Notes under the pieces: generated by a model | The model's input: only the letters and a program-made list of their open reading frames with translations | What the model was told of the DNA's origin: nothing | Databases searched by the model: none | DNA from: Acidobacteriota bacterium | Lineage (GTDB): Bacteria > Acidobacteriota > UBA6911 > RPQK01 > JAJDTT01 | Assembly: GCA_965217775.1 (NCBI GenBank) | Contig: CBDCJH010000002.1 | Span: 6,016,001 to 6,080,000 of the forward strand | Direction: 5' to 3' | DNA: 64,000 bases | Part shown: positions 1 to 64,000 of the stretch, piece after piece | Numbering within the stretch: position 1 is the stretch's first letter | How the letters are laid out: each line of letters opens with the position of its first letter | Translations under genes and position numbers: made by a program

Positions 1-19
1 GCGCGAAGAGGTCAAGGGT

Positions 20-952
20 TTGGACGACCTCTCCCGCTTCGGCCGGTTCGACGACAACTGGCTCCGGGGCGGACCGGTTCGGCGCTGGGTCCCCCGGGCC
101 TATGCGCAGGATCCCATTTTCGTCTTCGAGACCGGAGGGACCACCGGCACCCCCAAGAGCCGGGTCAACGTGCGGGATTTCCGGGTGGACTACGAACTTT
201 TTTCCGAGACTCTGCCGCCGGAGCGTTTCCCCCTGAATTCCAACTGGCTCATGTTGGGTCCGTCGGGACCGCGGCGTCTCCGCCTGGCCGTGGAGCATCT
301 GGCCCACCATCGCGGCGGAATCTGCTTTTGCGTGGATCTGGACCCTCGCTGGGTCATCAAGCTCATCAAGAAGGGGTGGACGGACCACCTGAAGGCCTAC
401 CAGGACCACGTGATCGATCAGGCTCTGACCCTGCTCTCCGCCGGCCACGAGATCCGTTGCCTGTTCACCACACCCAAGCTGCTCGAGGCGCTGTGCGACC
501 GGCTGGAAGATCAGGGGACCAGCCTGCGCGAAGCCGGAATTACCGGTATTTTCTCCGGCGGGACCGAGTTCACGCCCCAGTGGTACCGATTCGCAGTCGA
601 GGAACTCCTGGACGGCGTCTATATGACACCGACCTACGGGAACTCGCTCATGGGTCTGGCCGGCTCCAAGGCATTCGACCCGGCGGAGAACTACAAGATC
701 ACCTACTATGCGCCCCAGCCCAGGGCGATTCTGAGGGTCGTGGACTTTGACGACCCGGAAAAAGTCGTCGGCTATGGCGAGACAGGCAGGGTCCTGTTGA
801 CCACCCTGACCCCCGAGTTGTTCATTCCCCAGTTTCTGGAAAGGGACGAAGGGGAACGGGAGCCTCCCTGTGCGCAGTATCCCTGGGACGGCGTCAGCGG
901 CGTTCGGCCCTTTCACCGCTTTGCCGCCACCACGACGGTTGGTGTTTATTAG
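20..952 (+). CDS. AMP-forming (ANL-fold) acyl/aryl-carboxylate activating protein, EhpF/GriC/LuxE-like; 5' end probably outside the window
   Basis: P-loop-like ETGGTTGTPK, plus YGNSL and ERDE motifs; lies upstream of an aldehyde-dehydrogenase-fold gene. Confidence 0.6.
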   Translation: MDDLSRFGRFDDNWLRGGPVRRWVPRAYAQDPIFVFETGGTTGTPKSRVNVRDFRVDYELFSETLPPERFPLNSNWLMLGPSGPRRLRLAVEHLAHHRGGICFCVDLDPRWVIKLIKKGWTDHLKAYQDHVIDQALTLLSAGHEIRCLFTTPKLLEALCDRLEDQGTSLREAGITGIFSGGTEFTPQWYRFAVEELLDGVYMTPTYGNSLMGLAGSKAFDPAENYKITYYAPQPRAILRVVDFDDPEKVVGYGETGRVLLTTLTPELFIPQFLERDEGEREPPCAQYPWDGVSGVRPFHRFAATTTVGVY

Positions 953-973
953 TTCCTTACTCCCGAGATCTTG

Positions 974-1079
974 TGCAAATGGACGAAGAATGTTTGGTAG
1001 GGGCGCCCCTTGTGGGCGCCCTCTTCTGTCCAAAGCGGAGCAAGATGGGGCCAGACAAAGAGTCGGCGGGTGGAAAGCC
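974..1079. repeat. Dispersed 106-bp REP-like repeat (copy 1)
   Basis: GTAG followed by hairpin GGGCGCCCC-TTGT-GGGCGCCC; ungapped similarity to the reverse complement of 63338-63443. Confidence 0.8.
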
Positions 1080-1202
1080 GTCGCTCCAGCAATGAGATTC
1101 TGGTTCCGGCTGTGCCGGGTCAGGGTCTTGGACTCTAGATCTCAGGCGCCAAATCAATTCGGACCGTAGTAGACTGACGAGTCATAATCCGGGAGGGGTT
1201 CG

Positions 1203-2627
1203 GTGATCCATTTTCCCATTCTTCGCTGGGGCAAGCCCTACAAGAGCCTGGAAGTGGACCAGGTTGTCCACTTCATCTCCGGGGAGCCAATGGCGGAAGT
1301 CAGCCAGGCCATCGGCGGGATGATCGCCCGCGACATGCGAAAAGGGCAGCGGGCCCGGGACGCCCTCCGGGAGATCCCGATTCGGGAGTTGATCGACCGG
1401 GTGTCTCAGGCGGCGGATCTGTTCATGTCCGCCGAGCTTCCGGCCGGGGATGGTAGCCAGACTCCCGACGAGTTCGTGCGGTACCAGTCGGCGACCACCG
1501 GCTTGCCCGAGCACATGTGCCGCCAGAACATGGAGAAGCTTCACTTCGTCCTGACCTCCATGGAGCAGATCCTGGACGCTCTGACGCGAGGCCTCGATCT
1601 ATCCATATTGACTGCCGGTTATGGAGAGGAAAACGGTGTCGTCCGGAGCTTTCAGGCCACGACCCCGGTGCTGGGCATGGTGCTCCCGTCCAACTCGCCC
1701 GGTGTGCACGGCCTTTGGCTCCCCGTCATTCCGCTTCAGGTCGGTCTGGTGCTCAAGCCCGGGCCCCAGGAGCCGTGGACCCCGTACCGGATGAGCGAAG
1801 CCTTCTTCCAGGCGGGCATCCCCCGAACCGCCATCTCCCTCTATCCGGGGTTGGGGGACGTGGGTGCGGCCGTCCTCCAGCACTGCACCCGGAACCTCAT
1901 TTTCGGCGGAACCCCGACCATCGAGCAGTACGGCAACAATCCACGGGTTCAAGTGCACGGACCCGGATTCAGCAAGATCCTGCTGGGAGACGACCAGGTC
2001 GACGACTGGGAAAGCCATCTGGATCTCATGGTGGACAGCGTCCTGATCAACAGCGGCCGAAGCTGCATCAGTTGCTCGGGTATCTGGGTCTCGCGCCACG
2101 GCCGGAAAATCGCTGACGCTCTGGCCCAACGTCTAGGACCCGTTGCGCCCAAGGACCCCGTGGACCCGGATGCCCAGTTGGCCGCCTTTACGGTTCAGGG
2201 CCAGGGAGAAGCCATCGACGGGGGCATCGAGCAGGGGCTTCGGGAGCCCGGGGTCGAGGACGTGACGGCCCGGTACCGCGACGGCGACCGCTTGATTTCC
2301 CGGGAGCGCTGCTCCTACCTGCGGCCTACGGTGATCCACTCCCCGTCTCCGGAAGCCACCCTGGCCAATACCGAGTACATGTTCCCCTTCGCCAGCGTGG
2401 TGGAATGCCCGCAGGAGGAGATGCTGGACCGCATCGGCGACAGCCTGGTGGTGACGGGCATCACGGAAGATTCCGCATTCCGCCAGAAGCTCATGGATTG
2501 TCCCCACATCGACCGCCTCAACCTGGGCCCCATCCCCACCATCCGCCTCAACTGGCTCCAACCTCACGAGGGGAACCTGGTGGACTTCCTCTACCGCGCT
2601 CGAGCCTTCCAGACCACGGCCGGCTGA
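1203..2627 (+). CDS. Aldehyde dehydrogenase family / acyl-reductase (LuxC/GriD-like)
   Basis: LPSNSP, LKPG, FGG, NSGRSC (catalytic Cys) and EYMFP motifs. Confidence 0.8.
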   Translation: MIHFPILRWGKPYKSLEVDQVVHFISGEPMAEVSQAIGGMIARDMRKGQRARDALREIPIRELIDRVSQAADLFMSAELPAGDGSQTPDEFVRYQSATTGLPEHMCRQNMEKLHFVLTSMEQILDALTRGLDLSILTAGYGEENGVVRSFQATTPVLGMVLPSNSPGVHGLWLPVIPLQVGLVLKPGPQEPWTPYRMSEAFFQAGIPRTAISLYPGLGDVGAAVLQHCTRNLIFGGTPTIEQYGNNPRVQVHGPGFSKILLGDDQVDDWESHLDLMVDSVLINSGRSCISCSGIWVSRHGRKIADALAQRLGPVAPKDPVDPDAQLAAFTVQGQGEAIDGGIEQGLREPGVEDVTARYRDGDRLISRERCSYLRPTVIHSPSPEATLANTEYMFPFASVVECPQEEMLDRIGDSLVVTGITEDSAFRQKLMDCPHIDRLNLGPIPTIRLNWLQPHEGNLVDFLYRARAFQTTAG

Positions 2628-2669
2628 CGGTCTAGCACGACGGTCGACGTGACGTTTCCGGCCGGCATC

Positions 2670-3542
2670 GTCCCCGCTCAGAACCAGCTTGTGCCCAAAG
2701 GCCGTTTCCCGGCTCCCCCTTTTTGATGATGTCTGTAACCTTCTCCCCCCCAAAGGACCCGACGCTCGGGCTGATCGATGACCCGCTTCGTCAGTCCCGG
2801 TAATGACGGCGTCTGCCGGCGATGACCACTCCGGGAAGGTCCGTGAAGTGATCCGCTTGCCGCAGGGCCATCTTGGCGTAGTGAGTGGTCTTGCAAGCGA
2901 CCTTCAGCAGATCCCCATTTGCTCGCAGACGACACTGCCCTCCATGGTTTTTGATCTGCAGACACGGGTGCTTGGCCCGGTGCTGGTGATCCCGAAAGAC
3001 GATCTTATGGTCTCGGGCCAGGCGGTGAAGCAGCGTGGTGAGGACTCGTTTCGAATCGGTAAGCAACTGGGAACCGAACGGATAACGGATCGGACTTTCG
3101 ACGGCCGTGGCATCGACCGTACATATTGCGTTCTCGCTCTAGTCCCTGATGATCCGCCCATCGTACTAGAAGCCGATTTATCTGCTGTCGGGTGCCGGCT
3201 TGGATGCGGCTGATGTTCTCCTGGAGGCAGGAGGCACTGGGGGTCCAGTGAAAAGGAGGCCTGACGAAGCGACAGTAGCACTGAGGGGGGTCAAGAGAAA
3301 CGCCAGCTGGGTGTAGGGTAATTGCTACCAGCGCTTGTGGACGGCGGCGCGCAGGACCTGCTCCGCGGAGAGACCGGGAACCACCTGACCAGAGCTGGCG
3401 TTGTCACACAGATCTTGTAAAAACAGCTCCAGGATCGAGGGTTTATCATCTATGATCTGGGAAACGGCTTCCAGTACCTGGGCGAGTCGGTGATCGGGCC
3501 ACAAGCCGGAAGCGGAAGCGAGTATTCTCGGTATCGACGCAT
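2670..3542 (-). pseudogene. Degenerate ISNCY/IS5-like transposase
   Basis: Frameshifted, stop-interrupted pieces: WPDHRLAQVLEAVSQI..PGLSAEQVLRAA, VDATAVESPIRYP..SQLL, RVIDQPERRVL, TDIIKKG/RETAFGHKL. Confidence 0.7.
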
Positions 3543-3631
3543 TGTCCAAGCCCTCAGTTTTGTGTAAGTCACTTTGGAGGGATTTTCCTACTCCAGCGGA
3601 AACGGCTCCCGTACCATGAACACCCGAAGAT

Positions 3632-4153
3632 TTGTGGGGCACTATTCCGGAACGGATTCTCATCACTCTGGACCGGTACTCCAACATACGTGTGACCGAT
3701 ACCTTCATCTGCAAGGCCAAGCTCCGCAACAAGCCCTGCAAGCTCTGCGGCAGCCGAAGCCTGTATTTCGAAATCTCTCCGCACGTCACCGAGGCTTGGC
3801 CCTTCAAGCACCGCTTCACCGGCAAGGAGAAGCGGTATTCCATGGGGAACTATCCCGAGGTTTCGCTGAATCTCGCATGTCGGCGGAGGGACGAGCCCCG
3901 CAAGTTTCTGGCCCGGTACATCGACCCGAGCGCCTATCGCAAGGTCCAGAAGCAGTCGAAGCGGCGGCGGGCCGTGAACAGCTTCGAGGCGGTCGGGGAA
4001 TGGCTCGCGGAGCACGCGCCCGACTCGTCCACGGATCACGATCAGCGGCTTTTGGGCCGGATGCCCTGGGCCTTGCCTCGCCGAGATCATCGAAGGCTTT
4101 GGAGGCCGACGGAACCAAGCGGACGTTTGCGCGCGGGGTGTCTAACGAAGTAG
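3632..4153 (+). pseudogene. P4-type tyrosine integrase remnant (arm-binding domain only)
   Basis: TDTFICKAK..GKEKRYSMGNYPEVSL..IDPS..NSFEAV..EW; no catalytic domain follows. Confidence 0.8.
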
Positions 4154-4247
4154 GGTCACGTAACCTCGTGCTTGATCCGCGTCCCGTCTCCGATTCTCTT
4201 TGTCAAGTCGCCTCGCACCGACCTGCTGCCGTCGTACCTGCGCGATC

Positions 4248-5357
4248 ATGAACCCACAAGGCGACCACGTAACGAACGGCGAAGGCCCCCCGAACCGGGG
4301 TGTGAAGGTGTTCGACTTCTTCTCCGGTTGCGGCGGTGCCAGCCAGGGATTCCAGGACGCTGGGATGGAGGTGGTGTTCGCACTCGACTGGAACGCAGAC
4401 GCTGGGCGCACCTTCAGGCAGAACTTTCCCTCAGCCACTTTTAAAGCCGGTGACATTCGGCAAATTGAGGAGAATGCCGTCCGCAAGCTCGTTGACCGAG
4501 AAAGGCCTCATCCCGTGCTGTTCTGTGGATGCGCCCCGTGCCAGCCGTTCTCCAGGCAGAACACCACTCGTCCTAGGCCCGACGAGGACGAACGGGTACC
4601 GTTGCTTCTTGAGTTCCTGCGCTTTATCCAGAAGTGCGAGCCCGACATCGTATTTGTGGAGAATGTCCCGGGAATCCAGGATGTTTGTCCCGACTCGGAG
4701 CCGCTCAGTGCGTTTCTTCAGGGCTTGGAGGACGCTGGATATTCGGAACCAGCGTACGCTTCGGTGCCCATGAAGCGGTACGGAGTGCCGCAGGGCAGAC
4801 GCAGATTCCTTTTGCTCGCTAGTCACCACGGGCCGGTCGGACTCCCTCCCGAAACCCACGGGCCGGGGACGGCCAACCGAAAGTTCGCCACCGTGCGCGA
4901 TTGGATAGGCCACCTTCCCGAGATACGCGCTGGCCAGACCCACCCCGAGATCTCCAACCACCGCGCGGCCGGGCTGTCCGTGCTCAACCTCAAGCGCATC
5001 CGCGCGACTTCTGAGGGCGGCGGCAACCGGGATTGGCCGGACGCCCTCCGGCTCGCCTGCCATCAGGAAGCGACGGGGTACAGCGATGTCTACGGCCGCA
5101 TGTTGTGGGACCAGCCCGCTTCCGGGCTGACCACCCGATGCATCAGCTACTCCAACGGTCGCTTCGGTCATCCTGAGCAGGATCGTGCGATCAGCGTCCG
5201 GGAAGCCGCTTGTCTGCAGACGTTCCCGATGGATTTCCTTTTTTCAGGTAGCCTGAGTTCGATGGCTCGGCAAATCGGTAATGCCGTACCTGTGAGGTTG
5301 ACGACCGTCGTTGGACGCCACGTCACAAGACACTTGGCCAAGGCGGGCTTGACCTGA
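4248..5357 (+). CDS. dcm: DNA (cytosine-5)-methyltransferase
   Basis: FFSGCGG (motif I), APCQPFS (IV), ENVPG (VI), PQGRRR (VIII), QIGNAVP (X). Confidence 0.95.
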   Translation: MNPQGDHVTNGEGPPNRGVKVFDFFSGCGGASQGFQDAGMEVVFALDWNADAGRTFRQNFPSATFKAGDIRQIEENAVRKLVDRERPHPVLFCGCAPCQPFSRQNTTRPRPDEDERVPLLLEFLRFIQKCEPDIVFVENVPGIQDVCPDSEPLSAFLQGLEDAGYSEPAYASVPMKRYGVPQGRRRFLLLASHHGPVGLPPETHGPGTANRKFATVRDWIGHLPEIRAGQTHPEISNHRAAGLSVLNLKRIRATSEGGGNRDWPDALRLACHQEATGYSDVYGRMLWDQPASGLTTRCISYSNGRFGHPEQDRAISVREAACLQTFPMDFLFSGSLSSMARQIGNAVPVRLTTVVGRHVTRHLAKAGLT

Positions 5358-5362
5358 CGGCG

Positions 5363-8335
5363 ATGGAAGTAACCTTCAGGGCCCGGGCCAGGACGCTGGA
5401 TATGCTGGGGAGGCAGCAGATCGCCGGAATCCCCACCGCAATCAGCGAACTGTTCAAGAACGCCCACGACGCGTACGCCGAGCGGGTTGAGGTCGACTAC
5501 TACCGTCGTGGCGGGCTGATCGTGCTCCGGGACGACGGCTTCGGGATGAAGACCGAGGAATTCGTCGACCGATGGCTTACGATCGCCACGGAGACCAGTA
5601 TCCAGCGGAAGAGCACCGGACGCCGGCTCTCCGGATCGGGTGACCGTACGAGGCCAGTCTTGGGGGAGAAGGGAATCGGTCGTCTCGCCATTGCGACGAT
5701 CGCGCCCCAGGTGCTGGTGCTGACTCGCGCCCTTCGCGAGGGCGTCCTTTCCGACCTCACAGCCGCCTTCCTGAATTGGCGGGTCTTCGAGTGTCCCGGC
5801 CTGGACCTTCAGGATATCCGGATCCCGCTCCGCACCTTCCCCGGCGGTAGCTTGCCGGACGGCAGCGAGGTCGCAGACATGGTCAGCTTTTTTCGCAGTA
5901 GGAACGCTAGTCTCCGGGAGCATGTCGACGAGGACGAGTGGAGACGCATCGACGACGAACTAGCGCAGTTCGCAGTCGATCCCTTAGCGATGGCCGAATA
6001 CCTGGGTGAGCCGACGCTCCTCGAGCGAGGTTACGGCACCCACTTCTATCTTCTGCCCGCATCCCCAAACTTGGCTTATGACATTGCCGGGGATCCGGAT
6101 TCCGACGTGGCCGCACCACTTCAGAAGGCGCTGCTGGGGTTTATCACTCCATCATTTGCGGATGGTGGGAAGCTGCTCATCCACACCGCCTTTCGTGACC
6201 ACAGGACGGATGGAACCTGCGACAATCTCATCGGGGAAAACGAGTTCTTCACACGCTACGACTACGACAACGCCGATCACCAGATCTCGGGAAGATTCGA
6301 TAAATACGGGCAGTTCAAGGGCAGTGTATCCGTATATGGCGAAACCGTGCGCGACCATGTGATCAACTGGAGCGGCGGGAGAGGCCGCCCGACGACATGC
6401 GGCCCGTTTCACATCAGGTTCGCCGCAATCGAGGGTGTGGCCAGGCATTCGACCCTTCCGCCCGAGGAGCATGTCCGTATGCTTCGGAAGACGAGAAGAA
6501 TCGGCGGTCTTTACATCTATCGGGACGGGGTACGCATTCAGCCCTACGGCAACACGGATTACGACTGGCTGGATATCGAGCTGCGACGCACCAAGAGCGC
6601 CTCCTATTACTACTTCTCGTACCGGCAGATGTTTGGAATCGTCGAGGTCGACTCGACCCACAACGGACGCCTTCGCGAAAAGGCGGGCAGGGAGGGCTTT
6701 CGTGAGAACAAAGCCTATCGTGATCTCCGAGGGATCCTGAGAAATTTTCTTGTCCAGGTGGCTGCCGACTTCTTCCGCAAAGCAGGAGTGCACGGCGAGC
6801 GTTTTGCGAGCAAAAAGCGGGAACGCGACGAGGAAGAACGGCATCGACGTGCCAGAGCGAAGAAGGTAACGGCAAAACGCAGCAAGTTCAGGAAGGATCT
6901 GACCACTTTCTTCGACCGAATGGAGACGGAGAATCCACTTGAGAGGGTTATGACATTAGGCGTGGAGACCGAGGCGCGTGTCAGAGAGGCGGGCCGCGAT
7001 CCAGACCGTAAAAGTGCGGCCAGAAGGATCATCGATATCGAACGGGATGCAAGGAGAGATTTTAGGGAGTTGGAGGCCCGCTACCGCGTTTCCAAGCCGC
7101 GCATCGGCATTAGCCGGGCCTTGCAGAGGGAGTGGAGCGACTATCAGGAGGCTTTCGAAGATATTGTCGTCAGCATAGGGGACATCCGGGACACGATTGA
7201 GAGCGTTGTCACGAAGGAGGTGACCAAAGCGGGGGTTGACGTGAGTGCCAGAGAACGCATGGAATCGGCTCTTATCGAGACGGGCCAGCTGGCCAGAAGA
7301 GAGACGAAGGCTGGACGTGACGAAGTAGACGAGGCAGCCAAGAGAATCTGGGAAAAGACGCGCGGCGTCACAATCCAGTGTGTGCGAAATGTCGAGGCCA
7401 CGATTCGCGAGGCGATGGCTGATTTTGGTCGGCGTGATTTTGCGGGCCTGGACGACGAGCGCCTAATCGCGGAGCGTTCGGAGCTGGAGGCGCCGATCCG
7501 CAAAGCCTTGGAGAAGGTCACCCGCATCCTGGACTCCCTTCGCTCACAGTTGGCAGCCGTTGACGTGACAGGCGACTCCTCTATTGTCGAGGAACTTGCA
7601 GCGGTTGAACAGAGCAATATTGCACTGAAGGAACAGGCTGCCGCCGACCTCCAGCTCGCCCAACTCGGTATGGCGATCGAGATCATAAGCCATGAGTTCG
7701 GCGCCGCCATCAGGTCAATCCGGTCGGGGCTTCGAAGCCTGAAGGCGTGGGCCGATGTCAACAGCGAACTCATGTCACTATATCAGAGTATCCGCGGCAG
7801 CTTCGACCATCTCGATGGATACCTGACGCTCTTTACGCCGCTCCAGAGAAGACTCTACCGCAAGGCGGTAGACATTCGCGGTTGGGAGATCCACGAGTTT
7901 CTGACCAACCTGTTCGGTCAGCGGCTGGCCAGACACAATGTCGAACTGACCAGAACCGAGGCGTTCGCCAGGGCCACCATTCGGGGCTATCCGTCATCCT
8001 TCTACCCGGTGTTCGTCAATCTCGTGGACAATGCGATCTATTGGCTTTCCGGCCAGAATGAGGGCCTTGAACGACGAATCGAACTCGACGCGTCAGGGAT
8101 CGCGTTCCGCGTTTGGGACTCGGGTCCGGGGATCCACACCCGGGATCGCGACGACATCTTCGGCATCGGGTTCACCCGGAAGCCGGGCGGTCGCGGCATG
8201 GGGTTGCACATCGCGAGGGCAACTCTGCGCGAGGTTGGGTATGAATTGGTCCTTGAGGCGAGCGCACCGGGTCAGGGGACGACATTCCTGATCGCACCGG
8301 CCAAGGACGAGGACGAAGTAACCGATGCTGAGTAA
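5363..8335 (+). CDS. MORC/MutL-type GHKL ATPase fused via a coiled coil to a C-terminal histidine kinase
   Basis: N-terminal ELFKNAHDA, DDGFGM, GEKGIGR; C-terminal H-box SHEF, NLVDNA, DSGPGI, GRGMGL. Confidence 0.9.
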   Translation: MEVTFRARARTLDMLGRQQIAGIPTAISELFKNAHDAYAERVEVDYYRRGGLIVLRDDGFGMKTEEFVDRWLTIATETSIQRKSTGRRLSGSGDRTRPVLGEKGIGRLAIATIAPQVLVLTRALREGVLSDLTAAFLNWRVFECPGLDLQDIRIPLRTFPGGSLPDGSEVADMVSFFRSRNASLREHVDEDEWRRIDDELAQFAVDPLAMAEYLGEPTLLERGYGTHFYLLPASPNLAYDIAGDPDSDVAAPLQKALLGFITPSFADGGKLLIHTAFRDHRTDGTCDNLIGENEFFTRYDYDNADHQISGRFDKYGQFKGSVSVYGETVRDHVINWSGGRGRPTTCGPFHIRFAAIEGVARHSTLPPEEHVRMLRKTRRIGGLYIYRDGVRIQPYGNTDYDWLDIELRRTKSASYYYFSYRQMFGIVEVDSTHNGRLREKAGREGFRENKAYRDLRGILRNFLVQVAADFFRKAGVHGERFASKKRERDEEERHRRARAKKVTAKRSKFRKDLTTFFDRMETENPLERVMTLGVETEARVREAGRDPDRKSAARRIIDIERDARRDFRELEARYRVSKPRIGISRALQREWSDYQEAFEDIVVSIGDIRDTIESVVTKEVTKAGVDVSARERMESALIETGQLARRETKAGRDEVDEAAKRIWEKTRGVTIQCVRNVEATIREAMADFGRRDFAGLDDERLIAERSELEAPIRKALEKVTRILDSLRSQLAAVDVTGDSSIVEELAAVEQSNIALKEQAAADLQLAQLGMAIEIISHEFGAAIRSIRSGLRSLKAWADVNSELMSLYQSIRGSFDHLDGYLTLFTPLQRRLYRKAVDIRGWEIHEFLTNLFGQRLARHNVELTRTEAFARATIRGYPSSFYPVFVNLVDNAIYWLSGQNEGLERRIELDASGIAFRVWDSGPGIHTRDRDDIFGIGFTRKPGGRGMGLHIARATLREVGYELVLEASAPGQGTTFLIAPAKDEDEVTDAE

Positions 8336-9923
8336 CAGCTTTGCGGACCATTGTCGAGAGATCGCCCGGCGTTTCCTACTGACAGCGGTGGTCGTTGACG
8401 ACGAGCTCTCTTTTCACGCGGACCAGCCCGTCCAAGGCGATCTGAAAGTACCCGGGCAAGGCGTATCGGGGCGGCACGGGCCGACATCGGTCGATCCGCA
8501 GCGCCACCCGCCCCGGTCGCTCAAAGTTGACCCGATCACTTGGTCTTTTGCCAGCCAGGGCATGGTTTGTGGTGTGGTTTCACCCCAAGAAGGGCAAAAC
8601 GACCTTGACGCTCTCGCCAAGGCCGTTGCTCGTGCGGACATCGTCATTTTGGATTGGCGGCTGAGCCGAACGACCGGCGCCGATGCGTTGCCGTTGTTGA
8701 AGCGGATCCTGACGGAGGATCAGCCGCACCGACTTCGTCTGATCGCATTCTATACCGGAGAACGCGACCATGAGGCGATTCGCGACAAGATCGTAGACGG
8801 CCTGAACAACCTCCATGCATCTGATCAAGGGGGATCGATAGGAGACGCCCAACCTGGTCGGATAGACTACGGGGCCTGTCGTATCGTGGTATACGGAAAG
8901 CCCGGTTCTCTCGCCCCCAAGACGACGAGCGTCGTCAAGGAAGTAGCGTTGGCCGACCGGCTCATCGCCGAGTTCGCCGACATGGTGGAGGGGCTCTTGC
9001 CCAGCCTGGTTCTGACCGCACTGGCCGCAGTCCGAGATAACGCGCATCGTGTGCTAGAGCGCTTCGGGGGGGACCTGGACCCGGCCTTCTTGGCCCACCG
9101 CGCCTGTCTACCACAGCCTCAGGAGTCAGAGCAGCACATCGTCGAACAGATCGCCAGCGAGCTCCACGGAATCATGGACGATGTGATAGGTAGGGAGAGT
9201 CCGGCGGGAATCGAGGCGATCGAACGGTGGTTCGCCGACCGCGTCGGAAATGACAAGGTGTCATTCAGCGACAAACACGAAGCCGCAGTGCCCACAGTGC
9301 TGAAGATGCTGAGGGATGGACTAAAGGACCATCCTGGACCCCTAGGCCTCAAGAACTACCTCCATCTCTCGCATGGATTCTCGGGAGGCGCTGACAACAG
9401 CCGCGAACTGGACCGCCGCCTGGCGTCCACGAAGAGTTTTCGACAAGTGGTCGCCGACACTGAGCGGCAGCTGTCGATAGGGACGGTGGTTCGCCGAGTT
9501 GGGGACCTGAGCACGACGCTTTTATGCGTCACACCAAGATGCGATAGCGTCCGCTTGACCGGCAAGTCATCGTTCCTCTTCCTCCCGCTCTCGGATCCGA
9601 AGTCGAACACGCCGCAGGTCGTCGTGCCTACTGGCGACAACCAACATCAACGCATGACCATATCCATGAATCCATCGCAGTGGTGTATGGAGGACTTCAA
9701 TCCAGATCCTGACCGGCAGTGCGTGCTCGCACACCTCAGCGGGCCGGGTCAGGCGTTCAGTTTCAAGGATGTCTCTGGTAAAGAATACCGATGGGTGGGT
9801 GAACTGAAGGCGGAATTCGCCCAGTCCATAGCACAGGCGATTGCCGCAAGAATGTCGCGCCTACCGCTCAACAAGTCGGAATGGCACAGGCGATCTGAGC
9901 GAGTTGGCAAACGGAATGACTGA
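8325..9923 (+). CDS. Receiver-domain protein with a large uncharacterised C-terminal region
   Basis: VVVDDE, DIVILDW (phospho-Asp), FYTG; overlaps the kinase stop codon. Confidence 0.85.
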   Translation: MLSNSFADHCREIARRFLLTAVVVDDELSFHADQPVQGDLKVPGQGVSGRHGPTSVDPQRHPPRSLKVDPITWSFASQGMVCGVVSPQEGQNDLDALAKAVARADIVILDWRLSRTTGADALPLLKRILTEDQPHRLRLIAFYTGERDHEAIRDKIVDGLNNLHASDQGGSIGDAQPGRIDYGACRIVVYGKPGSLAPKTTSVVKEVALADRLIAEFADMVEGLLPSLVLTALAAVRDNAHRVLERFGGDLDPAFLAHRACLPQPQESEQHIVEQIASELHGIMDDVIGRESPAGIEAIERWFADRVGNDKVSFSDKHEAAVPTVLKMLRDGLKDHPGPLGLKNYLHLSHGFSGGADNSRELDRRLASTKSFRQVVADTERQLSIGTVVRRVGDLSTTLLCVTPRCDSVRLTGKSSFLFLPLSDPKSNTPQVVVPTGDNQHQRMTISMNPSQWCMEDFNPDPDRQCVLAHLSGPGQAFSFKDVSGKEYRWVGELKAEFAQSIAQAIAARMSRLPLNKSEWHRRSERVGKRND

Positions 9924-10068
9924 CCTATCTTACAGAAACCCTCTTTAGCTCCAACCAGTCGCCGACGCCCCATCTCATTAACCGATTCCGGAACCCGCGA
10001 CCATCTTGTAAGCCAACGCCTTGACTTCCCGCCGCTCCCGTGCTGCAGACGATGTACCCGCATGCATA

Positions 10069-10512
10069 TCATACCCCTGATCGTTCGAGGGGCTCTTGTT
10101 CGTTCCGACGAAGGAACGACTCGATTCGATCAGCCAATGCCTCATGATCCTTCGTCTCACATTGCCAGATCACCATGACCCGCCAGCCAAGCTTGCGGAG
10201 TGCCGTTTCGTTGCGCCTATCGCGAACAACGTTGTCCTCGAACTTGTTCTTCCAGAACGACTCGCGCGTCTTGGGGATGGACGCATGCTTGCATCCGGGA
10301 TGCCTGTGCCAGAAGCACCCGTGAACCACGATGACGGCGCGGTGGCGCGGGAACACGATGTCGGGGCAACCGGGCAGATCTTGGCGGTGCAGGCGGAATC
10401 GGAACCCGAGCCCGTGAGCAATTCGACGAACGGTGAGTTCTGGCTTGGTGTCTCGACCCCGGATCCGTGACATGATCTCGCTTCGCTTCCTGGGCTCATA
10501 TATGTCGGTCAT
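10069..10512 (-). CDS. vsr: Very-short-patch repair endonuclease
   Basis: RSEIMSRIRGRDTKPE, PDIVF, VHGCFWH, RDRRN..L..LGW. Confidence 0.95.
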   Translation of the reverse strand: MTDIYEPRKRSEIMSRIRGRDTKPELTVRRIAHGLGFRFRLHRQDLPGCPDIVFPRHRAVIVVHGCFWHRHPGCKHASIPKTRESFWKNKFEDNVVRDRRNETALRKLGWRVMVIWQCETKDHEALADRIESFLRRNEQEPLERSGV

Positions 10513-10560
10513 TGGTCCGTTTCTCACGTCGGGCCTGTTGCGCAATTCCAATCATGCCCG

Positions 10561-10612
10561 TGAAAACGTGAATGGAAAAGTGACCCGGCGTGATCACGCA
10601 AAAGTGAACCGC
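10561..10612. mobile_element. Solo IS21-family-like terminal end
   Basis: Starts with TG and carries two AAAAGTGA(C/A)CC units; no istA/istB nearby. Confidence 0.45.
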
Positions 10613-10740
10613 CTCAGGGCAAAAAAAGGTCCAATACTCCAGAGATTTTCTGTTCTCCCTTTCAATCTCCCGAGGACTCCGACCCGACCGGAGTCGTGAC
10701 CAGCGAGCCAGGGGTGCTCGGTAAACCCGGCGCCCTAGGC

Positions 10741-13205
10741 CTGCCCTATACCCACAAGTAATGCTGGACAAACAAGATTGCCTGTCGTAGTCTCCACGAC
10801 ATGGTAGTTCAGAACCAGATCAAGCGCACTTTGAGCCGAGAGTTGGATCGTTTACACGCCGTGATGAGGCGGGAGAAGTTCGCCCACCGGACGGCGCTGG
10901 CAGACCGGGTCTGCTCGGAGTTTGGATTTCACGATGCCCGAGGGCGGGCGCAACGCAGCGGCTGCCTGAAGGCGCTACGGGAGTTGGAGGCGCGCGGACG
11001 GATTCGTCTGCCGACGCCGCGACGGCGGGTGAAACATTGCGGGCCCCGAGGACTGGGCCGAGCGGTGCCGGAGGCGGTGGGAGTGCCCGCGACGGTGGAC
11101 GGCGTGCGGGAGCTGGAATTGATTCTGGTGGAGACGAGTCCGCTGCGAGCGCTCTGGAACGAGTTGATGGCGCGAGAGCATCCGCGGGGCGCGGGGCCGT
11201 TGGTGGGTGCTCAGTTACGCTATCTGGTGGGCTCGGCCCACGGTTGGCTGGGGGGCTTGGGCTTCGGGGCGGCGGCGTTGCGGTTGCGGGACCGGGACCG
11301 CTGGATCGGTTGGGATGAGGAACAACGCCGGGCGCACCTGCACCGGGTGGTGGGGTTGAGCCGGTTTCTGATCCGTCCGTCGGTGAGATGTCGTAATCTG
11401 GCCTCCCGGGTGCTGGGGGAGGCGTTGCGGCGGCTGGGTCCGGAGTTCCAAGCGCGCTACGGCTACCGGCCCTGGCTGGTGGAGACCTTCGTGGAGACGG
11501 ACCGCCACGATGGGGCCAGTTTGCGCGCCTCGAACTGGAGGGTTCTGGGGAAGACGCAAGGTCGAGGCCGGCAAGATCGGGCGCACCGGGCGGCGGAGAC
11601 GAGCAAGGCGATCTATGGGTATGAGTTGTGCCGGGATTGGCGGCGGCGGTTGGGGGTGGGACCGGCGCCGAGGCGGGGAGTGGAACCGATGTCGGAGGGC
11701 GAGGGACTGGAGGGAGAGGGCTGGGCTCAGCAGGAGTTGGGCGGGGCGCCGCTGGGAGACCGGCGCTTGAGTCGGCGATTGGTGGAGAGTGCGGAGCGTC
11801 AGGCGCAGGAGCCGGGGCGGGCGTTCACGGGAGTGGCGCGGGGCGATCCGGCGGCGGTCAAGGGATACTACCGGCTGATTGACCAGCCGGAAGCCTCGGC
11901 GGTGACGGTCGAGAACATCCTGGCCCCGCACCGGGAGCGGACGCGACAGCGGATGCAGGGGCAGCGGACGGTGCTGTGCATCCAGGACGGAAGCGATCTG
12001 AACTTCACGCGGCACGGCCAGTGTGAGGGACTGGGGGTGATCGGGCGCAACCAGACGGGAGCGACGGCGCGGGGACTGCATCTGCACGCGACGCTGGTGG
12101 TGAGTGAGACGGGGCTGCCGCTGGGGGTGTTGCGGGCAAAGATGGACGCGCCGAAGCCGGGACCGGCGGCCACGCAGAAAAAGAAGAAGACGTATCGCTG
12201 GATCGAGGGACTTCGGGACTGCGCCGAGGTGTCGCGGTCACTGGACGGAGTGCGGGTGGTCAGCGTGGTGGACCGGGCGGCGGATTTTTTCGCCCTGTTC
12301 GCCGAGCAACGAGCGACTCCGGAGGTGGAGTTGGTGGTGCGTGCGAAGCAGGATCGGGTGCTGAAGCGGAAGACCCGGGCGAAGACGGCCGGGAAAGGCG
12401 CGGATCCGGACCAGGAGCAGAAGCGGAAGCTGTTCGGGCGTCTGCGATCGGCGCCGGTGCGGGCCCAGATGCTGCTGGAGGTGAAGCGTCAGAGTGCGCG
12501 GATCAAGGCCAGCAAGCAGGCGGCCCGCCCGGCGCGGCCGGCGCGGGTGGCTCGTATGGAACTGCGCTACGAGACCCTGACGATTCCGGCGCCGCGCGGG
12601 AACCCGAGCGGCATCCCGTCGCTGAGACTGTCGGTGGTTCACGCGCGGGAGGTCGCGCCGCCGGCGAACGGGAAGCGCCTGGAATGGTTCCTGCTCACCA
12701 CTTTGCCCGTGACCGATGTCGAGACGGCGCAGCAACTGCTGAGATGGTACGCCCTGCGTTGGCGGGTGGAGGATTATTTCCGGGTGCTCAAGACCGGATG
12801 CCGGGTGCAACAGCTCCAGCACCAATCCGCCGAACGTCTGAAACGGGCCATCGCCATGCACGCCGTCATCGCTTGGCGGATCATGCTGATGACACTGCTG
12901 GGGCGAGAGGACCCGGACCTGCCGGCGCAGTTGCTGTTTTCCGATCTGGAAATCCGGGTCCTGGGGGCGTTTGCCGCGTCGCGAGGATTCCCAGCGCCGA
13001 AAGACTTGGGGGCGGCCGTGCTCGTGCTGGCCCGCCTGGGGGGATATCTGGCTCGTAAACACGACCCCCCACCCGGGCATCAACTGATGTGGCAAGGCTA
13101 CGTCACGCTCTACGGCATGTGTCTGGGCTTCGCTCTACGAGAAGACGGATGAATGAAATCAGACCCAGGCTGATGCGCCCGGCACGAGATGTGGGGAAAG
13201 GGCAG
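10741..13205 (+). mobile_element. Intact IS4-family (IS50/Tn5-like) insertion sequence
   Basis: Inverted ends CTGCCCTATACCCACA / TGTGGGGAAAGGGCAG; 8-bp direct repeat CCCTAGGC at 10733-10740 and 13206-13213. Confidence 0.93.
10801..13152 (+). CDS. IS4 transposase with N-terminal DUF4338 domain
   Basis: DDE motifs IQDGS, VVDRAAD, YALRWRVEDYFRVLK, LARLGG; N-terminal SRFLIRP..RNLAS..LVETFV..ASNW. Confidence 0.9.
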   Translation: MVVQNQIKRTLSRELDRLHAVMRREKFAHRTALADRVCSEFGFHDARGRAQRSGCLKALRELEARGRIRLPTPRRRVKHCGPRGLGRAVPEAVGVPATVDGVRELELILVETSPLRALWNELMAREHPRGAGPLVGAQLRYLVGSAHGWLGGLGFGAAALRLRDRDRWIGWDEEQRRAHLHRVVGLSRFLIRPSVRCRNLASRVLGEALRRLGPEFQARYGYRPWLVETFVETDRHDGASLRASNWRVLGKTQGRGRQDRAHRAAETSKAIYGYELCRDWRRRLGVGPAPRRGVEPMSEGEGLEGEGWAQQELGGAPLGDRRLSRRLVESAERQAQEPGRAFTGVARGDPAAVKGYYRLIDQPEASAVTVENILAPHRERTRQRMQGQRTVLCIQDGSDLNFTRHGQCEGLGVIGRNQTGATARGLHLHATLVVSETGLPLGVLRAKMDAPKPGPAATQKKKKTYRWIEGLRDCAEVSRSLDGVRVVSVVDRAADFFALFAEQRATPEVELVVRAKQDRVLKRKTRAKTAGKGADPDQEQKRKLFGRLRSAPVRAQMLLEVKRQSARIKASKQAARPARPARVARMELRYETLTIPAPRGNPSGIPSLRLSVVHAREVAPPANGKRLEWFLLTTLPVTDVETAQQLLRWYALRWRVEDYFRVLKTGCRVQQLQHQSAERLKRAIAMHAVIAWRIMLMTLLGREDPDLPAQLLFSDLEIRVLGAFAASRGFPAPKDLGAAVLVLARLGGYLARKHDPPPGHQLMWQGYVTLYGMCLGFALREDG

Positions 13206-13248
13206 CCCTAGGCTCGCGCCGAGTCGTAGCGGCGGACATCGCTAGGAG

Positions 13249-13983
13249 TCAGGACGCTGGAGTAGGTTCGTCTGACGTTCGGGATGCCCACCACCGCGTC
13301 AACAGGAAGGGAGACAAGACGACGAAGAACATTCCCAGAGCGACCAAGCCGATGATGGGGATGTACCAGGGCCATCCGGCGAAGAAGAAGGGGGATTCGG
13401 TGCCGGCAGGGGGCCGGCAGAGAAACATGTAGTTGGATCCCAAGAGGGAGTTGAGAACGCCGAGCACGACGGCGAGGACGTTGAGGGCAACGAACGCTCG
13501 GAAGAGCCCGCCCAGGGTCGGCCTCATTTTCAGGGCCAGGGTGGCGTACAGGACTCCCGCCACGATGCCCGAGTGGGCGATGAAGTACTGGAAGAAACGG
13601 TAGTCCGGGAATCCCGCTTCCAGGTCCCCCGGGGTGATGACGGCATTCGTGGAACCGGCCAGGCCCCAGAAATAGACGATCTCGTAAATCCTTTGTCGGC
13701 GGAAGATCAGGGCCGCGGCCGTCAACAGGATCGTAAGTCCGCAGACGTGAAGAGGCAGATGGTCCTGAACGAAGCGGCTCCAGCCGACGGCATTGAGCCG
13801 GTAGCCCCAATGGATCGATTCGTTGATCAGCAGGGTGGCGGCCAACAGATAAGCGCCGGTGTCGGCCACCCTCTTCGAGTCCGTCCTTCGCGCCGCCTCC
13901 GCCAGCAGAATCGGGACGGCTAATGTCAGACCCATCACGATGAGGTGAGGCGTCCCAAAGATCTGAAATTCCGGTGGTGGCAT
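13249..13983 (-). CDS. YwaF/TIGR02206-type integral membrane protein
   Basis: LPLHVC, NYMFL and PWYI motifs; multiple hydrophobic helices. Confidence 0.8.
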   Translation of the reverse strand: MPPPEFQIFGTPHLIVMGLTLAVPILLAEAARRTDSKRVADTGAYLLAATLLINESIHWGYRLNAVGWSRFVQDHLPLHVCGLTILLTAAALIFRRQRIYEIVYFWGLAGSTNAVITPGDLEAGFPDYRFFQYFIAHSGIVAGVLYATLALKMRPTLGGLFRAFVALNVLAVVLGVLNSLLGSNYMFLCRPPAGTESPFFFAGWPWYIPIIGLVALGMFFVVLSPFLLTRWWASRTSDEPTPAS

Positions 13984-14019
13984 GTGCCTCCAGTAGCGGT
14001 CCTGTGGGCCGCGCCGAGA

Positions 14020-15126
14020 TCAGGGACGTTGACGCCCGCAGACCGGCGGCGCCACGTATTCCAGGCCCAACAGCCGGAAGTAGTTCTGACCCAGGGCAAT
14101 GTTCCGAAACGCCTCGTCGTTCAGGTAACGGTTGATCCGGCTGGTGATCTCCAACTCCGTCTTATAGACATCGAAGTCCTTGTCCGCTGACGCCAGGAAG
14201 TCAGTCCCGGGGAGCACCCGCTCCGAGTTTCGGTTGAAGAACGAGACATACGCCGCCTGCTTCTCGGGTTTGGAGAAATAGTGGTCGTCGACCACGCGCC
14301 AGGAGATGTCCACCATCAACTTCGGGTAGCGGTCCAACAGCGTCTCCATGATCCGGATGTGCTGTCCCGGGTCCATGTTCGCCAGTTCCTTGGACAACCC
14401 CATGTGCAACCAGACGATCTTGTTGTCGGGATAGCGGCGCAGCACCTCCTGGATCAACGGCAGGTATCGGGTCGGCTCCCGGTCGTTCCCCAGATCCGCG
14501 TGAATCGCCAGCGGGATGCCCCGTTTCCGCAGCACCGACATGAAGGCGGCCCACTCCGGGATCTTGGCCAGCGGAACCGGTTGATGTCCGTTATTGAACA
14601 GCGCCTGTTTCACCAGATTGACTTCTCCCATCCAGGTGAAGGCGCCGGGGTATTCCTGCTCCAGGATCTGCATGCCGGGAAGGATCGATTCGGGCCGGGA
14701 CAGGTCCGGAAAGGTCATGGCCAGCGTCATGTGCACGCCGTCCGGCGCCTGCCGGATGTAGTCGGCGGCATTGGCAAGGTCGTTCGTCAAAGAGGGCCGG
14801 ACCGGCGTGCCCGGACAATCCAGGTAGTAGGTGCATGAAGACCCCACGGGAACCCTCTGGCCGATGCCGCTTACGTTGACGAAGAGAACTCCCGTCCGTT
14901 GGAGGTAGGAGACCACATCACGGAACGGAATTTCCGGTCCACCGAAGGGACGGAAATGCAGGTGGGTATCCACGACAGAGGTCTGCGATTGCGTCGTGCG
15001 ATCGTAGCACGGGGCGTCGCCGGTCCGGAACATTTCCAGCGTCGGGCTGGGAGTCTCACCGGCGTATCCTGATACACCCGACGAGAGAACCAGGAAAAGG
15101 CATGTCGTCCGTGCCACGTCTTTCAT
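14020..15126 (-). CDS. Secreted amidohydrolase-family protein
   Basis: Signal peptide; DTHLH, GEVN, IHAD, WLHMG, GTD. Confidence 0.8.
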   Translation of the reverse strand: MKDVARTTCLFLVLSSGVSGYAGETPSPTLEMFRTGDAPCYDRTTQSQTSVVDTHLHFRPFGGPEIPFRDVVSYLQRTGVLFVNVSGIGQRVPVGSSCTYYLDCPGTPVRPSLTNDLANAADYIRQAPDGVHMTLAMTFPDLSRPESILPGMQILEQEYPGAFTWMGEVNLVKQALFNNGHQPVPLAKIPEWAAFMSVLRKRGIPLAIHADLGNDREPTRYLPLIQEVLRRYPDNKIVWLHMGLSKELANMDPGQHIRIMETLLDRYPKLMVDISWRVVDDHYFSKPEKQAAYVSFFNRNSERVLPGTDFLASADKDFDVYKTELEITSRINRYLNDEAFRNIALGQNYFRLLGLEYVAPPVCGRQRP

Positions 15127-15348
15127 TACGAGGTCTCGGGAGGCTGACTTCGGCGCCGATTTCAGCAGACTCGGCCAAGTTTGAGAACCCTTGGATCCGC
15201 TGCCGACTTTGGCCGCTCGGCCAAAGCCGAGATGCGACTATGGAAGGGGGCAAAATGAAAGTACTAGTTTCAGTTTGTCCATTTTTCGCACCCGTTGGAC
15301 ACCGTGATCCAGCATATGCCGGGACAACCGTCGAGCAGCCGTGCGCCG

Positions 15349-16518
15349 CTACAGCTTCTCCACCAGACGAGCCAGCAAGGCCGCGCGGGCGGGCAGGGCC
15401 TCCAATTCGATGTGCTCGTGCAGGGCGTGGGCCCCGTCTCCGTCCACGCCCAGGCCGTCCAGCGTGGGGACGCCCAGTGCAGCGCTGTAACTGCCGTCGC
15501 TTCCCCCTCCGGTCTCTCCCTCTTCCAGGTCGAGACCCAACTCCGCCCCGATCTCGCGCGCTCGGTCGAAGAGTTGCTGTCCGCCCTCGCCCTTGATCAT
15601 GGGAGGCCGGTTGATCCCTCCCGTAACCTCCAGCCGGATCTCCGGGTGCCTCGGCTTCAGGGCGTGCAGCGCATCCTCGACCCGGTGACCCTCCTCCACG
15701 GTCCGGAACCGAAAATCGATGGTGGCTTTGGCGAACTCGGGAATCACGTTGTCCCGGGTGCCGCCCTCCGCCATGGTCACATGGACCGAGGTCTCCAGAC
15801 GGCTGGAGGCGAGTCCGTGAATCGCCTCGATCTGGTGACCCAACTCCCGGACGGCGTTCACTCCCCGCTCCGGCTCCACTCCGGCGTGGGCGGCGCGGCC
15901 ATGGATCCTCAAAGCCGCCATCCCGCACCCCTTGCGAAAAGTCTTGAGGATCCCTCCGTGCAGGGGAGGCTCCGTCACCAGCACCAGATCGCTCTCGCGA
16001 CTGAATGCCTCGATGAGCTCCCGGCTGGCGTCGCTTCCCGTCTCTTCGTCTGTGGTGTAAAGGAATCTCACCTTTCGGTCGGGTCGAATCCACCCGCGAG
16101 AGATGAACTCCTGGATCTTCAGGGTGGCGGCCACTCCGGCCTTCATGTCGAAGATCCCGGGACCATGGATCCTCCCCTCTTCGATCCGGAAGGGCATCCG
16201 CTCCAGGCTCCCCTGAGGCCAGACCGTATCCACGTGGCAGAGCACCAGGATCCGGCCACCGCCGCCCTCTCCCCATTCGGTCCAGACGATATCGCCCACG
16301 TCTGCTCTGGGAATGATCCGCGGCTCCAGACCGCAGCCCCGAACCTGGCCGGCGAGGAAGGACACCAGCTCGTCCACCAGCCCCTTGTCGGTGGAGGGAC
16401 TCTCCAACTCCACCAGCTTCCGGAGCAGCTCCACCGTGGAGTCCCGTTCCTCTTCGAAGGCTCTCAGCAGCTCATTCCCCGTCATCTTCCCTCCAGTCGT
16501 AGTGGATGTCTCCGACAA
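15349..16518 (-). CDS. M20 metallopeptidase (glutamate carboxypeptidase-like)
   Basis: HVDTV, DMKAG, DEETG, GGSDG, GAHA. Confidence 0.92.
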   Translation of the reverse strand: MSETSTTTGGKMTGNELLRAFEEERDSTVELLRKLVELESPSTDKGLVDELVSFLAGQVRGCGLEPRIIPRADVGDIVWTEWGEGGGGRILVLCHVDTVWPQGSLERMPFRIEEGRIHGPGIFDMKAGVAATLKIQEFISRGWIRPDRKVRFLYTTDEETGSDASRELIEAFSRESDLVLVTEPPLHGGILKTFRKGCGMAALRIHGRAAHAGVEPERGVNAVRELGHQIEAIHGLASSRLETSVHVTMAEGGTRDNVIPEFAKATIDFRFRTVEEGHRVEDALHALKPRHPEIRLEVTGGINRPPMIKGEGGQQLFDRAREIGAELGLDLEEGETGGGSDGSYSAALGVPTLDGLGVDGDGAHALHEHIELEALPARAALLARLVEKL

Positions 16519-17332
16519 ATTCGACCCGCCCCGTCAAACGAACCTCTTCTCCCGGTTGCCACGCTACCTCCTGCTCCCCGGTCTCGGTTCCGACGCGAGT
16601 CGGGGATCCGACTCTTTCGGTGTGGATGGCGGCGACCGCGGCTCCACTGCAACCGGTACCGGACGAATGAGTCGGTCCGACGCCTCTCTCCCAGATCCGC
16701 ACGTCGAGGCGCTGCGGCCCCGTCACCCGGACGAAGCTCACGTTGGTCCGCTCGGGAAAGGCGGGATGCACCTCGAGAGCCGACCCCAGGCGCCGGAATT
16801 CGGCGCCCCGCGGCAGAGTGGAGACGAAGACCACGCACTGGGGATTGCCCACCGACAGGGCCGTAACGGGCACCGGGGCGGATCCCACCTGCAGCGAGTG
16901 GTCCACGACCTGGGACAATTTCTCTTCCAGGCGGATCGGAATCTCCTCAGGAATGAAGGAAGGCCGCCCCAATGAGGAACGGTAGCGCCAAGAGGATTCG
17001 TCGTTGCCCAGGAGGCGATGCACCTTGACGCCGGAGAGGGTCTCGAGAATCAGGTCCGGATTCCGGGACCAGCCCCGGTGATGGACGAAGGCGCCGGCGC
17101 ACCGGCATCCATTCCCTGACATGGCGGCCTCGCTGCCGTCGGGGTTGAAGATGCGGATTCGGAAGCGGTCCTTTCCTAGCGGATCGACGAAGACGCACCC
17201 GTCGCCGCCGATCCCGAAGTGACGCCGGCAGATGTCCCGGGTCAACGTGTCCGCTCTCCGGCGGGTCAGATCGCTTTCCCGGATCACCAGGTAGTCGTTG
17301 CCGTAGGACTGGTACTTGGAGGCCGCGATCAT
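16472..17332 (-). CDS. dapF: Diaminopimelate epimerase (Ser at both catalytic-Cys-like positions)
   Basis: GNDY, FGIGGDG, NPDGSEAAMSGNG, GNPQ, ERGVG..SSGTG; start reassigned to ATG at 17332. Confidence 0.88.
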   Translation of the reverse strand: MIAASKYQSYGNDYLVIRESDLTRRRADTLTRDICRRHFGIGGDGCVFVDPLGKDRFRIRIFNPDGSEAAMSGNGCRCAGAFVHHRGWSRNPDLILETLSGVKVHRLLGNDESSWRYRSSLGRPSFIPEEIPIRLEEKLSQVVDHSLQVGSAPVPVTALSVGNPQCVVFVSTLPRGAEFRRLGSALEVHPAFPERTNVSFVRVTGPQRLDVRIWERGVGPTHSSGTGCSGAAVAAIHTERVGSPTRVGTETGEQEVAWQPGEEVRLTGRVEFVGDIHYDWREDDGE

Positions 17333-17348
17333 GGAGGCGTTCGCCGCC

Positions 17349-18716
17349 TCAGCTCGCGTGGATCCCACTGCTGAGTTCCTCCAACTTTCCCCGGACCAGA
17401 TTCTGGATCTCCTCCAGCCTTTCCGGGGAGTCCGCCTCGAAACGGAGCACCAGAACGGGTTGGGTATTGGAGGCGCGCACCAATCCCCAGCCGTCCGGAA
17501 ACACGATTCGCACGCCGTCCACGTCCACCGTCTCGTAGTTTCGGGAAAAGTAGGACTGGGCCCGACCGACGATTCGGAACTTGAGGTCCTCGGGGCAGTC
17601 CATCCGGATCTCGGGGGTGCTGAAAGTCGGAGGGACGTCTGCCAGCAACTGCGAAAGCCGACGCCCGCTCGTCGCGAGGATCTCCAACAGCCTGGCGCCC
17701 GCGTAGATGGCGTCATCGTAGCCGAAGTAGCGGTCGGCGAAGAACATGTGTCCGCTCATCTCCCCGCCCAGGACGGCCCCTACCTCCTTCATTTTGGCCT
17801 TGATGAGGGAGTGGCCGGCCTTCCACATGACGGCCCTTCCGCCGCGAGCCTCGATGTCCTGGTACAGGCTCTTGGAGCACTTCACCTCGGCCACGAAGGT
17901 GGTGCCGGGCCGCCGTTCCAGGATCTCCCGGGCGTAGATCATCATCAGTTGATCTCCCCAGAGAACCCCCCCCTCGTCGTCCACGACCCCGATCCGGTCC
18001 GTGTCGCCGTCGAATGCGATCCCCAGATCGGCCTCACTGGAGTGGACGGCCTGCATCAGATCCTGCAGGTTCTCCACGATGGTGGGGTCGGGGTGGTGGT
18101 TGGGGAATCGGCCGTCCGGTTCCGAGTAGAGCTCCCGGACCTCACAACCCAGATCGGAATAGATGGCGGGCGCCACGAGACCGGCGGTCCCGTTGCCCGA
18201 GTCGACGACGACCTTCAATCGTTTCCCCAAGGGTGGAATCCGCTCCTGGATGTGCCGACGGTAATCTTCCATCAGGGACGCCGTTTCCATACTGCCTTCG
18301 CCGCCAGCGAAGTCGGCCGCTTCGATGATCTTCCGGACCTTCCGGATCTCGTCGCCGTAGATGGTGGCGGTCCCCAGGGCGACCTTGAAGCCGTTGTACT
18401 CGGGTGGATTGTGACTTCCCGTGATCATCACTCCCGCCTCCGGCCCCAACCGGTGCAGGGAATAGTAGAGCAGGGGGGTGGGACAGACTCCGATGTCGAT
18501 GACGGTCAGGCCGGTTCGGGTCAATCCCCGGGCCAGAGCGTCCCGAAGCCGGGTGGAGCTCAGCCGGACATCTCTTCCCAACGTGACCCGGGCGGCGCCG
18601 TGCCGGACGAAGTAGGTGCCGAGACCTCGGCCCAGCATTTCCACCGAATCGTCGGCCAGATCGGTATCCGCGATTCCCCGAATGTCGTATTCTCGAAACA
18701 ACTCTGGATTCATCAA
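17349..18716 (-). CDS. Phosphomannomutase/phosphoglucomutase
   Basis: FREYDIRG, TGSHNP, DGDTDR, GEMSGH, RASNT. Confidence 0.95.
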   Translation of the reverse strand: MMNPELFREYDIRGIADTDLADDSVEMLGRGLGTYFVRHGAARVTLGRDVRLSSTRLRDALARGLTRTGLTVIDIGVCPTPLLYYSLHRLGPEAGVMITGSHNPPEYNGFKVALGTATIYGDEIRKVRKIIEAADFAGGEGSMETASLMEDYRRHIQERIPPLGKRLKVVVDSGNGTAGLVAPAIYSDLGCEVRELYSEPDGRFPNHHPDPTIVENLQDLMQAVHSSEADLGIAFDGDTDRIGVVDDEGGVLWGDQLMMIYAREILERRPGTTFVAEVKCSKSLYQDIEARGGRAVMWKAGHSLIKAKMKEVGAVLGGEMSGHMFFADRYFGYDDAIYAGARLLEILATSGRRLSQLLADVPPTFSTPEIRMDCPEDLKFRIVGRAQSYFSRNYETVDVDGVRIVFPDGWGLVRASNTQPVLVLRFEADSPERLEEIQNLVRGKLEELSSGIHAS

Positions 18717-18730
18717 GTCTCCAGTATCTG

Positions 18731-19810
18731 CTAACTTGTTTCCGGGGTTCCCGACAGCTCGGTCTTGAGCTCGTCGATGGCCGCCACGGGGCTGGGGTCC
18801 TCACCGTTGAGGAGCCCGAGGTACACGCTGGCGTAGTCACCCAACAGAAGCAGCATCAACAATCGCTCCAGCCAGCTTCCGCCTTCGGTCCAGTACTCCA
18901 GCGTGGTCCCGGAATGCCGGGAGAGGAACCTCCGGGTCCAATCCAATCGGAGTTGGATTCTGGGATGGTCCTCCGGATCCCTCAGAAAAACCGGAAGTAT
19001 ACGCTCCAACAGATCTGCGGGATGTTTCCATCCCACGACCTCATTGTGATTCATTTCAGGAAGGGCCCTCCAGCAGGAGAGCTGCTTTCCATTTTCCGCG
19101 AACTGGCCGCACCACCGGCGGGCCACCAGTTCCAACCGGTCCTGGCTCCCATAGACGAAGGGGATTCTGCCGTGGAGAACTCGGGCCGCCTGCTTGGCCG
19201 GGTTGGTGGAGGTCGCCTGCTCGGGACCGTAGGCCCGGATCCTGTCCCGGACCCAATCCGGAGATTGCGCCAGCTCCCGGTCGCGACTCGGAATCAGAGA
19301 CAGGCGGCTCAGGATCGCAAGACAGGGAAACGAAAGAAAGCCCAGAGCCGATCGGGGAGGCTGGCCGCCGGGAATCCGGGCCCACGGGTGTCCATGCTCC
19401 CGGGCCAGGCGAGCCAGGGTGCCGCCCGAAGAGATACAGACGATGGGGGCTCCCGCGGCATGAGCGGCCTGGAAGGCCGACACCGTCTCTTCCGTATTGC
19501 CGGAGTAGCTGCAAAGCAGCGAGAGCGTATCGGGGCCCACGAATCCCGGCGCATCGTAGTTGCGGTTCACCCATAGCGGAACCGTCAATTCCCGGCCCAG
19601 GTACGACTGCAGGAAGTCGCCGGAGGCCGCCGAACCTCCCATCCCGCTGACCGTCACCGCTCCAACGCCGGCGGGAAGGGCCGGCAAATCGACCTGGTTG
19701 CCGATCTCAAGAGCCTGCTCCACCTGGCGGTCGAACCGGCCCAGGTAGCCGAGCATGTCCTGAGCATCCCGGCGCCGGATCTCACGCGAGTCGTCTAGAA
19801 TCTGGTTCAT
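18731..19810 (-). CDS. Bifunctional phosphoglucose/phosphomannose isomerase
   Basis: GMGGS, SYSGNTEET, ENGK, PEMNHNE. Confidence 0.9.
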   Translation of the reverse strand: MNQILDDSREIRRRDAQDMLGYLGRFDRQVEQALEIGNQVDLPALPAGVGAVTVSGMGGSAASGDFLQSYLGRELTVPLWVNRNYDAPGFVGPDTLSLLCSYSGNTEETVSAFQAAHAAGAPIVCISSGGTLARLAREHGHPWARIPGGQPPRSALGFLSFPCLAILSRLSLIPSRDRELAQSPDWVRDRIRAYGPEQATSTNPAKQAARVLHGRIPFVYGSQDRLELVARRWCGQFAENGKQLSCWRALPEMNHNEVVGWKHPADLLERILPVFLRDPEDHPRIQLRLDWTRRFLSRHSGTTLEYWTEGGSWLERLLMLLLLGDYASVYLGLLNGEDPSPVAAIDELKTELSGTPETS

Positions 19811-19853
19811 CCCGGCCGGTCTCCCTGCGAAAGAGCCCCCTGTCTCAGGGCTG

Positions 19854-22553
19854 TCAACTGCCCCCCTGATCCGTTCCGGGAAAGTACCGGTTGGCAAAGG
19901 ATCGGATGTGACTGGGTGTGACGTTCCGGATGACCGAAACGTACTCCCGCGGCGACCGGGAGTCGGTCTTGGAAAAGGCTTTCAAGGCGAGTTGAAGGAG
20001 CAGGTTCTGCCGATCCTGGCGGAGAGCGTGATGGTGAGTGATGGCGCCCACGATGGCGCTCAGGACGTCGTTCCTGGAGAACTGGACCTTGGGGAGGCTG
20101 GAGAGCAACGTCAACAACTCGCGGCGAGCCTCCCTCTCCCGCCCCTCGATGGACGACACCGAGGCGAAAAGGGCGCCCCGGCTCAGTGTCGACTGAAACT
20201 GGAGATCCGGGTCGGACAGTGCCGGGCTTCCCGCGGGCACCAGATCCCGGATCTGAGGACTCAGGAGAAGGTGTTTCCAGACGTCGGCGACGTAGGAGTC
20301 GCGGGTCCCAAAGGAGGGTCCGGGCAGTCCCACCATCACCACGCCCTCCCGCTCCACGACGGCCGGTTCGGGATCGGACGGACTCGGCTCCTCCTCGATC
20401 TCCTCTTCCTCATCCTTGCGCACCGCCCAGCGGCGCTGATAGCGGCTGTTGGCCAGTTGGGAGATGAAGTCATCCAGGAAGGAGGTCCCCTCGATATCTC
20501 CCAGGATGAAAATCCAGGGATGGACGCCCTGCATCCGAATCCGGAGCCATTCGTCGACTTTCTGCAGCTCCAACCGTGAGACCGACTCCCGCGTCCCCAG
20601 CCGGTCCAGGCCATACGGATGAGACCGGTAAAGGAGTGAGCGGGTCCTGCTAAGGGGCCGGGAACGCTCGTTATCCTGCCAGCTCCGGATATCGGCAAGC
20701 AGTTGTTGCCGTTCCAGGATCAGGGACTGCTTGTCCAGCGCCGACTCCCGGTACCAATCGATCAGAAATTCCAGAATTTCGGGAAGATGGCGGGAGAGTA
20801 CAGTGCAGCGAAGGCCGAAGAAATCCAGTTCGTTGACCACTTGGATGTCGGCGCCCATGAGCTCCAGGTCGTACCAGCGGAGCTCCCCCTTTTCTTCCAC
20901 GGTCTGGCGGAGTGTGCTGCGGACCATGAGCTCCGTGATCCCGGCGTTTCCAGCCGACTCCTGGATCCGGCCACCCGGAAAGAACACGCCCAGGTGAACC
21001 AGAGGCGCAGTATGCTCTTCCTGGAAGTAGACCGAAGGTCCTCTCAGGATCGACGTGGATTTGAACTCGGGCCGTGAAAACCGGGGCTGGAACCGAACCG
21101 GCGCGAAGTCATCGCCCCGCGCCGACTTCAGGGGAGAATCCTGCTGCCGGAGGGTTGCCGGCGGCACCAGCAGGTCCAACATCTCCTGGAAGGATGACGC
21201 CGAGAAGGTTCGTTTCTCCGCGGTCGCCGGGTAGTATTCCAAGACGGACAACCGGTCGAGCTTCAGGTACCTGGAAGCGGCTTCCCGCACCCGGGCCGGG
21301 GTCATGGACTGGACCCGGTCGACGGTTTCCGGTCCCTGCCAGAAGCGGCCGGCCGCCTCCATCCTGGCCTGACGGACCGCCCGCTGCCGAAGACTGTTCC
21401 GGTCCCGGTAGAGGTCCTTCACCAAGAGAGCCTTGGCCCGGTTGAGCAGGCCCGGCGTGATCCCCTGCTGCTTGATGTCCTCCACCACCGCCAGGGTTTC
21501 GACTTCCACCCGGTCGATCCGGCCGGGGGAAGCCGCCAGGGAGACCCAGAAGAGGCCCGTCCCGGAATCGGCCTCCACCCGGGACTGAGACCAAACGGCC
21601 GTTCCCGGTTGGACCAGCCTCTGGTGGAGCAAGGAGCTTTTCCCTTGACCGAGAAGGTATGCCAAGAGAAGCAGGGCCTCGTGATCGGGGTGGGCGAGAC
21701 CCGGAACACTGTAGCCTAGCAGTACGTGGGCCTGCTGCAGCTTGCCCGTCAGGTGATGGTAGGTCAGGCGCGTCACGGAGGGACGCCAGGGCTTGCTTTC
21801 AGGCTTCGTCGACCGCCGCCGGACCCGCTCCTTCCCCGCCGGACGGCTGCCATAGATGCGGGCCACGTGTTCCAGCACCTGGTTTCGCAGCACGGCGCCG
21901 GAGACGGACAGAATCAACCGGGACGGATGATAGCGCTCCCGGTGCAGCCGGACCAACGCCTGGTGGGGATCGTCCGCGCGGGTCGCCGGTCCCACCCCGG
22001 GCAGAAGTCCCTCCAGCAATCTGGCCCGGGACAACTCCCGCGGAGAGTGCCGGAGCATGCGGTCCTGATCCTGCACCGCCGCCACGGCCCGCTCCAACTC
22101 CTGGGCCGTTGGAGCCGGCGAGTCCAGCAGGTGGGCATGAGCCTTCAGCGCGTCTTCCAGATGGGCGGCGGGAGCCGTCGAGACAAAAGACGGTCCCGTG
22201 AGTCCCGCTTCAGGTCTCAGCTTCAAGGCCGCCTCGAAACTCAGGGTCTTGAGCTTTTCGTTGTTCAAGAGAAGCTCGGACAGCAACCTCTCCCGGCGCC
22301 GGTCGTCCGGAGCCCCGGCGGACCCGCGCAGATGCGTGACCACGGACGCCAGGGGAGCTGCGGGATGTTCTTCGATCAGGAGGGTCAGGCCGTTCCTGAA
22401 AACGACCCGAATCAGGTTCTGCCGGTCCTCCCGGTGAGTCAAGCTCCGCTCATACTCGGGCCGGGGGAGGTCCCGGCGTCCGGCCTGGCCTTCGGCCCCG
22501 GAAACGGGCAGGCTCAAGATCAGAAACGAGAGTCCGAAAACCAACGCTCTCAT
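19854..22553 (-). CDS. M16 (insulinase-fold) protein, probably catalytically inactive
   Basis: Signal peptide, NGLTL, YHPSRLILSVSG, HPYG; no HxxEH motif. Confidence 0.8.
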   Translation of the reverse strand: MRALVFGLSFLILSLPVSGAEGQAGRRDLPRPEYERSLTHREDRQNLIRVVFRNGLTLLIEEHPAAPLASVVTHLRGSAGAPDDRRRERLLSELLLNNEKLKTLSFEAALKLRPEAGLTGPSFVSTAPAAHLEDALKAHAHLLDSPAPTAQELERAVAAVQDQDRMLRHSPRELSRARLLEGLLPGVGPATRADDPHQALVRLHRERYHPSRLILSVSGAVLRNQVLEHVARIYGSRPAGKERVRRRSTKPESKPWRPSVTRLTYHHLTGKLQQAHVLLGYSVPGLAHPDHEALLLLAYLLGQGKSSLLHQRLVQPGTAVWSQSRVEADSGTGLFWVSLAASPGRIDRVEVETLAVVEDIKQQGITPGLLNRAKALLVKDLYRDRNSLRQRAVRQARMEAAGRFWQGPETVDRVQSMTPARVREAASRYLKLDRLSVLEYYPATAEKRTFSASSFQEMLDLLVPPATLRQQDSPLKSARGDDFAPVRFQPRFSRPEFKSTSILRGPSVYFQEEHTAPLVHLGVFFPGGRIQESAGNAGITELMVRSTLRQTVEEKGELRWYDLELMGADIQVVNELDFFGLRCTVLSRHLPEILEFLIDWYRESALDKQSLILERQQLLADIRSWQDNERSRPLSRTRSLLYRSHPYGLDRLGTRESVSRLELQKVDEWLRIRMQGVHPWIFILGDIEGTSFLDDFISQLANSRYQRRWAVRKDEEEEIEEEPSPSDPEPAVVEREGVVMVGLPGPSFGTRDSYVADVWKHLLLSPQIRDLVPAGSPALSDPDLQFQSTLSRGALFASVSSIEGREREARRELLTLLSSLPKVQFSRNDVLSAIVGAITHHHALRQDRQNLLLQLALKAFSKTDSRSPREYVSVIRNVTPSHIRSFANRYFPGTDQGGS

Positions 22554-22628
22554 GTTGAAATCGTAGCAATCGGGGGTTCCGAACTCAATTTGGATTTGGA
22601 CGCGGGACTCGGGTATCGTAGATCTGTG

Positions 22629-23225
22629 ATGAAGGCGAAAACACTGGACCAAGGGGACCTGATAGAGGGCCTCAAGAGCCGGGACACCAAGGTCATCGAC
22701 ACCTTCGTGGATCAGTTTTCCCGCCCTCTCTTCGGGGTCATTCTCAACTACACCAAGAACCCGTCCGACGCCGAGGAGATCCTCCAGGACACGCTGCTCA
22801 GGGTCATCCGCAAGATCGACACCTTCCGGCAACAGAGCGATATCTGGCCCTGGATGAAGAGGATCGCCGTGAACAACAGCATCATGTGGCTCCGCAAGCG
22901 CAAGCGACAGCGGGAGATCCAATGGGACGACTGGATGCCCCGTTTCCGGGAGAACGGCGAACTGGCATACCCGATCTTCGGCTGGACCGGGGATCCGGAA
23001 GAGCTTTTCCTGAATCGGGAGCTGTCGGCGCAACTCTACCGGGCCATACAGTCCCTGCCCTTCGCATATCGGGCGCCGGTCGTGCTCCGGGATATCGACG
23101 GATATCCGATTCGGCAGATCGCTTCCCTGTTGGGGCTGAAGGAGGCCACCACCAAGACCAGGATTCATCGAGCTCGGCTCTTCTTGCGGGAGAAGTTGGC
23201 TCGCTACCATGACGGGAGGACATGA
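22629..23225 (+). CDS. ECF RNA polymerase sigma factor
   Basis: DAEEILQD, W..RIAVN, LP..YR.PVVLRD, TKTRIHRAR. Confidence 0.92.
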   Translation: MKAKTLDQGDLIEGLKSRDTKVIDTFVDQFSRPLFGVILNYTKNPSDAEEILQDTLLRVIRKIDTFRQQSDIWPWMKRIAVNNSIMWLRKRKRQREIQWDDWMPRFRENGELAYPIFGWTGDPEELFLNRELSAQLYRAIQSLPFAYRAPVVLRDIDGYPIRQIASLLGLKEATTKTRIHRARLFLREKLARYHDGRT

Positions 23226-23536
23226 ATTTCAGAAATCGGCGCTCTGAACTGCTCACCTGCAAGGAGTGCATCCACCTGCTTCTGGACTACGCCGACGGCT
23301 CCATGGTCCCCGAGGTCCGGCGCAAACTGGATGAACACCTGTCCGCCTGTCCCCCCTGTCAGCACTATCTCCGCAGCTACACTTCCTGTACGGAAATGGT
23401 TCAACAGCTACGAGACCAGGAGGCGCAAATTCCCGCGGAACTCCAGCATCGCCTCAAGTCGTTTCTGAGGGAGCAGGTGAACCTGCCGTGGCCGCAGCCA
23501 CGCCGCCGGCGGGCGAAGTGGTCCAAGAGATTCTGA
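23222..23536 (+). CDS. Zinc-finger (ZAS) anti-sigma factor
   Basis: HLSACPPC motif; ATGA overlap with the sigma gene. Confidence 0.88.
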   Translation: MNFRNRRSELLTCKECIHLLLDYADGSMVPEVRRKLDEHLSACPPCQHYLRSYTSCTEMVQQLRDQEAQIPAELQHRLKSFLREQVNLPWPQPRRRRAKWSKRF

Positions 23537-23541
23537 TCCGG

Positions 23542-23612
23542 CAGTCCGTGGTGAAAGTCGCGCGAGCACCGAGACCGTTCCTGCGCCCGCCGGACAAGGC
23601 GCGATGAGGGAG
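23542..23612 (-). mobile_element. 158-bp palindromic miniature element, half of a copy split by IS110
   Basis: Reverse complement of the 3' part of the intact copies; the other half is at 25201-25287 (71+87=158). Confidence 0.9.
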
Positions 23613-23667
23613 TATCCATGTTGCAAATCTTCCGATTTTCCAGGGATTGTTTCCTCCCTGGTTAGAC

Positions 23668-24621
23668 TCATCCGACCGCCCTGACTGGCCGCGGTGTCCA
23701 CACCCGATCCTGGCTCAGCAGGACGTTGGCCAAAATCACCATCTTGCGCATGATCGCCGTGAGCGCCACCTTCGGCGCCTTGCCCCGCTCACGCAGCTGG
23801 CGATACTTCTGGATGTAGTCCGGATTGTGTCGAATGGCGGTGAGGGCGGCCATATACAGCATCCGCCGCACCCGATGCCGGCCCCCGCGGATGAAGCGAC
23901 GTCCCTTCCAGGTCCCCGACTCCCGAGCCACCGGCGCCAGACCGGCCAAGCTGGCCACCGCCTTGGAGTCGATCTGTCCCAGTTCCGGCATCAGAGAGAG
24001 CAGGCCCGCGACCGTGACCGGACCCATTCCCGGAATCGAAGTCAGCACTTCGGCTTTGCGCGCCAGCGCCGGATCGGCTTTCAGCAACTTGCGGAACTCG
24101 CCGTCCAGGGCCCGGATCTGGCGCTCAATCTGAGCCAGCCGCTGTCGCAAATGCCGCTTCACCATCGGGTGGCGCGCGTGGTGGCTCCGGTTGCGAGCCG
24201 CCGTCCGATCCTTCACCAGCCCGTCCCGCGCCGAGATCAGTTCCTCCAACTGGCGCTGCGTGGGCGAGGACACGTCCACACGCCGCAACGGGAGCGCCTC
24301 CCCCATCCGGGCCAGGATCCGGGCATCCACCGCATCGGTCTTGGCCTCCTGGCCCAGCGCCTGCGCGAACCGCCGCGCCCGCATCGCGTTGACCCGAGCC
24401 AGCGGCAACCGAGCGGCCAGAGCTTCCTCCATCGCCCGGTGCCAGGGGCCCGTGGACTCATACACCACGCACCGGACCTCCGGTCCGATCCAGCGGGCCA
24501 GGGCCTGGAACCCTGCCGTGTCGTTGGGGAACCGCTTCGACCGTCCCGAAGGCCACTCGTGCACGTCCAAATGCGCCTTCGAGATGTCCACACCCACCGT
24601 CTTTGAGGTATCTTGAGTCAT
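23668..24621 (-). CDS. IS110 DEDD recombinase/transposase
   Basis: GVDISK, YESTG, KTDAVDA, SIPGMG, GLAP..RESG. Confidence 0.96.
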   Translation of the reverse strand: MTQDTSKTVGVDISKAHLDVHEWPSGRSKRFPNDTAGFQALARWIGPEVRCVVYESTGPWHRAMEEALAARLPLARVNAMRARRFAQALGQEAKTDAVDARILARMGEALPLRRVDVSSPTQRQLEELISARDGLVKDRTAARNRSHHARHPMVKRHLRQRLAQIERQIRALDGEFRKLLKADPALARKAEVLTSIPGMGPVTVAGLLSLMPELGQIDSKAVASLAGLAPVARESGTWKGRRFIRGGRHRVRRMLYMAALTAIRHNPDYIQKYRQLRERGKAPKVALTAIMRKMVILANVLLSQDRVWTPRPVRAVG

Positions 24622-24629
24622 CTTTCCTT

Positions 24630-24790
24630 CCTCCTGTGCTTGTCGTGCGAGCCTTGACGCTCACGTATCCATTCAGGACGTTGGGAAAGACGGTGGCGGC
24701 CCCACTCCCTCCCGGCCCTTGACGGCCGGCATACATAACGGCCCGACCACCGCCGCCGAGGCGCCTCTGGCCAGAGGCGCCTCGGATGGA
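24630..24790 (-). ncRNA. Predicted IS110 bridge RNA
   Basis: 5' 30-bp palindrome, then two stem-internal loop-hairpin modules both capped by GTCAAG; loop strands match the target and donor junctions. Confidence 0.75.
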
Positions 24791-25053
24791 TCCTCCCAAA
24801 AGATCCCAACCCGTATCGGAATAACCCACCAGAAATCATGCCGGCGCCACCGAGCCAAGCCTGGACGATGGCTGGGTCACGGCCCTGCGCCTGCTGTCGC
24901 CACTGGCGGCGTTGACGGGGGCAGGGGGGGCCGGCCCCCCCTGAGACCCCCCGGATGCAAAGAGACACATACCCACTTGAAATCCCTGAAACGAGAGCCC
25001 CGAGGCCCCCTCGTCACCCGGAACCCGCCTGTGGAAAATCAAAGATTTCCCAC

Positions 25054-25200
25054 AGGGTGCTCCCTTTTTGCTGACACCACAATCTGTACCCCCCCAAGAA
25101 GAAAGACAGACAAGAAATAACAGACAAGGGTGCTCCCTTTTTGCTGACACCACAATCTGTACCCCCCAAGAAGAAAGACAGACAAGAAATAACAGACAAG
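25054..25200. repeat. Two-copy ~73-bp tandem duplication of the IS110 left end
   Basis: 25054-25126 and 25127-25198 are identical except for one C in a homopolymer. Confidence 0.92.
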
Positions 25201-25287
25201 CATACCGGGAGTATGTGACCGAGTCGCAACGCAGTCCGCCGGGATGCAGGGACGGTCGAATGCCGTGACGACTTTTGCCACGGACTG
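25201..25287 (-). mobile_element. 158-bp palindromic miniature element, other half of the split copy
   Basis: Reverse complement of the 5' part of the intact copies. Confidence 0.9.
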
Positions 25288-25303
25288 CCGAGACGCGGCG
25301 GGA

Positions 25304-26323
25304 TCAGAGAGACAGGCTCTCCACCTCCCGGGCCAGCTTCGAGTCGACGTTGGCGCCGCTGGCAATGAGGCAGACGCTGTCCCAGGACCAGGGTTCGCCG
25401 GCTCTCGACTGCCGCCGGAGCTTCAGGGCCGCGGCCAGGGCGGCGGCGCCGGCGCCCTCGGGCAAGGTCCCCGTGACCTCCTGGAAGAGGCGCATGGCTC
25501 GCTTCAACTCGGTTTCGGAGACCAGAACCATCCGGTCCACCACCTCCAGCATCAGCTCCACGGCTTCGGGGATGGCGACTCTGACCGCCATGCCGCCGGC
25601 GAAGGTTTCGGCTGTGGCGGTGTCCGTCGGCCTGCCGTTGGCGAAGGACAAGGCCATGCAGGGAGCTTCTTCCGACTGGATCCCGATGATCTGAACCGCC
25701 GGGTTCGCCGCCTTCAGACTGCTGGCGAGCCCTCCGATCAGCGCGCCGTTTCCGACCGGTACGAAGACCGCCTCCAAGCCGGGCTGCTGGGTGGCCAGCT
25801 CCAGCCCTATGGTCGAAGTTCCCTCGACGATCCGGGCCGACTTCCCATCCTCGATGAAACGATGACCCGGTTCAAAATCTCGTGCCAGCAACAATTCCTT
25901 GCCTTCGTCCAGGTCCCGTCCCAGCAGCTCCAGATCGGCGCCGAACTCCCGGATCAGCGCCAACTTGCTCTCATCCGCCCCCACCGGCGCCACCACGGTC
26001 AGCGCCATCCCGTACTGCCGGCAGGCGTAGGCCATGGCCGCACCATGGTTCCCGGTCGAAACCGTATAGAGCCGGGAGATTTCGGGATCGGAAACCAGAT
26101 CGGCCACCAGGTTCAAGGCGCCGCGGATCTTGAAGGATCGGACCGGACTCTCGTACTCATGCTTGACGTAGACTTTGGTCCCCAGGAGCCGGGACAGGTC
26201 ATCCTCCAGGGTCAAACGAGTCGGCGGCACCCACCGGCGGACCTCTTCCAATGCGGCCAGCGATCGCTCCGGCGACGGTCTCAGCCCGGCCATTTCAGCA
26301 CCACCCCCGCCTTGGGCGTTCAC
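25304..26323 (-). CDS. PLP-dependent threonine/serine dehydratase family
   Basis: SFKIRGA, STGNHG, VPVGNGALI, SGAN. Confidence 0.9.
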   Translation of the reverse strand: MNAQGGGGAEMAGLRPSPERSLAALEEVRRWVPPTRLTLEDDLSRLLGTKVYVKHEYESPVRSFKIRGALNLVADLVSDPEISRLYTVSTGNHGAAMAYACRQYGMALTVVAPVGADESKLALIREFGADLELLGRDLDEGKELLLARDFEPGHRFIEDGKSARIVEGTSTIGLELATQQPGLEAVFVPVGNGALIGGLASSLKAANPAVQIIGIQSEEAPCMALSFANGRPTDTATAETFAGGMAVRVAIPEAVELMLEVVDRMVLVSETELKRAMRLFQEVTGTLPEGAGAAALAAALKLRRQSRAGEPWSWDSVCLIASGANVDSKLAREVESLSL

Positions 26324-26546
26324 GTTGGTCTCGACCGCGGTTCGCGGATCTGACCAAATCGGTCAACACCATCGAATCGAGGAGAAAAATCCGGCTCCAA
26401 TCCATAGTCCCCTCCGGTTGTGAAAAGATCGAAGTCATCACGATGCGCCGCCAGGAAGAAAACCACATGTCTCGTCCCAGTTCCAGGCCGTGGCATTGGA
26501 CAACCTTCGAAGCCGATGGTCACAATGGTAGGGAGGAGTCACCAGA

Positions 26547-27227
26547 ATGTTCCTGAAAGTGAGGAGGTGGACGATGAGACATCTTTTCGGGATCGGCTTG
26601 ACCGGGATTTTTCTTTCGGCGCTCCTGTTCGGTCCTGGCGCTTGGGCACAGTTGGCGAGCGATGACTCGGTCACGGGAGGCGCGGATTCGGCCACGGCGA
26701 CGCTGGCCGGTGGATGTTTCTGGTGCGTCGAAGCGGACCTCGAGAAGGTCGAAGGCGTCAAGGAGGTGATCTCGGGCTACGCCGGCGGGGCTGAGGTGAA
26801 TCCGACCTACAAGCAGGTCTCCGCCGGCAGGACCGGCCACGTCGAGGCGGTGCAGGCCATCTACGATCCCGCCCGCGTGACGTTCAGTCAATTGCTGGAG
26901 GTGTTCTGGAAACACGTCGATCCCACCGACGCCGGCGGCCAGTTCGTGGACCGGGGACCCCACTACCGGACGCTCGTCTTCTACGAGGACCAGATGCAGC
27001 GGAAGCTGGCCGAGGAATCGAAGCAGCGGCTGGAGGAATCCGGCGTGTTCGATCGGCCCATCGTGACCGAGATCAGAGAGCTCAACCGGTTCTACCGGGC
27101 CGAGGAGTATCACCAGGACTACTACAAGAAGAACGCCTTTCGGTACCGCTACTATCGTTGGAACTCGGGGCGGGATCAGTTCCTGGAACGGGTCTGGAAG
27201 GGACGACAGGTAAAACTGTCCGAGTAA
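26547..27227 (+). CDS. msrA: Exported peptide-methionine (S)-S-oxide reductase
   Basis: GGCFWC, GQFVDRG, AEEYHQDYY; signal peptide. Confidence 0.95.
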   Translation: MFLKVRRWTMRHLFGIGLTGIFLSALLFGPGAWAQLASDDSVTGGADSATATLAGGCFWCVEADLEKVEGVKEVISGYAGGAEVNPTYKQVSAGRTGHVEAVQAIYDPARVTFSQLLEVFWKHVDPTDAGGQFVDRGPHYRTLVFYEDQMQRKLAEESKQRLEESGVFDRPIVTEIRELNRFYRAEEYHQDYYKKNAFRYRYYRWNSGRDQFLERVWKGRQVKLSE

Positions 27228-27252
27228 GCGGGCGATCCGCGTTCCCGCTGAG

Positions 27253-28434
27253 ATGCGGTTCATCGGCGACATTCCGGTGTGGGGCGATCCCCAGAAAAAC
27301 GCCGTTCTTCAGATGAAGAATTGCGCCGGGGAGGCGGAGAGTTGCGCGCTGATGGCGGACCACCATCTGGGTTATGCGGTCCCTATCGGCGGAGTCATCG
27401 CCTACGAGGGCCGCGTCAGCCCTTCAGGCGTCGGGTTCGACATCGCCTGCGGCAACAAGGCGGTCCGTCTCGATTGCGATCACCGGGACATCCGGCAGAA
27501 CATCCCGTCCATCATGGATGAGATCTGGAAGTCCCTCTCCTTCGGTGTGGGCCGGGTCAACCGGAAGCCCGTCGGCCACGACCTCTTCGACGACGATCCG
27601 GCCTGGAAGATTCCGGTGGCGGAGCGTCTGAAACCGGTCGCCAGAAAACAACTGGGCACTATCGGCAGCGGCAACCACTATGTCGACCTCTTCTCCGACG
27701 AGCAGGAGCGGATCTGGGTCGGAGTGCACTTCGGGTCGCGCGGTTTGGGCCACAAGCTGGCCAGTCACTTCATCAAGGCCGGGGGAGGCAAGAACGGGAT
27801 GCACGTGGATCCGGTGCTCCTGGACGTGGAGACCGAACTGGGGGCCGAATACGTGGCGTGCATGGAGTTGGCGGGCCGCTATGCCTACGCGGGCCGGGAT
27901 TGGGTCTGCGAAACGGTCGCTTCCATTTTGGGAGCGGAGATCCTGGAAGAAGTCCACAATCACCACAATTTCGCCTGGGAAGAAGAGCATGACGGCCGCC
28001 GCTTGTGGGTGGTGCGAAAGGGCGCCACTCCCGCCTTTCCCGGACAAAAGGGATTCGTCGGGGGTTCCATGGGCGATCGCTCCGTGATCCTGGAAGGAGT
28101 CGACTCCGGAGAGAGCGAGCAGGCCCTCTACTCCACCGTCCACGGCGCCGGCCGGGTCATGTCCCGGACCCGTGCCGCCGGCAAGACCCGATTCAAGAAG
28201 GGGAAGCGGGTCCGCATCTCGGCGGGGGAAATCAGCCGGGACATGATGTTGGCCTGGATCCGCGGCATGGGAGTGGAGCTCCGCGGGGCCGGCACCGACG
28301 AATCGCCCCATTGCTACAAACGGCTGCCCGAGGTCCTGAACGCGCACCGGGGCACCATCAAGATCCTGCACACCCTCGACCCCATCGGCGTGGCCATGGC
28401 CGCCTCGGGCGAGTTTGATCCCTATCGGGATTGA
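27253..28434 (+). CDS. rtcB: RNA ligase RtcB family
   Basis: GFDIACG, GSGNHY, HFGSRG, HNFA, HGAGR. Confidence 0.95.
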   Translation: MRFIGDIPVWGDPQKNAVLQMKNCAGEAESCALMADHHLGYAVPIGGVIAYEGRVSPSGVGFDIACGNKAVRLDCDHRDIRQNIPSIMDEIWKSLSFGVGRVNRKPVGHDLFDDDPAWKIPVAERLKPVARKQLGTIGSGNHYVDLFSDEQERIWVGVHFGSRGLGHKLASHFIKAGGGKNGMHVDPVLLDVETELGAEYVACMELAGRYAYAGRDWVCETVASILGAEILEEVHNHHNFAWEEEHDGRRLWVVRKGATPAFPGQKGFVGGSMGDRSVILEGVDSGESEQALYSTVHGAGRVMSRTRAAGKTRFKKGKRVRISAGEISRDMMLAWIRGMGVELRGAGTDESPHCYKRLPEVLNAHRGTIKILHTLDPIGVAMAASGEFDPYRD

Positions 28435-28592
28435 AGCGGCGGCTTCATCCGGGACACCGTCTGCCGAACGTTCCGGTGGAACTCTCCCACCTTGCATTCT
28501 TCAGGCTGGGCCGCCATCGCCTACGCCCCATCCCGATCCGGCGAGTTTCGGGACCGGTGCCGGACGACGTGTTACATTGAGGCCTGAGCTAC

Positions 28593-28740
28593 AGTGAGTT
28601 CACGAACGTCATGTGGCGGGTGGCGGATCTGGTGCGGGACACCTTCAAGCGCGGCAAGTACCTGGACGTCATCCTGGGGCTCACGGTTGTGCTCCGTCGG
28701 CTCGAATGCGTGCTGCTGGCTCGCACCAAGCCGAAGGTTT
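28593..28740 (+). pseudogene. N-terminal fragment of a second, different HsdM
   Basis: Reads MWRVADLVRDTFKRGKYLDVILGLTVVLRRLECVL. Confidence 0.7.
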
Positions 28741-28785
28741 CATCCCCTACGCCCCTGATCTCCATGCCCACTTACTGATCCAGCC

Positions 28786-31236
28786 ATGCCTCTCCGCAAA
28801 TCCCACCTCTACTCCTCGCTCTGGCAGAGTTGCGACGAGCTGCGCGGCGGCATGGACGCGTCCCAGTACAAGGACTACATCCTCACCCTGCTCTTCATGA
28901 AGTACGTCTCGGACAAGTACTCAGGCGACGACGACTTCGCCGACATCACGGTGCCGCCGGGGGGAAGCTTCACCGACATGCTCGCTCTCAAGGGAACCAA
29001 GGAGATCGGCGACGGAATCAACAAGGTTATCGGCAAGCTCGCCGACGCCAACGACTACCTGCTCAAGGGCGTGATCGACCAGGCCGACTTCAACGACGAG
29101 AGCAAGCTCGGCAAGGGCAAGGAGATGCAGGACCGCCTCAGGAAGCTCGTCGGGATTTTCGAGGGACTCGATTTTCGCGCCAACCGCGCCCATGGCGACG
29201 ACCTCCTGGGCGACGCGTACGAGTACCTCATGCGGCACTTCGCGACCCAGTCGGGGAAGAGCAAGGGACAGTTCTACACTCCGGCGGAAGTCTCCCGCAT
29301 CATGGCCCAGGTGATCGGGATCGGGCCGGACGCCAGGCGGGACCAGACGGTGTACGATCCGACCTGCGGTTCCGGGTCGCTCCTCATCAAGGCCGCCGAC
29401 GCGGCGCCGAGCGGGCTGACCATTTACGGCCAGGAGAAGGACGTCGCCACGTGGACGATGGCGCGCATGAACCTGATCCTTCACGGACGCGAGGCAGCCG
29501 AGATCGAGCGCGACAACACGCTCACAAACCCGCTGTTCACGGACGGGCCGGGGTGCCTCAAGCGGTTCGACTTCGCCGTCGCCAATCCTCCGTTCTCCGA
29601 CAAGGCCTGGACCAACGGCCTCAACCCGGCCAACGACGAATACCGCCGCTTCGAGTACGGCGAACCTCCGGTCAAGAACGGAGACTACGCCTACTTGCTG
29701 CACCTCGTCGCGTCCCTCAACAGCACCGGGAAGGGTGCAATCATCATGCCGCACGGCGTCCTCTTCCGCGGCAACCGCGAGGCCGGCATCCGCCGCAACC
29801 TCGTCATGCGCGGCTTGATCAAGGGAGTCATCGGGCTCCCGGCCAACCTCTTCTACGGCACCGGGATCCCGGCGTGCATCGTGGTGATCGACAAGGAGAA
29901 CGCGCTCGGCCGCGTAGGCATCTTCATGATCGACGCCAGCAAGGGCTTCCGGAAGGACGGCGCCAAGAATCGGCTGCGGGAACGCGACTTTCACCTGATT
30001 GTGGGCGTGTTCAACGAGCAGAAGGAGACCCTCGGATACGCGCGCATGGTGCCGCTCGCCGAGATCGCCAGCGATACCAACGACTACAACCTCAACATCC
30101 CGCGATACATCGACTCGAGTGAGGGAGAGGATCTGCACGACCTGGTCGCCCATCTGCGGGGTGGCATCCCGGACCGGGACATTAACGCGCTCGGTGACTA
30201 CTGGGAGGTGTTTCCGGGGTTGCGGTCGCGGCTATTCTCGCCGAATGGGCGGGAGGGATACAGTGACGTGCGGGTTGAGGCGGGCGAGGTGAGGTCGGTT
30301 GTTCTCGAGAATGAGGAGTTCAAAGCGTACAGGGATCGGATCCGCCGGGTGTTGGGGGACTGGCGGCAGGAGCATGCGCCACGCCTTCGGGGATTGGCGG
30401 TAGGCGGCTTGCCCAAGGCACTGATCCGGGATCTGGCGGAGGACCTGCTGCGGCGTTTCGCCGGGCTCCCGCTCCTCGACCGCTACGATGTCTACCAGTG
30501 TCTGATGGACTACTGGGACGAGGTCATGCAGGACGATGTGTACCTGGTGGTTTCGGAGGGCTGGGCGGAGGCAGCGCGGCCCCGGGTGCTGGTTCCAGTG
30601 CGGGGCATGAGGACTGCGGAGTCGGCCGATCTGACCGTGAAGCGCAAGAAGTACAAGATGGACCTGCTCCCTCCTGGCCTTGTCGTCGCAAGGTATTTCG
30701 CGACCGAGCAGGCAGGGGTTGACCGTCTGCGGGCCGAGGAGGAGGCAGTTGCTCGGGAATTGGAAGAGTTCGTCGAAGAGTATTCCGGGGAAGACGGGCT
30801 GCTTGAGGGCGCGACGACCGATGCAGGGAGGGTCACGCAGGCCGCGGTCAGGAAGCGACTGAAGGTGGTCCGCAACGACCCCGAGGGACGTGACGAGCGT
30901 GACGCGCTGGAAGTCTGCCTCGATCTCATGAAGTCGCGCGCGGCGGCGAAGAGGAAGACGAAAGCGGCACAGACGGAGTTGGACGCGAAAGTGCTCGCTC
31001 GGTACGCGACGCTGACCGTGGCGGAGATTGCCGAGATCGTGGTGGACGACAAGTGGGTGACAAGCGTCAAGGCCAGTATCGGGCAGCAGGTGGAGCGATT
31101 GGCGGGTGGGCTGGTGGACCGGGTCAGGGTGCTGACGGGAAGGTATGCGGACGCGTTGCCGGAGCTCGAGCGTCACGTAGAGGACTACAGCGCCAGAGTC
31201 GAGGGCCACTTGAGGCGGATGGGGCTGCCGGGGTGA
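28786..31236 (+). CDS. hsdM: Type I R-M methyltransferase subunit
   Basis: GQFYTP, DPTCGSG, NPPF, PHGVLFRG, YNLNIPRY. Confidence 0.96.
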   Translation: MPLRKSHLYSSLWQSCDELRGGMDASQYKDYILTLLFMKYVSDKYSGDDDFADITVPPGGSFTDMLALKGTKEIGDGINKVIGKLADANDYLLKGVIDQADFNDESKLGKGKEMQDRLRKLVGIFEGLDFRANRAHGDDLLGDAYEYLMRHFATQSGKSKGQFYTPAEVSRIMAQVIGIGPDARRDQTVYDPTCGSGSLLIKAADAAPSGLTIYGQEKDVATWTMARMNLILHGREAAEIERDNTLTNPLFTDGPGCLKRFDFAVANPPFSDKAWTNGLNPANDEYRRFEYGEPPVKNGDYAYLLHLVASLNSTGKGAIIMPHGVLFRGNREAGIRRNLVMRGLIKGVIGLPANLFYGTGIPACIVVIDKENALGRVGIFMIDASKGFRKDGAKNRLRERDFHLIVGVFNEQKETLGYARMVPLAEIASDTNDYNLNIPRYIDSSEGEDLHDLVAHLRGGIPDRDINALGDYWEVFPGLRSRLFSPNGREGYSDVRVEAGEVRSVVLENEEFKAYRDRIRRVLGDWRQEHAPRLRGLAVGGLPKALIRDLAEDLLRRFAGLPLLDRYDVYQCLMDYWDEVMQDDVYLVVSEGWAEAARPRVLVPVRGMRTAESADLTVKRKKYKMDLLPPGLVVARYFATEQAGVDRLRAEEEAVARELEEFVEEYSGEDGLLEGATTDAGRVTQAAVRKRLKVVRNDPEGRDERDALEVCLDLMKSRAAAKRKTKAAQTELDAKVLARYATLTVAEIAEIVVDDKWVTSVKASIGQQVERLAGGLVDRVRVLTGRYADALPELERHVEDYSARVEGHLRRMGLPG

Positions 31237-32024
31237 GCCAGCGATTTGATTTCGAACGCCTCGTCGAGCTGTGCCGGCATACCCACGTAGAGACTCGGCG
31301 CTCCGCCGCCCGCGCCGTCGACCGCTCGCTGGTCGTGCGGAACTGGCTGTTCGGATGGTACATCGTGGAGTACGGGCAGAGGGGTGCTGACCGGGCGGAG
31401 TATGGCGCGCAGACGCTGAAGAAGCTGTCGGCAGCTCTGAAAGCGAGGATCGGGCGGGGTTTTTCCTTGCGATCCCTTGAGCAGTTTCGACGCTTCTACC
31501 TGCAATCCGAAGAAACCCTGCCACAAGTCGGAAAAGCGCAAACACTGTCTGCGATTTCCGCCGCTGCCCAGAATCCGCAAACACCGTCTGCGAAATCCAC
31601 GGTATCAGGAGAGGGCCTGTCCCAAGTGCTGCGGTCTGCTTCCACCACGCTGCTTCAGCATCTCACCCTCGGCTGGTCTCACTACGTCACGCTTCTGTCC
31701 GTGACCGACCGCGAAGCCCGCCGTTTCTACGAGATCGAGGCCGCGGACAACGGCTGGAGCGTCCGCGAACTCAAGCGGCAACTCGGCAGCTCCCTGTACG
31801 AGCGGCTCGCGCTCAGCCGCGACAAGCATGAGGTCCGCCGCCTCGCCCGCGAGGGACAGGTGGTCGAGAAGGCGTCGGACCTGATCAAGGACCCAGTGGT
31901 GCTGGAGTTCCTCGACCTGGAGGAGAATCCGGCCTACTCCGAAAGCGATCTGGAAACCGCGATCATCCCGGGACTATACGGACAACAGCAGCGTTCAGGT
32001 GATGCTGTTCGCGGACCGGCTTGA
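31233..32024 (+). pseudogene. YhcG/DUF1016 N-terminal part, truncated near 31965
   Basis: NWLFGWYIVE..RAEYG, LGWSHY, FYEIEA..WSVRELKRQ, KDPVVLEFL; sequence diverges after LETAII. Confidence 0.85.
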
Positions 32025-32904
32025 GGTCATGAATTCGGGCCGGTTGCCGCCGCCCCTGACCGTGGACAAGCTGCGCCTGCCGCACCAGTCGCTCCCGGGC
32101 AATCCGTTGCTGGCGGAGTCGATGTACCTGCTGCAGTACATCGAGAGGATGGGGACCGGGACCGTGGACATGATCCGACGTTGCGCGGAGACGGGCCTGC
32201 CGGAGCCGGAGTTCGAGGTCGGCGCGGGGTTCCTGATCAGGATTTGGCGGTCCGGAGACCACGAGACCACCCAAGACCGTCGCGACACTACCCAGGACGC
32301 AACCAGAAACCACCAGAAAACCACCAGAACGGAAGGGGGCCAGCCAGAACCTGGCGAACCGAATCCTCACATTCCTGCGGGAGCATCCGTCCGCCAGCCG
32401 CCGCGACATGGTTGGAGCACTTGAAGGCGCCACCGAAGGGAGCGTCCGGTATCAGTTGGACAAGCTCAAGGAATTGGGTAAGTTACGTCGCGTCGGGCCA
32501 GATAGGGGGGGACGCTGGCTGGTTATCGACGATCCCGACACGGACGCCAGGGAGGAGCCCGACGACTCTGCGGGGGACCGCCGGCACGCAAGGGAGACCC
32601 AGCCAGAAAACCACCAGAAAACCACCAGAAAACCGCCAGAAACGAAGGCCAATCGCCAGAACCCCCATCCCTTTCCGGCCGCATCCTGGCTCTCCTTCGC
32701 CAGAATCCTTTTGCGGGCCGCCGCGAAATCGCCACCACCCTCGGCACCACGCGATCCATCGTCCGGTACCGGCTGGACAAGTTGCGCGCGGCCGGGAAGA
32801 TCGAGCGGATCGGTCCCGACAAGGGCGGCTACTGGAAAGTGCTGGGTGAATCCGCTGTCGAGCCCGAACCTACCCCCGAACGCGATCCCCGGAGCTCCCG
32901 ATGA
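31966..32904 (+). pseudogene. C-terminal fragment of an AlbA/RecG-like ATP-binding protein with two winged-HTH modules, frameshifted
   Basis: HRDY..SVQVMLFADRLEV..NPLLA..IERMGTG; two L.R.GPD.GG.W motifs in different frames. Confidence 0.75.
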
Positions 32905-35900
32905 CCGCAGTCGGCGAGCTCGAAATCCGCACGCAGCGCCGTGTTGTCGACCACTTCCGGCGCCGGCTCGGCTACAGGTACCTGGGGAACTGGCACGAAC
33001 GCCCGAACAACCGGAACATCGAGGACGACCTCCTCAAGCGGTTCCTTACGCGCCAGGGCCATGACCCGGCCATCATCAACAAAGCGCTGGACAAGCTCGG
33101 CAAGGCCGCCGCTCTCGGCGGAGGCAAGACCCTCTACGACGCCAACCGCGAGGTCTACGGTCTCCTCCGCTACGGAGCCAAGGTCAGCCCCGGGCTCGGC
33201 GAACACACGGTCACCGTTGACTTGGTCGACTGGGGAAACCCGGCCGCCAACGACTTCGCCATCGCCGAAGAGGTCACGATCGAAGGGAATCACACCAAGC
33301 GGCCCGACATCGTGCTCTACGTCAACGGGATTGCTGTCGGCGTACTTGAGCTCAAGCGCTCGACCGTCTCGGTGGCGGAGGGAATCCGCCAGAATCTGGA
33401 CAACCAGAAGAGGGAGTTCATCCGGCCGTTCTTCACAACCGTGCAGCTCGTGCTGGCGGGCAACGATACCGAAGGGCTCCGGTACGGCGTGATCGGGACG
33501 CCGGAAAAGTACTGGCTCCGCTGGAAGGAAGCCGGTGCCCCTTCCTCTGACGTTCCCACCTCTCCCCTTCTTCGCGAGTTCGGCCAAATCTGCGCCCCTG
33601 TTCGCCTGCTTGAACTTATGCACGACTTCGTGGTCTTCGACGCCGGCGTCAAAAAGATCTGCCGCCACAACCAGTACTTTGGCGTGAAGGTGGCCCAGGA
33701 GTACGTCGGGCGCCGCGAAGGTGGGATCATTTGGCACACCCAGGGCAGCGGCAAGAGCCTCACGATGGTGTGGCTGGCGAAGTGGATCCGTGAGCTCAAG
33801 GGCGTGGACGGCCGCGTGCTAATCGTCACGGACCGCACCGAGCTCGACGAGCAGATCGAGAAGGTCTTCACCGGCGTGGACGAGGACATCTACCGCACGC
33901 AGAGTGGAGCCGACCTTGCGGAGGTGCTTCGCGACCCCGCCAAGTCGCTGATCTGTTCGCTCGTCCACAAGTTCGGGAGTTCCGAGGAAGGCAGCATCGA
34001 CCAGTACGTGAGCGACATCCAGAAACACGTGCCGCGCGGTTTCCGCCCTCCCGGCGAGATCTTCGTCTTCGTGGACGAGTGTCACCGCACCCAGTCCGGC
34101 AAGCTCCACAAGGCCATGAAGGCCATCCTCCCCGGAGCCACGCTCATCGGCTTTACGGGAACCCCGCTCCTCAGGTCCGACAAGAAGCGCAGTATCGAGA
34201 TCTTCGGCCCGTACATCCACACCTACAAGTACGATGAGGCGGTGGACGACAAGGTGGTTTTGGACCTGCGCTACGAGGCGCGTGACATCGACCAGAACAT
34301 CACGTCGGAGGCGAAGATCGATCAGTGGTTCGATCTCAAGACCAAGGGGCTCAGCGACTTGGCCCGGGCGCAGCTCAGGCAGAAGTGGGGCACCATGCGG
34401 AAGGTCACGAGCTCGCGGGACCGGATTGAGAAGATCGTGGACGACATCCTGATCGATATGGAGACGCGTGACCGCCTGAAGAGCGGGCGCGGCAACGCCA
34501 TGCTCGTGTCGGACAGCATCTACGCGGCCTGCCGCTTCTTCGAGGCGTTCAGTGGGACCGGACTGAAGGACAGGTGCGCCATCGTCACCTCCTATAGTCC
34601 CGCTGCAGGCGACATCAAGGGAGAAGAGACCGGCGAGGGCCTGACCGAGAAGCTGCAGAAGTACGACGTCTACCGCAAGATGCTGGCGGACCACTTCGGC
34701 GAGCCCGAGGACAAGGCCATGAACAAAGCCGAGCAGTTCGAGCAGCAGGTCAAGCGGCGGTTCGTCAACGAGCCCGGGCAGATGAAGCTCCTGATCGTCG
34801 TGGACAAGCTGCTGACCGGTTTCGATGCCCCTCCCGCAACGTATCTCTACATCGACAAGAAGATGCAGGATCACGGTCTCTTCCAGGCGATCTGCCGCGT
34901 CAACCGACTGGACGGAGAGGACAAGGAGTACGGCTACATCGTCGACTACAAGGATCTGTTCCGGTCGCTGGAGGGAGCGATCAAGGAATACACGGGCGAG
35001 GCGTTCGAGGGCTATGACCGCGAAGACGTGGAAGGCTTGTTGAAGGACCGCCTCGAGCGTGGGCGGGAGCGGCTGGAGGAGACCCGTGAAGCGGTCAAGG
35101 CGCTGTGCGAACCCGTCGAGCCGCCTGGGGACACCAAGTCGTACCTGCGGTATTTCTGCCACGACGGAGAGGGCGACACCGCCCGGCAGCTTGCTGCCAA
35201 CGAACGGAAGCGCCTCACGCTGTACAGGATGGTGGCGGCGTTTCTCCGCTCCTACGCCAACCTGGCCAACGAAATGATCGAGGCGGGTTACACGGAGGCC
35301 GAGCGACTCGAGATCAGGCACGAGGTGAGCCACTACGAAAAGGTTCGCCAGGAGGTCAAACTGGCCAGCGCCGACTACGTCGATCTCAAGATGTTCGAGC
35401 CCGCCATGCGGCACCTCCTCGACAACTACATCCGGGCCGACGAGAGCAAGGTCCTTTCCGCATTCAACGATCTGACGCTCGTAGACCTGCTCATCAAGGA
35501 CGGGGAGAGCGCCGTCGATTGGCTTCCCGAAGGGATTCGGGGCAACCGCCGCGCCGTCGCCGAGACCATCGAGAACAACGTCCGCCGCCTGATCGTCGAC
35601 GAGATGGCCGTGAATCCCAAGTACTACGAAAAGATGTCGGCGGTGCTCGATGCGCTGATCAAACAGCGCAGGGAGGAAGCGATCGAGTACGAGGCGTACC
35701 TCAAGAAGGTCATCGAGCTCGCCGAACAAGTGAGGAACGGGGAAGCCGGTGGTTCATATCCGGCGAGCATCAAAAACGGAGCACTGCGTGCAATATACGA
35801 CAACCTGCCGGCCGCATTACCGGCGGACCGAGTAGCTGAGCCTGGCGTGAGATGGGAGCCGGATACCGAAAACGATCCCCGCGAGGTCGCGGCGCTGGCT

Positions 35901-36056
35901 GTCGATCGCGCAATCCAACAGGCCCGGATGGCCGACTGGCGCGGCCACCCCATCAAGGAGAAGCGGATCGGTAGGGCGATCCGAGACGCACTCGGTCCCT
36001 TCAAGGCTTGCACGAAGACGATCTTCGAAATTGTGAAGGCCCGCAGTGAGTACTGA
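32901..36056 (+). CDS. hsdR: Type I R-M restriction subunit
   Basis: RPDIVLYVNG..ELK, HTQGSGKS, DECH, FTGTP, LLTGFDAP, QAICRVNR. Confidence 0.96.
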   Translation: MTAVGELEIRTQRRVVDHFRRRLGYRYLGNWHERPNNRNIEDDLLKRFLTRQGHDPAIINKALDKLGKAAALGGGKTLYDANREVYGLLRYGAKVSPGLGEHTVTVDLVDWGNPAANDFAIAEEVTIEGNHTKRPDIVLYVNGIAVGVLELKRSTVSVAEGIRQNLDNQKREFIRPFFTTVQLVLAGNDTEGLRYGVIGTPEKYWLRWKEAGAPSSDVPTSPLLREFGQICAPVRLLELMHDFVVFDAGVKKICRHNQYFGVKVAQEYVGRREGGIIWHTQGSGKSLTMVWLAKWIRELKGVDGRVLIVTDRTELDEQIEKVFTGVDEDIYRTQSGADLAEVLRDPAKSLICSLVHKFGSSEEGSIDQYVSDIQKHVPRGFRPPGEIFVFVDECHRTQSGKLHKAMKAILPGATLIGFTGTPLLRSDKKRSIEIFGPYIHTYKYDEAVDDKVVLDLRYEARDIDQNITSEAKIDQWFDLKTKGLSDLARAQLRQKWGTMRKVTSSRDRIEKIVDDILIDMETRDRLKSGRGNAMLVSDSIYAACRFFEAFSGTGLKDRCAIVTSYSPAAGDIKGEETGEGLTEKLQKYDVYRKMLADHFGEPEDKAMNKAEQFEQQVKRRFVNEPGQMKLLIVVDKLLTGFDAPPATYLYIDKKMQDHGLFQAICRVNRLDGEDKEYGYIVDYKDLFRSLEGAIKEYTGEAFEGYDREDVEGLLKDRLERGRERLEETREAVKALCEPVEPPGDTKSYLRYFCHDGEGDTARQLAANERKRLTLYRMVAAFLRSYANLANEMIEAGYTEAERLEIRHEVSHYEKVRQEVKLASADYVDLKMFEPAMRHLLDNYIRADESKVLSAFNDLTLVDLLIKDGESAVDWLPEGIRGNRRAVAETIENNVRRLIVDEMAVNPKYYEKMSAVLDALIKQRREEAIEYEAYLKKVIELAEQVRNGEAGGSYPASIKNGALRAIYDNLPAALPADRVAEPGVRWEPDTENDPREVAALAVDRAIQQARMADWRGHPIKEKRIGRAIRDALGPFKACTKTIFEIVKARSEY

Positions 36057-36789
36057 CAGGTACCACATGGATGTCCGCGGCATTCCCGTGGCGGTCATCC
36101 GCAAGGACATCAAGAACCTCCACCTGAGCGTCTATCCCCCCGAGGGTCAAGTGCGCGTCTCGGCTCCGCTGCGCCTGGACGACGACGCGATACGGCTGGC
36201 GGTGGTTTCGCGCCTGGGATGGATTCGGCGCAAACGTGCCGAGTTCGAGCAGCAAGACCGCCAATCCCGGCGCGACTTCGTGTCCGGTGAGAGTCACTAC
36301 TTCGAGGGACGACGCTATCGTCTGGATGTGGTTGAATCGCGAGGCCCAATCGGTATTCGTCTGCGCAACAATGCCTGGATGGAGATGCGCGTGCGGCCCG
36401 CGACCGGTCGCGACGCCCGCGAGGCCCTGCTCTACCGATGGTACCGGGCTCAACTGCGACAGCGCATCCCTGAGATGGTCGCCAAGTGGGAATCCCGGGT
36501 CGGCGTGCATGTGGCCGATTGGCGCATCCGTCGCATGAAGACACGCTGGGGAAGCTGCAATGCCGGGGCTTGCCGCATCTGGCTCAACTCCGAGCTGGCC
36601 AAGAAGCCCCTGCCCTGCCTCGAATACGTCGTCGTCCACGAGATGGCCCACCTCGCCGAGCCGAGCCACAACGAGCGCTTCCGGGAGATTTTGGACCGCG
36701 TAATGCCGAGTTGGCGCCTGCGCGCCGAAGAGTTGAATCGCACCCATCTTGCCGACGAAGTCTGGGGGGAATTGCTGCCTGTCAGGTAA
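36046..36789 (+). CDS. YgjP/DUF45 (M48-like) metal-dependent hydrolase
   Basis: MKTRWGSC and YVVVHEMAH; usual position after hsdR. Confidence 0.9.
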   Translation: MSTDRYHMDVRGIPVAVIRKDIKNLHLSVYPPEGQVRVSAPLRLDDDAIRLAVVSRLGWIRRKRAEFEQQDRQSRRDFVSGESHYFEGRRYRLDVVESRGPIGIRLRNNAWMEMRVRPATGRDAREALLYRWYRAQLRQRIPEMVAKWESRVGVHVADWRIRRMKTRWGSCNAGACRIWLNSELAKKPLPCLEYVVVHEMAHLAEPSHNERFREILDRVMPSWRLRAEELNRTHLADEVWGELLPVR

Positions 36790-36858
36790 CTCTCTCCCTT
36801 GTATTCTTGCAGCCGGGGCGGTAGTAAACTGGGCCGAGACCTGGGAAGGGGGTGTGCG

Positions 36859-38061
36859 ATGAGACGACTGCTGCTGTGGGTTGTGAGTGTGGCATGGTTG
36901 CTGGAACCGATCCAGGCGGCCGGCTGGGAGCGTGTCCAGGTCAAGATCGGCGAGACGGTCAATATCGTTCCCCAAGGCACGCGGCTGGTCCGGGGCATGC
37001 TGGGAATCATACGGCATCCCGACGGGTCCATCTTCGTGAACACCCAGACCGGGGGTCTGGCCCGAAGCCGGGACCAAGGGAAGACCTGGAGCCTGATCCC
37101 GGCAGAGAGGGCCTTTGCCCTGGGTGTCAGCCGCGACGGACGGCTCTGGTTGGCGGACGGCATCAAGGACGCCTCCCAGTTGGTAGTGCGCCACTCCTCC
37201 GACTCGGGCGAGACTTGGACCACGACGGCGCTTGACGTTTCCGATCTCTCCCCGGAATCGAGCCGGCGGCCTTACAACTGGACCGGCGACGACTACAACA
37301 CATTCATCGAGCGGCCCGACGGGACCCTCATGTTCTCGGCCGGTCTGCGGCGAATCCCCTGGTTTTATGAGGATCCGTCCCTGATGGAGGATGGACTGGT
37401 CTCGCCCGACGCCGACGTGGGCGGCCTCTTCCTATTCCGGAGCCGCGATGGCGGCAAGAGTTGGGGCGAACCGAGCCTGGTGCATGAGTTTGCCTCCGAG
37501 GTGGGCTATGCCGTCGATCCCGCAGACTCGGACCGCATCCTGGCCATGACCCGGACCCAGAGGCCTCTACTGGCGGGCGAGGATCGGTCGGAGACGCTGA
37601 AGAAGACGGGCGCCCCGGCCAGCATGGAGTCCCACATGCCCTCCATCTACAAGAACGGCCTGCTGCTGGAATCGCGCGACGGCGGCCGCACCTTCGCCGA
37701 GGTTCCGGGAGGGCTCACCGGATTCTACGAGATTCGCGGGACCATCCTCTGGACGGCGGACAACCGGGTGGTGGTGACCCATCAGGGGGCGCACCCGGGT
37801 GGAGGCCCGGACGGAACCCTGCTGGCCAGAATCAGTCTCGACGGCGGCCGGCGCTGGCTCGACGGCACGGCAACCGGGACACCGGCTATGAACCAATCCC
37901 GAAAATTCGTGCTGGTCCCCAGGCCCCCCGGACATTCCTTCACGGCACCCAGCGTGCAGATCTCCGAAAATCGCTTTCTGAGCGTCTATTTTCACGGAAA
38001 CCTGAGCCGGAACATCGCCATGGTCAGTGGTGTTTTCTGGCATCTGAAGCACCTTCCATGA
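36859..38061 (+). CDS. Secreted BNR/Asp-box (sialidase-fold) protein
   Basis: Signal peptide; five SxDxGxTW-like boxes. Confidence 0.8.
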   Translation: MRRLLLWVVSVAWLLEPIQAAGWERVQVKIGETVNIVPQGTRLVRGMLGIIRHPDGSIFVNTQTGGLARSRDQGKTWSLIPAERAFALGVSRDGRLWLADGIKDASQLVVRHSSDSGETWTTTALDVSDLSPESSRRPYNWTGDDYNTFIERPDGTLMFSAGLRRIPWFYEDPSLMEDGLVSPDADVGGLFLFRSRDGGKSWGEPSLVHEFASEVGYAVDPADSDRILAMTRTQRPLLAGEDRSETLKKTGAPASMESHMPSIYKNGLLLESRDGGRTFAEVPGGLTGFYEIRGTILWTADNRVVVTHQGAHPGGGPDGTLLARISLDGGRRWLDGTATGTPAMNQSRKFVLVPRPPGHSFTAPSVQISENRFLSVYFHGNLSRNIAMVSGVFWHLKHLP

Positions 38062-38100
38062 ATGCGTTCGGGGTCCCGGCTCCGGCGACGTAGGTCGAGC

Positions 38101-38664
38101 ATGGAGCGAGTCGCCATTGCGATTGTGGGCTGCGGGAATTTCGGCTCCAGCATGGCCCGTCTGATCGGGGAACTGGAGTCCTACCGGATCGCCGGGTGCT
38201 ACGATCCCGACCGGGCAAGCACGTCTTCTGCGAGAAACCCATGGCGCTCAACGTCCAGGAGTGCCACCAGATGATGGAGGCGGCGACGGCGGCCGGCGTG
38301 AAGCTGATGGTCGGCCACAAGCGGCGGCTGCGTCCCCAGTACGCCAAGATGTCCCAAGTGGTTCGGAGCGGCCGTCTCGGACGGGTGATGGCCGTCGACA
38401 TCAATGGTTTCTACCACCGGGATTGGTGGAGCTGGTGGCTGCGGCGAGACCTGGGGGGAGGGCTGCTTCACGTCTCCGGCGTCCACGACATCGATTTTCT
38501 GCGGCATATTTGTGGCGAGGCGGGGAACGTATTCGCCCGGAGTCCCGTGAAGACGGCTCACCGGAGCGATTTCGAAGACGAGATCTCGGCATTGATCCAC
38601 TTCGAATCGGGCGCGGTGGCGACGCTTCAGGTCAGCCCCTTTTCTCCGGTTCGGACCTTTCGCC
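38101..38664 (+). pseudogene. Internally deleted, truncated duplicate of the Gfo/Idh/MocA gene at 41570
   Basis: Highly similar to 41570-42280; deletion near 38212. Confidence 0.9.
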
Positions 38665-38900
38665 TCGACCTCAAGAGCGGGAAGCTGACCCATCAGGATC
38701 TCGGCCAGATGCAGATGTACGTGAACTACTTCGACCGCTACGTGAAGACCGATGACGAACTGCCGACCGTCGGCATCCTGCTCTGTGACCGCAAGAACGA
38801 TGCCGTGGTCGAGCTGACGCTGCCCGAAGACGCCAACATCTACGCATCGAAGTATCATCTCTACCTGCCGTCGAAACGGGAACTCGCAGCAACTCCTCAC
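38665..38900 (+). pseudogene. YhcG/DUF1016 C-terminal fragment
   Basis: DLKSGKLTHQDLGQMQMYVNYFDR..GILLC..ASKY.LYLPS. Confidence 0.88.
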
Positions 38901-38953
38901 CGGTTCCATCCGGCTGCCGCTCCCCGACGCCGACACGGAAGACGACCACGTCC

Positions 38954-40810
38954 ATGACAGCCCGTGGCAAAAGTCGTCACGGCATTCGACCGTCCCTGCA
39001 TCCCGGCGGACTGCGTTGCGATTCGGGCACATACTCCCGGTATGCACCCGAATCGCGCCTTGTCCGGCGGGCGCAGGAACGGTCTCGGTGCTCGCGGGAC
39101 TTTCACCACGGACTGATGACGCCTGAGTCACAGAACGTCGAGTGGAAGTCGTCCTGGCGGGACGAGTTCCTGAAGTGGATCTGCGGTTTCGCCAACGCCC
39201 AGGGCGGTGTCCTCGAGATCGGCCGGAACGACTGCGGCGAGGTCGTCGGGGTCAGCGACGTTCTGCGCCTGCTTGAGGAGATTCCCAACAAGGCGCAGTC
39301 TCTCCTCGGCATCGTTGTCGATATCGACCTGAAATCGGAGCATGGACGCGAGTACCTGCAGATCGGCGTCAAGCCCCATCCCAATCCGATCAGCTATCGG
39401 GGCAAGTTCCACTATCGGTCCGGGAGCACGAGCCAGGTCCTTCGGGGCGCCTCGCTCACGCGCTTCCTGCTGGAACGGCAGGGGCGGACATGGGACGATG
39501 GGGCGATCCCGGGGGTCCGCATGCGCGACTTGGACGGACACGCGCTGGATGACTTCCGGGAACGCGCTTCCGTCAGCGGCCGCCTGAACCAGAACATTCT
39601 CCGCGCATCGGACTCCGAGGTCATCGAGAGCTTGCGCCTTCGCGAGGGCCGGCACCTGAAGCGCGCTGCCGTCCTGCTCTTCCACCCGGAACCGGGCGCC
39701 TTCTTTCGGGAAGCCTATCTCAACAGCCCGTGGCAAAAGTCGTCGCGGCATTCGACCGTCCCTGCATCCCGGCGGACTGCGTTGCGATTCGGTCACATAC
39801 TCCCGGTATGCTCCCGAATCGCGCCTTGTCCGGCGGGCGCAGGAACGGTCTCGGTGCTCGCGAGACTTTCACCACGGACTGTCAAGATCGGGTATTTTCG
39901 CGGCGCCGACATCATGTATCAGGATACGGTGGAGGGCGATCTCTTCTCCCAGGTGGAGCGCGCCATGGACCTCCTCTACTCCAAGTACTCGCGCGCGCTG
40001 ATTTCGTACGACGACGTTTACCGGGTCGAGACTCACCCCGTGCCCTACGAGGCCATGCGCGAAGCGGTCACAAACGCGGTCATCCATCGCGACTACGCAG
40101 TCCCCGTACCCATTCAGATCCGTGTCCATGACGACCGCGTGGCCATCTGGAATGCGGGGCGGCTCCCGACGGGGTGGTCGCTGGAGAATCTGACCGGTGA
40201 GCACGCGTCACGGCCGTACAACCCGGCGATCGCGGACGCTTTCTTTGGCGCAGGCCTGATCGAAGCCTGGGGTCGCGGGATCCGCCGGATCAGGCAGGCA
40301 TGTGAGGACGCGGGTAACCCGGTGCCCCGTTGGCGGATCGAGCCCGGCGGTCTGTGGGTCGAATTCCCGTTTTCTGCCGCGTACCTGGCCAAAGACGCTC
40401 GGTTGCGCCGAGCGGGAAATCAGCCAGAAAACCACCAGAAAACCACCAGAAAAGACGGTCAACAGCCAGAAAAAGGCCAGAAAACCGCCGGAGAAGTCCG
40501 GGAAGAGGCGTCCGGAGACCCTGAAGACCACCAGAAACGAGTAGGATCAGCCAGAAAACCGCCAGAAACCCCGTCCCTTTACGACCGTATTCTCGCTCTT
40601 CTCCGTAGGCAGCCATCCATCAGCCGCCGCGAAATGGCCGCCACGCTCGGCACCACCACGTCCACCGTCCGGTACCGGCTGGACAAGTTGCGCGCGGCCG
40701 GGAAGATAGAGCGGGTCGGCCCCGACAAGGGCGGGTACTGGAAGGTGCAGGGCGGGTCCACCACCGATCGCGATCCTTCTCCCGAACCCGGCTCCGGGAA
40801 CGCCCGATGA
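38954..40810 (+). CDS. AlbA_2/Schlafen-domain, RecG-like ATP-binding, wHTH protein with two in-frame element insertions
   Basis: ESQNVEWK..ICGFANAQGG, REAVTNAVIHRDY, NP.IA..IEAWGRG, C-terminal HTH; alternative start at 39116. Confidence 0.85.
   Translation: MTARGKSRHGIRPSLHPGGLRCDSGTYSRYAPESRLVRRAQERSRCSRDFHHGLMTPESQNVEWKSSWRDEFLKWICGFANAQGGVLEIGRNDCGEVVGVSDVLRLLEEIPNKAQSLLGIVVDIDLKSEHGREYLQIGVKPHPNPISYRGKFHYRSGSTSQVLRGASLTRFLLERQGRTWDDGAIPGVRMRDLDGHALDDFRERASVSGRLNQNILRASDSEVIESLRLREGRHLKRAAVLLFHPEPGAFFREAYLNSPWQKSSRHSTVPASRRTALRFGHILPVCSRIAPCPAGAGTVSVLARLSPRTVKIGYFRGADIMYQDTVEGDLFSQVERAMDLLYSKYSRALISYDDVYRVETHPVPYEAMREAVTNAVIHRDYAVPVPIQIRVHDDRVAIWNAGRLPTGWSLENLTGEHASRPYNPAIADAFFGAGLIEAWGRGIRRIRQACEDAGNPVPRWRIEPGGLWVEFPFSAAYLAKDARLRRAGNQPENHQKTTRKDGQQPEKGQKTAGEVREEASGDPEDHQKRVGSARKPPETPSLYDRILALLRRQPSISRREMAATLGTTTSTVRYRLDKLRAAGKIERVGPDKGGYWKVQGGSTTDRDPSPEPGSGNAR
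38958..39115 (+). mobile_element. 158-bp palindromic miniature element (target duplication ATGA)
   Basis: Ends CAGCCCGTGGCAAAAGTC / GACTTTCACCACGGACTG; ATGA at 38954-57 and 39116-19. Confidence 0.93.
39724..39881 (+). mobile_element. 158-bp palindromic miniature element (target duplication TCAA), in frame within the CDS
   Basis: TCAA at 39720-23 and 39882-85; splits AYL|KIGYF. Confidence 0.93.
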
Positions 40811-41388
40811 CTCCCGTCGGCGAGGTCGAGGCTCGCACTCACCGCCGGGTCATTGCCCACTTCCAGCACCACCTCGGCTATCAGCCCGTGGCAAAAGTCG
40901 TCACGGCATTCGACCGTCCCTGCATCCCGGCGGACTGCGTTGCTATCGGCTCACATACTCCCGGTATGCTCCCTCCGAAGCGCCTTGTCCGGCGGGCGCA
41001 GGAACGGTCTCGGTGCTCGCGCGACTTTCACCACGGACTGCTATACTTTCCTCGGCAACTGGCACGAAGGTCAGAACAACCGAAACATCGAAGCCGACTA
41101 TCTCAGGCGATTCCTCGCGGGCCAGGGTCACGACCCCGCCATCATCCCCGGCTCGAACCTGATCGGCTTCATCGGCACGCCGCTCCTCAAATCCGACAAG
41201 CAGCGCAGCGTCGAGACCTTCGGACCATACATCCACACCTACAAGTCCGACGAAGCGGTAGGCGATGAGGTGGTGCTGGACTTGCGCTACGAGGCACGCG
41301 GCATCGACCATGACATCTCCTCCGAGGCAAAGATCGACCAATGGTTGACCTGAAGACTCGGGGATTGAGCGACCTGGCCCGCGCGCAG
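40807..41388 (+). pseudogene. hsdR remnant, paralogue of 32901-36056
   Basis: N-terminus joined at GCCATC to the PG..LIGF.GTP region; carries an element insertion and is truncated. Confidence 0.88.
40882..41040 (+). mobile_element. 159-bp variant of the palindromic miniature element (target duplication CTAT)
   Basis: CTAT at 40878-81 and 41041-44. Confidence 0.93.
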
Positions 41389-41541
41389 AGCTGGACCCTG
41401 CGGGTGAGATTGCTGAAGATCGGGGTCCAGGTCCGGGTCACGAGGCGCAAGGTCTGGCTGTCGTTTTCCGAGAGCTACCCCTATGCGGTGCTGTTGAGGA
41501 CGGCTCTGGCGCAAGTGCAAGTCCTCCCGCTTCGCTGGTAG
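41389..41541 (+). pseudogene. IS1380-family transposase C-terminal fragment
   Basis: TLRVRLLKIGVQVRVTRRKVWLSFSESYPY. Confidence 0.7.
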
Positions 41542-41569
41542 CATCATCTTAAAGAGGCGGGTTCGGCAA

Positions 41570-43456
41570 ATGGAGCGAGTCGCGATCGCGATTGTGGGCT
41601 GTGGGAATTTCGGCTCGCACATGGCCCGCCTGATCCAGGAGTTGGAGCCCTTCCGGATCGCCGGTTGCTACGATTCCGACTGGGCCGGCGCCGACTCTTT
41701 GGCGGCCGGTCTCGAGACATCCACTTACGAATCGTTCTCCGACTGTCTGAGCGATCCCAGGCTCGACGCGGTTTTCCTGGCGACGCCCAACCACCTGCAC
41801 TGCCCCCAGGCGGTGGCGGCCGCCCGGGCGGGCAAGCATATCTTCTGCGAGAAGCCCATGGCGCTCGACGTCCAGGAGTGCCACCGGATGATGAAGGCGG
41901 CGACGGCGGCCGGCGTGAAGCTGATGGTCGGCCACAAGCGCCGGCTGCGTCCTCAGTACGCCAAGATGTCCCAGGTGGTTCGAAGCGGCCGTCTCGGACG
42001 GGTGATGGCGGTCAACATCAATGGGTTCTACCATCGGGACTGGTGGAGCTGGTGGCTGCGGCGAGAACTGGGGGGAGGGCTGCTTCACGCCTCCGGCGTC
42101 CACGACGTCGATTTTCTGCGGCACATCTGTGGCGAAGCAGGGAACGTGTTCGCCAGGAGTCCCGTGAAGACGGATCATCGGAGCGATTTCGAAGACGAGA
42201 TCTCGGCATTGATCCACTTCGAATCGGGCGCGGTGGCGACGCTTCAGGTCAGCCCCTTCTCTCCGATTCGGACCTTTCGCCAGTCCTTCGGCGTACATAT
42301 CGTGCTGGAGCAGGGCGGAATCCTCTACGATCCCGGCGATTGCAGCGTCACCATTCGGAGCCGCGACGGCTGGGAGGAGCGGCACCGGTTCGACAACGAG
42401 GCCGGCTTCCGGAGCGCCTACGTCGAAGAGTTGACCAGCTTTGCCGATTGGATATTGAGAGACGAGGAACCGGTGCTCACTGGTTGGGACGGCCTGCGCT
42501 GCGTGGAGATCATGGAGGCCGCTTATCTCTCGGCTCGGACCGGGCGGCAGGTCGAGCTGCCGCTGCCGCGGCGGAACGCCCCCGCCATCATTCGGGGCCC
42601 CCTCTCCCGGAGGCGGGACCTGGAGGAGCCGACCCTCTTTGCCCGAGGTCTCTCCATGCCCGAGGGCCCGGCCTTCGACGCCGGCGGAAACCTCTTCGTG
42701 GCCAACTGCCGCGCCGACCACGTGTCCAGGATCTCCCCGGCCGGCCGGGTGTCCCGCTTCCTGACCACGGGCGGAAAGCCCCAGGGCGTGGTGGTCGATC
42801 CGGACGGGAGCCTTCTCATATCGGACCACAAGTTGCGCAAGATTCTGCGGGCCGGACCCGATGGATCGCTGGAGGATTTCTGCACCCACTACGGTGACGG
42901 ACGCCGGCTTCGGGGACCCAACGAAATCCTTCTCGGTCCCGGCGGGCAGTTCTACTTCACCGATCCGGGAACGGCGTGGCGCGGCCGTCGTACCGGAGCC
43001 GTCTCACGGGTCACGGAGCAGGGTTTCGCGGAAATTCTTGCGGACGGTCTGGAGTTCACCAACGGCTTGGATTTTCATCCCGACGGGTCGGCGATCTTCG
43101 TGGTGGAGACCACCAGCGGTAAGATCCTGCGCGCGCCGCTGGATGAGTCGGGGGCCTTGGCCGGACCTCTCGAGGAGTTCGTTCGTTTCCCGGGCCGGGT
43201 CGGTCCCGACGGGATCCGATTCGCCGCCGATGGCGATCTCTACGTCACCCTCTTCGGCCGCGGCCAGATCGCCGTGGTCTCCCCCGGCGCCGAGGTGATC
43301 GATCGAATCCGGCTTCCCGGTCTGTATCCCACCAACGCGGTCTTCCGGGACGGTAATCTATTGGTGTGCGAAGGGGCCACGGGCGCCATCTGGAGTCTGG
43401 CTCTGGGTGTTGAGGGGCTTCCGAGCTACTCGGAGAGGGTTTGGAACGGAGTGTAA
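41570..43456 (+). CDS. Gfo/Idh/MocA oxidoreductase fused to an SMP-30/gluconolactonase domain
   Basis: GCGNFG, CEKP, HDVD; then PEGP, PNE, NGL, PDG. Confidence 0.9.
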   Translation: MERVAIAIVGCGNFGSHMARLIQELEPFRIAGCYDSDWAGADSLAAGLETSTYESFSDCLSDPRLDAVFLATPNHLHCPQAVAAARAGKHIFCEKPMALDVQECHRMMKAATAAGVKLMVGHKRRLRPQYAKMSQVVRSGRLGRVMAVNINGFYHRDWWSWWLRRELGGGLLHASGVHDVDFLRHICGEAGNVFARSPVKTDHRSDFEDEISALIHFESGAVATLQVSPFSPIRTFRQSFGVHIVLEQGGILYDPGDCSVTIRSRDGWEERHRFDNEAGFRSAYVEELTSFADWILRDEEPVLTGWDGLRCVEIMEAAYLSARTGRQVELPLPRRNAPAIIRGPLSRRRDLEEPTLFARGLSMPEGPAFDAGGNLFVANCRADHVSRISPAGRVSRFLTTGGKPQGVVVDPDGSLLISDHKLRKILRAGPDGSLEDFCTHYGDGRRLRGPNEILLGPGGQFYFTDPGTAWRGRRTGAVSRVTEQGFAEILADGLEFTNGLDFHPDGSAIFVVETTSGKILRAPLDESGALAGPLEEFVRFPGRVGPDGIRFAADGDLYVTLFGRGQIAVVSPGAEVIDRIRLPGLYPTNAVFRDGNLLVCEGATGAIWSLALGVEGLPSYSERVWNGV

Positions 43457-43483
43457 CGGACCACTATCAGGAGGAGAGAAACC

Positions 43484-44500
43484 ATGCCGAAACATCGTCT
43501 CGTCTGGCTGACCATCGTCGACCAGGCCACCTCCCCGCTGGAGGCTCAACTCTCGGGGCTGGACTATGAACTGGAAGTCGTTCGCTCGCCGGACCCGAAA
43601 ACAACGGTTCAGGCGGTTCGCGACGCCGACGTGGTGGTGGCGGTCGGGGTGCCGCTTCGAACGGAGGTGCTGGGTCAGGCCGGGAGGCTTCAGGCGATTC
43701 TGAGCCAGGGACATGGCTTCGATCACATCGACATCGACGACGCCACCCGGCAGGGAATCATGGTGGTCAACACCCCCGGGTTCTGCACCGAAGAGGTCTC
43801 CAATCATGCCTTGGCCCTGCTGTTGGCCTGCACCCGCCAGATCGTCAGTCTGGACCGCCGGGTGAGGAACGGAGGATGGACGCCGAATCTCTGGGGCAGG
43901 ATTGACCCCATTCCTCCCCTCGTCGGACAGGTTCTGGGCTTGGTGAGTTTCGGCGGCATCGCCCGGCTCTTTGCCCGGAAGGCCCGGGCTCTGGGCCTGA
44001 AGGTCATCGCCTACGACCCGTACATTCCCCCCTGGATCGCGCAGGAGTACCGGATCGAGCTGGTCCCGGACCTGAACGAATTGGCACGCCGCTCCGACTT
44101 CGTGTCCACTCACGTGCCCAGCGACGCCGGCACCCGAGGCATGCTCGGCGAAGCCTTTTTCCGGGCCATGAAGCCGAGTGCGTTCTTCGTCAACACGGGC
44201 CGGGGCCGGACCGTCGACGAGGCAGCCCTGATTTCGGCGCTCCAGGAAGGAGAGATCGCCGGCGCGGGTCTGGATGTTTTCGAGGTGGAACCGCTCTCCT
44301 CGGAAAGCCCGCTCCTGGAGATGGATAACGTGGTCCTGACCCCGCATTCAGCCGGGCTTTCCGAAGCGATCTGGAATCGTGGCGCCACCATCATGGGGCA
44401 GGAAGCGGCCCGCATCTTCAGGGGGGAGTGGCCCATGTCCCTGGTCAACCCCAAGGTCCGGGACCGGTTGGCTCCCCGCCGGCCGGCCACCAACAGTTGA
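43484..44500 (+). CDS. D-2-hydroxyacid dehydrogenase (CtBP/SerA-like)
   Basis: GFDHID, NTGRG, GLDVFEVEP, TPHSA. Confidence 0.92.
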   Translation: MPKHRLVWLTIVDQATSPLEAQLSGLDYELEVVRSPDPKTTVQAVRDADVVVAVGVPLRTEVLGQAGRLQAILSQGHGFDHIDIDDATRQGIMVVNTPGFCTEEVSNHALALLLACTRQIVSLDRRVRNGGWTPNLWGRIDPIPPLVGQVLGLVSFGGIARLFARKARALGLKVIAYDPYIPPWIAQEYRIELVPDLNELARRSDFVSTHVPSDAGTRGMLGEAFFRAMKPSAFFVNTGRGRTVDEAALISALQEGEIAGAGLDVFEVEPLSSESPLLEMDNVVLTPHSAGLSEAIWNRGATIMGQEAARIFRGEWPMSLVNPKVRDRLAPRRPATNS

Positions 44501-44586
44501 TTTGAAGGGACCGGACCCCCGTCAGCGCCGGCGTGGGGCCAGCACGAATTCGTCCAGGTCGATCTTGCCTTGGGGCGATCCTCGAT

Positions 44587-44940
44587 CTACACGTACTCCA
44601 CCGGCTGGGGGTGGATCTCGTCGGCCGGTCTGCGGCCTGCGTCGCGCCGCCCGCTTCCTTCCAGTCGACTGATGATCCGCACCGTCATCTCGTGGTCGCA
44701 ACGGATCTGACAGCTCAAGCGGACCCCGGTCACGCGGCGCCGCTCCAGAACCTCCTTTTCCGCGGCCGTCATCCGCCCGGGCTCGCCTTCGACGAACTCC
44801 ACCCGGCAGGTGGTGCAGCGGGCGTTCCCCCCGCAGGCGTGCAGTTGATCGATGCCGGCCTCGTCGGTGAGAGCCAGAACCAGCCGCTTTCCGGGACCTA
44901 CGTCGAAATCTCCTACACCTTCCACAGTCAGCTTGGGCAT
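44587..44940 (-). CDS. 2Fe-2S ferredoxin
   Basis: CGGNARCTTC...RLSCQ. Confidence 0.93.
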   Translation of the reverse strand: MPKLTVEGVGDFDVGPGKRLVLALTDEAGIDQLHACGGNARCTTCRVEFVEGEPGRMTAAEKEVLERRRVTGVRLSCQIRCDHEMTVRIISRLEGSGRRDAGRRPADEIHPQPVEYV

Positions 44941-44942
44941 GC

Positions 44943-45734
44943 CTACTCCTCTTTTCTCGTTTCCGACCGTCGATCGAAGTCTTCCCGGTATTGCAGGTCG
45001 TCTCCCAACGGAACCGCCCGGAACTCGTGTTGGATGGTGCGGTCCAGCACCGGGTCGTTGAGGCCCACCAGGAAGCTGTCGCCGACGCCCAGCGCCGTTT
45101 CCGGGGGCAGGTCAAGCCGCTCGACCGTCTCATCCACCGAATCCAGGAAGGAACCGCAACCGCAGTACAGGACCATGGGATCGGCCAGGGTTCGAACCTG
45201 GTTCAGGTTCAGCAGGTACTCCAGGTCCACCAGCTCGGAGATCTTGCTGTCCTGCAGCGGCACCGTATGCTCTCCCACCACCACGTGGCTGAAGATGCGC
45301 AGTTCATCCCAGTGGGACCGGACCTCCTGGTAAGGCCAAGCGGTTCGCGCCAAAGGGTGAGGACACATCTGTTTGGGTTTGTCCGGAAAGAGGGGATCCA
45401 ATTCCCGATCGCACTGGTCGCTGCCGACGGAAACGAGGATCTCGTCGCCGTCTCGGATGGCCACGACCTCGGCCTCCCCACCCGTCATGGAGCCCTGGAC
45501 CTCGAAGTCGGGGCTCTGGGTCAGAAGATAGCGTCCCAAGTGGAAAACGGAGGGATTCGTGAGCGTGGCCATGGTGAATCGTCCGTCGCGCTCGAGTTGC
45601 TCGTCCATCTGCTTCCGCATCTCCTCCACGTCCCGGGAGCAGAAGCGGGCGCCGGAAACCGACCCCACCGGAAGGGAGCGCTGCTCGGTACCGGACCGCC
45701 CCTGTACCGTCATCTCGACGTAGGTGATCTGCAT
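44943..45734 (-). CDS. DUF2848-like (FAH-fold) protein
   Basis: TGGEAE, VGSDQCDRELD, KQMCPHP, HWDEL. Confidence 0.7.
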   Translation of the reverse strand: MQITYVEMTVQGRSGTEQRSLPVGSVSGARFCSRDVEEMRKQMDEQLERDGRFTMATLTNPSVFHLGRYLLTQSPDFEVQGSMTGGEAEVVAIRDGDEILVSVGSDQCDRELDPLFPDKPKQMCPHPLARTAWPYQEVRSHWDELRIFSHVVVGEHTVPLQDSKISELVDLEYLLNLNQVRTLADPMVLYCGCGSFLDSVDETVERLDLPPETALGVGDSFLVGLNDPVLDRTIQHEFRAVPLGDDLQYREDFDRRSETRKEE

Positions 45735-46086
45735 CCGCGTAGGATACTCCGATTCTCCCATCCTTGCGACAGCGTCGAGCTGGCGGAAACAGGACCTGCC
45801 CCTGCCCCTCAACCTGCTTCGGGTCCGACAGAAAATGGTGTGCTATCGGGCTTCATTACGCTGGACGCGTCCAATTTTTCGTGCTATTCCTGGAAAAAAA
45901 GTACGGTGGCGATTTGGACTTGTATCTTCGGGTGGCCGATCGTGGTCACTTGGTGATGGGAACTCCCCATGAAGGATCGCGTGGTGTGTCCGACCCTTAC
46001 CCAAACGCTTACTTCCCCAATAACCTATGGACCATGAGTTACCGCCGTGCCGTCCGAAGGCATAATGGTGCCGGAGGATCGTCACC

Positions 46087-47064
46087 TTGGCACGAAATCA
46101 ACTGTCTTATCTGTCGATCATTCCGATTCTGGTAGTCGCCGGACAGGATTTCGCTCCGGCGCAGACCTCGGCTTGCGCCGATCACTCGATTTCCGCCGGG
46201 GCCGTGCGGACACCAGAGGAGGTGGAGGCGTTCGTCAAGTGTGCCTACGAGTATGTCCAGGAAGTGGGCTTCGAAGAGGCTCGGAGGGCCTTTCACGAAG
46301 ACGAGCGGTGGAGAAAGGGCGCCTCCTATATTTTCGTCTCGGAAGATACGCCGGTGAGTGAAGAGACTCGCAGCTTCGTCTTCCCGCCTGACCCCTCGAG
46401 GGAAGGACAGACGTTCGCAAGACTGTTGAACGACGCCTTCGGCAACAACTACTATCAGGAACGAAATCGTATCCTGAGCCTCGCCGGCGAGGGCTGGATC
46501 TACTACGCGTTCACGAACCCGTCGACCGGCATGGAAGAGCCCAAGGCCTCCTACGTCAAGAGCATCGACTGGGACGGGACCCCGGCCGCCATCGGCTCCG
46601 GAATCTACCGCCGCGACCTCCCGGGGACATGCCGCCGAGAAGAGGTCAACGCCACGGTGCTCGGCATGGATCCGTCCAACCAGAGGCTGCAGGAATTCGT
46701 CCGTTGCGCGGCCATGGAAATGGAGTCGATGGGGTACTTCGCCTCCATCGGCCTGTCCTCGGATCCTCGTTGGAGACAGGACTCGGTCTACGTGTTCGGC
46801 GTGGACGGGAACGGCAACACGCTGTTCAGCGGGGACCCGTACCGCTGGGGCGGCTGGACCTTGGGCGGGCAGGATACCGAGTTGACCTCCCTGGCCGACC
46901 GGGACGACCTGAGCGTGGCCCAGGCCTTCGGTGAAACCTTCCTTTACTATATGTCCCGGAATCCCGCGACCAGGATGCAGCAGCGGAAGGTCGTTTTCGT
47001 CAAGCGGGTGGTCACCTACGGCCTGCCGATCCTGATCGGCTCCGGCTACTACGTGGATGAATGA
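46087..47064 (+). CDS. Secreted double-Cache-domain protein, paralogue 1
   Basis: Signal peptide; YIFV, GWIYYAFTNP..EPKASYVK, IGSGIY pattern occurs twice. Confidence 0.8.
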   Translation: MARNQLSYLSIIPILVVAGQDFAPAQTSACADHSISAGAVRTPEEVEAFVKCAYEYVQEVGFEEARRAFHEDERWRKGASYIFVSEDTPVSEETRSFVFPPDPSREGQTFARLLNDAFGNNYYQERNRILSLAGEGWIYYAFTNPSTGMEEPKASYVKSIDWDGTPAAIGSGIYRRDLPGTCRREEVNATVLGMDPSNQRLQEFVRCAAMEMESMGYFASIGLSSDPRWRQDSVYVFGVDGNGNTLFSGDPYRWGGWTLGGQDTELTSLADRDDLSVAQAFGETFLYYMSRNPATRMQQRKVVFVKRVVTYGLPILIGSGYYVDE

Positions 47065-47103
47065 CACATTATCGAAGGCGGATTGCAGATCTGGAGGATC
47101 CTC

Positions 47104-48084
47104 ATGTCTACAAATCACAGATTGTCCGGTTGCCTTTTCTTATTGATCCTGACGGCCGTCCCGCCGCAGGCATTCGCCAGCGGCGACGGTCCGTCGTGCG
47201 CGGAGAAATCCGTCGTCGCCAGCGCCGTCCAAACGCGCGACGACGTTCGCGCCTTCGTTCAGTGCGCCTACGAGTACGCCATGGAGATGGGACCGGAGGA
47301 AGCTCGCAGGGCGTTCAACGAGGATGAACGTTGGAAGAGCGGTCCCATCTACGTCTTCATTTCCGAATCGACGCCGATGAGCGATCAAGCCCATCACTTC
47401 GTTTTCCCGCCCGAACCCGAGCGGGAGGGAACCTCGCGCGGCCTCCTGATCGACGTCTTCGGCAACGACTACTACAAGGAGCAGCACCGCATCACGAGCG
47501 GCTTCGGGGAAGGATGGCTGCACTATTCGTTCACCAATCCGGCGACCGGCAGGGACGAGCCGAAGGCGACCTACATCAAGAGCATCGACTGGAACGGGAC
47601 CCCGGCCGGCATCGGGGCGGGGATCTACCAGCGGGACATCCCGGGCTCCTGCAATCGGGAAGAGGTCAACGCCGCAGGACTCTCTGCGGATCCCTCCAAC
47701 CGGAAGTTGCAGGAATTCGTCCGCTGCGCCGCCATGGAGCTGGAGTCGATGGGATATTTCGCCTCCATCAGCTTGTCGTCGGACCCGCGCTGGAGAAACG
47801 ACTCGGTCTACGTGTTCGGCGTGGACGGAAACGGCAACACGCTCTTCAGCGGGGACCCCTACCGCTGGGGCGGCTGGACGTTGGGTGGGGCCGACTCCGA
47901 GTTGACGTCGCTCAGCGACCGGGACGACCTCAGCGTGGCCGGCGCCTTCGGTGAGACTTTTCTCTATTACAGGTCGCGAAACCCTTCCACGGGGATGCAG
48001 CAGCGAAAGGTGGTATTCGTCAAGCGGGTGGTCACATACGGGCTGCCGATCCTGATCGGTTCCGGCTACTACCTGGACGAGTGA
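47104..48084 (+). CDS. Secreted double-Cache-domain protein, paralogue 2
   Basis: Same architecture; GGAGGA RBS before the ATG at 47104. Confidence 0.8.
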   Translation: MSTNHRLSGCLFLLILTAVPPQAFASGDGPSCAEKSVVASAVQTRDDVRAFVQCAYEYAMEMGPEEARRAFNEDERWKSGPIYVFISESTPMSDQAHHFVFPPEPEREGTSRGLLIDVFGNDYYKEQHRITSGFGEGWLHYSFTNPATGRDEPKATYIKSIDWNGTPAGIGAGIYQRDIPGSCNREEVNAAGLSADPSNRKLQEFVRCAAMELESMGYFASISLSSDPRWRNDSVYVFGVDGNGNTLFSGDPYRWGGWTLGGADSELTSLSDRDDLSVAGAFGETFLYYRSRNPSTGMQQRKVVFVKRVVTYGLPILIGSGYYLDE

Positions 48085-48126
48085 CAAGGCAGCATTTGAC
48101 CCATTGCAAGTCCGGAGGACCTCAGA

Positions 48127-49098
48127 GTGAAGCCACGTTCATTGGTCTGCCTTCTGATTCCCCTGGGCCTCGCGGCCGTGGTGCCGCACGCTTTCGCCAC
48201 CGCTGACGATCTCTCTTGCGCGGACAAGTCCGTCGCCGCCGGCGCCGTTCGCACTCGGGACGACATTCGGGCCTTCGTTCAATGCGCCTATGAATACACC
48301 CTCGAAGTCGGCACCGAAGCCGCCCGGCGGGCCTTTAACGAAGAAGAGCGCTGGAAGAGTGGACCGATCTACGTCTTCGTCGCCGTCGGGACGCCCGGAG
48401 ACGAGCGACTGGTCGTCTTCCCACCCGCCCCCTTGAGGGAAGGACTTCAGTTGGGACCGCTGGTCGACGTCTTCGGCAACGAATTCTTCCGTGAAGGAGC
48501 GCGTATCGTCGGCGATTTCGGAGAGGGATGGCTGTACTACTCGTTCTCGAATCCGGTGACGGGCCGGGACGAGCCGAAGGCTTCCTACATCAAGTCGATC
48601 GACTGGGGCGGAACCGCCGCAGCCATCGGCGCGGGTGTCTACCTGAGTGACATTCCCGTGACCTGCCTGAGGGACGAGGTCAATGCCATTCGGCTGGCTG
48701 CCGAGCCCTCCGATGAGAGGCTGCAGGAATTCGTCCGCTGCGCCGCCATGGAGCTGGAAACGATGGGGTATTTCGGCTCCGTCGGGCTGTCCTCGGACCC
48801 CCGCTGGAGACAGGACTCGATCTACCTGTTCGGCGTGGATGCCAACGGCAATACTTTGTTCAGCGGCGATCCGTACCGCCGGGGCGGTTGGGCTTCGGGG
48901 GGAGCCGATTCCGAGTTGACGTCGCTCGGCGATCGGGACGATTTGAGCGTGGCCGTGGCCTTCGGCGAAACCTTCCTCTACTACCGGACGCAAAATCCCG
49001 CCATCGGACTGGACCAGCGGAAGGTGGTCTTCGTCAAGCGGGTGGTGGTCTACGGACTGCCGATCCTGATCGGCTCCGGTTATTTCCTGGATGAGTGA
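48127..49098 (+). CDS. Secreted double-Cache-domain protein, paralogue 3
   Basis: Same architecture; GGAGGA RBS. Confidence 0.8.
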   Translation: MKPRSLVCLLIPLGLAAVVPHAFATADDLSCADKSVAAGAVRTRDDIRAFVQCAYEYTLEVGTEAARRAFNEEERWKSGPIYVFVAVGTPGDERLVVFPPAPLREGLQLGPLVDVFGNEFFREGARIVGDFGEGWLYYSFSNPVTGRDEPKASYIKSIDWGGTAAAIGAGVYLSDIPVTCLRDEVNAIRLAAEPSDERLQEFVRCAAMELETMGYFGSVGLSSDPRWRQDSIYLFGVDANGNTLFSGDPYRRGGWASGGADSELTSLGDRDDLSVAVAFGETFLYYRTQNPAIGLDQRKVVFVKRVVVYGLPILIGSGYFLDE

Positions 49099-49468
49099 GA
49101 CGACTTCCGGCTCCCGTCCGTCACCGCGTCACTGAGAATACGTCGAACAGGACGTTGCCGTGCAGTGCTTGTCCGGCTCCACTGCCAAGTCTGCCGGAGA
49201 GCGGATTTTCGGGGCGAGCGCTTCCGTGTGACATGTGCGTGATCGCCAGGGTGCTGGAATTCAAAAAATAATCATGCTATTGCTTGAAACAAGCGGATGG
49301 CCGTACTCATGTCCGAGTCGGCGTCCATTGTCCCTCGATCACTGGCGAGGCTGGCTTCATGCGTGCTCATGGAGCGCATTTCGTGCCCGTTCTCACCCCT
49401 CGCGGGTTCCCTATTCTCGTCTGCCGTTGCGTGAGTCAACTCTGCGGTGAGATTGGAGGTTTGTCGCA

Positions 49469-50449
49469 ATGAAAAGACATGGACTTTCCTGTTTCCTGGT
49501 TCTCTCGACCTTAATTGTCGCCATTCAGGGTGTCAGCTTCGCTCAGACTCGGACTTGCGCCGAAAACTCCGTCGTCGCCAGCGCCATTCGCACGCCGGAA
49601 GACGTTCAAGCTTTCGTCCAGTGCGCCTACGAGTTGGTCCAGGAAGTGGGCTTCGAGGCGGCCCGGCGGGCTTTCCACGAAGAGGAGCGTTGGCAGAGCG
49701 GCCCCTACTACATCTTCGTCGACGAAATGACGCCGATCTCCGAAGAGAGTCGAGCGTTCGTCTTTCCTCCCGACACTTCGAGGGAGGGGCAGCAATGGGG
49801 CCTGCTGATCGACGCGTTCGGCAACGACCTCATTCAGGAGTTCTATCGTCTTGCGACCACCTTCGGCGGGGGCTGGACCTACTATTCCTTCAGAAACCCG
49901 GCGACCGGATACGATGAGCCCAAGGCCTCCTTTTTCAAGGCCATCGACTGGGACGGGATTCCCGCTGCCATCGGCGCCGGGATCTACCGCCGGGACGTCG
50001 CCGGCACCTGCAGGAGGGAGGAGGTCAACGCCATGGGCTTGGCCTCCGAACCGTCCATCCAGAGGTTGACCGAATTCGTCCGTTGCGCCGCCATGGAAGT
50101 GGAGTCGATGGGGTACTTCGCCTCCATCAGCCTGTCCTCGGACCCGCGTTGGCGGCGGGACTCGATCTATGTCTTCGGTGTGGACGGCAACGGCAACACC
50201 CTGTTCAGCGGGGACCCGTACCGCTGGGGCGGCTGGACCTTGGGAGGAGCCGATTCCGAGCTGACCTCGCTGAGCGATCGGGACGACTTGAGTATCGCCA
50301 ACGCTTTCGGCGAAACCTTCCTCTACTACGAGACGCGCAATCCCTCCACCGGGATGCAGCAGCGGAAGGTGGTCTTCGTCAAGAGGGTGGTCACCTATGG
50401 TCTGCCGATCCTGATCGGCTCCGGCTACTATCTCGCGGACGAGGAATAG
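49469..50449 (+). CDS. Secreted double-Cache-domain protein, paralogue 4
   Basis: Same architecture; GGAGGT RBS. Confidence 0.8.
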   Translation: MKRHGLSCFLVLSTLIVAIQGVSFAQTRTCAENSVVASAIRTPEDVQAFVQCAYELVQEVGFEAARRAFHEEERWQSGPYYIFVDEMTPISEESRAFVFPPDTSREGQQWGLLIDAFGNDLIQEFYRLATTFGGGWTYYSFRNPATGYDEPKASFFKAIDWDGIPAAIGAGIYRRDVAGTCRREEVNAMGLASEPSIQRLTEFVRCAAMEVESMGYFASISLSSDPRWRRDSIYVFGVDGNGNTLFSGDPYRWGGWTLGGADSELTSLSDRDDLSIANAFGETFLYYETRNPSTGMQQRKVVFVKRVVTYGLPILIGSGYYLADEE

Positions 50450-50502
50450 GATCGGCCGGAACGGGCTCAAGACGGGTTTTGCCGGACACTCCTGATTCGG
50501 GA

Positions 50503-52011
50503 TCAGTCCATGGCGTCTTTGGCCGTCTTCAACAGCTCCACCGCCTTCGTTGCGATAGCGTCTCCCGCGGGCCGGGCGAACGGAGCACGCCGCATGTAGC
50601 GGTAGGAGGCCGACATGTACTCGCCGTCCCCCACGTCCCGGCTGGTGCCGATGTAGCCTAGATATCCGTTGCTGTAGGCGGCGGGAATGGTCATGGCGAA
50701 GGGACTCTGCCGCCGGATCTGTTTCCCGATTCCGGAAAAGGCCTCGCACGGGATGGTCACCACCGCCACGTCGCCCAAGACGATGGCTTGCAGGGGAACG
50801 GGCAGGGAATCGGGCAGGGCCGTACCGTTTTTCTGAACCTCCAAAGCCCAGTCGGTCCATCTCAGCAGCGGCCGGGCCAGGTTCTTCCGGTATTTCATCT
50901 TCATGGTCGAGGAGAAGTTGTAGCCCAGGACCCGGAGCGTGTCGGGGTCGCCCGCCTCGGTGCGCCGCTGAAAATCCATCAGGTCCCGCCGCTCCTGCCG
51001 GAGCTTCTCAGGCGGCGGAAGGGGAGCATACGGAACCTGTGCCGTACCCCAGGCCAGGGCCAGCGCGGACTCGGAATTGGCCCGGGTTCCGGAGGAGGCT
51101 CGAATCAAAGTGCCTCCCAGTCGCCGTCCGGCGGCCCGGGCCCTTTCGGGACCGTCGAACATTCCCTTGACGTTGATGTCTCCCGCACAGCCCTGGAGAA
51201 AGAACCCCACGGGCCGCCGGGGGTGAAACGATTCCACCAGGTCCAGAATGGACCAACCCGAGAAATCGGGGTTGATCACCGGTTCTTCCAGGTTGTAGGA
51301 GGCCACCGGGTGGCCCGTGAAGTGTCCCATCAGGGCCAGCGGCGTGCCGTCGGGGCGATCGAAGCGAAGCAGCGAGGCCAGGGGATCGTTGGCGCCCTCG
51401 AAGTCGCCCAGCAGGATCCGGTCCTCTTCCCGCATGAAGTAGGTGGACCCGTCGGGACGGACGCCTTTGCGGTTGTAGGTGATGGAGGGTTCTTCCGCAG
51501 TCGCCCAGGAGAGCTTGGCCGGCTCGAAGCCGGCCTCCAGGGAGCGGGCGGCCTCCCGGAGATTCCTGAAGAATCGCTTGCCGAAGCCCCGGACGTTTCT
51601 CCTCAATCCGCCGAGGGTGACGATGGAGTGATTATGGGTCGCGGAGGCGATGGTCTGCTCCTGGGGAATGCCCAGACCCCGGGCCAGAAAACGCCTCCCC
51701 TCGTGCCAGATGTTGTAATCGCTGTTGACCCAGCCCAGGGTCAGCCTCCCTTGCCGGAGGGCCAGGAGACGGGTCTCCATGGGACCCTCGATCTTGCGAA
51801 CCACCGGATTGACACCGAGGGTTGGAGACGGGACACCTGTGGGCGGGGTGCAGTCGAAGCGGAGCGCGGAGATCTCCAGCTTCCCTCGCCCCACGACCAC
51901 CTGATCGGCTGCGGGTTTCCCCCACGTATGCCGCGGGAAGGGCAACAGGGAGGCTCCCAGACCCACCAGAAAGTGACGCCGGTTGGCGCCTCTTCTTCTG
52001 ACTCTTCTCAT
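50503..52011 (-). CDS. Tat-exported neutral/alkaline ceramidase-like protein
   Basis: NRRHFL signal; ATHNHS, GHP, QGCAGDIN, PCEAF. Confidence 0.7.
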   Translation of the reverse strand: MRRVRRRGANRRHFLVGLGASLLPFPRHTWGKPAADQVVVGRGKLEISALRFDCTPPTGVPSPTLGVNPVVRKIEGPMETRLLALRQGRLTLGWVNSDYNIWHEGRRFLARGLGIPQEQTIASATHNHSIVTLGGLRRNVRGFGKRFFRNLREAARSLEAGFEPAKLSWATAEEPSITYNRKGVRPDGSTYFMREEDRILLGDFEGANDPLASLLRFDRPDGTPLALMGHFTGHPVASYNLEEPVINPDFSGWSILDLVESFHPRRPVGFFLQGCAGDINVKGMFDGPERARAAGRRLGGTLIRASSGTRANSESALALAWGTAQVPYAPLPPPEKLRQERRDLMDFQRRTEAGDPDTLRVLGYNFSSTMKMKYRKNLARPLLRWTDWALEVQKNGTALPDSLPVPLQAIVLGDVAVVTIPCEAFSGIGKQIRRQSPFAMTIPAAYSNGYLGYIGTSRDVGDGEYMSASYRYMRRAPFARPAGDAIATKAVELLKTAKDAMD

Positions 52012-52069
52012 AGCCGGGTTATTCCGCTTCGGCACGGGATAACGGGATCCTCGGCGGGAGCAGTCGCGC

Positions 52070-52852
52070 CTACCAAAGGGTGTAGCCTCCATCGATGACG
52101 ATGCTGGCGCCCGTCACGTAGCGGGAAGCGTCGCAGGCCAGATAGACGGCCAAGGGGCCCAGATCCTCGGGTTGCCCGAAGCCGCCCATGGGAATGTGGG
52201 CCATGAAGGTCTTGATCACCTGGGGGTGTTCCTTGGACCAGCGGATGTTGGGCTCGGTCATGAAGCCGCCGGGACAAATGGCGTTGGCCGTGATGCCGTG
52301 GGGCGCCCAGTCGGCGGCCACGGCCCGGGTGAAGTGGATCACGGCCGCCTTGGAGGTCTCGTAGTGACGGCCACCGATGTCGCGGGCCACGATCAGTCCG
52401 TTGATGGACGCGTTGTTGATGATGCGTCCCCCCTGGCCCCGGCTCACCATGGCCCCGCCGATGATCTTGGTGCACAGGAAGGTGCTGGTCAGATTCAGAT
52501 CGATGAGGCGTCGCCATTGCTCCAGGGTCATCTCCGTGGTGGGGATGTTCTCGCGGCGTCCTCCCACGTTGTTGATGAGGATGTCGATGGGGCCGTGATC
52601 CCTGAGAGCCGTCTCGCAGGCCCGTTCGCAATCCTCCATGTCGCCGATGTCGGCCTGGATCGGGAACGCCTCCCGTCCCAGGTTCCTCAGATCTCCTGCC
52701 GTCCGCTCCAGGGATGCGGCATCCCGCCCCACCAGAATCACATCGGCGCCGGCCTCGGCGATGGCCAAGGCCATCTCGCGCCCCAGCCCCCGGCTGCCGC
52801 CGGTGATGAACATCCTCTTTCCCGTCAATCGAAACCGGTCGAATACGCTCAT
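52070..52852 (-). CDS. Short-chain dehydrogenase/reductase
   Basis: TGGSRGLG, YETSK, DGG. Confidence 0.95.
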   Translation of the reverse strand: MSVFDRFRLTGKRMFITGGSRGLGREMALAIAEAGADVILVGRDAASLERTAGDLRNLGREAFPIQADIGDMEDCERACETALRDHGPIDILINNVGGRRENIPTTEMTLEQWRRLIDLNLTSTFLCTKIIGGAMVSRGQGGRIINNASINGLIVARDIGGRHYETSKAAVIHFTRAVAADWAPHGITANAICPGGFMTEPNIRWSKEHPQVIKTFMAHIPMGGFGQPEDLGPLAVYLACDASRYVTGASIVIDGGYTLW

Positions 52853-52906
52853 TTCGCCATTCCCCGTCCGGAGTTCGGCGGTTGGAAACCGCCGCTCCCC
52901 TCTTTC

Positions 52907-53932
52907 CTATCCCCCGTGCGCATCTCGCCAGTCGAACACCATGTTCATCATGGTCTTGTCCCGGTGGTAGGCCATCTCGTAGGCCTCCACCATGCGAGTG
53001 TAGTGGAGCCGGTGGGTGACGAGGCGTTTGGGTTCCAGCAGCCCGTCGGCCATCAGCGTGAAGAGGTGAGCCCGGTGCCGCGTCTGTTGGACGTCGCCGT
53101 CGGCTCCGGGGAAGAGGTCGGGATCCTTGCCGGAGACGGCGATGAGTGAGATCCCCTTGATGTAGAAGAGCTGCATGGAGAGGGGGTTGAACTCCAGGTT
53201 TTCTTCTCCACGGCCCAACAGGCTGACGATGGAGACACGGCCGCCGTCCCGGACGATCTCCACGGCGGTTCGATAGGCGGGCCACGGGTTCGCCGTCAGG
53301 ATGACCAGATCGATGCCGCGGCCGCCGCTGAACTCGTCCAGCTTCGCGCCCAGATCCGGGTCGTCGCTGCTGAAGAGCCCGTGGGCCCCCATGCGCTGGG
53401 CCATCTCCAGGCGCAGGTCGCTGTTGCCGATGGCGGCAGTGCGCGCCCCGTAAAGAGGCCCGATGGCGACGGCGCCCAGGCCCAGCGTCCCCAGACCGAC
53501 TACGGCCACGGTTTCGCCCGGACGCAAGAGCCCCTTGTGATAGCAATGGGCGCTCAGGGAATAGAGATTTCCGAAGACGGCGTCCTCGGGGTGAACGCCG
53601 TCCGGGACCTTGACCAGGAAGCCCTCAGCCGGAGCGCAGATGTATTCCGACTGGTGATGCATCTGGGACAGGACCCGGTCTCCCACCTGAAACCCGGTGA
53701 CGTTGGAGCCGGTGCCCCGAATCTCGCCCAGGTTGCTGTCTCCAACCCAGCGGGGATACACGGGAGCTCCGGGGACGTCCTCGGCCCCTTCGTAATTGCC
53801 GCGGTCGGTCCCGATCTTGAACCCGGTCACGATGGTCCGGACCCAAACCTCGTCCGGCGCCAGATTCGAGGGGTCGAGCTCGTGGTCTTCGATCCGGAGG
53901 TCCCGGGGGCCGTGCAGGATGGCGATCTTCAT
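52907..53932 (-). CDS. MDR-family alcohol dehydrogenase-like protein
   Basis: VGDRV and GLGTLG; lacks classical Zn ligands. Confidence 0.85.
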   Translation of the reverse strand: MKIAILHGPRDLRIEDHELDPSNLAPDEVWVRTIVTGFKIGTDRGNYEGAEDVPGAPVYPRWVGDSNLGEIRGTGSNVTGFQVGDRVLSQMHHQSEYICAPAEGFLVKVPDGVHPEDAVFGNLYSLSAHCYHKGLLRPGETVAVVGLGTLGLGAVAIGPLYGARTAAIGNSDLRLEMAQRMGAHGLFSSDDPDLGAKLDEFSGGRGIDLVILTANPWPAYRTAVEIVRDGGRVSIVSLLGRGEENLEFNPLSMQLFYIKGISLIAVSGKDPDLFPGADGDVQQTRHRAHLFTLMADGLLEPKRLVTHRLHYTRMVEAYEMAYHRDKTMMNMVFDWRDAHGG

Positions 53933-54094
53933 CTGGACTTGCTCCTGGTTGGTCTGTGAGTCTCGGTGCGAATCGGGACTGTTACGTTACCAGCCCCTGG
54001 CGACTTTTGCCACGGTCCGAAAGGACGAAAAGGAGAGGCGGGATTTCATCTCACGACTACCATGCGAAGACGATCGGCATTATCCTGGAAGAAG

Positions 54095-54697
54095 ATGAAG
54101 GGGAAGCAGATTCGACGCAGAGACGCCCTCAAGACCATGGCTGTGGGTTCCTCCGGCCTGGTGCAACTGGCCGCGTCGGCGCCGGTTGCGGGATCCCTCC
54201 CGAAACTGGCCGCGGCGGCTGCTCAGGGTGCGGCCGAGACTTGGAAAACCCGCTTTCTGACGCCGGAACAGGCGGAGCTTTTGGCCACGCTGGCCGAGCT
54301 CATCATCCCGGAAACCGACACCCCGGGGGCCAGAAACGCCCGGGTCCATGAGCATATCGATCTGGTCTTGAGCCACGAGACCAAGGAGGTCCAGCAGGAA
54401 TTTCGGAAGGGACTCGCGGAAGTCGATCGGCTCAGCCGCAACCGGCACCAAGAAGCGTTTGTCCGGCTTTCCCCGCAGGATCAAGAGGCGCTCCTGGGCC
54501 GGCTTGCGGATCCGGAAGCGGATCCCCCTGGGGGAGTCGTGGGCCAGCGCTTCTTCCGGGACCTGCGCCGGAGAACCGTGTTTGCCTACTACACATCCCG
54601 GGAGGGGATCCACCAGGAATTGAAGTACCAGGGAAAGCAGGTGTTGGCGGAATGGGAGGGTTGTCCCCATCCCGGCCATCACGGGGACGAGGCGTAG
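54095..54697 (+). CDS. Gluconate 2-dehydrogenase subunit 3 family (Tat)
   Basis: RRRDALK, IIPETDTPGA, YYTS. Confidence 0.88.
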   Translation: MKGKQIRRRDALKTMAVGSSGLVQLAASAPVAGSLPKLAAAAAQGAAETWKTRFLTPEQAELLATLAELIIPETDTPGARNARVHEHIDLVLSHETKEVQQEFRKGLAEVDRLSRNRHQEAFVRLSPQDQEALLGRLADPEADPPGGVVGQRFFRDLRRRTVFAYYTSREGIHQELKYQGKQVLAEWEGCPHPGHHGDEA

Positions 54698-54721
54698 CCC
54701 GTCCGCTCGCGAGGTTTTGCA

Positions 54722-56407
54722 ATGGCCCAACATGAATACGACGTCCTGGTCGTGGGCAGTGGAGCCGCCGGAGGCATGGCGGCCAAGGTCCTGACGGAGC
54801 ACGGGTTGGAGGTGCTGGTGCTGGAGGCCGGTCCTCCCATCAAGAACACTGACTTCCTGACCCACGCCATGCCCTACGATTTCCGTTTTCGGGGACGGGG
54901 CAATCCCGAAGTCATCCGGAAGGACGGCTGGCTGGCGGCAAGGGAGCAGACTCCATTCTCAGGCTACTACACCAAGGAGAGCGAGCATCCCTATACGAAT
55001 GCTCCGACGAGTGGTCCGCAAAAGCCCTACAAATGGACGGGCCGTTCCCGGATTCTGGGGGGACGGACCCTGCACTGGGGCCGGCAGTCCTTCCGCCTGG
55101 GCGAGTTCGACTTCAAGGCGGCGAGCATCGACGGCTACGGGGTGGACTGGCCCTTCACCTACGCCGACCTGGCGCCCTATTACGACAGGGTCGAGGACTA
55201 CGTGGGGATCCAGGGGTTCAAGGAAGGCCTTTCCCAGATTCCCGACGGCCGATTCCTGCCTCCCTTCGCCTACAACTGCTTCGAGCGTCTGATGCGCAAG
55301 GCGGCGGCCCGGAAGGGTTGGCGCCTGACAGCGCTCAGAACGGCCCAATTGAGCCGTTACCACCGGGGACGGCCGCCGTGTCACTATTGTGGCAGCTGCG
55401 GCTCCGGGTGCGACGTGGGAGCCTTTTTCTCCAGCATCGCCGTCACCCTCCCCGACGCCGCCAAGACGGGAAAGCTGACCCTGCTGACCGACGCCGTCGT
55501 CCGGGAGGTGGTGGTGGACAAGGAGGGCCGGGTCCGGGGCGTCTCCTATATCGACCGGAAGAGCAAAGTGGAGCGGAAGGTTCACGCCCAAGTGGTGGTG
55601 CTGGCCGCCGGCACGCTGGAATCGACCCGCATCCTGCTCAATTCGGTTTCCCGTTTCCACCCTCGGGGCATGGCCAACGGCAGCGGCGTCCTGGGCCATT
55701 ACCTGACCGATCACTTCACTGCCGGTCAGGTGATCGGAGTCCTGCCCGAACTGGTGGGATCGAAAATCCGCAACGACGACGGCAAAGCCAACGGCTCCTA
55801 CATTCCCAGGTACAGCAATCTGGGAAGCCGCCATCCCAAGTTCATTCGCGGCTACGGGATCATGGTCAAAGGGGGCAGCGGCGTCTTCCCGGGGCACGCC
55901 GACCTGATCGGAGGCTTCGGCGCCGGTTACAAGAAACGGATCAAGGAATTGCACCCGGCGGTGGTCCGGGTCTACGCCCGGGGGGAGCCGCTGCAGATCT
56001 TCGACAGCTACGTGGAGATCGACACGGACGTGGTGGACGCGTGGGGAATCCCGGTCCTGAAGTTCCATTACAAGAGGACCGACAACGACTACGACATGCT
56101 GGAGGACGCCTTTCAGAATCTACAGGAGCTCATGCATGAGGCGGGAGCAGAGATCCTCCGCGAGGACAAGTCCCTGAGCGCTCCCGGGCGGATCATCCAC
56201 GAAATGGGCACCACCAGAATGGGCGACAATCCGCGAACCAGCGTCCTGAACCAGTTCTGCCAGGCCCACGAGATTTCGAACCTTTTCGTCATGGACGGCG
56301 GCTGCTGGCCCAGCTCCGCCTGCCAGAACCCGACCGAAACCATTCTGGCGATCGCCTGGCGGTCCAGCGACTATCTGGCCGAGCAGTTCCGGAGGGGTGA
56401 GTTCTGA
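54722..56407 (+). CDS. GMC family flavin oxidoreductase
   Basis: GSGAAGG, GGRTLHW, HEMGTTRMG, QNPT. Confidence 0.93.
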   Translation: MAQHEYDVLVVGSGAAGGMAAKVLTEHGLEVLVLEAGPPIKNTDFLTHAMPYDFRFRGRGNPEVIRKDGWLAAREQTPFSGYYTKESEHPYTNAPTSGPQKPYKWTGRSRILGGRTLHWGRQSFRLGEFDFKAASIDGYGVDWPFTYADLAPYYDRVEDYVGIQGFKEGLSQIPDGRFLPPFAYNCFERLMRKAAARKGWRLTALRTAQLSRYHRGRPPCHYCGSCGSGCDVGAFFSSIAVTLPDAAKTGKLTLLTDAVVREVVVDKEGRVRGVSYIDRKSKVERKVHAQVVVLAAGTLESTRILLNSVSRFHPRGMANGSGVLGHYLTDHFTAGQVIGVLPELVGSKIRNDDGKANGSYIPRYSNLGSRHPKFIRGYGIMVKGGSGVFPGHADLIGGFGAGYKKRIKELHPAVVRVYARGEPLQIFDSYVEIDTDVVDAWGIPVLKFHYKRTDNDYDMLEDAFQNLQELMHEAGAEILREDKSLSAPGRIIHEMGTTRMGDNPRTSVLNQFCQAHEISNLFVMDGGCWPSSACQNPTETILAIAWRSSDYLAEQFRRGEF

Positions 56408-56489
56408 ATCCCGGCGGTTATCCTGCCGCGGTCCGTCAGTTCACCATCCCGTGGCTGTCGTCCGGACCCGCATCCGGCGGATGATGCCT

Positions 56490-56615
56490 CGTGATGGGGA
56501 TCGTCAGTGCGACTTTCGCTCCGGCGGCGGGAGAAGCGATCTTCAGACTCCCTCTTTCTCCGTAACAGAGGCGGAGGCGGCGCCGTACGTTTCTCAGGCC
56601 GTGGGCGCCGTTTGG
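56490..56615 (-). pseudogene. C-terminal scrap of a LytS/YehU-type histidine kinase
   Basis: HGLRNVRRRLRLCYGERGSLKI...VALTIP. Confidence 0.65.
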
Positions 56616-56644
56616 TGGACCCGACGGCGGGAGACCCGGCCCGG

Positions 56645-56966
56645 TGCCAAGCTGGTGGCTCGCCGCGGGTTGGACTACTACCTGTTGGACCTGGACGACG
56701 TGTACGCGCTGCAGGCCGACGGAGAAATCGTCCGGATTCTCACCGCACGAAGGAAATACCGGGCCGTGCACAGTCTGGGCCGTCTCGAGGAGCGCCTTCG
56801 GGGCACCCAGTTTCAACGGGTTCACAGGAGCGTGCTGGTGAACACGAATCGGATCCGCAGGCTGAGTACTCTGAGCAGCCGCCGGTGGCTGCTGACGCTG
56901 ACCAACGGTCTCGAATTCATCGTCAGCAAGCGCCGGGCGCCGCTGGTGAGGAATCTGCTTTTGTAG
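56645..56966 (+). pseudogene. LytTR DNA-binding domain lacking its receiver domain
   Basis: LEERL..FQRVHRSVLVN..VSKR. Confidence 0.75.
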
Positions 56967-57013
56967 CGATGAGTGGGATGTAGAGGGGGGACTACGGTCC
57001 CCCCTGACCCCCC

Positions 57014-59593
57014 CTATTCGGCGACAAGAAAGTCGCCGCTCCGCCGGAAGTGCCAGTTTTCGGTGTTGCCGGGCTGGGGATAGTTGGACTCGGATGCCCT
57101 CCCGTCCCGGGAGTGGATGAAGACCCGGATCTCCCTATCTCCAGGATCGGGGAATTCGAGGAGGGAGAATTCGTACAGGTAGCCGCTGTTGTCGATCTCG
57201 GAGCTGCCGTACGTCTTGACGACGTCGCTCCGGTATCGGCCGGTCCGCCCCGCGTACAGGAATTCTCCGTCCCGAAACAACACGATGGCTTGAGGCAGGA
57301 CGAGGTTCTCCACGTCGGCGCCCCAGCCGCCGATGAAGATCCGACTCCGGTCCGGACTCAGACGGGAGACGACCCATCCGGTGACGCCCGGGTCGCCGAT
57401 CGGGATCTTCTTTCCTGCCGGCGTCACCAGGAGAGTTGCCTCTCCCACCGAATCCAACCGGTAGGTAGAGGGAGCGGGTACTTCCACGGGCAAGAGTGCG
57501 AGGCCTGATCCGGTCCTGCGCGTTTCGTAGATTCGGATCTGGTTGCTGCCGTCCCGATAGGCTGTCTCCGGGACGACGGCGGAAAAGATGGTTTCTCCGC
57601 CCAGTTGTGAGGTGCGGGTCACGGCGCCGACGGTGCCGTTGACGCCGATGGCCAAAGTCCGGCCGATCCGGGAGTCCTGGCTGTCGTGGACCCGACCCGA
57701 GATTCGTGACAACAAGAAGGACGAGCCGAGCTCGACCTGCCGGAACAGGTGGCTTCCGTCGATCTCCACCGTCAGGTCCGATTTCCCTTGGGCCAACGCG
57801 TCCGTTCGCTCGCCCACCAGTTCGGCGTCGGGTCCGATCCGATAGAGATCCTGCTCGGAGAGTTCACCGTTCGCGGCGCCGAAGAGTGCCAGCTTGCGGT
57901 CCAGGCTCGACCAGCGTGACTCCAGGCGGGGATCGAACGAGAACTTCTCGCCATCGTCGTTGTAGACGATCTTCTCGGGCCGTTCCCGTGCCTCGGCGGC
58001 CAGGGCAGACCGGCCATCCAGCGGCCACTCCGTGTCGATTCCCAGCATCTCCACCAGGGTCGGAAGGATGTCCATGCTCTCCACGTTGCGGTCGCTGAGG
58101 ACTCCCTCCTGCTGCCCCGGCGCCTTGACGATCAGCGGGACGGAAATGATGTCCATGTAGTTGGTGCCGGTCAACAGGCGGCGCGAGTCGCCGGCACGAA
58201 AGCTGGCTCCGTGGTCCGCGGTGAGGACCAGAAGCGTCGAGTCATAGAGGTTCTGCTCACGGAGCCGCTGGACCAGTTCTCCGACCAGACGATCCAGGAA
58301 CATCACCTGCAGGAGGTGGCGCTGATAGGCCTGGGCCACCAGCCACGGATCGTCCAGCCATTGATTCACGTCGAGACCCCGGTTGTTGGGCCCCACCACC
58401 CCGGCCACTCCCGGCCGCTCCGAGAGCGTGTACAACTTGCCCGAAGGAAGGTATATCCAGCTTGCATGGGGAAGCATGGAGTGCAGGAAATAGAGGGTCG
58501 GCGGTCCGTCCCCCCGAATCGAATCGACGAAGTCTCGAAAGCGGTCGGCCCGTCTCGACCAGTCGACGCGGAAGTCCTTCCAGGCGCGCCGGATCGGACC
58601 GGGGGCGCCCGGGTTCAGGAACTGGTTCCAGGTCTGGGTCACCGGAGGAAGCCAGCGCGAGGCCCAGGTCGCCGGCAGCAGGAGGTGGAGATAGGCGACC
58701 GACAGATCCTCCACCAGCAGCCGGAAGCGGGGACCGAAGGGTGCCGGCGTTCTTCGAGGATTCAACCCGGTCACGTTTTCCCGAATCCGCAGATCGTGGG
58801 AACCGGAAAGGAGGGAGAACAGGTTCCTGGGATATTCGCGAAACAGAGGCAGGGGAAACGGACGCTGCCGGGGCAGGGTTCCCGACAGGATCACCGGAAT
58901 CGACAACAGGGTGCTCTCGTTGTTGGTGGTGGCGTTCCGGAACCAGTAGGAGTTTCCCGCCAGCTCGGCCAGGTTGGGAAAGAGGTTCGAGTCGATCTCC
59001 CGGCGCCCGTCGAGCAGGGAGATGAGGGGGAACTCGTCGAAGATCACCATCACGACGGGCGCCTTGGCGCCGGACACGATCCCCACTTCGGAGTCCGGTT
59101 CGGGAAGGATCAGCTTCCGGATCTCCGAATCCAGGAGAAACAGAAGCGGGAACAGGACGACCGCCGGAATCAGATAGGACAGATAGGTCCGGATCACCGA
59201 GAATCGGCAATACGCGAACACGAAGACCGCCCCGGAGAGCAGGGAAAGGATCAGCGCCACTGCCTCGGGCGCCGGTAGTCTCTTGAGCCCCTGGAGGACG
59301 AGTCCGGTGGTCAGGAGACCCAGAAGGGCCAGGTAGGTCCCGGGGCCCAACTGCGGATGGACTCTGGCCAGACTCCGGACCACCATCGCCGCCGCTCCCG
59401 GCAACAGAAGGGACAGCATCAGAGTCAGCAGGAGAATGTCCACCCGCTCGCTCTGGTGGGCCGGCAGGAACTCGGGATGCCGGGTCAGGAGATCGTAGAT
59501 GGGCTGCGCCGTCGTGAACGCCGACAGGACCAGCAGGTGGATGAACCGGATTCGGATCCCAGTGGCTGGTTTGCTTCGATCCGGGTCATTCAT
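57014..59593 (-). CDS. Membrane-anchored sulfatase/LTA-synthase-like protein
   Basis: N-terminal transmembrane helices; IFDE, TLLSIP, PH, TADHG, DILPT. Confidence 0.8.
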   Translation of the reverse strand: MNDPDRSKPATGIRIRFIHLLVLSAFTTAQPIYDLLTRHPEFLPAHQSERVDILLLTLMLSLLLPGAAAMVVRSLARVHPQLGPGTYLALLGLLTTGLVLQGLKRLPAPEAVALILSLLSGAVFVFAYCRFSVIRTYLSYLIPAVVLFPLLFLLDSEIRKLILPEPDSEVGIVSGAKAPVVMVIFDEFPLISLLDGRREIDSNLFPNLAELAGNSYWFRNATTNNESTLLSIPVILSGTLPRQRPFPLPLFREYPRNLFSLLSGSHDLRIRENVTGLNPRRTPAPFGPRFRLLVEDLSVAYLHLLLPATWASRWLPPVTQTWNQFLNPGAPGPIRRAWKDFRVDWSRRADRFRDFVDSIRGDGPPTLYFLHSMLPHASWIYLPSGKLYTLSERPGVAGVVGPNNRGLDVNQWLDDPWLVAQAYQRHLLQVMFLDRLVGELVQRLREQNLYDSTLLVLTADHGASFRAGDSRRLLTGTNYMDIISVPLIVKAPGQQEGVLSDRNVESMDILPTLVEMLGIDTEWPLDGRSALAAEARERPEKIVYNDDGEKFSFDPRLESRWSSLDRKLALFGAANGELSEQDLYRIGPDAELVGERTDALAQGKSDLTVEIDGSHLFRQVELGSSFLLSRISGRVHDSQDSRIGRTLAIGVNGTVGAVTRTSQLGGETIFSAVVPETAYRDGSNQIRIYETRRTGSGLALLPVEVPAPSTYRLDSVGEATLLVTPAGKKIPIGDPGVTGWVVSRLSPDRSRIFIGGWGADVENLVLPQAIVLFRDGEFLYAGRTGRYRSDVVKTYGSSEIDNSGYLYEFSLLEFPDPGDREIRVFIHSRDGRASESNYPQPGNTENWHFRRSGDFLVAE

Positions 59594-59818
59594 CTGTAGT
59601 GGCACCCATCGGGACTCCTACGACTTCTCTCAGGGTGACGACATTCCAACAAATGGGGAGGAAAGAGAAAAGAGGAAAGAGAAAAGTAGAGAAGAGAAGC
59701 ATCCCGATTCGTTGTCGGGGTCACTTCTACTTCTTTATTTTCGCTTCCGGCGTGCTATGTTTTTTCCGGTCGGCCCGGAGCTTGGAGTTGAGCGGTTTGG
59801 GCCGGCTTGGCGAGTCTC

Positions 59819-60667
59819 ATGGATCATCTGGTTCGTCCCCTTTCACCGGCCGCCGTCGTATTGGATCTGGGAGCGGGACCGGGGAGTTTTTCCTATGCCG
59901 GGACCGAGGCTCGGGTCTTGGCGCTGGACGTGGATTTTCCCGACGCCGCGCAAGGCGCTTGGGCCCGGGTTCTGGGAGATTCGGGTGCGATTCCCCTCGG
60001 GGAGGAGACCGTCGACGTGGTGGTCTGCAACCATACGCTGGAGCATTTTCCGGACTGCCGGGAGGCCATTCGGGAAATCGATCGCGTGCTCCGGCCGGGG
60101 GGCTCTCTCTGGGTTGCGGTTCCCGACAGCGGTTGTCTGGACGATCGGCTGTATCGCTATCTCTTTCTCGGAGGCGGTCACGTCAACCTCTTTTCTCTCG
60201 CCAGCCTGGTGGAGGCGATCGAGACCGGCACCCGCCTTCGGACCCGTTCCTGCAAGAAACTCTACACCGGGTTCGTCTATCTGAATCCTCCCGATCCCGG
60301 GAAAGTCCAGTACTATCCCCAACGGGCTCAGTGGCTGGCGCGAATCCCTGCCCGAATGCTGAGGATTCTGCTCTGCTGGATGAACTATGCGGTTCGGGTA
60401 TTGGATCGTCTCTTGCCGACCCGTCTGAGCCAGTACGGCTGGGGACTGGTGGCCCGGCGGGAAGACAACTCCTCCAGGCCGGTGACGGATCTCGCCCGCC
60501 TGCGAATGGAAGCCGGCGACGCCAATGTCTGCTTTGCCTGTGGAGCCGGGCATGTGGAGGCGACGCTCAAACCCTTCCGCGTCCTCTTCCGTACCTTTTA
60601 CAAGTGTCCCAACTGTGGGACTCGCAACCCCATGTCTCCCCTGAGGGAGTCTTCAGGATCGGTTTGA
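59819..60667 (+). CDS. Class I SAM methyltransferase with C-terminal zinc ribbon
   Basis: LDLGAGPG, HTLEH, LRPGG; CFAC...CPNC. Confidence 0.85.
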   Translation: MDHLVRPLSPAAVVLDLGAGPGSFSYAGTEARVLALDVDFPDAAQGAWARVLGDSGAIPLGEETVDVVVCNHTLEHFPDCREAIREIDRVLRPGGSLWVAVPDSGCLDDRLYRYLFLGGGHVNLFSLASLVEAIETGTRLRTRSCKKLYTGFVYLNPPDPGKVQYYPQRAQWLARIPARMLRILLCWMNYAVRVLDRLLPTRLSQYGWGLVARREDNSSRPVTDLARLRMEAGDANVCFACGAGHVEATLKPFRVLFRTFYKCPNCGTRNPMSPLRESSGSV

Positions 60668-62278
60668 ATGGGCCCGTCTCCCAAGCCTTCAGGTGAAACC
60701 GGTTCCCCTTTCGGGAAGAGCCTCCGCTACTACGCTCTCCGGATTCTTCTGGCCGTGGGGGTCTCGGCCCTCTGTCTGGCGCTGGCCACACCCCTGGCGA
60801 TGAAGTTCCTGCGGCCGGCCCTGCTCCACTACCTGCTCGACAACCTCTCCGACGCCCGGCGATTGGAGCTCTACGAGTCCCTGGTCTCCAGGTCGGGCCA
60901 GTTCTACGACGCCGTGCCCGAACCCGGGGTGGGGCGCCTGGGGAAGAGAGGAGTCGCGACTCGGTACCGGGGCGCCGAGGTCCGGATCAACAACGCCGGC
61001 ATGCGGAGTTCCTCCGACTATCGGGCCAAGCCGAAGGGGGTCTTTCGGATCGTGTGTCTGGGAGACTCCTACGTGTTCGGGACCGGCGGACCGGAGCAGG
61101 ACCGGTTCTGCGATCAGTTGGAGGAGTTTTACCGAAGCAGCGATATCCGCGCCGGCGGCAAGGCCATCGAGACCTATGCCCTGGGGTTGGACAGCTGGAC
61201 CCTGTCCCAGGAAGCGACCTATCTCTCCAACCGGACCTCCGCCTACGATCCGGACGTCATCCTGCAACTGAGCGTCTCCAACGACATTACGCCCTTGGCC
61301 GGCGTCAACGGCTTGGGCATGGCTACCTACGAGTTCAGTCCGGAAGCACGGCATTTGGGATCCGGACTCTTCTCGAATCAGGCGGCGCGGTATTTCGGCG
61401 AGCGGAACTTCAGCGCCCTGGCCTGGAGCCTCTCTCCCCAGAGTCGGCAGGAGTGGGATCGTGCGTTTTCGGCCCTGGGCCGCCTGGTAGAACTCCAGCA
61501 GGGGAGGGGAGGCAAGATTTTGCTCTCGGTCTTGGACTACCCTTTCTCCGGCCAATTCTTCAGCGAGCTCTACACGTGGCATTTTCACCAGTCAAAGCTC
61601 CAGGTCCCCTTTCTGGCGACCTCGTTCCTGCCTTCGTTCGAGACGCAGCTTCCGCATGACGCACACCCCAACCGGCTGGGGAACAGCTACTTGGCGGCCC
61701 ACTATATTCATGCCCTGAACCGGCTCGGATGGATTCCGGTTCCCGACTCGGATCTCCCGCACCTGCCGGAAGATCTCACGCTGGAGTTCAATCCCGAACC
61801 CGATCCTGAAAGATTGAAGCGGGACCGGGAGGAATTCGTCACCGATCACCTGCGGACCAGTCTGGACTTCGGCCGTCTGACCCGCGAGGAAACCCGGGCG
61901 TTTCTGGGAGGAATATTTCCGGAACAGGGGGGAGAGAAGGCGCTTCAGGGCTATCCCTGGGCGTCGATAAGAAGCGGTTTCCTCATGAGTCGTCTGGAGG
62001 GCGGACGCGAGCGCCGGGTGGCGCTGGAGATCCGTATTCCTCCCCTGCCGGAACTCTTTCCCTTCCACCTGTCGGTGCAGATGGAAGGCATGGAAATCGC
62101 CCGTCTTGCTCTGGAGAAACCGGAACCGTCGGACCTCTACCGGTTGGTGGGGGATCTTCCCGGACTGGATCGCCGCGACCTGGCCAGGGAGATCGTCCTC
62201 ATCGCCTCGTCTTACTTCGCCGGTATCGGCAACCCGAGAATGAAGTCGTTCCGGCTGATTTCAGCGAAGCTGGAGTAG
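60668..62278 (+). CDS. SGNH/GDSL hydrolase-like membrane-anchored protein
   Basis: LGDSY, SND, DAHPN. Confidence 0.8.
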   Translation: MGPSPKPSGETGSPFGKSLRYYALRILLAVGVSALCLALATPLAMKFLRPALLHYLLDNLSDARRLELYESLVSRSGQFYDAVPEPGVGRLGKRGVATRYRGAEVRINNAGMRSSSDYRAKPKGVFRIVCLGDSYVFGTGGPEQDRFCDQLEEFYRSSDIRAGGKAIETYALGLDSWTLSQEATYLSNRTSAYDPDVILQLSVSNDITPLAGVNGLGMATYEFSPEARHLGSGLFSNQAARYFGERNFSALAWSLSPQSRQEWDRAFSALGRLVELQQGRGGKILLSVLDYPFSGQFFSELYTWHFHQSKLQVPFLATSFLPSFETQLPHDAHPNRLGNSYLAAHYIHALNRLGWIPVPDSDLPHLPEDLTLEFNPEPDPERLKRDREEFVTDHLRTSLDFGRLTREETRAFLGGIFPEQGGEKALQGYPWASIRSGFLMSRLEGGRERRVALEIRIPPLPELFPFHLSVQMEGMEIARLALEKPEPSDLYRLVGDLPGLDRRDLAREIVLIASSYFAGIGNPRMKSFRLISAKLE

Positions 62279-62327
62279 GCGCGCCGAAACCGGATGGCGT
62301 TTCGAGGCGACGACTTCAACGGTCGGA

Positions 62328-63005
62328 TCACCCGCCACCAAGGGGCCGCCTGGGAAGGCGAGGCACCGGCTTTTCGAAGTGCACGTCTTCCTGAAGCTGG
62401 ATGGTCAGTGTGGAACCCCGGGGCAGGACCACGTCCTCCCCCCGCTTGAAGAGCGCCATGAGCCCGCCGACGGCGGCGCCGATGGCGGCGCCCGCGGCGG
62501 CGCCGCGGCCCATTCTACCCCGCATGGCGCCGGCGGTGACTCCGATGATGGTCCCGGTCACCGCTCCGCCGGCAGCGCCCGCCAGGACCTCGCCTTTCGC
62601 GCCTCCCTGAGCCCGGATCGTTCCCTCCTCGCCGTCCAGATCGGTGGCGTAGCCTTCCGAGGACTGGACCCCGGCTCTCATGTAACGCGTCGTCCCATCG
62701 GGGAGGATCACGGTGTCGAACTTCAGGGTGAGCTCCGCCTTGCCCTTGATCCGGCCCGCCCGCTTGCTCTTGTCCACGTAGCCGATGATGTAGCTGCCCA
62801 CCGGAATGACGATCCGGTCCTGAGCGGTGACCGGGACCTCGACCTGGCTGGAAAACTTGTCTCCGGAGCGAGCCGACTTGGTGTTCAAGCTCTGCTGCAG
62901 GCTGATGAAGATATCGGACTTTCCGGGAATGATGGTGTCATCGATGCTCTGGCCACTGAGCGGAATCGTGCTCAGGAGTCCAGTTGCGAGAAGACGTTTG
63001 ATCAT
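62328..63005 (-). CDS. Secreted TrbI/VirB10-like beta protein with glycine zipper
   Basis: GDKF..VIPVGS.I.G.V..AGRIKG; GAAAGAAIGAAVG; VLPRGS. Confidence 0.6.
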   Translation of the reverse strand: MIKRLLATGLLSTIPLSGQSIDDTIIPGKSDIFISLQQSLNTKSARSGDKFSSQVEVPVTAQDRIVIPVGSYIIGYVDKSKRAGRIKGKAELTLKFDTVILPDGTTRYMRAGVQSSEGYATDLDGEEGTIRAQGGAKGEVLAGAAGGAVTGTIIGVTAGAMRGRMGRGAAAGAAIGAAVGGLMALFKRGEDVVLPRGSTLTIQLQEDVHFEKPVPRLPRRPLGGG

Positions 63006-63130
63006 GCCAATTTTTCCTCCGCCGGCTTGGGAGGGTCGGGACAACTGGACGGTTTCTCCGGACCCAAGCCGCATTGATCGAGTCTACAACAGATGTTCAT
63101 CTACTTGGATTGGACTGGGAGTCCAGGGGT

Positions 63131-63319
63131 TCAACCGGTTTGCGGAGGCGGCGTGGAATCGGCGGATGTTGTTTCCAACCCGGCCCGGTATCTCGTTTCC
63201 GGGCTCCGGACGCTCGCCGACTCGAAAGTGTCTCCGGCAGAGAAGCAACCCGGCAGATCCGGGACGCTCACTCCGTAGACGTTCTTTTCGTCTTTGTGAA
63301 TTACGATTGGAAACAGCAT
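63131..63319 (-). pseudogene. hicB: HicB antitoxin N-terminal remnant
   Basis: FPIVIHKD...YGVSVPDLPGCFSAGDT, then degenerates; no hicA. Confidence 0.75.
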
Positions 63320-63337
63320 CAGCGGTTTCTACGCAAT

Positions 63338-63443
63338 GGCTATCCAGCCGCCGACTCTTCGTCTGGTCCCGTCTTGCTCCGCTTTGGACCGAAGAGGGCA
63401 CCCACAAGGAGCACCCCTACCAAATATTCTTCATCAATTTGCA
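63338..63443. repeat. Dispersed 106-bp REP-like repeat (copy 2, inverted)
   Basis: Reverse-complement similarity to 974-1079. Confidence 0.8.
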
Positions 63444-63504
63444 GGGGAATTCGAGATCAAGTAACCGGTTCACCCGGAAGACCCGTCTTGAGCCACAATC
63501 GATT

Positions 63505-63897
63505 TCACGACCCGGAAGACTCGGCCCCATCCTCGTCGCCGGAGCCGAAGATCTCGTGGACGGCGGCGATTCCCTCCCACGCCGCGGGAAATCCGGCATA
63601 GGGAGCGATGTGAAGCAGCGTCTCCACGATCTCCTTCCGGGTGGCGCCGTTGCGGCGAGCCATGCGGATGTTCAGTTCCAGGCCCCGCTGCCGCCCCAGG
63701 GCCGCCAGGGCCGCGATGGTGCAGAGACTCTTGGTCCTGCGGTCGAGACCGGGCCGGGCCCAGACTTCTCCCGACAGGAAGCCGATGACGTAGGCTTCGA
63801 AATCGGGCGAGATCTCCTGCCAGGATCGTTGCACCTGGGCGGCCTGATCCGCTCCCAGCATCTCTTTGAGAATCCGGATTCCTCTTTCCCTGTTCAT
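63505..63897 (-). CDS. Carboxymuconolactone decarboxylase family
   Basis: GEVWARPGLDRRTKSL, YAGFP. Confidence 0.9.
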   Translation of the reverse strand: MNRERGIRILKEMLGADQAAQVQRSWQEISPDFEAYVIGFLSGEVWARPGLDRRTKSLCTIAALAALGRQRGLELNIRMARRNGATRKEIVETLLHIAPYAGFPAAWEGIAAVHEIFGSGDEDGAESSGS

Positions 63898-64000
63898 GTG
63901 CGCTCCTTCACAGATTCAGACCGCCGCAAACGTGAATGGCTTGGCCGGTGACGCTCCGGGAGGCGTCCGACGCCAGGAACAGAACCATATCGGCGATATC

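What the first reader, a model, noticed from the sequence alone, without database searches (positions are those of the whole stretch)
23606..25205. IS110 bridge RNA readable from sequence and programmed against a palindromic miniature element
Seen (minus strand): the reconstructed target is GGTATG-CT-CCCTC and the reconstructed circle junction is ATGGATA-CT-TGTC. The non-coding region upstream of the recombinase has a 30-bp palindrome (24756-24785) and two loop modules, both capped by GTCAAG. Module 1 carries GTATGC (24729-34, left target) and GAGGGAG (24705-11, reverse complement of the right target). Module 2 carries ATGGATAC (24665-72, left donor) and GACAAG (24639-44, reverse complement of the right donor). 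Established: this target-loop then donor-loop layout with a CT core is the IS110/IS621 bridge RNA architecture. Inference: this is a complete programmable recombinase (317 aa) that uses another mobile repeat as a multicopy landing pad.
Basis: partly seen in the sequence, partly recalled or inferred. Interest (0 to 1): 0.88.

Follow-up and report, generated by a model that had tools for sequence, protein, structure and literature searches.

The report
Bridge-RNA insertion sequence aimed at a MITE
This is an intact IS110-type jumping gene whose own guide RNA spells out both its ends and its landing site, a short sequence at the tip of a 158-bp miniature transposon; it is a clear natural example of a mechanism already described in 2024.

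Summary
On the minus strand there is a 1588-bp IS110-group element. It has a 317-aa DEDD/Ser recombinase with all five catalytic residues aligned to IS621. It also has a bridge-RNA-like region upstream of the gene: a 30-bp palindrome hairpin, a target loop (GUAUGC / GAGGGAG) and a donor loop (AUGGAUAC / GACAAG).

The loops match the flanks (GGTATG-CT-CCCTC) and the element's ends (ATGGATA-CT-TGTC). The genome holds 4 copies, all at the same position of a 158-bp MITE. That MITE has 213 near-full copies, TIRs and a 4-bp TSD. The exact 13-mer target occurs 86 times.

Across 12 distinct related elements, guide loops covary with their own flanks: cognate score 125 against 66.7±7.3 when shuffled, reached in 0 of 100,000 permutations. 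Contigs from four sponge metatranscriptome runs (one study) give a weak hint of a discrete ~155-nt RNA over the predicted bridge RNA.

The mechanism is the published IS110/IS621 one, and repeat targeting is known, so this is a new member of a known kind.

Extras:
- a 72/73-bp tandem duplication of the left-end tip in two copies;
- an unusually long left end;
- a sister family with the same donor code but different target loops;
- fused composite elements in relatives.

No circle junction or RNA ends were seen.

The parts
23611..25200 (-). IS110-group insertion sequence, shown with the CT core at both junctions (1590 nt; the element is 1588 bp counting one CT). Copies C and D elsewhere in the genome are 1516 bp.
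25199..25200 (-). CT core at the left junction (LT-CT-RD: GGTATG-CT-TGTC)
23611..23612 (-). CT core at the right junction (LD-CT-RT: ATGGATA-CT-CCCTC)
25054..25200 (-). Tandem duplication (72/73-bp unit) of the left-end tip. Each unit starts with CT-TGTC. Present in copies A (window) and B. Absent from copies C and D and from the orthologue in another species.
24790..25053 (-). Left-end extension between the tip and the bridge RNA (264 nt). It contains a 13-bp-stem hairpin (25028-25056) and a G/C palindrome (24922-24943). Function unknown.
24756..24785 (-). 5' stem-loop of the bridge RNA (perfect 15+15 palindrome)
24689..24755 (-). Target-binding module: basal stem, internal loops, and a top hairpin capped by GUCAAG
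24729..24734 (-). Left target guide GUAUGC (same sequence as LT GTATG plus core C)
24705..24711 (-). Right target guide GAGGGAG (reverse complement of CT-CCCTC). The next two bases, UG (24704-24703), sit where IS621 has its handshake guide.
   Evidence: position by analogy with PMC11208158
24632..24678 (-). Donor-binding module: basal stem UCCUG/CAGGA, internal loops, and a top hairpin capped by GUCAAG. The 3' strand of the basal stem overlaps the AGGAGG ribosome-binding site.
24665..24672 (-). Left donor guide AUGGAUAC (same sequence as LD ATGGATA plus core C)
24639..24644 (-). Right donor guide GACAAG (reverse complement of CT-TGTC). The next two bases, CA (24638-24637), are complementary to target positions TG next to the core.
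23668..24621 (-). Recombinase gene, 317 aa: DEDD RuvC-like domain plus Tnp domain with Ser235
23613..23667 (-). Right end (55 nt). It holds a -35-like TTGCAA (23626-23621). In a circle this would lie 17 nt from TATTTC (25191-25186) in the left-end tip.
   Evidence: 7 of 12 consensus positions
25201..25290 (-). First part of the host MITE (TIR at 25269-25290), ending in LT GGTATG
23539..23610 (-). Second part of the host MITE, starting with RT CCCTC and ending in the TIR at 23539-23560
40882..41039 (+). Unoccupied copy of the same MITE in this window, flanked by CTAT/CTAT, with an intact target GGTATG-CT-CCCTC at 40963-40975

Best explanation
This is an intact, recently active insertion sequence of the IS110 group.

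The last ~170 nt of its left end encode a bridge RNA with three parts: a 5' hairpin, a target-binding loop and a donor-binding loop.

- The donor loop (AUGGAUAC / GACAAG) pairs with the joined ends of the excised circle, ATGGATA-CT-TGTC.
- The target loop (GUAUGC / GAGGGAG) pairs with GTATG-CT-CCCTC. That sequence sits just 3' of a small apical stem-loop of a 158-bp MITE.

The DEDD/Ser recombinase, loaded with this RNA, would exchange strands at the CT core and insert the circle without a target duplication.

Because the MITE is multicopy, the element has about 86-89 neutral landing sites in this genome. It occupies 4 of them.

Shown here: the anatomy, the complementarity, the identical insertion site of all copies, and the covariation of guides with flanks across relatives.

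Inferred from IS621 work: RNA-guided strand exchange, the circular intermediate, and the handshake pairing.
For: **Protein.** PF01548 and PF02371 are present. The closest solved structures are the ISCro4 and IS621 transposases (E about 1e-27). All five catalytic residues plus Gly align with IS621.

**RNA structure.**
- The fold gives a hairpin plus two internal-loop modules, z -4.32.
- A consensus fold of 14 related sequences predicts 20 pairs, covering both basal stems and the donor-loop top hairpin; 10 of the 20 have compensatory changes.

**Complementarity.** LTG matches 6 nt, RTG 7 nt, LDG 8 nt and RDG 6 nt, each including core bases. The four-word pattern occurs 4 times in 6.43 Mb, only in the 4 copies.

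**Insertion sites.**
- The 4 copies are 99.7-100% identical and sit at the same MITE position in the same orientation.
- Their MITE halves differ at 3-4 of 156 positions, while the IS bodies differ at 1-4 of 1500. This argues for independent insertions into pre-existing MITE copies.
- An orthologue (87-88% aa) in an Acidobacteriota MAG sits at the same site in other MITE copies.
- Empty sites read LT-CT-RT.

**Covariation.**
- A covariance model found bridge-RNA matches in 22 places of 40 loci.
- For 12 distinct bridge RNAs, the cognate guide-flank score is 125 against a permuted 66.7±7.3, reached in 0 of 100,000 permutations.
- The cognate flank is best or tied for LT in 10 of 12 and for RT in 7 of 12.
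- Donor guides also change together with the ends: CGGATGC with the end CGGATG-CT, and CAGTTGC with the end CAGTTG-CT.

**RNA (weak hint).** In 3 of 4 metatranscriptome runs of one study, a separate contig covers 24637/24638/24647 to 24791/24792. Its contig depth is 25-42, against 2-9 for the ORF contigs.
Against: - No RNA ends, strand or level can be read from contigs, and all four RNA runs belong to one study.
- No back-joint (circle junction) appeared in those runs.
- The sigma-70 scan found no promoter in 23550-25260. The promoter that a circle would rebuild matches only 7 of 12 consensus positions here, against 9-10 of 12 in five of the more distant relatives (L033, L034, L035, L041, L038).
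- The bridge RNA starts about 374-446 nt from the left-end tip, against 49 nt in the sister family. A junction transcript would therefore need processing, or an internal promoter must exist.
- The left target guide is short: 6 nt, against 9 in IS621 (PMC11208160).
- In the covariation test, RT is not best for its cognate in 5 of 12. The sequences are kin, so the permutation figure overstates independence.
- Only 4 of about 89 sites are occupied.
- Rfam has no matching family.
Confidence: 0.9

Rival explanations
1. The four copies did not arise by RNA-guided insertion. One MITE that had once been hit by the IS was then copied around as a 1.7-kb MITE+IS composite by the MITE's own transposase.
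For: Every IS copy is bracketed by complete MITE ends. Three of the four composites have identical 4-bp flanks: TTAA, CTAG and TTAC. A MITE transposase acting on the outer TIRs would produce exactly that.
Against: - The MITE halves around the four copies differ from each other about ten times more (3-4 of 156) than the IS bodies do (1-4 of 1500).
- Ordinary empty MITE copies have the same kind of 4-bp flanks (154 of 213), so the flanks are explained by the MITE alone.
- The guide loops match the junctions, and they covary with flanks in relatives that use other targets.
Confidence: 0.04
2. The structured region is only a 5' leader that regulates translation of the recombinase, and the matches between loops and flanks are coincidence.
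For: The 3' strand of the donor-module basal stem overlaps the AGGAGG ribosome-binding site just before the ATG. Folding could therefore affect translation.
Against: Four separate words of 6-8 nt match the four half-sites, on the strands and in the order expected. The same positions change together with the flanks in 12 distinct elements. The two roles are not exclusive.
Confidence: 0.02
3. The element is a correct bridge-RNA IS by descent but is no longer mobile in this genome. For example, the long left end and weak junction promoter may prevent guide expression.
For: - Only 4 of about 89 target sites are filled.
- The junction promoter matches 7 of 12 positions.
- No circle joint was seen in RNA contigs.
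Against: - The copies are 99.7-100% identical, with intact ORFs and intact catalytic residues.
- A derived form with the duplicated tip exists at two loci, so it moved after the duplication.
- Contigs from RNA libraries cover the bridge-RNA region and the ORF (weak).
Confidence: 0.12

Closest known systems
IS621 of Escherichia coli (IS110 group; Durrant et al. 2024, PMC11208160; Hiraizumi et al. 2024, PMC11208158)
   Same: - The same two protein domains and catalytic residues.
- A bridge RNA in the left end with a 5' stem-loop, then a target loop, then a donor loop.
- A CT core contained in all four guide pairings.
- Insertion into a multicopy palindromic repeat.
- A -35 box in the right end and a -10 box in the left-end tip.
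   Different: - phmmer aligns the proteins at E 8e-28 (100.8 bits) over residues 9-301; no identity figure was computed.
- The left target guide is 6 nt instead of 9, and the right target guide is 7 nt instead of 4.
- The left end is 505-577 nt instead of 191 nt, with the RNA at its inner end.
- The junction promoter is weak by consensus.
- The target is a TIR/TSD-forming MITE rather than a REP.
ISPpu10 / ISPpu9 of Pseudomonas putida (IS110 family; bioRxiv 10.64898/2026.03.19.712850, abstract only; PMC12288879, search listing only)
   Same: All insertions fall in copies of one conserved intergenic repeat. A stem-loop lies 5' of the paired target. Here, in 6 of 12 related elements, LT is the 3' arm of a perfect stem of 5 bp or more that abuts the core, against 78 of 2611 control CT sites.
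   Different: Here the stem includes the left target itself, and the repeat is a mobile MITE. A structural requirement was not tested.
IS1111-group elements such as IS4321/IS5075, which insert in the terminal repeats of Tn21-family transposons (Partridge and Hall 2003; seen only as a reference-list entry of PMC11208160)
   Same: A DEDD recombinase element that uses another mobile element as its landing site.
   Different: Those carry the guide RNA in the right end and have long subterminal inverted repeats. This element has the RNA in the left end and only a 3-4-bp inverted repeat (ACA...TGT) around the donor site.
Expanded and tandemly duplicated IS110 loci with half-match boundaries (bioRxiv 10.64898/2026.08.14.744561, abstract and section 8; 10.64898/2026.08.31.748434, abstract)
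   Same: - The duplicated left-end tip has a boundary with an RD-only match (GCACC-CT-TGTC).
- The sister family's copies E and H carry a nested 1845-bp IS.
- Relatives hold tandem fused elements.
   Different: These are small-scale events with no cargo genes. That the recombinase made the duplication is not shown.

Membership tests
IS110 family, IS110 group (bridge-RNA recombinase element) | [quoted passage not shown] | tested here: met
   PF01548 E 1.5e-19 over residues 9-147; PF02371 E 8.1e-21 over residues 191-273
IS110 family, IS110 group (bridge-RNA recombinase element) | Catalytic D, E, D, D and Ser (IS621 D11, E60, D102, D105, S241) | tested here: met
   D12, E55, D96, D99 and S235 (with G236) align to them in the phmmer alignment with 8wt6_A. 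The chain numbering is +2 relative to the paper.
IS110 family, IS110 group (bridge-RNA recombinase element) | Non-coding RNA encoded in the left end upstream of the gene, with a 5' stem-loop and two stem-loops with internal loops | tested here: met
   Single-sequence fold. Consensus fold of 14 relatives: 20 pairs, 10 with compensatory changes.
IS110 family, IS110 group (bridge-RNA recombinase element) | First loop complementary to the target half-sites and second loop to the donor half-sites, with the core dinucleotide in each pairing | tested here: met
   LTG 6, RTG 7, LDG 8 and RDG 6 nt. The C of the core is in both left guides and CT is in both right guides.
IS110 family, IS110 group (bridge-RNA recombinase element) | Guides covary with flanks across orthologues | tested here: met
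   For 12 distinct bridge RNAs, cognate score 125 against 66.7±7.3, reached in 0 of 100,000 permutations. L039 was dropped because its target loop was misaligned.
IS110 family, IS110 group (bridge-RNA recombinase element) | Insertion without target duplication or long terminal inverted repeats; the empty site equals LT-core-RT | tested here: met
   One CT at each junction. Uninterrupted MITE copies read GGTATG-CT-CCCTC.
IS110 family, IS110 group (bridge-RNA recombinase element) | Short subterminal inverted repeat flanking the donor sequence | tested here: met
   AACA ... TGTT brackets TGGATA-CT-TGTC in the joined ends, read. The criterion comes from PMC11208160 passages.
IS110 family, IS110 group (bridge-RNA recombinase element) | Circular intermediate whose junction rebuilds a promoter for the RNA | tested here: inconclusive
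   TTGCAA-17 nt-TATTTC gives 7 of 12 positions; five of the more distant relatives (L033, L034, L035, L041, L038) score 9-10 of 12. No back-joint in 4 RNA runs.
IS110 family, IS110 group (bridge-RNA recombinase element) | The RNA is made and binds the recombinase; reprogramming the loops redirects recombination | not testable with these tools
   There is only a weak hint of expression from contigs of one study.
MITE (the landing pad) | Short, non-coding, multicopy, with terminal inverted repeats and target-site duplications, and present or absent between relatives | tested here: met
   - 158 bp, 213 near-full copies
- 22-nt TIR, 91% complementary (I2)
- identical 4-bp flanks in 154 of 213 copies
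- absent from the orthologous loci of all four IS-bearing copies in the relatives examined
- found in 9 of 9 genomes of the genus

The most novel reading that the evidence does not exclude
Two IS110 lineages in this genus share one donor code (ATGGATA-CT-TGTC) but carry different target loops. Either bridge RNA could therefore act on either element's ends, and a tandem pair could move as one unit.

The composites in two sister genomes fit this. A decayed element of the window's type supplies the left tip, and an intact sister-type unit supplies the guide, the gene and the right end. The composite's flanks match the intact guide.

On this reading, the unusually long left end of the window's element, and a guide RNA made from an internal start rather than from the circle junction, would be products of such end take-over.
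Probability: 0.3. Interest if true: 0.55.

Novelty: new member of a known kind. Interest (0 to 1): 0.36.

Why it matters
This is a clean natural case in which a bridge RNA's programme can be read straight from the genome and checked against dozens of empty target sites.

It comes from an uncultured-type Acidobacteriota lineage; its DNA is also found in sponge metatranscriptome runs.

It offers:
- a compact 317-aa recombinase with a short-left/long-right guide split;
- a set of naturally reprogrammed target loops on a constant donor loop;
- material for asking how IS110 elements grow and fuse.

It does not reveal a new mechanism.

Tried and rejected
**Rfam.** An E-value-mode search of 23400-25400 gave 3 sub-threshold chance hits and no bridge-RNA family.

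**Promoter scan.** The sigma-70/terminator scan of 23550-25260 gave 0 promoter-like sites and 2 terminator-like sites, within the shuffle expectation.

**RNA runs.**
- No contig of the four runs covers 24942-25173. This is a part without cover and is not used as evidence.
- The joints 23610>25199 and similar are empty MITE copies from elsewhere, not excision products.
- No back-joint was listed.

**Autonomous parent of the MITE.** Pairs of the TIR words 400-5000 bp apart gave 13 pairs. Four are the IS-bearing MITEs. Six of the remaining nine were compared and share no internal sequence; three were not compared. No parent was found with this query.

**Occupied versus empty alleles.** I looked for an empty copy of the same MITE locus in relatives.
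- At the window locus, 6 of 7 relatives have the two flanking genes directly adjacent, with neither MITE nor IS. The seventh (L067) lacked a match to one flank.
- At the loci of copies B, C and D, none of the 11 loci examined gave any MITE hit. The flanks were adjacent in B 3 of 5, C 2 of 2 and D 2 of 4, and only partly alignable in the rest.
- So no empty-MITE allele was obtained.

**Other searches.**
- Solo copies of the 72/73-bp left-tip unit: none outside the 4 IS copies; 6 units in all.
- The ORFs of the nested 1845-bp element had no Pfam hit. NCBIfam gave an ISKra4-family match below its cut-off.
- Paper supplements are closed and were not requested. The orthologue tables of Durrant et al. 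might already list this element or a close relative. ISfinder was not available.
- Structure prediction, complex prediction, the protein-database searches and the atlas were not used because the family assignment was already clear.
- A paper search for IS110 + miniature inverted-repeat + target site listed 8 papers (listing and abstract starts only). None describes IS110 insertion into a TSD-forming MITE in what I saw. This is not a claim that it is unpublished.
Full report
**What is there.**

On the minus strand of the window, an ORF at 24621-23668 encodes a 317-aa protein. It carries the two Pfam domains of IS110-family recombinases: PF01548 (E 1.5e-19) and PF02371 (E 8.1e-21). Its nearest solved relatives are the ISCro4 and IS621 transposases (E 6e-28 and 8e-28). 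In the alignment with IS621, D12, E55, D96, D99 and S235-G236 stand opposite D11, E60, D102, D105 and S241-G242. Hiraizumi et al. show these to be essential (PMC11208158, passages read; the PDB chain is numbered +2).

The element is bounded by GGTATG-CT-TGTC on the left (core at 25200-25199) and ATGGATA-CT-CCCTC on the right (core at 23612-23611). Counting one CT it is 1588 bp.

**The RNA region.**

The 30-bp palindrome at 24756-24785 is perfect (I8).

Folding 24800-24625 as RNA gives the palindrome hairpin and then two stems, each with an internal loop and a GUCAAG-capped top hairpin.
- MFE is -93.9 kcal/mol, z -4.32, and 1 of 200 shuffles folds as well.
- The first internal loop carries GUAUGC on its 5' side and GAGGGAG on its 3' side.
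- The second carries AUGGAUAC and GACAAG.

GUAUGC repeats the left target plus the core C. GAGGGAG is the reverse complement of CT-CCCTC. AUGGAUAC repeats the left donor plus C. GACAAG is the reverse complement of CT-TGTC.

This is the strand logic Durrant et al. describe. Left guides pair with the bottom strand and right guides with the top strand. The core is included in each pairing. The order is 5' stem-loop, then target loop, then donor loop, in the left end of IS110-group elements (PMC11208160, passages read).

The two bases after each right guide (UG after the target guide, CA after the donor guide) lie where IS621 has its handshake guides. CA is complementary to the TG that precedes the core in the target. 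This is read from the sequence, and its role is inferred from PMC11208158.

The four words in this order and spacing occur 4 times in the 6.43-Mb genome, only in the copies of this element. Rfam has no matching family.

**Copies and landing site.**

The genome holds 4 copies at 99.7-100% identity. All four interrupt the same 158-bp repeat at the same position and in the same orientation.

The repeat is a true MITE.
- It has 213 near-full-length copies.
- It has 22-nt terminal inverted repeats, 91% complementary (I2).
- Its 4-bp flanks are identical in 154 of 213 copies, mostly of the form NTAN.
- As a single strand it folds into one long hairpin, z -4.47.

The target lies at the apex. GTATG is the 3' arm of a small CATAC/GTATG stem-loop, and the CT core follows it directly.

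The exact 13-mer GGTATGCTCCCTC occurs 86 times and the 12-mer 89 times. For 75 of the 12-mers, an intact left TIR lies within 100 nt upstream.

The commonest MITE variant (86 of 213) reads GTATGCACCCGA. It has a CA core and a different right half, so it is not a match.

An unoccupied MITE with the intact target lies in this same window at 40882-41039.

The MITE halves around the four IS copies differ at 3-4 of 156 positions. The IS bodies differ at 1-4 of 1500. This fits separate insertions into older MITE copies better than copying of one MITE+IS composite.

In relatives of the same genus, the orthologous loci of all four copies have neither MITE nor IS. At the window locus, the two flanking genes are adjacent in 6 of 7 relatives. 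The MITE family itself is found in 9 of 9 genomes of the genus.

**Relatives and covariation.**

- An Acidobacteriota MAG carries an orthologue (87-88% aa identity). It has the same loops and lies at the same MITE site in other MITE copies, without the duplicated tip.
- The window's genome also holds a sister family (57% aa, 66% nt identity; 4 copies). It has identical donor words and identical ends, but different target loops.
- A protein search of 401 genomes of the phylum found matches in 24 at E<=1e-30, including this genome.
- A covariance model of the two modules, built from 4 sequences, matched 22 places in 40 loci.

For 12 distinct bridge RNAs I located both junctions from the donor words. 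I then scored how much of each left flank is repeated in the 5' half of the target module, and how much of CT plus the right flank is complemented in the 3' half.
- The cognate total is 125 (LT 75, RT 50), against 66.7±7.3 for shuffled assignments. None of 100,000 shuffles reached it.
- The cognate flank is best or tied for LT in 10 of 12 and for RT in 7 of 12.
- One further element (L039) was left out because its target loop was misaligned.
- Duplicate bridge RNAs were represented by the first copy listed.
- The elements are kin, so the permutation figure overstates independence.

Donor guides change together with the ends in the more distant elements.

A consensus fold of 14 sequences predicts 20 pairs, covering both basal stems and the donor-loop top hairpin; 10 of the 20 have compensatory changes.

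In 6 of the 12, all from this genus, the left target is the 3' arm of a perfect stem of 5 bp or more that abuts the core. This is true of only 78 of 2611 other CT sites in the same loci.

**Expression.**

Four metatranscriptome runs of one sponge study hold 45-66% of the sampled words. Their contigs were laid on the stretch.
- In three runs, a separate contig covers 24637-24792, 24638-24792 or 24647-24791, at contig depth 31.4, 24.8 and 41.8.
- Contigs over the ORF have depth 2-9.
- In the fourth run, one contig spans 24453-24939 at depth 21.3.

Contigs cannot show ends, strand or level. DNA may be present in such libraries, and this is one study. It is a weak hint that a discrete RNA of the predicted extent exists, and nothing more.

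**What differs from IS621.**

- The left target guide is 6 nt rather than 9, and the right target guide is 7 nt rather than 4. Longer right guides are noted for other orthologues in PMC11208160.
- The left end is 505 nt (577 nt with the duplication), against 191 nt. The modelled RNA begins 374-446 nt from the tip, against 49 nt in the sister family.
- The promoter a circle would rebuild is TTGCAA, 17 nt, TATTTC, preceded by TG. It matches 7 of 12 consensus positions, while five of the more distant relatives (L033, L034, L035, L041, L038) reach 9-10 of 12. How this RNA is transcribed is therefore open.
- The 3' strand of the donor-module basal stem overlaps the ribosome-binding site.

**Side observations that bear on how these elements evolve.**

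- Copies A (window) and B carry a 72/73-bp tandem duplication of the left-end tip. Its internal boundary, GCACC-CT-TGTC, matches only the right donor half. The unit occurs nowhere outside the four copies. The duplicated form is at two loci, so it has moved since the duplication arose.
- Two sister genomes hold 1.8-1.87-kb composites.
  - They begin with pieces of an element of the window's type. These pieces match its positions 1-290, 424-631, 1013-1066 and, in two of the three, 1430-1508, at 76-89% identity.
  - This remnant includes a decayed donor module.
  - It is followed by an intact sister-type bridge RNA, gene and right end.
  - The composite's flanks match the intact guide.
- Two copies of the sister family carry a nested 1845-bp IS.
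- Tandem growth and half-match boundaries of IS110 loci are described in two 2026 preprints (10.64898/2026.08.14.744561, abstract and section 8; 10.64898/2026.08.31.748434, abstract).

**Verdict.**

The element is a complete IS110-group bridge-RNA insertion sequence aimed at the apex of a MITE. Both the mechanism and the use of multicopy palindromic repeats as targets are published (IS621 in REP; ISPpu9 and ISPpu10). This is therefore a new member of a known kind, well documented by internal evidence.

Direct proof is lacking for the RNA ends, the circle and reprogrammability. Supplementary tables of the cited papers, ISfinder and this scan's earlier notes could not be consulted, so prior cataloguing of this element cannot be excluded.

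Noticed in passing
window 25054-25200 (minus strand); also copy B at G000:C2:5761659-5761803: A 72/73-bp tandem duplication of the left-end tip is present in 2 of the 4 copies. Each unit begins CT-TGTC. The inner boundary GCACC-CT-TGTC matches only the right donor half. The unit is not found outside the IS copies (6 units in the genome).
   Followed up: partly
G000:C2:4662165-4665574 (E), 2679078-region (H), 1161588-region (F), 2744757-region (G); loci L005-L008: A second IS110-group family (57% aa identity to the window's) has identical donor guides and ends. Its left end is only about 180 nt. It has two natural variants of the target loop (ACCGCCGC and GUCGCCGC). Their left flanks read ACCGCCG-CT, GTCGCCG-CT or GCCGCCG-CT, at the base of REP-like hairpins.
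   Followed up: partly
L030 (G200), L032 and L055 (G088): Composite elements of 1.8-1.87 kb. An internally deleted remnant of a window-type IS (left tip, extension, decayed donor module, ORF pieces, right-end remnant) is fused upstream of an intact sister-type bridge RNA and gene. Two copies lie at different loci in one genome, so the composite moved as a unit.
   Followed up: partly
L060:1586-3430 = G000:C2:4663685-4665529, and 4 more copies in the genome: A nested 1845-bp IS sits inside the right end of sister-family copies E and H. It has a 12-bp TIR and a 9-bp direct repeat at its flanks. Its 446-aa ORF has no Pfam hit but a sub-threshold NCBIfam match to ISKra4-family transposases (E 2.4e-29).
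   Followed up: partly
whole genome; examples in window at 39724-39880 and 40882-41039: The MITE family is 158 bp with 213 near-full copies and a 4-bp NTAN-type duplication. It is present in 9 of 9 genomes of the genus. No autonomous parent with the same ends was found. Its commonest variant (86 of 213) has CA instead of the CT core at the IS target position.
   Followed up: partly
window 23222-23536 and 25304-26323: In 6 of 7 relatives of the genus, these two genes are directly adjacent, a few bases apart. The MITE and then the IS were therefore inserted into a very short spacer between convergent or neighbouring genes in this lineage.
   Followed up: yes
G000:C2:2787497-2787650 (L059 about 2198-2350): A 75-79% identical fragment of the left-end extension (hairpin GTGGGAAATC...GATTTTCCAC and following) lies next to a truncated IS1380-like transposase ORF (PF13701, N-terminal third only). 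It is probably an old remnant of a related element.
   Followed up: partly
upstream of copy E, about G000:C2:4661100-4662160 (L005 about 340-1400): A tandem array of a roughly 100-bp unit. Each unit contains the hairpin and CT-CC motif that the sister family targets, and copy E sits at the end of the array.
   Followed up: no
window 24632-24636 and 24622-24631: The 3' strand of the donor-module basal stem (CAGGA) overlaps the AGGAGG ribosome-binding site of the recombinase gene. Folding of the guide and translation of a read-through transcript may therefore be coupled.
   Followed up: no
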